A stretch of DNA of 64,000 nt, taken from positions 5,146,001 through 5,210,000 of the forward strand of contig OZ024752.1 of the NCBI GenBank assembly GCA_964016885.1, read 5' to 3'. Under the pieces are notes generated by a model, which was given only the letters and a program-made list of their open reading frames with translations, searched no databases and was not told where the DNA came from. This stretch comes from Eledone cirrhosa (taxonomy: Eukaryota). Position numbers and translations under genes: made by a program. Below are positions 1 to 64,000 of the stretch, piece after piece (position 1 is the stretch's first letter; every line of letters begins with the position of its first letter).

Positions 1-330
1 TAAGTGCCATATCTCTTCAGGAAATATATAGATATGTATGTGTTAAGTTTATTTTAAGTCATTCTATTGCATCAACAATAAGGACCACATACTGCAATAG
101 CTTGGAGTTCAAGGGACCCCAGCTTTTTAATAAGCTGCCAAAAGGTCTGTGAGTTCTACATGTAGGTGTTTTCAAGAGACATTCTACTGACCAAGATCTT
201 GGATAAACCAAGGCAAATCACAAAAACAACAAACTCTCTTTTGCATCAATGGCCAACCAGAGAAGGATGGCTATGGAAAGTGCAGCCTCAATGGCAATGC
301 CTCAGCATGGCCTCAGTCTGTCGGCTGGAA
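1..330 (+). mobile_element. Degraded CR1-group LINE 3' end
   Basis: Frameshifted SLGVQG/QLFNKLPK, VFKR and DKP remnants resembling the CR1 C-terminus at 53780. Confidence 0.45.
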
Positions 331-614
331 TACGTAATAGAGTAATTACTCCATGGAAGTGAGAGCTTGTATGAATACATAACAAAACATTTTCGATATT
401 TAATTCCAAACATTTTTGATTGGGTAGTTTTGTTTGCTTTGATTCGATGCAGACATCGTAGAGTAGTGTGTACACACTATTCTAGGCAAACTCACTAGTG
501 CTAGTGCTAATATAGGAGCACTTTGTAGAATAGCTGGCATTCGGAAGGGCATCCAGCCATAGAAACCATGCCCTAGAATGGTGTATAGAAGTGTGTAAGG
601 CTGGAATTTATCAA

Positions 615-1025
615 ATCGTCCCAGGTTTTTCTGGGTCTGCCTACTCTGTAACTTCTATCAATTTTGATCGTCCTTCACTTTTTTATACAGCTGTCGTCTT
701 TCATGTGCATCATGTGACCATACCAACGTAGTCTTCTCTCAAGTAAACAGCATCTGATGCCTCTTATTCCTAATTTTTCACTTAGTTCATTTATGTTTTG
801 CCGTTCGCGTATATTACTATTACTCATCCAACGGAGCATGCATGCTTCATTCCTTTCCATTCTGCACAGGTCTTCTGCACACCATGCCCATGTCTTACTG
901 CATGCAGCATTGCTGTTCGTATACAGGCATCATACAGTCTGCCTTTCATTTTTAGAGAGACACCTTTTGTGGCCAACAGCGGTATAAGCTCTCTGAACTT
1001 TTTCCATCCCATTATAACTCTGGCT
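615..1025 (-). mobile_element. RTE LINE fragment
   Basis: [16 protein letters not shown]...RLRWYGH homology to the 47817 element. Confidence 0.9.
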
Positions 1026-1069
1026 ACTATATATATATATATATATATAGATATATACATATATCTGTG

Positions 1070-1141
<72 letters not shown>

Positions 1142-1332
1142 TATGTATATATTTTGCTGTTTCGAAAATATTCTTACTTGAATATATATATATATGTATA
1201 TATTTATATATATATGTATATATATATTTATATATATGTATATATATATATATGTATATATTTATATATATATGTATATATATATTTATATATATGTATA
1301 TATATATATATGTATATATTTATATATATATG

Positions 1333-1365
<33 letters not shown>

Positions 1366-1366
1366 G

Positions 1367-1397
<31 letters not shown>

Positions 1398-1520
1398 GTA
1401 TATATATATATGTATATATTTATATATATATGTATATATTTATATATATATGTATATTTATATATATATGTATATATATATATATATTTATATATATGTA
1501 TATATATATATATATTTATA

Positions 1521-1551
<31 letters not shown>

Positions 1552-1556
1552 ATATG

Positions 1557-1587
<31 letters not shown>

Positions 1588-1882
1588 GTATATATATATA
1601 TATGTGTATATATTTATATATATATATATATAGAGAGAGAGAGATATAGAATATTTACGTATTGAGAGAGAGAAAAGGAGGGATAGGTGATACATGTAGT
1701 TATTTGCCAAATAACGTATGCAGAGGGTGCTCAATACTAGTGCCGGCAGTGTTAAATATTAGAAGTGTTACCTAAAGAAGTGGGTGAGAGAATTAGCAGA
1801 GCGTAAGCACATGGAGAAGTAAAATATAGGACAACAGATCGTTAAAACATGTTTATTTAAATAAACATGTTTTAACGATCTG

Positions 1883-2273
1883 AAAGACCCAAGCCTGAGA
1901 AGAACGTCGACCACACTTCACCTGACATCTGGCCTCCCAGCTCGCCTGACTGCAACCCCCTCGACTTCTATGTGTGGGGCACAGTGGAACGAGACACCAA
2001 CAGATCTAGCTGCAATACGAAAGACGATCTGAAGGCCAGGATCACAAGTGCCTTTAGGAACCTAAGTCGGGGGACAGTGACGAAGGCCTGTAACCAGTCC
2101 CGAGGCCACCTTGAGGCCGTCATCAAAGCCAATGGCAGGTTTATTGAGTGAGATCGAAAGAACAAGTCATGAAGACAAACTGACCCAAGTTTGATAAATA
2201 TATCTTAAAATATAAAACTACTGTTATTTTTTCCTAGACAGTAATCTTGCAAACAAATATAGTCCGCACCCTG
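1883..2273 (+). mobile_element. Tc1/mariner (DD37D-like) transposon 3' fragment
   Basis: Encodes WPPSSPDCNPLDFYVWG...LEAVIKANGRFIE-stop (2151); ends in a TIR ...GCACCCTG followed by TA. Confidence 0.85.
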
Positions 2274-2300
2274 TATATGTAGATATACCAATTATATACG

Positions 2301-2418
<118 letters not shown>

Positions 2419-2689
2419 TATACGTATATATATGTGTATATATATATATATATATATGATGATGATATGTGTATATATATATGTAGGAAAAAGTATGACC
2501 CCGACGGCAGAGCTCAAGCCGTTTCGACGGCTATAGCCATCGAAACGGCTTGAACTCTGCCGTCGTGGTCATACTTTTTCCTATTATCCACTCTACTACC
2601 CTAAGTATTGAGTACTCTGGTGCGTTATGGTCCATCTGGTTCCTTACGACAACTCCTTTTTTATATATATATACGTAGATATATATGTA

Positions 2690-2740
<51 letters not shown>

Positions 2741-2744
<4 letters not shown>

Positions 2745-3490
2745 TTGGTGAGAAATACAGTGAAGGAGGGAGAGGATTTGATGCAGGAGGTTGAGACTGT
2801 GTCAATGAGTGTGGGACTGAGAATGAATGAGACTAAAACAAAATATCTGGTGGAGAATGTTGAGAAGCCAGAGGGGATCACTAGTGTAGGCGGGAAGCTG
2901 CTAGAATTGGTTGAGGACTTCCTGTATTTGGGAGCAAAGATTGGGAATATGGAAGATGATGTGGTTGAGAGGAAGAGCAAGGCCTGGGCGGTGTGTCACA
3001 GCTTGAGATCAGTGTGGAAGTCGGACCTTCGTAAAGACTTGAAAATCCGCCTCTGCTTTGCTGTAGTGGAGTCTGTGCTGCTGTATGGGTCTGAGACTTG
3101 GATACTGACCAAGAGACTCACTCAGATGGTGGATGGGTGCTACACGAGAATGCTGAGGATGGCTCTGAACATTAATCAGTATACACTGAGGATGAAAAAC
3201 TCAGAGCTGTATGGGAGCCTCCCAAAAGTCAGCTCAAAAGTGACACAAAGGAGACTGAGGTTGGCTGGACATGCTCACCGACATCCAGAGTTGACATTGC
3301 ACTCAGTGCTCCTGTGGGAGCCCCTAAATGGACACACTGGAAGAGGAAGACCAAGGTTAATGTATGTTGATGCCCTAAGGATAGACACTGGTCTGTTGGA
3401 GACACGGGACATGGCAGCGATAATGAGGGACAGAAACCGCTACAGAGAACTCGTCCATGGATCTCGAGAATTTTACCCGCCCTAGAATAC
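2741..3490 (+). mobile_element. 5'-truncated RTE-group LINE (distinct family)
   Basis: RT C-terminus: GLRMNETKTKY, DFLYLG, LLYGSETW, RLRLAGH, LWEP..GRGRP; flanked by (AT)n. Confidence 0.85.
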
Positions 3491-3534
<44 letters not shown>

Positions 3535-3569
3535 GTATATATATATATCATATATATATATATATATAA

Positions 3570-3614
<45 letters not shown>

Positions 3615-3620
3615 AATATA

Positions 3621-3666
<46 letters not shown>

Positions 3667-3677
3667 TATATATAAAT

Positions 3678-4900
3678 ATCATCATCATCATCATCATCAT
3701 CACCGTTTTACGTCCGTTCTTCCACGCTAGCATGGGTTAGACGGGTGTCCTGTTGTGTGCAGTGTCTGGTCGGCTGACCATGCCTTGCTCATACAGGAAC
3801 TGATCTGGCTTGATTTCTACAGCTGGATGCCCTTCCTAACACCAACCTCATTTACAGTGAGTGCTGGGTGCTTTTTCGTGGCGCCTACACGTCCACTTTA
3901 CAGTGTAGGCTGGGTGCTTTTTTGCCGTGGCACCTCCACGACCACCTTGCGGTGGGGGGGGGGGGGCATATTGTTTATATGCTTTGGCATGTACCCATGG
4001 GAGGTCGGGTACCCTGTATTACTGCGTGACGCCAGAAGTCACGGTCGTGTGTCATTGACTTTGAGAGGTGTAGTTGGGTAAGGTCGGCTTTTATCACCTC
4101 ATCCCAAGTCATCTTGGGTCTCCCCACTCCGCGGTTTCCATCAACTTCTAGTGCTCTGCACCTTTTTATGCAGCTGTCATCCTTCATACGCATCACATGT
4201 CCATACCAGCGTAACCGCCTCTCCTGCACGCAGCATTTGATTCCTCTTATGCTCAGTCTCTCTCTCAATTCCTTTATGCTTTGTCGTTCACGTATATTAC
4301 TGTTACACATCCATCGGAGCATGCAGGCTTCGTTTCTCTCTAATCTACGTAAGTCTTCCACCTTCAGCGCCCAGGTCTCACTACCATGCAACATCGCTGT
4401 TCGGATACACGCATCATACAGTCTGCCTTTCATTCTGAGGGAGAAGCCTTTTGCAGCTAGCAGTGGTAGTAGTTCCCTAAACTTCTTCCATCCCATTCTT
4501 ACCCTAGTTATTGTACTTTCTGAGCACCCACCTCCGTTGCTAATTCGGTCACCTAGGTAGCAGAAGCTGTCTACTGTTTCTACAGGGCCCGCCCAGAGAT
4601 TGGTGGTACTTGTTTCCTGTGGCTGTTTGCTTGCTGTTTCAGCACAGCTGCTGCATGTGAATCCTACATTCTTAATTAAGCTTCCTGAGATCCCGCTACA
4701 TCTCTTGTGTACCCATTGTTTGCATTTGGGGCAGAGAATGGAGTTCCTACCTACACCTTTCCTACATACTGAGCAAGGCCATTTCCCTGAGGGGATCTGG
4801 GTTCTGTTTTCTCGTCTACTTATAAGGACCTTAGTCTTTGTCATGTTGACTTTGAGGCCCTTTCTCTCTAGTCCCTGCTTCCAGGTTTGGAATTTATTCT
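3678..4900 (-). mobile_element. 5'-truncated RTE LINE (subfamily A2)
   Basis: 289-aa RT C-terminal ORF, 3' UTR and (GAT)n tail; near-identical to 55386-56165. Confidence 0.92.
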
Positions 4901-4979
4901 ATATATATATATATATATATGTAAATATATATATGTATGTAAATATATATATGTATATATATATATATATGTAAATATA

Positions 4980-5027
<48 letters not shown>

Positions 5028-5075
5028 AATATATATATGTATATATATATATATATGTAAATATATATATATATG

Positions 5076-5107
<32 letters not shown>

Positions 5108-5351
5108 AATATATATATATATATGTAAATATATATATGTAAATATATATATGTGTAAATATATATATATATATGTATCTATATATGTATATATGTATCT
5201 ATATATGTATATGTATATATATAGATATATGTATATGTATATATATAGATATATGTATATGTATATATATAGATATATGTATATGTATGTATATATGTAT
5301 AGATGTATGTATATATGTATATGTATTTATATTTGTATATATATATATGTA

Positions 5352-6118
5352 TCATCATCATCATCATCATCAACGTTTAACGTCCGTGTTCCACGCTTGC
5401 ATGGGTTTGGACAGGGGTAGTCCCACTTGAGGCAAGAGTGATTGTCTTGCTCGCATAGGACTGTCTGGCAGGTTTTCTACAGTTGGATGCCCTTCCTAAC
5501 ACCAACCACATTTACGGTGTGGGTCTGGGAGGTTTTTACCGTGTTGCCTACACGGCCACATTACAGCGTGGACTGTGTGTTTTTTTGTCGTGACACCTAC
5601 AGGATCTCATTTGTTTCAGCCTGGATGGCGCGGCACCAACATAACTTTACATAGAACGGGGTGGGGTGGATGGGGTGGGGGTGGGACGGGTGTATTTTGT
5701 TAGAGATGCCTACTGGCTGTAGTAGGTTTTACTATGTATTTAGGTAAGGCGGGTCTTCTCTGTTACTGAGTACCGCCAAAGGTCTCGGTCCAGTGACATT
5801 GTCTTGGAGAGGTGTAAGTGTGTGATGTCGGAGTTTATCAGCTCGTCCCAGGTTTTTCTGGGTCTGCCTACTCCGTGGCTACCGTCTATCTTTATTGCCC
5901 TGCACTTTGTTATACAGCTGTCGTCTTTCATGCGCATCACGTGACCATGCCAACGTAGCCTTCTCTCGAGTAAACAACATCTGATCCCTCTTATTTCTAA
6001 TTTTTTACTTAGTTCGTTTATGCTTTGCCGTTTATGCTTTCCTCTCTAGTCTGCGTATATCCTCTGCACACAATGCCTAGGTCTCACTGCCATGCAACAT
6101 TGCTGTTCGTATGCAGGA
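5352..6118 (-). mobile_element. 5'-truncated RTE LINE (subfamily of the 47817 element)
   Basis: 3' UTR and C-terminal coding homology, tail, internal deletion near 6035. Confidence 0.9.
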
Positions 6119-6158
6119 TGTATATATATGTATATATATGTATATGTATATATATGTA

Positions 6159-6210
<52 letters not shown>

Positions 6211-6333
6211 GGAGGTGAGTTTTATTGTAGTACAATAAAGCAATGCAGATATCGGATAAGAAGCACTCTACAGTTTGTGGGACTGGAGTATGCATAATAT
6301 AAGATCAAAAGATGGTTAAAGGAGTTCAATATA

Positions 6334-6400
6334 TTTTATTATGCGCATTTCAAAAACAAACATCATCAAACAATAATATTTGTGTTTTCATCAGATAAAA
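6334..6400 (-). ncRNA. Type I hammerhead ribozyme motif (inverted copy)
   Basis: Exact reverse complement of 6527-6593 within the 340-bp palindrome. Confidence 0.8.
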
Positions 6401-6526
6401 CAGGAGAACATGATATGAAGGCTAAAAAAACACTTGTTGATAGTGCAGTTTTAAATCAACATATATGTTGATTTAAAACTGCACTATCAACAAGTGTTTT
6501 TTTAGCCTTCATATCATGTTCTCCTG

Positions 6527-6593
6527 TTTTATCTGATGAAAACACAAATATTATTGTTTGATGATGTTTGTTTTTGAAATGCGCATAATAAAA
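6527..6593 (+). ncRNA. Type I hammerhead ribozyme motif
   Basis: TTTTAT-CTGATGA-[AAACACAAATATTAT/ATGATGTTTGTTTTT stem II]-GAAA-TGCGCA(palindromic stem III)-TA-ATAAAA; stem I TTTTAT/ATAAAA; AUA cleavage triplet. Confidence 0.8.
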
Positions 6594-6643
6594 TATATTG
6601 AACTCCTTTAACCATCTTTTGATCTTATATTATATATATATAC

Positions 6644-6674
<31 letters not shown>

Positions 6675-6680
6675 TGTATA

Positions 6681-6916
<236 letters not shown>

Positions 6917-6943
6917 ATACATATATATATATATATACATATA

Positions 6944-6989
<46 letters not shown>

Positions 6990-7025
6990 ATACATATATA
7001 TATATATATACATATATATATGTAT

Positions 7026-7058
<33 letters not shown>

Positions 7059-7062
7059 ATAC

Positions 7063-7348
<286 letters not shown>

Positions 7349-7406
7349 TATATATGTATATATATATATATATATATATACATATATATATGTATATATA
7401 TATATG

Positions 7407-7454
<48 letters not shown>

Positions 7455-8225
7455 TCATTTGATTTATTGATTTATTGATATTTTATCTGAGTGTCCCGAA
7501 TCTTCCAGATCGTAATTTTTCGGTCGTATTGTTGATTTTAGACATGTTCTATGTGTGTCGGTATTTTAACGATAGTTATAGCTCTGATTTATCTGAATTA
7601 TTGAGCCCTCTGCCGCTCATTTCGAATTTTGTTTATCGTGAACTCGTGCGCCGATTTTTCGATACTCGATTATTCTACTATATATATATATACATATACA
7701 TATATATATGTATATATATATATATATATAACTTCATGAAAAATAGTCATAGCTTTAGGCTTTGCCTTCGTTATTGAAGAGAAGTAGATAATTTTGTAAT
7801 TACAATCATAGATTTTGGTGCATTATTTTAAAAGCAACTACAGGAACAACAACATCAGAAAGTAAATGTAATTACTGTAAAACTATTTTTAGTAGAATTG
7901 TTGCTCACTTAATCATGTGTTTAAAGCTAAATTAATGAAAGACACAATTGTCTAAATTCTTAAATGTATTTCACCATTGCCAGCTTTCAGTAATAGCTCT
8001 TAAATTCGCTTTATACGGATTCAGGCAGTCTTATTAGTGAAACTTCTATTTCTTACACTCGTATACAGATATGGCTATATTTAAGGAGCTTACTTCTCAA
8101 CCATCCAGTTTGGGGTTCATTTTCCCCCTGCCTTACACTTTGGGCAATTAAGTAATTGTTTTCTATTATAGCCTTGAGTTGTTGGTGAAAATTGGTCGAC
8201 GAAAATTACAGAAGCCCATTATGTG

Positions 8226-8275
<50 letters not shown>

Positions 8276-8376
8276 CAGGATATCCTCCAAAAATGTATAC
8301 ACACTTTCATTACCTGTACTGACAATCTTTATTAGAATGCTGTTGAAGTATGTATACATATTTTGGGGACACCCAG
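8276..8376. mobile_element. Tc1/mariner-type MITE
   Basis: Imperfect TIRs CAGGATATCCTCCAAAAATGTATACA / TGTATACATATTTTGGGGACACCCAG with TA flanks. Confidence 0.65.
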
Positions 8377-8595
8377 TATGTATATCTTCACTGTCATCAT
8401 GATTGTTTTAATGTCCACTTAAAATGATGATTATATATATATATATTTATCCAACTGGCTTGTGTGTGTGTGTGTGTGTGTTTATGTCTGTGTTTATGTC
8501 TTGTAACCTGGCAGTTTAAAAAAAAACAGTAATAAAGTAGGTACCAGGCTTGACACAATAAATACTAGGGTTAACATCATAGACCGAATCTTTAA

Positions 8596-8803
8596 CCCTT
8601 TAGCATTTAAACTGGCCATATCCGGCCAGAATTCTTTCACTTCTTTCTGTTCAAACCAGCTCTAACTAGCCACTCATACTTATGTTAAGGTATTGTTCTC
8701 AAAATAAATAATATAAAAATCTCATAGATTCGATATTATGTGAGATAAAGTGTTTACCATGAAAATGCAAGGGTATATATAAAGTAATGTAAAGGCTAAA
8801 GGG
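8596..8803. mobile_element. piggyBac-type MITE
   Basis: TTAA TSD and CCCTTTAGC termini; copies at 13993, 39981, 40108, 61596 and a partial one at 33560. Confidence 0.8.
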
Positions 8804-10450
8804 TTAAAAGGCCATAGCCTAATGAATGAATCCAGTAAAAGAATATATATATATTAGAATTTTGAACCTAGTAAATTATTAGAATGTACCGCTTTTATAT
8901 AATTATTTCCGTTATTCTTTTACTGGTTTCTGTCATTAGATTGTGGCCATACTGGGGCACTATCTTGAAAGTATTTTGTAGCAATCTCTTTTTCTTGAAC
9001 TGTTAATTTACAGGATTTAATGAAACAGTAAGTGTAAACATGGACAGAGACGAAATATTCACTTAATTCTATATGCCACGGTTCAACTAGCTGTCAGGAA
9101 TTCATAACAAAGTTTGCATGGAAACTCCCCTGCAATTAGCTAGCAATTTATCCTAGGAGAAGATATATATGTCCATCACTTATCCATCGACAAAATCTCA
9201 GACCTCATTTGCTTACCAAGTGGGATGAAACTCATCAAATCAGATCAAGGAAACTATGTTTCCATTACTCTTTCCAACTCCTGGCAGGAAGAGCAACATG
9301 AAATAAAGTGCCTTGCTCAAGGTCATAATGCATTGCTCAGTCCAGGAATCAAACTCGCAACTTCACAATTGCAAATCCAACTCTCTAACCACTAAAACAT
9401 TTACCTTCACTAATCACTTATAAAGTCCTGAAAATACAGCTAAATGCTCATTCTTGTACTAAAGGAACATTCGTGTAGCAGGATATTATAGATATTAACA
9501 AAACCTTTTAATTTAGTTTGCAAATATACATAAATTTCCATACTAGGAGAGGATGTGGGCACTGCCAATCATTTCTAAGGCCAAGTGAAATGCCATGATG
9601 GACACCTAATCAAATGTCACAGGGGTCACCCTAATAACTGGCTGCACCAGTTGCAGTGACTTAATTGATGTGTTATGAAGAGATAAAGTTACTGACATTT
9701 CAATAAAACCATTTGTCAAAGAGAAAATATATTAATGGTAGCATTGAGGCTTTTGCTCATAAATACTTTCATCTCTCCACAGGATTTTTCCGAATTTACA
9801 AAATGTGTTAACCTTTTTGTTGTCATATTTCTAATCAAATACTATGTATTTTAATTAATTAATGAAGAAGTTTGGAAGGATTTACTAAAATTTTCATTTC
9901 ATTAAGATGATGTTTGTAACATAACAAAACGTTTCTATGTAAAATTATGTTGGGAAGTTTTAATTTAAGTAATTCCTCTTTTATATGGGTTGTTTTGTTT
10001 CATGGTTTGGCATGGGTTGGTGTCCAAAGGGTTAAATGATATTTGCCAAAACAGACCACTACTGGTTTCATCAAATTCTGACTTTTATTTTCATATTTGA
10101 ATAGAGCAATCATAAAAGAATATTAAAAAAATACTCATCTTTTTCCATTTTTAGAGGGTTTTAAACCCATTATCAGACTAAAATTTCTGTAGTCAAAAAT
10201 ATAGCAAAAGCTTCTATTTCTACTAAATTTCAGACTTTGCTCGCTGTTTCAAAACAAACTTGCTTTGTTATAAAAAAAAATACATTTAAAGAAAAACACA
10301 GATCTCAACAATAGATGCAATTTTTTTTTCTTGGAAGTCACTTTTAGTTTTCTTTATACATTCTATATATCCATTTTATACATTCTTTTATATATACACT
10401 TCCTTGCTTCTTTCACACATTGTACTCATTTATTTAGAGGTTGATTTTTA

Positions 10451-10626
10451 CAGTGAAATTCCATTATAACGAAATTCACGGGGTATAAAAAAGAATTTTT
10501 TGTAACAAAAAATTCTCTATAATGAGATTGACCTAACACATCGAGCGTGTGGCTAGGCGTTGAAAAGAATTTTATGATACTGAAAAATTTGTTATAATGG
10601 TATTTGTTATAATGGAATTTTACCTG
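10451..10626. mobile_element. pogo/Tigger-like MITE
   Basis: TA-CAGTGAAATTCCATTATAACGAA ... TTGTTATAATGGAATTTTACCTG-TA; reverse copy at 23081-23267. Confidence 0.75.
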
Positions 10627-10939
10627 TATTTCAGTTTTTCACTGGGGTCTCACTTTGTTTGTAGTCTTCTCAAATATCTTTCTGTTTTAGTCCAATGCCA
10701 ATAACCACTTTGGCAGCTGCAACCAAAGCATATTTCTAGAGAATATAGTGCTTAGCCAATAGCATATTGCTTACTTATTGTTGTTTTGTTTTATTGCACT
10801 TATAAACTCATCAATTCCCCATAGAAGATCTGAAATTGTTTGAATGTATTTTTAAAAAAATCTGTAAATGAATGCTTTCTTTCATCAAACAACCTATTGA
10901 AAGAAGCTTGTTGGTAAGTGAACAAATAGAAAACCAATT

Positions 10940-11420
10940 TCTGTGTGTGTATTTATAATTGTGTGTCTGTATGTGTATAGTTGTTACTATGTGTGTTTGT
11001 GTGCATATATGTGTAACTATGTATATATTTATAACTAGCTGTGTCTGTATGCATATGTGTAACTATGTGTGTTTGCGTATGCATATGTGTAACTGTGTGT
11101 ATATTTATAACTATCTGTGTCTATATGTGCACAGTTGTAACTATGTGTGTATGCATATGTGTAACTACGTGTGTGTGTTTCTATGTGTGTCTGTGTGTAT
11201 ATTTATAACTGTATCTGTGTGTGCATATTTATTAATGTGTGTGTCTGCATGTATATTTATAACTAGGTGTGTGTGTATTTGTAACTGTGTGTGTGTATAT
11301 TTGTAACTATGTGTGTTTGTAACTGTGTCTATATGTATATTTGTAACTCTGTGTGTGTGTATTTATAACAGTGTGTATGTGTGTATATTTATAACTGTGT
11401 GTGTGTGTGTGTGTGTGTGT
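10940..11420. repeat. Degenerate (GT)n-based minisatellite
   Basis: Recurring tgtgtgt-atttataact / tgtaact units. Confidence 0.8.
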
Positions 11421-11847
11421 TCTATTTTCCTGATATTTTATAATTTTAATAAAACCTGACTTTTGTGGTTAGTAATAAAAGAAAATGAGTCGAAACAAAA
11501 AGATTTCTGAAGATTTATTTTTTATATTATTTATATTAGTTGTTCGTTTGCTGTTTTGTTCCCATAAGAGTTTTACTTGAAACAAAGTTGGTTTGTTTTT
11601 TTTCTTTCTAATTTCCTATATTTACTAGTTGAAATAAATTCATTTAATTTTTACCTTAGCTACAAGATAAAATATTTCATAATTTCTCAAGAAACAGCTG
11701 CAGTCCGATGGCTGAAACCAATATCTTAATAAAAAGTCAAAGGCCATATCAATGATATACATTGCATGTGATGTAGTTTTACTGAAATCATGAAACAAGG
11801 GTAGACTTGTTAGATTTTATTCCTGTCAATCAAGAAGCTATGCTATA

Positions 11848-12115
11848 ATGTGCCTAATACTCATGAACATGTGTACAAAATCAGAAAACAGCCCAGCTCC
11901 GATGTCTTTCGGGAATATTTTTTCATGATCACAGTTGCTGAAGCATGGAACAAACTGCCCGTATCAGCTGTTAGATGTTGGGACACTGCATCCTTCAAAA
12001 TTTCCATGCTTCCCAAAATTAGCCAACACTGCACCTGATATTTCCCCTCCATATACACACACACATGATGAGTTATAGTCATCTGAACACTGTACATTAT
12101 AATTTTCATTATAAT
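11848..12115 (+). mobile_element. CR1-group LINE 3' fragment
   Basis: H.YKI.K...R.YFF...V...WNKLP...SFK CR1 terminal motif. Confidence 0.7.
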
Positions 12116-12124
12116 TTTCCACAA

Positions 12125-12540
12125 GTGGTGGTTTGGCAAAATCGGTAGAGAGTTCTGACTTTGTAGCATAGAGTTATGGTCCTTTGTGTTCTGAATTCAA
12201 ATCCCGTCGAGGTTAACTTTGCCTTTCATCCTTATGGGGTCGATAAAATTAAAGTACCAGTAATGTACTGGATAATTGCTGGCCTTGTGCCAAAAGTAGA
12301 AACAATTATTATAAAGGGAGATAGATTGGCAGTATCGGTAGAGCATTGGACACCATGCTTTGTGGCATAGAGTTATGGCTCTTTACGTTCTGTGTTCAAA
12401 TCCTACTGAAGTTAACTTTGCCTTTTATCCTTACGGGGTCGATAAAATAAAGCACCAGTAACGTACTGGGGTTGATTTAATCGACTTTCCCCTCCCCCAA
12501 AATTGCTGGCCTTGTGCCTATATAAGAAACTGTTATTATT
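12125..12540 (+). mobile_element. Two tandem tRNA-derived SINEs (Meta-domain-like)
   Basis: A box (TGGCAGTATCGG), B box (GTTCAAATCC), conserved TTTGCCTTTCATCCTTACGGGGTCGATAAAATAAAG..CCAGT body. Confidence 0.75.
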
Positions 12541-13528
12541 GTCATAAAAATGATGATGTCTTTCAGTGTAAGCTATTACTCATTATGGAGTAACTACTAG
12601 ATTTTCAAAGGTAACATTTCATAACTTCAGTTTTTAACTGAACATAAATATTTCTTCAACGTGTAAAGTGGTCATATAAAGTGTCACAACAAAAATCCCC
12701 CGGCCCACACTGAAAAGTGGCCATGTAGGTGTCACGACAAAAATCCCCCGGCCCACACTGAAAAGTGGCCATGTAGGTGTCACAACAAAAATCCCCCGGC
12801 CCACACTGAAAAGTGGCCATGTAGGTGTCACAACAAAAAGCACCCAGTACTCACTGTAAATGAGATTGGCATTAGGAAGGGCATCTAGCCATAGAGATCA
12901 AATCAAAATCAGTTCTGTAGGAGCAAGACATGGTCACCTGACCTAGTATTGCCCACAACTGGACAACTTGTCTAACCCATGCTAGCAAATTGGTGATGAT
13001 ATTACTATGATGATGATGATACTTATTCTTAATGACTTGGAAGAAAGAATATAACATTACTATTTTTATCTAGTAAAAAGTATTGATTTACAGTCAGGAA
13101 AATATACCTAGAATGGCAGTCTTACTAGTCACTTGGCTTGCTTTGCTATTTCATGTTTCACTTCTTTTACTTTTATAGTCATTAAAGAACAACCATTATA
13201 TTTTCTGCCATTGGAATCAGAACAAGTTTCTGTTTAAATTATCTATATTTCAGGTTTTATCACACCTACTCTCTCTTGCTTTTTCTCTCTCTCACTCTCT
13301 CTTTTTCTCACTCTCTCTTTTTCTCTCTCCCTCTTTTTCTCTTTCTCTTTTTTTTACTCTCTTTTCAGGATTTATCACCCCCCCCTCTCTCTCTTACATA
13401 CACCCACTCAAAAAATGAAGCCATCGATAAATTGAAATGTTTGATGTCAGTGCCAATCACAACAGACTAAAATACATATCAGAAGTATTCATCTTCTTAA
13501 CATTTCAGTGTCTTACATTTTACGTATG

Positions 13529-13568
<40 letters not shown>

Positions 13569-13992
13569 TTAAAAATTTGGAAATGTGATAATCTTAAATA
13601 CAGAAAATAACTGTAATAACAATCAGTCACTATAAATAATAGTTGGGGAGAAAAATTAGGTAAATTACCCCTAGTGGTAGAAAAAAAGTGGCCAGGGGCA
13701 TTTATGAGGTATCAAACCTCATATCTCTCAAATACCTTGTGAATTGTGAATATATTACCTTTACACTAAGGGGTGACTGATAAATTTCAAACCCTCTTTT
13801 CTGTTTCATGGATTGCTTATCAATAAAAACGTTTTCTGGTGTGACACTTTTTGCTCAAGAGATTAAGATATGATTTGTAGGAATTTTGGCTCCCATTTCT
13901 AACAGGTTGATCAGCTACATAGGAGTAGGCCCTTTAGCTCAAATCACTTCATTGGTTCAGGTCCTCCTAATTAACACAGATCCCCTTGTTAA

Positions 13993-14201
13993 CCCTTTAG
14001 CAGTTACATTACTCTATATATACTATTACAATTTTGTGGTAAAGGCATTACCTCACGTTATATCGAATCTATGAGATTTTTTATATTATTTATTTTGAGA
14101 AAAATACTTTAACATCAATATGAGCAACCAGTTACGGCCAGTTTAAACAGAAAGAGGGGAGATTGGTCTGGCCAGATACGGCCAGTTTAAATGCTAAAGA
14201 G
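13993..14201. mobile_element. piggyBac-type MITE (reverse copy)
   Basis: TTAA-CCCTTTAGCA ... TGCTAAAGAG-TTAA. Confidence 0.75.
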
Positions 14202-14599
14202 TTAACTCAAGGCCTGCCTTTCATTCAGATCTCTTCTTTGGTTGCGCTTCCTTCATTAGCTTAGGTCTTGTCAATAGCTGGTCCTCTGTAATTTATAAAA
14301 ACTAGGTGAAGATCTACTGATAAATAATATGTTCAATATTTTAAATCTTCTTTTCTTTTGACCTTTTTTTTTAATGTACTTTAACTTTTAATATATTTTC
14401 ATATTTTTGTTACTTCTAAATAATGTGTTTATATGTGTATGTGTGAGCTTGTGTGTATGAATATACTTTATATTAAAAAGAAAGGTAATAATTTTAATTT
14501 TAAAACAAAATCTTTCCTCTAGCTAAACCACATATTAATGTTTAGGTAAAAATTGATTTTTGCCTATAATTTAAATATATATGCCTGTTCTCTCTAATT

Positions 14600-14643
<44 letters not shown>

Positions 14644-14728
14644 ACACACATATATATATATATATAATACATACTCAGTCTCATGGATATATGTGTGTGC
14701 ATTCTAATATATCCAAATGCATACATGC

Positions 14729-14776
<48 letters not shown>

Positions 14777-17667
14777 CCACATGAGTGTAGACTTATACAT
14801 ACTACAAACACACATATCAAGGTAAATAATTATATCGATCTATATCTCACCACATGTGTTTCCTCATTAAGCGAGAACACCTGTTAATTATATAGTTGGG
14901 TTATAATATAAATATGTGTGAACATGTAGAGTATAAAAGTAATGACTACTACATGTTCACTGGCTATACAGAAGTTCATTCTTTTGGTCCACTTGAAGAA
15001 GTGATGTTAGCACAGACCCAAAATTTGTTCGCAAGGAAAGAATTGAAAAGCTGTGAAATAGCACTAATCATCATCATCATCACCGTTTTACGTCTATTTT
15101 CCACACTAGCATGGGTTAGATGAGTTGTCCTGTTGTGGGCAATGCTAGATCAGGTGACCATGTCTTGCTCTTACAGAACTGATTTTGGCTTGGTTTCTAC
15201 AACCAGATGCCCTTCCTAATGCCAACTTCTTATTGTGACACTTACATGACCACTTTACAGTGTGGGCTGGGTGCTTTTTATTGTGACACCTACACAACCA
15301 CTTTACAATGTGGGTTGGGTGCTTTTTGTTGTGACACCTACACCACTTTACAGTGAGTGATGGGTGCTTTTTTGTCATGACACCTACACGATCACTTCAC
15401 AGTGTGGGTTGGGTTCTTTTTATTGTGACACACAATATTTCATATTTTCTTTAATATGGTGTACCAGGGTTTATTTTCTTTACTGGAGACTGATATCATT
15501 GCCTTGAATTATTCATAATTACCGTATATACTCGCGTATAGGTCGCACTTTTTTAACGATAAATAAGTATACATTGTTGGGGTGCGACCTATCCGATCGA
15601 CAAGACTGACCAATGATGTTTCATAGACTTAATCAACGATGGGTATTTATAAAAATAACTTTGTTAATATTTTTTATTATTTAACATCTCAGACCATGAC
15701 AACCTTAAACAGGCATGACAACCTGTTTAAGGTTGTCATGGTCTGAGATGAGACAGTTTGGAGGACTAAGTTTTGGCAATGTTTCTATGGCTGGATGCCT
15801 TTCCTAATGCCAACCACATTACAATGTGTACCGGGGTCATTTGATCATAGCACAAACACCACCACTTTACAGAGTGGGCTAGGTGCATTTCCACATGGCA
15901 CCAGCACAATCCCTTTACAAATTGTACTGGGTTGTACCCATGACAACCCATTTAACTCATGGCGACCCATTTAATCCATGCCAGTGTGGAAAATAAAATA
16001 AGACTGTGATAATGATGATGATGATAGCAGTGATGGTAGGATAACAGGGCTCAAGATATGGATGGAAGGATAACTGATTCAATGGAATGCTCAGTTATGT
16101 CCCTTTATGTTCTGATTACAAATTCCACAAAGGTCAAGTCTGCTTTCCATGCTTCTAAAATGAAGTATTAAGGTCAGATTAATTGATTGTACAACCCTTC
16201 CCCAACTCCTCTGCACAATTTTTGACCACATACCCAAATTAGAAATAATTATAATTAAAAGACTTAGCCATGTGCTATATTTAATCTGTTCTCTACTTTT
16301 GGGATTGTTCCAAAACTTAAAAGATTTCTAAATGTTTTGTTTATGAAAAGTAATTATAAAGCCAGTTGAATGCATGCTTAAAGAGGCCGAGGTCTTTAAG
16401 ACAAGAAATAAAATTGGAATCATTTATATGTCTTAAGAAATAATAATTAGTATATTGCTGCAAGCTTTGTAGAATAGAACTAATGAGAAGTGAAGGAAGG
16501 GAAAGTTTCATCTACTCTTCAGTTTGAGGGAGGTGGCGTATAGTGTTTACCCACTCAATCTCATGGACCTTAGCATAATTCTAGCTCCTAAAACCCATTT
16601 CCATCACTACTAATGAGGGAACAAATCTGTATATGTCAGATTCACTGTAGATCTCTCATTACTGTCATACTGAGATGGTAAATTGATAAACTTAGGTTAA
16701 CTTCACCTTTCATCCTTCCTTTCATGGTTAATAAATGAATTATCCATTGAGGGATACTGAATTGATGGGATTTTTGGAGCATTGGAAAAGAATCCTTGCA
16801 GTATATGTTTTGGCTCTTCACATTTATATACCAGCATTTGCTTTTTCCCTTGGGTAACATTCATGATATGATGAAGGAATATTTTCAAGTTTGGGTAACT
16901 ACAATTACTCCACCACTATTACAAAAAAAATTGTTTCCCAGTTCTGTGTCTTGGAGAGGAACTTTCCAGGAGCAATCCAATAGTCATTTTATTGGTATTT
17001 ATTTTATCAACTCCAAAGTGCTAGATTTATAATTGATAATACTCTCTCTACAATTTGTAACCTTGTGCCATATTTAGAAATTAATGCGACAAGTGAATAG
17101 ATGCTGTGTTGCAAAGGACCTGTCCAACCTATGCAAGCATGGAAAAATGGACATAAAACGATATTGTTGATGATGTTATATTGTTTTACTAATCAACAAT
17201 GTGTGATTTCTTTTTAAATGGTAACTTGTCATAAACAAACAAAAATATCTTCTGTTCACAAGTGTAAGTCTTGCTGTTCAGTAAGTACCCTTGCAGATTT
17301 GGGGATATTTCTTGTCCTTTTAACTCATATGTGAATCATTTATTTATAGGGTTTTTAATATTATCACAGATTCTCTGTGTTATTATTTTCTTAAAAAATT
17401 CAATGTGTTTTTTTCACTATTGTATGTTTGTATTTATCCATGCTTATTTGGATGATGGGGTTTATTTTTTGGAATAATTGCTATTTTTTTACAGCTAGAT
17501 GACCTTCCTAACCTTACAACTCAACTGTAAAGTGATATTTGTATTTTTTTGTTCTGTCAGGCAAATTGGAGCAAGCAACGTTATATACTTTACTCAGGAG
17601 CACAAAAAACAATGGCCGTAGTAAAATCTGAGCTTATGACTCCACACATATGGCATTATTAGCCATT

Positions 17668-17892
17668 GCGGTGGATTGGCAGTATCGGTAGAGCATCAGA
17701 CAACATGCTTTATGGCATAGAGTTACGGCCTTTTACATTCTGAGTTCAAATCCCACCGAGGTTAGCTTCGCCTTTTATCCTTATGGGGTCCATCCATAAA
17801 ATAAAATACCAGTAATGTACTGTGGTCGATTTAATCAACTTTCTCCACCACAAAAAGTGTTGGCCCTGTGCCTAAATCAAAACCCATTATTA
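17668..17892 (+). mobile_element. tRNA-derived SINE (same family)
   Basis: A/B boxes and conserved body; further copies near 16040, 24575, 43460, 59590 (-) and 60740. Confidence 0.75.
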
Positions 17893-18031
17893 ACCGTTGC
17901 ACACTGGAAAAATATAAAACATCAAATAACTATCTAATGATAGTTATTATTTGATAGTTGTTGTTGATGTTGATGATATCATTCAGACATTTTCATTGAA
18001 GTTGATTTGAATAATATATTCTATTGCTGTA

Positions 18032-18330
18032 TGAGGGCCGGCTGAAAAGTTCATAAGCTGACTATGAAAGAGTGATGCTAAAGCTGTGAAATCTTGCATG
18101 CATTAATTTCAACTTTTCTTATTAATAACTGCATTGTTTCTTTCCAGGAACTATGTTGAAAATTAAACCGCATTCCATGAGAGTATCTTGGTCAGCCTAT
18201 GAACTTTTCAGCTGACCATCATATGATAACTACATTGTTTCACTCCAGGGACTATGTTGAAAAATAAACCTCATTTGGTCGTTCCATGAGAGTATCTTGG
18301 TCAGTCTATGAACATTTCAGCTGACCTTCC
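18032..18330. mobile_element. mariner-type MITE with duplicated right end
   Basis: TA-TGAGGGCCGGCTGAAAAGTTCATA ... TATGAACTTTTCAGCTGACCATCA-TA; right ~100 bp repeated. Confidence 0.7.
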
Positions 18331-18390
18331 TATATTTATTTCTTTTATGTTTGATTGAAAGTTAATGGTTTAATTCTGTTTGTTTTGTAG

Positions 18391-18577
18391 GGTTCCCAGA
18401 GTGCATTTCGACCAATCAACCAAGGATATGGTCATCATGGTGGGAGTGGATCAAGTGATAGTTGCTTGAAACCAGACATGGGAAGTAGTGACACTGATAA
18501 TAGTAGACCAAATACAGACATCCTTATGGATCATGAAATAGCCAGTCCTGGTAGTGACAGCGGAAGTTACACAGCAG
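18391..18577 (+). CDS. robo: Robo (Roundabout) cytoplasmic-domain coding exon
   Basis: Acceptor ttctgtttgttttgtag; open frame GSQSAFRPINQGYGHHGGSGSSDSCLKPDMGSSDTDNSRPNTDILMDHEIASPGSDSGSYTA; donor CAG|GTTGGT in phase 1 that joins in frame (G+AT=Asp) to the exon at 23636. Confidence 0.8.
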
Positions 18578-18714
18578 GTTGGTCAATTTAGTCAGTCCAC
18601 TAAAATTTGGTCAGTTTGGTCAAATTTCAAATGTAAAAAAAAGGAATTCTAATTCTCTCTATCTCAAATATGTGTCAAAACATGGCATCAAGATGATAGA
18701 CCTAAGTAAATGTT

Positions 18715-21700
18715 TGGTCTGTGTGTATCAGGTTTACAATAGGTACACTGTATCCCTGTGTGTATCTGGTTTATGATAGGTACACTGTATCTCTGTGTGT
18801 ATCAGGTTTACAATAGGTACACTGTATCCCTGTGTGTATCTGGTTTATGATAGGTACACTGTATCTCTGTGTATCTGGTTTACAATAGGTACACTGTATC
18901 TCTGTGTATCTGGTTTATGATAGGTACACTGTATCCCTGTGTGTATCAGGTTTATGATAGGTACACTGTATCCCTGTGTGTATCAGGTTTATGATAGGTA
19001 CACTGTATCCCTGTGTGTATCAGGTTTATGATAGGTACACTGTATCCCTGTGTGTATCTGGTTTATGATAGGTACACTGTATCTCTGTGTCTATCAGGTT
19101 TATGATAGGTACACTGTATCCCTGTGTGTATCTGGTTTATGATAGGTACACTGTATCCCTGTGTATCTGGTTTATGATAGGTACACTGTATCTCTGTGTA
19201 TCTGGTTTATGATAGATACACTGTATCCCTGTGTGTATCTGGTTTATGATAGGTACACTGTATCTCTGTGTATCTGGTTTATGATAGGTACACTGTATAC
19301 CTGTGTGTATCTGGTTTATGATAGGTACACTGTATCTCTGTCTCTATCTGGTTTATGATAGGTACACTGTATTTCTGTCTCTATCTGGTTTATGATAGGT
19401 ACACTGTATCTCTGTCTCTATCTGGTTTATGATAGGTACACTGTATCTCTGTGCGTATCTGGTTTATGATAGGTACACTGTATCTCTGTGTATCAGGTTT
19501 ATGATAGGTACACTGTATCTCTGTGTATCAGGTTTATGATAGGTACACTGTATCTCTGTGTGTATCAGGTTTATGATAGGTACACTGTATCTCTGTCTCT
19601 ATCTGGTTTATGATAGATACACTGTATCTCTGTGTATCTGGTTTATGATAGGTACACTGTATCTCTGTGTATCAGGTTTATGATAGGTACACTGTATCTC
19701 TGTCTCTATCTGGTTTATGATAGGTACACTGTATCTCTGTGTATCAGGTTTATGATAGGTACACTGTATCTCTGTCTCTATCTGGTTTATGATAGGTACA
19801 CTGTATCTCTGTGTATCAGGTTTATGATAGGTACACTGTATCTCTGTCTCTATCTGGTTTATGATAGGTACACTGTATCTCTGTGTATCAGGTTTATGAT
19901 AGGTACACTGTATCTCTGTGTATCAGGTTTATGATAGGTACACTGTATCTCTGTGTGTATCAGGTTTATGATAGGTACACTGTATCTCTGTCTCTATCTG
20001 GTTTATGATAGGTACACTGTATCTCTGTGTATCAGGTTTATGATAGGTACACTGTATCTCTGTGTATCAGGTTTATGATAGATACACTGTATCCCTGTCT
20101 CTATCTGGTTTATGATAGGTACACTGTATCTCTCTGTGTATCAGGTTTATGATAGGTACACTGTATTCCTGTGTATCTGGTTTATGATAGGTACACTGTA
20201 TCTCTCTGTGTATCAGGTTTATGATAGGTACACTGTATCCCTGTCTCTATCTGGTTTATGATAGGTACACTGTATCTCTGTGTATCAGGTTTATGATAGG
20301 TACACTGTATCTCTGTGTATCAGGTTTATGATAGATACACTGTATCTCTGTGTGTATCAGGTTTATGATAGGTACACTGTATCCCTGTGTATCAGGTTTA
20401 TGATAGGTACACTGTATCCCTGTGTATCAGGTTTATGATAGGTACACTGTATCTCTGTGTGTATCAGGTTTATGATAGGTACACTGTATCTCTGTGTATC
20501 AGGTTTATGATAGGTACACTGTATCCCTGTGTATCAGGTTTATGATAGATACACTGTATCTCTGTGTATCAGGTTTATGATAGGTACACTGTATCTCTGT
20601 GTATCTGGTTTATGATAGGTACACTGTATCTCTGTGTATCTGGTTTATGATAGGTACACTGTATCTCTGTGTATCTGGTTTATGATAGGTACACTGTATC
20701 CCTGTGTGTATCAGGTTTATGATAGGTACACTGTATCTCTGTGTATCTGGTTTATGATAGGTACACTGTATCCCTGTGTGTATCAGGTTTATGATAGGTA
20801 CACTGTATCTCTGTGTCTATCTGGTTTATGATAGGTACACTGTATCCCTGTGTGTATCAGGTTTATGATAGGTACACTGTATCTCTGTGTATCAGGCTTA
20901 TGATAGGTACACTGTATCTCTGTGTATCTGGTTTATGATAGGTACACTGTATCCCTGTGTGTATCAGGTTTATGATAGGTACACTGTATCTCTGTGTATC
21001 TGGTTTATGATAGGTACACTGTATCCCTGTGTGTATCAGGTTTATGATAGGTACACTGTATCTCTGTGTATCTGGTTTATGATAGGTACACTGTATCCCT
21101 GTGTGTATCAGGTTTATGATAGGTACACTGTATCTCTGTGTCTATCTGGTTTATGATAGGTACACTGTATCCCTGTGTGTATCAGGTTTATGATAGGTAC
21201 ACTGTATCTCTGTGTATCAGGTTTATGATAGGTACACTGTATCCCTGTGTGTATCAGGTTTATGATAGGTACACTGTATCTCTGTGTGTATCAGGTTTAT
21301 GATAGGTACACTGTATCTCTGTGTGTATCAGGTTTATGATAGGTACACTGTATCTCTGTGTCTATCTGGTTTATGATAGGTACACTGTATACCTGTGTGT
21401 ATCTGGTTTATGATAGGTACACTGTATCTCTGTGTCTATCTGGTTTATGATAGGTACACTGTATCCCTGTGTGTATCAGGTTTATGATAGGTACACTGTA
21501 TCCCTGTGTGTATCTGGTTTATGATAGGTACACTGTATACCTGTGTGTATCTGGTTTATGATAGGTACACTGTATCTCTGTGTCTATCTGGTTTATGATA
21601 GGTACACTGTATACCTGTGTGTATCTGGTTTATGATAGGTACACTGTATCTCTGTGTCTATCTGGTTTATGATAGGTACACTGTATCCCTGTGTGTATCT

Positions 21701-22897
21701 GGTTTATGATAGGTACACTGTATCTCTGTGTGTATCAGGTTTATGATAGGTACACTGTATCCCTGTGTGTATCAGGTTTATGATAGGTACACTGTATCTC
21801 TGTGTCTATCTGGTTTATGATAGGTACACTGTATACCTGTGTGTATCTGGTTTATGATAGGTACACTGTATCTCTGTGTCTATCTGGTTTATGATAGGTA
21901 CACTGTATACCTGTGTGTATCTGGTTTATGATAGGTACACTGTATCTCTGTGTCTATCTGGTTTATGATAGGTACACTGTATCTCTGTGTGTATCTGGTT
22001 TATGATAGGTACACTGTATCTCTGTGTCTATCTGGTTTATGATAGGTACACTGTATCTCTGTGTGTATCAGGTTTATGATAGGTACACTGTATCTCTGTG
22101 TGTATCAGGTTTATGATAGGTACACTGTATCTCTGTGTCTATCTGGTTTATGATAGGTACACTGTATACCTGTGTGTATCTGGTTTATGATAGGTACACT
22201 GTATCTCTGTGTCTATCTGGTTTATGATAGGTACACTGTATCCCTGTGTATCAGGTTTATGATAGATACACTGTATCTCTGTGTCTATCTGGTTTATGAT
22301 AGGTACACTGTATCTCTGTGTATCTGGTTTATGATAGGTACACTGTATCTCTGTGTATCTGGTTTATGATAGGTACACTGTATCTCTGTGTATCTGGTTT
22401 ATGATAGGTACACTGTATCTCTGTGTCTATCTGGTTTATGATAGGTACACTGTATCTCTGTGTGTATCTGGTTTATGATAGGTACACTGTATCTCTGTGT
22501 CTATCTGGTTTATGATAGGTACACTGTATCTCTGTGTATCTGGTTTATGATAGGTACACTGTATCTCCGTGTATCTGGTTTATGATAGGTACACTATATC
22601 TCTGTGTGTATCTGGTTTATGATAGGTACACTGTATCCCTGTGTGTATCTGGTTTATGATAGGTACACTGTATCTCTGTGTATCTGGTTTATGATAGGTA
22701 CACTGTATCTCTGTGTATCTGGTTTATGATAGGTACACTGTATCTCCGTGAATCTGGTTTATGATAGGTACACTGTATCTCTGTGTGTATCTGGTTTATG
22801 ATAGGTACACTGTATCCCTGTGTGTATCTGGTTTATGATTGGTACACTGTATCTCTGTGTTTTTGTTTTATGATAGGTACACTGTATCTCTGTGTGT
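18715..22897. repeat. Intronic tandem satellite, 35/37-bp unit, roughly 115 copies
   Basis: Unit GTATC(T/A)GGTTTATGATAGGTACACTGTATC(T/C)CTGT(GT). Confidence 0.97.
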
Positions 22898-23080
22898 CAT
22901 AAGAGCTGATATAAAGGTTTACCGTCAGGAAGGACATTTGACTGTAAATATTGTTTCAGAAAGAACTTCATGAGAAGCATAAAGCTTATCATAGGGCTTG
23001 CAATACTACTAATCTCTGTTTAACAGGGACAATGGCCTTAAAATGTTTTTTGTGCTGGGTATATATTTTTCTTTCATATA

Positions 23081-23267
23081 TAGGTAAAATTCTGTTATAG
23101 CGAATACCATTATAACAAATTTTTCAGTATAACCAAATTTTTCCAATCCCCGAGGAAATAGCAAGCAAACACTCGATTTGTTTTGGTTGATCTCATTATA
23201 AAGAATTTTTTGTTACAACAAATTTTTTTGTATACCCCATGAATTTCATTATAATAGAATTTCACGG
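23081..23267. mobile_element. pogo/Tigger-like MITE
   Basis: Reverse-orientation homolog of 10451-10626 with TA flanks. Confidence 0.72.
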
Positions 23268-23635
23268 TATTTTCTTATCTTATATATTTTCTTATCTTAT
23301 ATATTTCCTTATCTTATATATTTTCATTTTATATTTCCTTATTGTTTCCTTATATATTCTCTTCTATAATTCAAGTTATATTTTGATGTAAATTGTTTTT
23401 CATGAGAGTTCCTAATATAATGATTCTCAGGAAGAAATCTGGAGAGGCATGGGCTCTGCCAGTCTTTAAAATGGCCAAGAAATGCCATATGTCAATACAG
23501 TGCCTCTACGACTCTATTAGGAATTACAGGACCATACATATATGCATATTCTATTGTATAATTCAAGTTATATCATGAGAGTTCCTGATATTGTGATTCA
23601 ATGATTTTTTTTTTCTTTTTTGCCTTCTGTTTCAG

Positions 23636-24329
23636 ATGAAACTGGTATGCCAATTAAAAGAGGTAGACGTCTTTATAAAACTTGTGGTAATATTGGAAAA
23701 CAGCCGTTAGTAAACTGGGCAGAATTACTGCCTCCTCCCCCTGAACATCCACCTCCTTGTGAAATGATATCGCCAGACTCACCAATGGGCACCCTCCATC
23801 GCAACATCCAGACTATGAATGGCGGGGGTCCTATATCACCCGTCTCCAAAATCTCGGCATGTTCATGTCCCATTCAGTATAGTCAAGGAGGTGTGTATGG
23901 CAGAAACAATCCCTATTCAGATTCAGAGCAAAATAAATACGCTAAAATTCGGGAGAATCATCCATGTTCCATGAAAACTCTTAACCAACTTCGAACTCAG
24001 TCCCCCTGTGGTGATATGAGAACATACTCTCCTCGTACAGTCAACTGCATGCAGCACAACTGTATGGGCCATGCCCCGCGATGCTGTCATAGTGACTGTG
24101 AACAAAGCATTTATGGTCCGTCTCTCAAAGGTTATCGCCTACCTTCTGAAGGCGAAGGAGATTACCGTTATATTAGCAGTGATCCCGAGCGTGGTCCTAC
24201 ACCTCCCATCAGGATGCACTCTTCAAATATGATGGATTTGGCTGATGGACCCCACATGGACAGAGCTTGCCAATCTTCTTTACCAAGTTTGGCAAATGAA
24301 CGTATGCAATCACCTCTCTATCCAGCAAG
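23636..24329 (+). CDS. robo: Robo coding exon containing the CC2 motif
   Basis: Long polypyrimidine tract plus ttcag acceptor; encodes ...KQPLVNWAELLPPPPEHPPP..., matching the Robo CC2 (Ena/VASP-binding) motif NWADLLPPPPAHPPP; donor AAG|GTATGT in phase 2. Confidence 0.88.
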
Positions 24330-25796
24330 GTATGTCTCCATATTTCTTTCATATATTCTACTCTTTCTAATCTTTGGCTCTATTTGAACCACATATGTTT
24401 TTTTGATTTGCAGGTGACTGTGATATTATTATATATTATTATCATTAATATTATTATTATTATTATTGTTGATTAAATAGACCCCAGCGCATTACTGGTG
24501 CTTTATTTTATCAATCCTGTAAGGATGAAAGGCAAAGCTAACCTCGGTGGGATTTGAACTCAGCCCCTTTATGTTCTGAGTTCAAATCCCACTGAGGTTA
24601 GCTTTGCCTTTCATCCTTACGGGGTTGATAAAATAAAGCACCAGTAATGCACTGGGGTCTATTTAATTGACTTTCCCCTCTTCTCAAATTTCTGGCCTTG
24701 TGCCTATAGTAGAAATAATAATAATAATAATTATTATTATTATTATTATTATTATCATCTCTCTCTAATTATTGTTCCTCACAGTATTAGTAAAAAAAAA
24801 ACTTTAATGGAGGGAAATAAACTGTATTGCACACATCAGTCTTCTTTAATTTTATGATTATTTATTGCTGGTGCCATCCTACCATTAACCATTTTATCAT
24901 TAATTCCATTTGATCATGTAGAAATACTAACTGAAAGAAAGAATCAAAAGTTTAAGAAATAAAGTCATTGTTTTTTGTTGTTTTTTTTTTGTTTTTTTTT
25001 CATCCTATGTACTTCTGTCAGTGTGGTTTATAAAGCACTTAATGCTATAGTTAATAAAACTCTCTCCATGAAGCCATTCTATAAAATAAAGTTTATAATG
25101 TGCAAGAAGAAAATGAGGAAAATACAATAACAATGAGTTATGATAAAGCCACATACAATAGTTAAGATAAAGCCACTTACAATAGTTGTGATAAAGCCAC
25201 ATACAATAGTTGTGAGCATTTTCTGTTAACAACAACCACTGTTCAAAGACCTTTTTTTCTTTTTCTTTTATTTATTTATTTATATTTCGTTTTATCTTTT
25301 ATTTTTATTTTATCTTTACCTTTTCTCATTAAATACTTAATGCCAAATTCTGTAAATGTTACATAGTTGGTCAAATTACTTCTTACTTTACATTTGCCTG
25401 TGTGTCTCTTCTTCCACACCAATAAGCAAGCTGCTCCACTAGCTGGTTTCTAAAGTACCAATCTCTGCTTGATTTACAATTAGAGAGAGAGAGAGTGGAG
25501 AAAAGAGAAAAAAAGAGTGTGAGGAAGAAAGAGAAAGAGAGATGAAATGTAAATGAAAGACAGATAAGAGTGATGGGAATAGATTAAGTTTAGTTTTCTG
25601 AAAAATCCCTGAGTGGGTAAAGAATGATTTTACAAATTTAAAAAAAGGTAAGCTAAGCTGATGAAGACCCTGTTCAGAAGTATTTGACAGAAAGAAAGTA
25701 AAAATCCTTATATAAACTATGGTAAGTATCGTAGTACTAATAGTAGAAATTGCTAGAACAGTATTAGTTAATGTACTGTTGGTAGTAATTTCATTT

Positions 25797-25839
<43 letters not shown>

Positions 25840-26015
25840 TGTAGTAATAGTAGTATTGCTTTTATTTTCTTTACTAGCTTTAATATTTTTTTGTTTTATA
25901 AATATATTTTTTCCTTAATCTTATCAACTTTTATTTAAAATTCTGATAACTGAAGTATCAATGCTGCTGATGTTATCGGGTGTAATTTCCATTGTCTTTT
26001 ATCTTCTTCTTACAG

Positions 26016-26289
26016 ATTGGAGGTGACGGCTAGTGGCCCACATCTGAATATTGACTTTGAAGGCTTTTCTCAGAATCCAGACTCGCCGGTATCTGAGATC
26101 CCAGATTATGCCGGTGAGTCTGATTTGGACGATGTCCATCTCGATTTTGGATCCCCACTTACTGACGGGGGAGAAAGCAGTACTGAGGTTCAAAATGATG
26201 GCTTTGGAAATGTGACAGGTATTTCCATGACTGTTCCAGACATTCAGACTGATAACCTATCTTTCCCTTATACTGCTTTTACCTCCTGA
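26016..26289 (+). CDS. robo: Robo C-terminal coding exon (ends at internal donor 26218 or reads to TGA at 26287-26289)
   Basis: Acceptor tcttcttcttacag; AG+A=Arg keeps the frame from the previous exon; acidic sequence LEVTASGPHLNIDFEGFSQNPDSPVSEIPDYAGESDLDD...; ACAG|GTATTT donor at 26218/9; AATAAA near 26439. Confidence 0.75.
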
Positions 26290-27107
26290 AACAATAACAC
26301 ACTTGGATTGGCACTATCCTCTTTTCTACCCATAAAATACCCACCTAAACCCTCAAAAATGCTTGCTCTGTTTTTTTTTTATTTTTCATTTAAAATCATC
26401 AACAGTCTTAAACCTTGGAATGAGACACTGTATTTATTGAATAAATAAAAAAAAATAAAAAGAAGCAAAAGACAAAGGCATTTTATTTAGTAAGACTTGG
26501 GATATATTCTGAACTAACTAAGGACATATAAAACTTCAAACAGGTTTCAGATAGCAGTAAACTCAGTCCATTATAATATTATTCCTCTTAAACAATCCGG
26601 CCCTCCTTATTTTCTTTAAAATTGAAAAAATTTATTCAAAATTTGCATGAAAAAAAAAAAGGAATAAATACGAAATTTTGAAATAACGAGAGTTTTAAAG
26701 AAAGCCAAACAAATAAACAAGGAAACATATTCACCTGCTCCCCTATCCCATTGCCACTACCTTCTCCCTCTCTTCCCCCACCCTAGCCCATTACCTTCTC
26801 TGGTAATATCTGAGTAGAAATCATTATCAATCATATCGAATATGATATTCTCACATCATGTATGATGATTTTGTCATTTGTTCAAAGCTATGATGTCATA
26901 GACACCACTAGTTCAGCTCAGCATATAAAGTCTGCTGTGTAAAGCAATTAATTTCTGATATTCTTGAAAGTGGTTGTCAGTTCCAGACATAGCATTAGTG
27001 CTGTTCTTATATGTCCATATTTAGTCACAAATGTATTCTCAAAATTGCAAGCAAGAGTTCTTTTAATATCGATCTAACAGAAGTGTTACTCTATCTTTCT
27101 CTCTCTA

Positions 27108-27173
<66 letters not shown>

Positions 27174-27538
27174 CAGTTCCTGTATGAGCAAGGCATGGTC
27201 AGCCGACCAGACACTGCCCACAACAGGACAACCCGTCTAACACATATATATATATATATTTATATATATATGTGTGTGTGTTTGTGTGTATGTTTATATA
27301 ATATATATATATATAATAAGTATATCTATTTATGTATATATATATATATTATATATATAATATATATATATATTATATATACATATATTATATATATATA
27401 CATTATATATATATATATTATATATGACATATATATAATATATATATCATATATATATATAATATATATATCATATATATATTATATATATGATATATAT
27501 ATATGTTATATATATGATATATATATATATATATGTAT

Positions 27539-27578
<40 letters not shown>

Positions 27579-28601
27579 GATATATATATATGTTATATAT
27601 ATGATATATATATATATATATATGTATATTGTATATATATATATATATTATATATAACATATATATATATATATCATATATATATGATATATATATATAT
27701 ATATATATTATATATAACATATATATATATATATCATATATATATGATATATATATATATAATATATCATATATATGATATATATATATAATATATCATA
27801 TATAACATATATTTATATTATATATATGATATATATATATATGAATATTGTATATATATATATATCATATATAACATATATATATCATATATATATGATA
27901 TATATAATATATCATATATATATTTCATATATAGATATATATATATATCATATATATATATTGTATATATATATATATCCTATATATGGATATTGTATTT
28001 ATATATATCATATATATGTATATTGTATATATATATCGTATATATATATATCATATATAACATATATATATCATATATATATGATATATATAATATATCA
28101 TATATATATTTCATATATAGATATATATATATATCATATATATATATTGTATATATATATATATATCCTATATATGTATATTGTATTTATATATATCATA
28201 TATATGTATATTGTATGTATATATCGTATATATATATATTGTATATAAATATATATATCATATATATATATCGTATATATGTATATTGTATATATATATC
28301 GTATATATATATATCGTATATAAATATATATATCATATATATATATCGTATATATATATATCGTATATATATATATATTGTATATATATATATATCATAT
28401 ATATATATATCGTATATAAATATATATCATATATATATATCGTATATATATATATATTGTATATATATATATATATATATATATCATATATATATATATA
28501 TATATCATATATATATCGTAAATATATATATATAGTATATATATATATATATATCGTATATATATATATATATATATATTGTATATATATATATATATAT
28601 C

Positions 28602-28680
<79 letters not shown>

Positions 28681-29058
28681 TATATATATCATATATAGAT
28701 ATTATATATATATATCATATATAGATATTATATATATATATCATATATAGATATTATATATAGATATTATATATATATATCATATATATATATTATATAT
28801 ATATATCATATATATATACTATATATATATATCATATATATATATCATATATATATATATCATATATATATTATATATATATCATATATATATATATCAT
28901 ATATATATATATCATATATATATTATATATATATCATATTTATATATATCATATATATATATATCATATTTATATATATCATATATATATCATATATATA
29001 TATTATATATATATATATCAGATATATCAGATATATATATCATATATATATACGATAT

Positions 29059-29280
29059 AGTAATAATAATAAATTTGAAGACGAAAATCCAAAGAGGGCT
29101 CGATAAGGATAAATATATATCAGATATAAAAGAACCGTAGAGCAAATATTTATTAAAATAATAGTTTAAAGTTTAAGCAAAGAATCCCTTAATGGGATCT
29201 TCTGAAACTCAGTTTCAGAAGATCCCGTTAAGGGTGAAAGCAGTGATTCTTTGCTTAAAATTTAATCTGTTATTTTAATA
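29059..29280 (-). mobile_element. Fold-back insert in (AT)n (family shared with 38145-38367)
   Basis: Hairpin centred near 29210; the first ~85 bp are near-identical to the 38145 copy. Confidence 0.5.
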
Positions 29281-45324: not shown

Positions 45325-45490
45325 GCCCAGCACTATGTGTCAATAATTGTCACAAGTGTAGTGTTTGTACCAGAGTTTTTAAGTCGCTGGCTGGACTAAA
45401 AAGTCACACTCGTTCAGCGCATCGGTAGGGGTTCTCCTACATGGATATAAAGTAGTGGCCATACTCGAAAACGAGTTGGCAGCCACCATA
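45325..45490 (+). mobile_element. 3' end of an RTE/BovB-type LINE with a C-terminal C2H2 finger
   Basis: [25 protein letters not shown]-stop followed by a short 3' UTR hairpin (ctcg aaaa cgag) and (AT)n. Confidence 0.55.
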
Positions 45491-45515
45491 TATATATGTA
45501 TATATATGTAGTATG

Positions 45516-45546
<31 letters not shown>

Positions 45547-45592
45547 GTATGTATATATATATATATATGTATGTATATATATATACATGTAT

Positions 45593-45632
<40 letters not shown>

Positions 45633-45655
45633 GTATATATATATATATGTGTATA

Positions 45656-45700
<45 letters not shown>

Positions 45701-45701
<1 letters not shown>

Positions 45702-45943
45702 ATGTAGGAGGTGAGTTTTATTGTAGTACAATAAAGCAATGCAGATATCACACATCAATCTTAAATTACTTTTCATATGTTGATTTAAAACTTCACTATT
45801 CACAAGTGTTTTTAACCTTCATATCATGTATCCCTATTTTATCTGACGAAAACGCAACTGTCATCTCATGATGATATTTGTTTTTGAAAAGCGCATAATA
45901 AAATACTTGGAACTCTTTTAACCATCTTTTGATCTTATATTAT
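45701..45943 (+). mobile_element. Penelope-like pseudo-LTR fragment (same family as 6207-6633)
   Basis: Inverted 3' end (atgtaggaggtgagttttattgtagtacaataaagcaatgcagatatc) joined to a forward hammerhead-bearing arm; inside (AT)n. Confidence 0.55.
45837..45903 (+). ncRNA. Type I hammerhead ribozyme motif (diverged paralog of 6527)
   Basis: TTTTAT-CTGACGA-AAACGCAACTGTCATC-TCAT-GATGATATTTGTTTTT-GAAA-AGCGCA-TA-ATAAAA; one stem III mismatch. Confidence 0.65.
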
Positions 45944-46164
45944 GTGTATATATATATAGGTATATATATATGTATATGTATATATGTATAGATATATATG
46001 TATATATATATGTATATATATATATGTATACATATATATATATATATGTATATATGTAAATATATGTATATATATGTATATATATATATATGTATATATG
46101 TAAATATATGTATATATATGTATATATATATATATGTATATATGTAAATATATGTATATATATG

Positions 46165-46199
<35 letters not shown>

Positions 46200-47341
46200 G
46201 TATATATATATATGTATATATATATGTGTATATATATATATATTTAATGCAAAGAAATACCAATGAGAATCAGCAGACTACTGATGATGGACTTTTCCTG
46301 TTTCTCGGTCTATTTTTATTCATATCTTCATATTCGCAGCAACACAGAACGCCATTTTTCATTCACATATATTTTCCCTTCACTGTGGTTCGTATTTTTT
46401 CTGTTACCTTACTGCTTTCCTCTTTCACTCTCCCCCCTTACCTCTTACTTTCCTCCATTCCCGCTGCTGGTCGCACACTCTCAGCTGGCCCCTTCTTCAC
46501 ACGTTCACTCACTCACTCTCTGCTACTCCTCCTCTCTCACTTCCTCCCGTCTGACCTGCGTTAATTATTTCCTCTCTCACTTTTTTCATGGCTCGGATGT
46601 GTCTGTTTTCTTCTCGTCATTTGATTTGTCAGACTTAAGCTCACGAGATTCATTGAGTTGTCTCTCTTTTCCTCTCTTTACGTTGCGTTACTAACATGTT
46701 GTTTGTTCACTTAATTTAGTTATTGCTCACACTGATTTTAGGTATCTAGTCTTTAATGTGAAGAAATACCAATGAGAATCAGCAGACTACTGATGACGGA
46801 CTTTTCTTGTTTCTCGATCTATTTTTATTTATATATATATATATATGTATATATAAATGTATATTATAAATATATATATATGTTTATATAAATGTATATT
46901 ATATATATATATATATATGTATATATATGTATATATGTATGTATATGTATATATATATGTATATATATACATACATGTATATATGTATGTAGTAGTATGT
47001 ATATATATACATACATGTACACATATATAGATGTACGTAAGGGTTTACATACATGTACACATATATATGTACGTATGAGTTTACCGAACATTTATTATAA
47101 TGTTCGGTTTGTAAACAAACTGTACGTCTGTATACATATATGTATGTACGTATACATACTTATATTTAAGTATCAGCCGTACTAAGAGTGAGAAATGAAA
47201 TTTCATTTCATTCTTTTCCATTTATCGTTTACGGTACGCCGGCCGACTAACTCACTCAATATGCAAATTAGGCTGCTCAGCCATTAATATGCATACGGAA
47301 AGTATATACTTTCAAACGTTCAATCATCTGACAGGAAGGTA

Positions 47342-47385
47342 TGTGATGCTGATGATAGCTAATAAGCTTGAAACTAGTTCATCAT
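47342..47385 (+). ncRNA. Minimal type I hammerhead ribozyme motif
   Basis: TGATG-CTGATGA-TAGCT-AATA-AGCTT-GAAA-CTAG-TT-CATCA; stem I extends outward (CTGACA/TGTCAG, CGTTCAA/TTGAACG). Confidence 0.78.
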
Positions 47386-47662
47386 TTTTTTGTCAGTGTT
47401 GAACGATGGCAACGATGGTTGCTAAACACTGTACGGCTTAATTCGGGATGTTTGTTTACAAACACACCGAGCATTATAATAAATGTTCGGTAAACCCATA
47501 CGTACATATATATATGTGTACCTGTATGTATGTATATACATACTACTGTACGTTTGTATACATATATGTATGTACGTATACATACTTATATATATATGTA
47601 TATATATATATATGTATATGTATATATATGTGTATATATATGTATATATATGTATATATATG

Positions 47663-47777
<115 letters not shown>

Positions 47778-47816
47778 GTATATAAATATATGTATATATA
47801 TATATACGTATATATA

Positions 47817-50800
47817 TATTCACCTCGTGGACGAGAATGCGAGCACTCCTCTTTGTTTCGTCCGCGGATGGCTAACATAACCCTATCTCCCCCCGCCCCC
47901 ACCACCCCCACCCTCCAAACACAACCCCAAACTTCAGAGTTGGTACCATAAATGTAGGCACCCTAAAGGGTCGCGCTAACGAGGTTGTAGAAATGCTTGA
48001 ACGTAAGGAGGTCGATGTTTGTTGTATTCAAGAGACCAGGTGGAGGGGTGGGTCTGCTAGATTCATTGAGGGTAAAAAACGATGTTATAAGCTTTTCTGG
48101 GTGGGAAACGACGATGGGCTGGGTGGAGTAGGAATCATGGTAGCAGAAAAGTGGGCAGATAAGATAATAGACGTTAATAGAGTGAACGACAGAATAATTA
48201 AAATAAGACTTGTCCTCAATAGAACTACGGTGACAGTAATATCTGCGTACGCACCCCAATCCGGACTGCCCGGCACTATAAAAGACAGATTCTATGAGAC
48301 ACTGTTGCTAACTACCCCCCAAATATCTGACAGTGACTATATAATTATTGCAGGCGACCTAAATGGTCACGTTGGACAACATTGTGACGGCTACGACGAA
48401 ATCCATGGCGGCTATGGGTTTGGTACTAGAAATGAGGAAGGCTCCAGAATCCTGGAATTCTGTGATGCAAATAACCTAACTATCTGTAACACTAACTTCA
48501 AAAAACGTGACAATCACCTGATCACCTATAGATCCGGGGAACACACAAGCCAGGTAGATTATATCCTTACCAGAAGACGTGACAGAGTGTCTGTTGTAAA
48601 CACTAAATCCCTCCCCCATGAAGAATGCACCTCCCAACATAGACTGATAATTAGCGACCTCATAGTCAGGACGAGACGTACTCGACAGCAGAAGAGGACT
48701 ATCCTCAGGAGGAAAATATGGAAACTAAAGGACCCCACAGCCAGAAATAAATTTCAAAGCATATTACTTGATGCTTTCGACAGTAAGGAACTAGAATCGG
48801 ACAATATAGAGGGACAGTGGGAATTTCTGAAAGCAAACCTGCTGTTGGCGACAGACGAAGTCTGTGGCTGGAGCAGGCCGGTAGGCAGGAGGAGAGTAAC
48901 ATGGTTGTGGAACAGTAGGGTGGAGGGGTCAATTAAGGCCAAAAAGCAGGCTTGGAAAGTATGGCGGGATGGGGGAAGTAGAGTAGACTATCAAGTGGCC
49001 AGGAGAGCAGCTAGGAGAGAAGTGTACTTAGCAAGAAGGGAAGCTGAGGAAAGAAAGTTCAAGCATGTTCTACAACGCGATGACCAAAAACGTGAGGTGT
49101 TCAGGATTGCTAGGCAATGCGTCAAGGAAAACCGTGATATTGTCGGGGAGAAGTGTGTACTTAACGATGATGGCATACTTGCCATCACCGACACTGATAA
49201 GAAGGTAGCTTGGAAGTGTCACTATGAAAGGCTACTAAATGAGGAGAATAAATGGGAGAAAGACAGTCTCCCCCATATCGACCCAATAGAGGGACCAGCA
49301 GTGTTAGTCGAGGGGAGTATAATAAGTAAGGCAATCAAGGATATGAAGACGGGTAAGGCGGCTGGGCCTTCGGAAATAGTTGCTGAGATGCTGAAGGCAT
49401 CTGGCACGGTGGGACACACCATGGTCACCCGCATAGTTAACCAAGTCGTACAGAATGGGGTTGTTCCAAAGGACTGGCATAGCAGCATCATCGTTAACTG
49501 TTATAAGGGTAAAGGAGATGCCCTAGATAGGAGTAACTATAGAGGCATTAAATTAATCGACCAGGTTATGAAGGTCACGGAAAAAGTAATAGCGCAACTA
49601 ATCAGAGAGAGAATTGACCTAGAGAAATGCAGTTCGGGTTTGTGTCAGGCAAAAGCACCACAGACGCTCTTTTCATAGTACGACAACTACAGGAGAAGTA
49701 CCTAGCTAAAGGTAAACCCCTCTACTTAGCTTTTGTCGACCTGGAGAAAGCCTTCGACAGAGTCCCCCGCTCCATTATCTGGTGGGCTCTTAGAAAACTA
49801 GGCGTTGACGAATGGCTTGTGAGGGCTATACAAGCCATGTATAAAGAAACAGTCAGCAAGGTTAGAATTAACAACGAATATAGTGAAGAGTTTAGCGTAA
49901 AAGTTGGCGTCCATCAGGGCTCTGTTCTCAGCCCCCTACTATTTATTATTGCCCTTCAGGCTATAACAGAGGAGTTCAAGACAGGCTGCCCATGGGAACT
50001 CCTATACGCAGACGACCTGACACTCATAGCGGAATCAATGGCCGAGCTAGAGAAGAAATTCCAAACATGGAAGCACGGCCTAGAGTCAAAAGGACTTAAA
50101 ATTAACCTGGCTAAGACCAAAGTTCTAGTTTGTAGGAAAGAAAACAAGGCGGCGGTCTCTTCTGGGAAATGGTCGTGCTCGGTGTGTAGGAAAGGCGTAG
50201 GTAGAAACTCCATTTTATGTCCTAAATGCAAAGTATGGGTGCATAAAAGATGTAGTGGGATCACAGGTAAGCTAACTAAGAACATAGATTTTACATGTGG
50301 CCGGTGTTCTGGTGCAATAAGTAGCAGCAAGTGCCCACAAAATACTAGCTCTTTCAATTGCACAGAGGGTTCTATAGAAATAGTGGACAGCTTCCGCTTC
50401 CGTTACCTGGGCGATAAAATCAGCAGTGGGGGAGGGTGCTCTGAAAGTACTGTAGCTAGAGTCAGAACTGGTTGGAAAAAGTTCAGAGAGCTTATACCAC
50501 TATTAGCTGCTAAAGGGTTCTCCCTAAAAATGAAAGGCAGGTTGTACGATGCCTGCATACGAACAGCAATGTTGCATGGTAGTGAGACCTGGGCATTGTG
50601 TGCAGAGGATATACGCAGACTAGAGAGGAACGAAGCTTGCATGCTCCGCTGGATGTGTAACAGTAATATACGTGAACGGCAAAGCATAAACGAACTAAGG
50701 AAAAAATTAGAGATAAGAGGGATCAGATGTTGTTTACTCGAGAGAAGGCTGCGTTGGTATGGACACGTGATGCGCATGAAAGTCGATAGCTGTATAACAA

Positions 50801-51335
50801 AGTGCAGGGCAATAAAGATAGACGGTAGCCACGGAATAGGCAGACCTAGAAAAACCTGGGATGAGCTGATAAACTCCGACCTCACACACTTACACCTCTC
50901 CAAGACAATGTCACTGGACCGAGACCTTTGGCGGTACTCAGTAACAGAGAAGACCCGCCTTGCCAGTAGGCATCTCTAACAAAATACACCCCGTCCCGCC
51001 ACCACCCCCACCCCATCCTCACCACCCCGTTCTATGTAAAGTTATGTTGGTGCCGCGCCATCCAGGCCGAAACAAATGAGATCGTGTAGGTGTCACAACA
51101 AAAAAACACACAGTCCACGCTGTAATGTGGCCGTGTAGGCAACACGGTAAAAACCTCCCAGACCCACACTGTAAATGTGGTTGGTGTTAGGAAGGACATC
51201 CAACTGTAGAAAACCTGCCAGACAGTCCTATGCGAGCAAGACAATCACTCTTGCCTCAAGTGGGACTACCCCCGTCCAAACCCATGCAAGCGTGGAACAC
51301 GGACGTTAAACGTTGATGATGATGATGATGATGAT
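47817..51335 (+). mobile_element. Near full-length RTE-clade LINE (APE endonuclease + reverse transcriptase)
   Basis: EN motifs ([39 protein letters not shown]); RT motifs (AFVDLEKAFDRV, GVHQGSVLSPLLF, LLYADD, YLG); RTE C-terminus ([22 protein letters not shown]); 3' UTR and (GAT)n tail; frameshifts near 47900 and 49625. Confidence 0.95.
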
Positions 51336-51366
51336 ATATATGTATATATATATATATGTATATACG

Positions 51367-51419
<53 letters not shown>

Positions 51420-51454
51420 ATATATGTATATATATATATGTATATGTATATACG

Positions 51455-51507
<53 letters not shown>

Positions 51508-51554
51508 GCATATATATGTATATATATATATGTATATATATATATGTATATACG

Positions 51555-51617
<63 letters not shown>

Positions 51618-51682
51618 GTATATATATATGTATATATATATATGTATATATATATATGTATATGTATATATATATGTATATG

Positions 51683-51789
<107 letters not shown>

Positions 51790-51794
51790 GTATA

Positions 51795-51843
<49 letters not shown>

Positions 51844-51844
51844 C

Positions 51845-52175
51845 ACCCGATCCACACCACCCCGTTCTATGTAAAGTTATGTTGGTGCCGCGCCATCGAG
51901 GCCGAAACAAATGAGATCGTGTAGGTGTCACGACAAAAAAACACACAGTCCACGCTGTAATGTGGCCGTGTAGGCAACACGGTAAAAACCTCCCAGACCC
52001 ACACTGTAAATGTGGTTGGTGTTAGGAAGGGCATCCAACTGTAGAAAACCTGCCAGACAGTCCTATGCGAGCAAGACAATCACTCTTGCCTCAAGTGGGA
52101 CTACCCCCGTCCAAACCCATGCAAGCGTGGAACACGGACGTTAAACGTTGATGATGATGATGATGATGATGATGA
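51845..52175 (+). mobile_element. Second copy of the RTE 3' UTR and (GAT)n tail
   Basis: Near-identical to 51020-51335. Confidence 0.9.
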
Positions 52176-52179
52176 TATG

Positions 52180-52428
<249 letters not shown>

Positions 52429-52429
52429 G

Positions 52430-52578
<149 letters not shown>

Positions 52579-52583
52579 GTATG

Positions 52584-52686
<103 letters not shown>

Positions 52687-52687
52687 G

Positions 52688-52786
<99 letters not shown>

Positions 52787-52788
52787 GA

Positions 52789-52822
<34 letters not shown>

Positions 52823-52824
52823 GA

Positions 52825-52860
<36 letters not shown>

Positions 52861-52945
52861 GAATATATATATATATATATGTGTATATATATATATATAT
52901 GAATATATATATATATATATATGTGTATATATATATATATATGTG

Positions 52946-52977
<32 letters not shown>

Positions 52978-53041
52978 TATGTGTGTATATATATATATAT
53001 ATGTGTATATATGTATATATATATATATATATATATGTGTG

Positions 53042-53073
<32 letters not shown>

Positions 53074-53137
53074 TATATGTGTATATATATATATATATGT
53101 GTATATATATATATGTGTATATATATATATATATGTG

Positions 53138-53222
<85 letters not shown>

Positions 53223-53224
53223 GA

Positions 53225-53264
<40 letters not shown>

Positions 53265-53779
53265 GAATATATGTATATATATATATATATATATGAATAT
53301 ATATATATATATATATGTATATGTATGTATGAATGTATATATATATATTATTGAAGTCTTATTTCATAGAGTGGAGAGAGAAATATACAAACAATATGAT
53401 TGATCCAATATGATTAATCCAATACAATTGATCCAATATGATCTGACAAACAAACAATAGTCATTGATCGAATATACTACCAGTGTTTATGTTTATTGAG
53501 CTCCTACTTCAAGATGTAGTGAACAAACAAACAATCAATTAAAGTGCTAAGATTTGTAAAAAAATATATTGATCATCTGCCTCAACCAAAAGTAAATAGA
53601 AAGAATTTCACAGAGTGAAATAAATTATTATGTTGTGTGAAAATTAAAGTGGAGTATATTGTTCCCATAGAAGTGTTCAGCAGTGAGATGGAATGTGTGG
53701 TAGGTACATGCATGACTGTAGTTATGGGGTTACCTTCACAGCTACATGCTTCTAGATTCAGTAGAGAGATGGAATAACT

Positions 53780-54770
53780 GGTAGTGGCCCAGGCCATGTC
53801 TAACTTAATAGCACCACCTGGCAAAGTATTTCAAAGCAGCATTTGGATTCGATTGTCCATTCAAGAAGTGAGTCATTGTTTACGGAGGCATGTCCAGGTA
53901 TAGGAGGTTTATCCAGGATTTCTTGAAGAAATTTGTCAAAAGACTTCTTGAACTTTATGGGATCTGGTGCCGTTTTAATGTGTTTTGGGGGTAATGTTAA
54001 TGAGAGCGGGGCCAATTGATGTGAAATAATTGTGCCGTATTGTTGTTATGAGATGCTAGTGAGATTTTTCTCGTGGGCAGATAGCACGGGGCCCAAGCCT
54101 TGGAGTTACCTTAAAGGTGATGCCAACATCATTTGGGCAAAGCTGATGGAATATTTTCTACATCATGCAGATAATATAGCGCTCACAGCGACGTTGGAGA
54201 GAATAAAGTTTGAGCTTTTCTAATCGTCTGCAATAGTCGAGGCCTGATATGCCATCTATGTTTTTTGTAATTGATCTTTGGGGTGCTTCAACTTCAACTT
54301 TCATGATACTTTGTTTCGTGTGGGGAGATCACAGTCAACAACATTATTCAAGATGGGGTCGGGAAAAAGTGGAGAAGAGAAGAATAACAGCGTGGATATC
54401 TCTCGACTGGGAGGGTCTGAGAATCCAGGAACACATTCTGTGGGCCATGTCAACATTGCTGTTTATAGGAGTGGCCCAGCTTATGTTGTTGTCCACAATT
54501 ACTCCCAAGTATCTGATGTTGTTGGATTCCATGAGAGTTTCACCTGAAGGAAGAGAGTATGGGAGTTTCAGGGCATCCTCTTTTCCAAAGTGTATTAACT
54601 CAAATTTATCCTCGTTCCACAGCATATTGTTCTTTTCCGCCCATTGGACAGCAACCAATAGATCAGATTGGAGGCATATGCTGACACCCACGCCATTGAT
54701 GACCTTCAGGAGCTCGGAATCATATGTGAAGATAAGAGATGTCAACATGAATGGACCTGTTATTTTTATC
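53780..54770 (-). mobile_element. Degraded CR1-group LINE 3' part
   Basis: WAEKNNMLWNEDKFELIHFG, YLGVIVD, RPHLE, RLEKLKLYSLQRR, FKKSFDKFL motifs. Confidence 0.85.
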
Positions 54771-54999
54771 TAAAGTCATTTTTTTCAATTCTATCCTGCC
54801 CATCCCCTCAATTTATCTTATTTCTCATTCTTTCTTCTGCTATATCAAGCGTTAACCTAATATATCCCTTCCATATACTGTACCGATTGTGTTGTTATTT
54901 CTGTTTACCTTTTACATACATATATATATATATATATATACAGTATATATATATATGTGTGTGTGTGTGTATATATATATGTAAATATACATATATATA

Positions 55000-55032
<33 letters not shown>

Positions 55033-55042
55033 GTACATATAC

Positions 55043-55129
<87 letters not shown>

Positions 55130-55304
55130 GTCTAACCCATGCTAGCGTGGAAGAACGGACGTAAAACGGTGATGATGATATATATATATATATATATATA
55201 TATGTATTGAAATTTCCGTTGAAAACAGAAAAGGTCATAGAAGTGAAGAGTGCTCTATGTAAGTACCAGAGCAAAATTTAATGTATAAAAATCAATACAA
55301 TATA

Positions 55305-55382
55305 ATTACCTCATTACCAGAGGTTTCCCGAATGAGGCGAATACGAAAGAAACATCTTCATTCGTTCGTCAGATGAGGCAAT
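55305..55382 (-). ncRNA. Type I hammerhead ribozyme motif
   Basis: Minus strand ATTGCCTCAT-CTGACGA-ACGAATGA...TCATTCGG-GAAA-CCTCTGG-TA-ATGAGGTAAT; 10-bp stem I, 7-bp stem II, GUA triplet. Confidence 0.82.
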
Positions 55383-55385
55383 ATA

Positions 55386-56165
55386 TTGCTAGCTGCAAAA
55401 GGCTTCTCCCTCAGAATGAAAGGCAGACTGTATGATGCGTGTATCCGAACAGCGATGTTGCATGGTAGTGAGACCTGGGCGCTGAAGGTGGAAGACTTAC
55501 GTAGATTAGAGAGAAACGAAGCCTGCATGCTCCGATGGATGTGTAACAGTAATATACGTGAACGACAAAGCATAAAGGAATTGAGAGAGAGACTGAGCAT
55601 AAGAGGAATCAAATGCTGCGTGCAGGAGAGGCGGTTACGCTGGTATGGACATGTGATGCGTATGAAGGATGACAGCTGCATAAAAAGGTGCAGAGCACTA
55701 GAAGTTGATGGAAACCGCGGAGTGGGGAGACCCAAGATGATTTGGGATGAGGTGATAAAAGCCGACCTTACCCAACTACACCTCTCAAAGTCAATGACAC
55801 ACGACCGTGACTTCTGGCGTCACGCAGTAATACAGGGTACCCGACCTCCCATGGGTACATGCTGAAGCATATAAACAATATGCCCCCCCCCCCACCGCAA
55901 GGTGGTCGTGGAGGTGCTACGGCAAAAAAGCACCCAGCCCACACTGTAAAGTGGACGTGTAGGCGCCACGAAAAAGCACCCAGCACTCACTGTAAATGAG
56001 GTTGGTGTTAGGAAGGGCATCCAGCTGTAGAAATCAAGCCAGATCAGTTCCTGTATGAGCAAGGCATGGTCAGCCGACCAGACACTGCCCACAACAGGAC
56101 AACCCGTCTAACCCATGCTAGCGTGGAAGAACGGACGTAAAACGGTGATGATGATGATGATGATG
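55386..56165 (+). mobile_element. 5'-truncated RTE LINE (subfamily A2)
   Basis: Matches 3678-4900 in reverse orientation; (GAT)n tail. Confidence 0.92.
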
Positions 56166-56189
56166 AAGATTGTATTGATTTTTATACAT

Positions 56190-56233
<44 letters not shown>

Positions 56234-56252
56234 GATATATACATATACATAT

Positions 56253-56417
<165 letters not shown>

Positions 56418-56420
56418 CAT

Positions 56421-57536
<1,116 letters not shown>

Positions 57537-57561
57537 CATATATATATACATATATATATAC

Positions 57562-57615
<54 letters not shown>

Positions 57616-57636
57616 GTACATATATATATATATATA

Positions 57637-58138
57637 TTGACGAAGAAGGGTTTCTCCCTGCGTACGAAAGGCCGGTTGTATGATGCCTGTGTGAGGAGCA
57701 CGATGCTGCATGGTAGTGAGACATGGGCAGCAACTGCAGAGGATATGCGACGGCTGGAGAGAAATGAGGCAAGCATGCTCTGTTGGATGTGGAGTGTAAA
57801 TGTACGTGAACGAACCAGCATAAATGTGTTGAGAGAGAAACTGTGTCTGAGAGGGATAGAATGTAGTGTACGGGAGAGGAGACTGAGGTGGTATGGACAT
57901 GTGATGCGCATGGAGAATGACCGATGGGTGAAGAAGTGCCAGGAATTGTCAGTTGAAGGAAGACGTGGTAGAGGTAGACCACGAAAAACATGGGCGGAGG
58001 TGGTGAGAACAGACCTCAGATCATTGAAGCTCACGGTGGAGATGACGAGGGACCGTGACGAGTGGAGAGATGCTGTACTGAATAAGACCCGTCCCACCCG
58101 TGCAAGCAGGGAAAAGCGGACGTAAAATGATGATGATG

Positions 58139-58140
<2 letters not shown>
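57637..58140 (+). mobile_element. 5'-truncated RTE LINE (family B)
   Basis: 162-aa C-terminal ORF homologous to 36756-37190; (GAT)n tail. Confidence 0.92.
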
Positions 58141-58169
<29 letters not shown>

Positions 58170-58179
58170 CATATATGTA

Positions 58180-58670
58180 TTTCCTTACTAGAAGACGTGA
58201 CAGAGTGTCTGTTTTAAACACTAAGTCCCTCCCCCCGTGAAGAATGCACCCCCCCCCCCCCAACATAGCCTAGTAGATAGTGACCTCATAGTCAGGACTA
58301 GATGTACTCGACAACAGAGGATGACTACCTTGGGGGGGGGGAGAATATGGAAGTTAAAGGACCCCATAGCCAGTGACAAATTTAAAAGCATATTACTTGA
58401 TGCTTTTAACAGTAAGGAAGAGCAATTAGAGACGTCCAATATAGAGGAACAGTGGGAATTCCTGAAAGTTAACCTGCTGAAGGCAACAGATGAAATCTAT
58501 GGCTGGAGCAGATCTATTGGCAGGAGGAGAGTAACTTGGTGGTGGAACAGTAAGGTGGAGGAGACAATTGGGGCCAAAAAGCAGGCTTGGAAAGTATGGT
58601 GGGATGGGGGAAGTAGAGAACACTATCAAGTGGCTAGGAGACAAGTGTATCTTGCAAGAAGACAAGGAAT
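58180..58670 (+). mobile_element. Internal RTE fragment (EN-RT linker)
   Basis: Homologous to 48563-49040 (RIWKLKDP, QWEFLK, RRRVTWWWN). Confidence 0.88.
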
Positions 58671-58712
58671 ATAAGGAACTTGTTCTTTGTTTTAATTTCA
58701 TTGTTTTTATTA

Positions 58713-58746
<34 letters not shown>

Positions 58747-58748
<2 letters not shown>

Positions 58749-59014
58749 AGGCACATGGCTTAGTGGCATTGGCCTTGCAATCGAAAGGTTGTGAGTTCAA
58801 TTCTCAGACCGGGTGATCTGTTGTTTCCTTGAGCAAGACACTTTATTTCACATTGCTCCAGTTTACTCAGCTGTAGAAATGAGATGATAGGGACTGAGGT
58901 CCCTATCATTTGGTGTTAGGAAGGGCATCCAGCTGTAGAAATCAAGCCAGAATCAGTTCCCGTCCCACCCTTGCAAGCAGGGAAAAAGCCGACGTAAAAT
59001 GATGATGATGATGA
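58747..59014 (+). mobile_element. tRNA-derived SINE with RTE-derived tail
   Basis: Near-identical to 44689-45023 but lacks the internal repeat module. Confidence 0.8.
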
Positions 59015-59749
59015 TATATATATATATAATAGGGTTAAAGTATCGTAAGAGAGGATGAAGCAGAGAGGTACAAAGAGGTGTGATACAGATTACTAAATGC
59101 CAAAAGCCGAAGCGTGGTGTGCTCAATGCTTGGGTTAGCAGTGTTAAATATTAGAGGAAGTTAATATTTAGTGTGTGGTTTAAGCAGAGCGGGAATAAGC
59201 AAATGAATGAGTGAATGAAAGGGTTACAAGCCGTTAAAATAATTCTTTATATAGTTCTCTATATAAAGAATTGTCTTAACGGCTTGTAACTACTTCATTC
59301 ACTCATTCATTTGCTTATATATATATGTATATGACATGTGTATATATATATATATAATATATGTGTATATATATGGACCGGGCGATGCGTTATGTCCTTG
59401 AGCAAGACACTTTATTTCACGTTGCTCCTTCTACCTGGAGTTGCGACCGATAGATAGTATTAGCAACTGGAAAGACCAACGGAAACATTGTTTCCTCGGT
59501 CCGATTCGACGAATGTCGATCGATCCTTTATATATATAAATATATATACATATATTATATATATATAATATATGTGTATATATATAATTGTTTCTACTTT
59601 AGGCACAAGGCCAGCAATTATCCAGTGCATTACTGGTACTTTATTTTATCGACCCCGTAAGGATGAAAGGCAAAGTCAACCTCGGCGGGATTTGAACTCA
59701 GATCGTAAAGGGACATATATAATATATTATATATATTTATGTATATTTT

Positions 59750-59789
<40 letters not shown>

Positions 59790-59854
59790 AATATATATAC
59801 ATATATTATATATATATAATATATGTGTATATATATAATATATGTATATATATT

Positions 59855-59906
<52 letters not shown>

Positions 59907-61595
59907 CACACATTGTATATAGATGTGAGTGTATGTGTGTGTACACGTATACTTTCATACGTATATTGAGTACTCTTCCTCATGTTTGTACTGCCAAATG
60001 TAAAAACACACTCACATACACACACATACATGCATACATAAAACAACCTGAACAGATTGTGTTTAGTATTGTATTATATAGCTATACCAATCTCCCTAGT
60101 GTATACATTAATGTTTTTTACTATGTATTTACATTGTTAAAGATAGACATATATAATTCCCAGAAGTCTAGAAAGAATCATAAGAGTCAATGTTTCTCCC
60201 TGGTTTCAAGATGCTAAACAGATAACTGATAAATCTCACCTGTAGGTAGCATGCTGGCATATAGCAGACGACACTTCTGATGAACTATTCAACAGTAACT
60301 CTTAACTTTCTGTTCCACATGAAACCACATCAGTAAGACATTCTTGCAAAGTACAAACAGTACTATTACTGCATCACATTAAAAATTATAGTCTTGAATA
60401 TAATACTGAAAATGTTTACAATGATCTGTCCATTAATAAAGATCCTATAAACATTTGAATTAACAAACCCATTTTTAGATATTTTCTGCTAAATCATTAC
60501 AAGATGTTAAGAACCAAACTGTTTAGTTATTGTATTCAATACCTTCCCATATATATATTCAATACCTTCTCCAAACTGTTTATTGTATTATTGTATTCAA
60601 TATTTCCTTCAAGTTTCAAGCAAGTCTTTATGCCACCAGTAAGTAAATTCTCTACAAATTCCTACAAAATATTTAATGTTGGCTTTTAAAGTCCTGAGAT
60701 CTATGGAGCAACCATTCTATGTGGTATCTCTCATTCACAGTGGATAACAGAATCAGTGGAGCATTGAAAAAATATCTTGTTTTATGTTCTGAGTCAAAAT
60801 CTCATTCTAAGCAACTTTGTGTTTTTAATCTTGTGAGTTTCATAAAATAAGTAACAGTTAAGTGCTGGAGTCAATATAATAGATTAAAACCTTGGAGGAA
60901 GTAATTCAGTATAACCACAGTCCAATTTGTAAAAAGAAAATCCTGTTTTTTATCCTAGGTAAAAAGCACCCAAGACAACATAATTCAAAATACCTTACGC
61001 CTGTATGTCTCCTTTTTAAAAACAGTAGAGTGTATTTGAAACAAATTTGGTAATTATTTCTAGCAGTTTCAGCAACTACATAAAGGCTACTTTGCTTACT
61101 TAATTCTTTTTTTTTTTTGTACTTTATTATAATCTAAATGGGATTTTGTAGATTTCCAAGATGTCGTGGGTGGGAGCGTAGGGAGATAAAGTTGATAAAA
61201 ATACAGATATAGATTTGAGTCATATTTGTTTCCTTCAAGCAGAGAATTAATAGAAATGTTAGGTTGAATGTTGGATTAAATGCCTTGTGGTATTTGCTCT
61301 GGTTCTCTGCACTCAGAAATCTAATCTTACCAAGATCAATTTTACTAATCAGGCAGTCAAAGATGTTAAGTCATTTGGTTAGATACTTGTATGTTATAAT
61401 TCTGCTAAATTAGAACTGATCTGAAACTACACAACAGTCACATCATACTATCACCTATTATGTGTGCTGTCTGCTTATAGGCTAGCGAAGTGAACCAATA
61501 TATTTAGTTGTTTGATCTTAGTGTGGTTAGTCTTCTTCACTATATAAAGTTAGTTATTGACTTTCTTTTTATTTGGGTTTATTTGCTTCACTTAA

Positions 61596-61793
61596 CCCTT
61601 TAGCATTTAAACTGACCGTATCTGGCCAGAATTCTCTCACCTCTTTCTGTTTTAACCAGCCACTGATACTGATGTTAAGGTATTGTTCTCAAAATAAATA
61701 ATATCAAAATCTCGTTGATTCGATATTATGTGAGGTAAAGCCTTTACTGTGAAAATATAATAGTAAATATAGAGTAATGTAAATGCTAAAGGG
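61596..61793. mobile_element. piggyBac-type MITE
   Basis: TTAA-CCCTTTAGCATTTA ... TAAATGCTAAAGGG-TTAA perfect TIRs. Confidence 0.85.
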
Positions 61794-64000
61794 TTAAACC
61801 CAAAATATTTACTTCTATTTATTTCATTGACGCCAGCTTAGGTGAGAGATAAAGTCTGTATTATTTGGATTTGATCCAGGACCCTACAGGTTACCAAATT
61901 GTTTCAAAAAGAACAACCAAAGTATAGCAATTACTCTATCAAAACTGCTAACAAACAAACTTTTATGTTTCACTATTACTCCTTTTGTGACCACATTTCT
62001 AACAAGAATATACGGCCTTTATGTTTTAATTATCAAAATAGTCAACAGTCATCAGAGGTTTAGTGAAATAACTAACTTTCAATTTAATAATATAAGACAA
62101 ATATTTAACTACTGAGATCTAATGTCATCTAACATGTCATGATGCGAATTCGGTCTAAGGTTTGAATTGAAATTCAAACATTTTAATTGATGTGGTTTGT
62201 GTTGAAAGGGTTAAATTATATAATAACAATGTGATATTTCTTTGATCAAGGGTGAACCATTTTAATGGGAAGTTTACTTTGTAATATAAAATTTGAATTT
62301 GTGACAACAGAAAAAGCCTTAACTTTATAAAATGAAACCAGTAAAATGAATATCTTTTGCTACTCTTCCCCTCCTAACATCTCTACTATTTACACTATAA
62401 TACCTGAAGTAACTATTCAATCATAGACCTCCGATTAATTAATTCTTTATAGTTTTATTTTTCTATTTAAGCAAACAAGAGATGTAACTTCTCAATAGAT
62501 TTCTTTCTATCTTTAAGGTTTCTATCTGTGTGAGGTTAAAAAGCTCACTTCGCAGTCGCATGGTTCAAGGTCCTATCCTTTTGGGCAAATGCCTTCTGTT
62601 ATAGCTTCAGGTTGCCCAATATGTTGAGAATGGAATTTGGTGAACACAATCTATGCAGATGCCCACCATATATATTTGTGTGTGTTTGTTTCTTACCACC
62701 AATACCTTACAGTGTTAATGTCTGGAGAAAAGAGCTAATTCTCTAAAAGAACCTAAATTAGGTGAACATAACTTTTTGATATATAGTGGTAATTAAAATT
62801 TTTATTTGGATAAATACTGAGTTTGATATAATTGACTAAAACCATTGAAGGCATTGCTCTAACATGGCCACAATCCAATGTTTGAAACATTAAAAAAAAT
62901 TAATTAAAACAATATGCTTATCAAATAATTTATGCTTTTTTTCCCCTTAATTCTACCAAATGTTTATGCTTGTCTTGCATCTGCAGAAACTTCAGAATAT
63001 ATCTATTGAAGAATCCAAGTAGTCTTAAACTATATATTCCTGTTTTTTCTTTGTGTGAAAATCTTTTGCTCAACTGGATTTGTCGCGTGATCTTGGCAGT
63101 TCCTTTTGCCATTATTTCACCTCAACTGATTATTGGGAAAAAAACTTTGAAACGTTTTTACACCTTTGATGATTGGCAGAGTTTAAAGACCAACTATTCT
63201 AATGTAGATTTGTAGAAAACACTCTCTTTAATCAAAATATGTTGTGCACGAAAGAAGAACCTTCAGCATATTTGCCAGCCTGTCATCCATAATTTTCAGT
63301 TCAGCTCAAGCTGACATGTTTTAAATGTTGTAGTAACATGTCAATGGAAACTAAAAGTGAAGGGTTGGGTTTAGATAGAGGAAAAAATAAAATAAAGGAG
63401 GATTAAAGAGTTGGGTATGGAAGTAGTATAAAAGATGTGCTGAATGAGGAGGAAATATTTTGTAAGAGAACAGTGACATATTCCACAACAACCATCAAAG
63501 AAACACTTAAATATCTTCTTTTTTTTTTCTGTTATCACCACTGGTAATTTACTTTTGCATAAGACAGCCATTCACAATAAATAAAACAGCAAACTGAAAT
63601 ATGTTGAAGATTGCCGCAGCAGTAATGTTACCATTTAAACTTTACTGTAAGTAGCCACTTGATCAAAGTATAGATTCTGTCTTTCTTAAGTCAAAGAAGG
63701 AATTTATCTAAATGGCCATTTAACCTGCTAGAAATAAGAACCACACCTTTAATTTAGTTTTACAATTGAAATGGAGTCTAGCGGTCAACATAATCTGTAA
63801 TGTAGTACTTTTAAATATTTTTCCTGTCTGTAAATCCATTTAGAATTAAGTACTTCATTAGAATTAAGAACTTTGTTACAAAAAAGAAACTATTCAATGC
63901 CTTTGGTTGGTTGTTTGTTTTTCCAGTATCTCCCAGGGTGGCTAAATACGTATGTCTTCCGGAAATCACCTTTTCCCTCCCACCGACCCCCACTCACCAC

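What the first reader, a model, noticed from the sequence alone, without database searches (positions are those of the whole stretch)
6294..6633. 340-bp spacerless perfect palindrome with two divergent hammerheads
Seen: the arms are exact reverse complements around 6463/6464. Each carries an intact hammerhead, and the minus-strand arm continues ~87 bp further. Perfect identity implies a very recent fold-back event or ongoing homogenisation. If this is inside the Robo transcription unit, it forms a 170-bp dsRNA hairpin that would sequester the ribozyme and be a good ADAR/Dicer substrate. Such palindromes can also extrude cruciforms (inference).
Basis: partly seen in the sequence, partly recalled or inferred. 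Interest (0 to 1): 0.75.

Follow-up and report, generated by a model that had tools for sequence, protein, structure and literature searches.

The report
Mirror-image Penelope retrotransposon stump, octopus intron
The perfect palindrome with a hammerhead ribozyme motif on each strand is real but ordinary: it is a young, short insertion of a very abundant Penelope-like jumping gene in an octopus Robo intron, one of about 1,750 such mirror-image stumps in this genome, likely made when the element's RNA was copied twice during insertion.

Summary
The 170+170-bp spacerless palindrome (6294-6633), its two divergent hammerhead motifs and the 87-nt one-sided extension are confirmed, inside a Robo intron. 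It is not a one-off fold-back. It is a 428-bp insertion of a high-copy Penelope-like element (PLE) with Hydra-clade protein marks: two pseudo-LTR ends head to head in (TA)n. The family has 9,652 exact end tags, 1,753 near-spacerless centres and full-length copies with an RT/endonuclease ORF; two other loci carry the identical 428 bases. Inverted pLTRs, a one-sided tail and hammerheads are published PLE features, and this scan noted the same kind of stump before on other octopus DNA. Perfect arms reflect youth: no sign of homogenisation, and reads from another study show the same joint type at other loci. Of some interest for mechanism: 94 of 106 head-to-head pairs join one long end to one short end, 5 of 40 short insertions have arms sharing no sequence, and a G absent from the template often precedes the fixed inner start. 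This favours two separately primed cDNAs running off a capped RNA end over the published self-priming idea (inferred). Cleavage, editing and any effect on Robo are untested.

The parts
6206..6633 (.). whole 428-bp insertion of a Penelope-like element: two pLTR-derived ends head to head
   Evidence: same 428 bases at L197 and L199; one difference at L198 and L200
6294..6463 (-). long arm: pLTR positions 1-170
   Evidence: 92-93% to both pLTRs of full-length copy L047
6206..6293 (-). 87-88-nt tail (pLTR positions 171-258, end 'A'); in full-length copies it continues into the 5' UTR and ORF
6464..6633 (+). short arm: pLTR positions 1-170, ending at end 'B'
6460..6467 (.). centre joint CATATATG: both arms reach the fixed pLTR start and overlap by an AT microhomology
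   Evidence: sequence; identical 42-nt centre at 127 loci; related centres at 1,753 loci
6525..6595 (+). type I hammerhead motif: stem I 6525-6532/6588-6595, core 6533-6539 and 6576-6578, stem II 6540-6575, palindromic stem III 6579-6586, predicted cut after A6587
   Evidence: activity untested
6332..6402 (-). mirror copy of the hammerhead motif
6117..6205 (.). left (TA)n-type target microsatellite
6634..7454 (.). right (TA)n-type target microsatellite
18391..18576 (+). next Robo coding exon downstream (aa 1068-1129 of P0001); the nearest located upstream coding exon is at G000:C12:5025366-5025566, so the insert is intronic
45702..45944 (.). second, older insertion of the same family: 48-nt end A inverted against a pLTR with about 30 nt of 3' UTR ending at end B
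   Evidence: 85% to the arm

Best explanation
The palindrome is a short, young insertion of an abundant Penelope-like retrotransposon with Hydra-clade protein marks, made of two pseudo-LTR ends joined head to head in a TA microsatellite of a Robo intron, and it was likely built by two cDNAs primed separately on the two cut target strands. Shown: family membership, copy number, full-length relatives, the one-long-end/one-short-end rule, variable inner truncation with a fixed hot spot at the pLTR start. Inferred: the endonuclease cuts (TA)n on both strands; reverse transcription starts at two sites 87 nt apart (ends A and B); when both start in the 5' pLTR they run off the RNA's 5' end, likely a capped transcription start, and their self-complementary ATAT ends anneal, which gives a spacerless palindrome. 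The arms are identical because the event is recent. The hammerheads are passengers of the pLTR, predicted to need a dimer and to be buried in a hairpin here; no effect on Robo is expected.
For: 9,652 exact copies of the 41-nt end tag; 11,147 of the pLTR-start 22-mer, only 4,533 preceded by the exact 3' UTR; 1,753 near-spacerless centres, 127 with this exact centre, 7 with the same central 148 nt. [quoted passage not shown] 94 of 106 head-to-head pairs are A+B; 14 of 15 centre-selected loci have the tail on exactly one arm. In 87 tag-selected loci, 40 are short A+B insertions: 17 with both arms reaching the pLTR start, 11 with only A cut, 3 with only B cut, 9 with both cut; in 5 the arms share no sequence. 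Base before the fixed start, genome-wide: G 2,111, T 1,581, A 570, while the template has C and the partner strand is 19% G. Published: inverted pLTR with one-sided tail (PMC3846280, PMC8557442), two RT start sites and cutting of both strands in vitro (PMC11167929).
Against: Pfam found no family in either ORF; the RWK motif reads RWI; no tree was built. Tail is 87 nt against the 30-40 nt usually reported; element is about 3.7-4.0 kb against 'generally <3 kb' for Hydra. Samples were picked by exact patterns on the first contigs (young copies; tag-selected loci hold an A end by design). Part of the G excess can be read otherwise: as the partner arm ending one base into the UTR (5 of the G-selected centres) or as GATA microhomology; the direct test is small (7 of 15, p=0.01). 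No RNA data were laid, so the transcription start is not shown. No read bridged this exact locus.
Confidence: 0.9

Rival explanations
1. Same element, but the mirror arm arises by self-priming (fold-back) on an antisense template, as proposed for rotifer Penelope elements.
For: PMC3846280 (passages) proposes this for head-to-head junction palindromes. The two arms of a locus are nearly always much closer to each other than to the median other copy, and the pLTR start is self-complementary.
Against: 5 of 40 short insertions have arms with no shared sequence, and in many others the short arm reaches further upstream than the long arm while only the long arm has the tail, so neither arm can be a copy of the other. 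Centres carry fillers of varied length.
Confidence: 0.2
2. Assembly or library fold-back artefact at this locus.
For: Arms are perfect, the flanks are long TA repeats, and no read or contig bridged the locus.
Against: The centre and both outer ends fall on the family's fixed positions; 37 of 53 near-spacerless pairs have arms that differ; raw reads of another study show the same joint type (97 reads cut at 6238 and continuing with the inverted arm start).
Confidence: 0.03
3. Arms are kept identical by ongoing homogenisation (hairpin or cruciform repair).
For: 16 of 53 near-spacerless pairs are perfect.
Against: 8 of 17 pairs with spacers of 100 bases or more are perfect too; divergence 1.47% vs 0.63% (p=0.11); shared private changes are not enriched (14:79 vs 5:14, p=0.31). 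The unit is identical to copies on other contigs.
Confidence: 0.04
4. A selected RNA device regulating Robo (ribozyme switch, ADAR or Dicer substrate).
For: Intronic on the Robo sense strand; predicted 168-bp hairpin; core bases kept across 205 arm copies.
Against: Youngest subfamily, one of about 1,750 alike; 11.8 kb from the nearest exon; hammerhead conservation is explained by selection on the active element.
Confidence: 0.03

Closest known systems
Insertion units of endonuclease-positive Penelope-like elements with inverted 5'-truncated pLTR and one-sided tail (Arkhipova 2013 PMC3846280; Craig 2021 PMC8557442)
   Same: Head-to-head pLTRs with a junction palindrome, tail on one end only, 5' truncation, (TA)n target, hammerhead in the pLTR.
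   Different: Here the whole insert is just two pLTR ends; the tail is 87 nt, not 30-40; such stumps number about 1,750 in one genome.
Hydra clade of PLEs, incl. Hydra-1_Obim (PMC8557442, section 11 and supplement)
   Same: DKT, CxCx5C linker, CxxC and CxH at the endonuclease end, no CCHH, C-terminal endonuclease, hammerhead, (TA)n insertions.
   Different: RWI for RWK; longer element; a different family from Hydra-1_Obim by eye (protein and hammerhead differ; five short exact words of this family gave 0 hits in the supplement).
Poseidon element of green anole, in vitro (Frangieh 2024, PMC11167929)
   Same: Two reverse-transcription start sites whose interval is the genomic tail; AT-rich target; both strands cut and extended.
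   Different: There the start sites lie inside the ORF; here ends A and B lie about 85 and 170 nt upstream of the ATG. In the two parts read, that paper does not treat the inverted junction.
PLE-associated type I hammerheads with small palindromic helix III (Cervera and de la Pena 2014, PMC4209133)
   Same: Conserved core, long helix II, short palindromic helix III suited to dimer formation.
   Different: Stem II closes with A-U, not the conserved G10.1-C11.1; triplet is AUA.

Membership tests
EN+ Penelope-like element | single ORF with RT and GIY-YIG-type endonuclease in full-length copies | tested here: met
   775/808-aa frames with FDI..Y and YRDDG motifs and a C-terminal LIY..YFG/R/E/N region; aligns by eye with Hydra references. 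Pfam gave no hit.
EN+ Penelope-like element | pseudo-LTRs in partial tandem flanking the ORF | tested here: met
   L046, L047, L048
EN+ Penelope-like element | inverted 5'-truncated copy and tail at one end | tested here: met
   94 of 106 pairs A+B; tail 87 nt
EN+ Penelope-like element | hammerhead motif within the pLTR | tested here: met
   pLTR positions 62-132
EN+ Penelope-like element | target-site duplication | tested here: inconclusive
   both flanks are TA repeats
Hydra clade | DKT in place of DKG | tested here: met
   HSDKTNN
Hydra clade | CxCx5C linker; CxxC and CxH around the conserved E and N; no CCHH | tested here: met
   CNCPVKNKC, CNLC, CLH
Hydra clade | N-terminal RWK motif | tested here: inconclusive
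   RWI here; of 12 aligned relatives 8 have RWK or SWK and 4 have RWE, RWM or RIK
Hydra clade | (TA)n insertion preference | tested here: met
   nearly all A and B ends run into TA repeats
Hydra clade | placement in the clade by RT phylogeny | not tested
   no tree with reference proteins was built
Type I hammerhead ribozyme | conserved core C3 U4 G5 A6 G8 A9, G12 A13 A14, A15.1-U16.1, H17 | tested here: met
   all present; 0 of 11 core sites have a recurrent variant against 26 of 144 other sites (p=0.21, not significant); free position 7 varies T/C
Type I hammerhead ribozyme | three stems supported by variation | tested here: inconclusive
   7 of 7 recurrent stem variants keep pairing, all one-sided; no double compensatory change; stem III too short for a monomer
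Type I hammerhead ribozyme | match to an Rfam hammerhead model | tested here: not met
   a library score, not a structural criterion
Type I hammerhead ribozyme | self-cleavage | not testable with these tools
   needs in vitro transcription
Non-LTR retrozyme | head-to-tail tandem array of hammerhead monomers | tested here: not met
   two ends head to head, no array

The most novel reading that the evidence does not exclude
This family records the Penelope insertion mechanism thousands of times over: each insertion pairs one cDNA started at site A with one started at site B on opposite target strands, both copied from the same source; the pLTR's 5' edge is the capped transcription start (extra G from copying the cap), and run-off cDNAs anneal through their ATAT ends to seed about 1,750 intronic and intergenic hairpins. 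That would replace self-priming as the origin of PLE inverted repeats.
Probability: 0.5. Interest if true: 0.45.

Novelty: new member of a known kind. Interest (0 to 1): 0.2.

Why it matters
The locus itself matters little: it is one passenger stump among about 1,750. The family matters modestly, because how PLE inverted repeats and tails form is still open (PMC8557442 section 15 says so) and this young, high-copy family gives junction statistics that separate twin priming from self-priming. It is also a large predicted source of perfect dsRNA in octopus introns, relevant to RNA editing if transcribed (untested).

Tried and rejected
DNA search of the own genome with the arm found no candidate because common words are skipped. 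Rfam: nothing at gathering score in the window; only chance-level non-hammerhead hits at E<=10. Pfam: no family in two ORFs. Sequencing runs: no RNA holder listed, so editing, small RNAs and the transcription start were not examined. Locus-specific bridging by reads or contigs failed at the TA repeat. One search was unusable (a TA repeat inside the reference); repeated with masking. Search of earlier findings by sequence gave nothing. MITE or DNA-transposon reading rejected: inner ends vary and full-length copies encode RT. Retrozyme reading rejected: no tandem array. Paper searches for 'Penelope + twin priming + inverted' (2 unrelated listings) and 'Penelope-like, pLTR, untemplated, cap' (listings only) showed no paper stating the twin-priming or cap-G reading for PLEs; subscription papers (e.g. 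Arkhipova 2006, Schostak 2008, not seen) may do so.

Full report
Observation. The arms are exact reverse complements for 170 bases on each side of 6463/6464. The minus-strand unit continues 87-88 nt to 6206; both outer ends run into TA repeats. A hammerhead core with stems I-III lies at + 6525-6595 and mirrored on the minus strand. The exon at 23605-24387 is 99% identical to a protein that its source names roundabout homolog 2 of an octopus; further exons lie at 18391 and 26014 and upstream at G000:C12:4971289-5025566. The insert is therefore intronic, 126.7 kb after the last located upstream exon and 11.8 kb before the next; residues about 1018-1067 were not placed with confidence, so the intron may be subdivided.

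It is a repeat. The 41-nt end tag occurs exactly 9,652 times in the genome, the pLTR-start 22-mer 11,147 times. The exact 42-nt centre occurs at 127 loci, centres with 0-9 bases between the arm starts at 1,753 loci, and the central 148 bases at 7 loci; of the 4 other such loci fetched, 2 have all 428 bases identical and 2 differ by one base. A second, older copy lies at 45702-45944.

The parent element. Extending tagged loci gave full-length copies: pLTR plus tail, 5' UTR, an open frame of 775 or 808 residues stop to stop, about 1.2 kb of 3' UTR, and a second pLTR (L046, L047). [quoted passage not shown] Pfam found nothing, but 37 relatives were found at 28-41% identity; the alignment with 12 of them shows DKT, CxCx5C, CxxC and CxH, the marks of the Hydra clade given in PMC8557442 section 11. 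RWK reads RWI. The Hydra proteins printed in that paper's supplement match these motifs by eye, while Hydra-1_Obim is a different family. No tree was built, so 'Hydra clade' rests on motifs.

Anatomy of insertions. Among 106 distinct head-to-head pairs in the loci fetched, 94 join an end at pLTR position about 258 (A, with tail) to an end at about 163-170 (B); 3 are A+A, 1 is B+B, 8 are internal or cut off. Part of this sample was chosen by the A tag; in the 15 loci chosen by the centre alone, 14 have the tail on exactly one arm and none on both. In 87 tag-chosen loci (first listed hits on contig C1; 5 of the first 92 left out as overlaps of neighbours), 40 are short A+B insertions: 17 with both arms reaching the pLTR start, as here, 11 with only A cut short, 3 with only B, 9 with both; in 5 the arms share no sequence. 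The other 47 are long, solo or run out of the stretch; many long ones are also A+B with kilobases between. Genome-wide only 4,533 of the 11,147 pLTR starts follow the exact 3' UTR, so the pLTR start is a strong stop.

Why the arms are perfect. Of the 94 pairs, 74 overlap by 80 bases or more; 4 with spacers of 13-99 were left out of the comparison. Near-spacerless pairs (53) differ at 1.47% of sites, 16 perfect; pairs 100 bases or more apart (17) differ at 0.63%, 8 perfect (p=0.11); shared private changes are not enriched (p=0.31). So youth, not homogenisation, explains it, within the limits of a small pattern-selected sample. Against an artefact: most palindromic copies have slightly different arms, and raw reads of another study (X24) include 97 reads cut at 6238 and continuing with the inverted arm start; contigs of X1, which may be the source sample, show many such joints to 6463. 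These come from other loci; this locus was not bridged.

Mechanism. Published: PLE insertions often carry an inverted 5'-truncated copy and a one-sided tail (PMC8557442 passages and sections 11, 15; PMC3846280 passages); an anole PLE cuts and extends both target strands and starts reverse transcription at two sites whose interval is the tail (PMC11167929, parts 1-2 of 4 read). Inferred here: A and B are the two start sites; one cDNA is primed on each strand; both are copied from the same source, since arms resemble each other more than the median copy; cDNAs begun in the 5' pLTR run off the RNA end and anneal through ATAT, the commonest centre being a 4-base overlap (13 of 35 arm starts) and this locus a 2-base overlap. 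Self-priming, proposed in PMC3846280, cannot give arms that share no sequence. The base before the fixed start is G 2,111 times, T 1,581, A 570 (the remainder, 6,885, C as in the template); in unselected non-palindromic joints G is 7 of 15 against about 18% expected (p=0.01). An extra G is what copying a 5' cap leaves (recalled from L1 work), and the start fits an initiator consensus (recalled, weak). Some of these G's can instead be the partner arm ending one base into the UTR, or GATA microhomology, so this step is suggestive only.

The hammerhead. Across 205 arm copies no core site has a recurrent variant, free position 7 varies, and 7 of 7 recurrent stem variants keep pairing, all one-sided; 12 aligned copies show no double change and do not beat the shuffle. 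Stem III is self-complementary (dimer helix -12.5 kcal/mol), like PLE hammerheads described as dimer-dependent and weak in PMC4209133 (passages). In Robo pre-mRNA only the + arm motif is sense, and it is predicted to be locked in a 168-bp hairpin. Rfam does not recognise it.

Other papers seen: bioRxiv 10.64898/2026.07.22.740005 (passages; supplements closed). A search for octopus + Penelope + hammerhead listed only PMC8557442 and a squid genome paper as relevant (listings). Earlier notes of this scan describe the same kind of stump in this and other octopus genomes; they are unchecked and are not counted as support.

Verdict. A real feature, a new family member of a known kind of insertion. 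Interest 0.2; the junction statistics could test PLE insertion models.

Noticed in passing
window 35970-36190: Another hammerhead-like motif (- strand 36049-36009) amid short inverted repeats beside a TA tract; unrelated in sequence to this family, probably a stump of another PLE family.
   Followed up: partly
window 37395-37458 (+) and 55372-55320 (-): Two more hammerhead-like motifs; the first has a palindromic stem III and a GUC triplet.
   Followed up: no
window 38230-38360: About 130-bp near-perfect palindrome (54 bp perfect); a partial copy lies beside the insertion in L031.
   Followed up: no
window 1835-1882 and 1876-2151: 48-bp palindrome next to a mariner-like transposase fragment (motif recalled).
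   Followed up: no
window 47876-50979 (+): Nearly whole RTE-type LINE frame (endonuclease and RT, two frames); many 3' fragments of the family elsewhere in the window.
   Followed up: no
window 19600-23000 and 31700-32600: Minisatellite arrays (seen as repeated translations) inside Robo introns.
   Followed up: no
L047:5068-7494 (-): The element's ORF has an asparagine-rich insert of about 70 residues before the CxC linker that relatives lack, recalling the N-rich inserts of rotifer Penelopes in PMC3846280.
   Followed up: no
L114, L132: Two insertions of the family within 1-3 kb of each other in TA tracts, suggesting repeated targeting of the same microsatellites.
   Followed up: no
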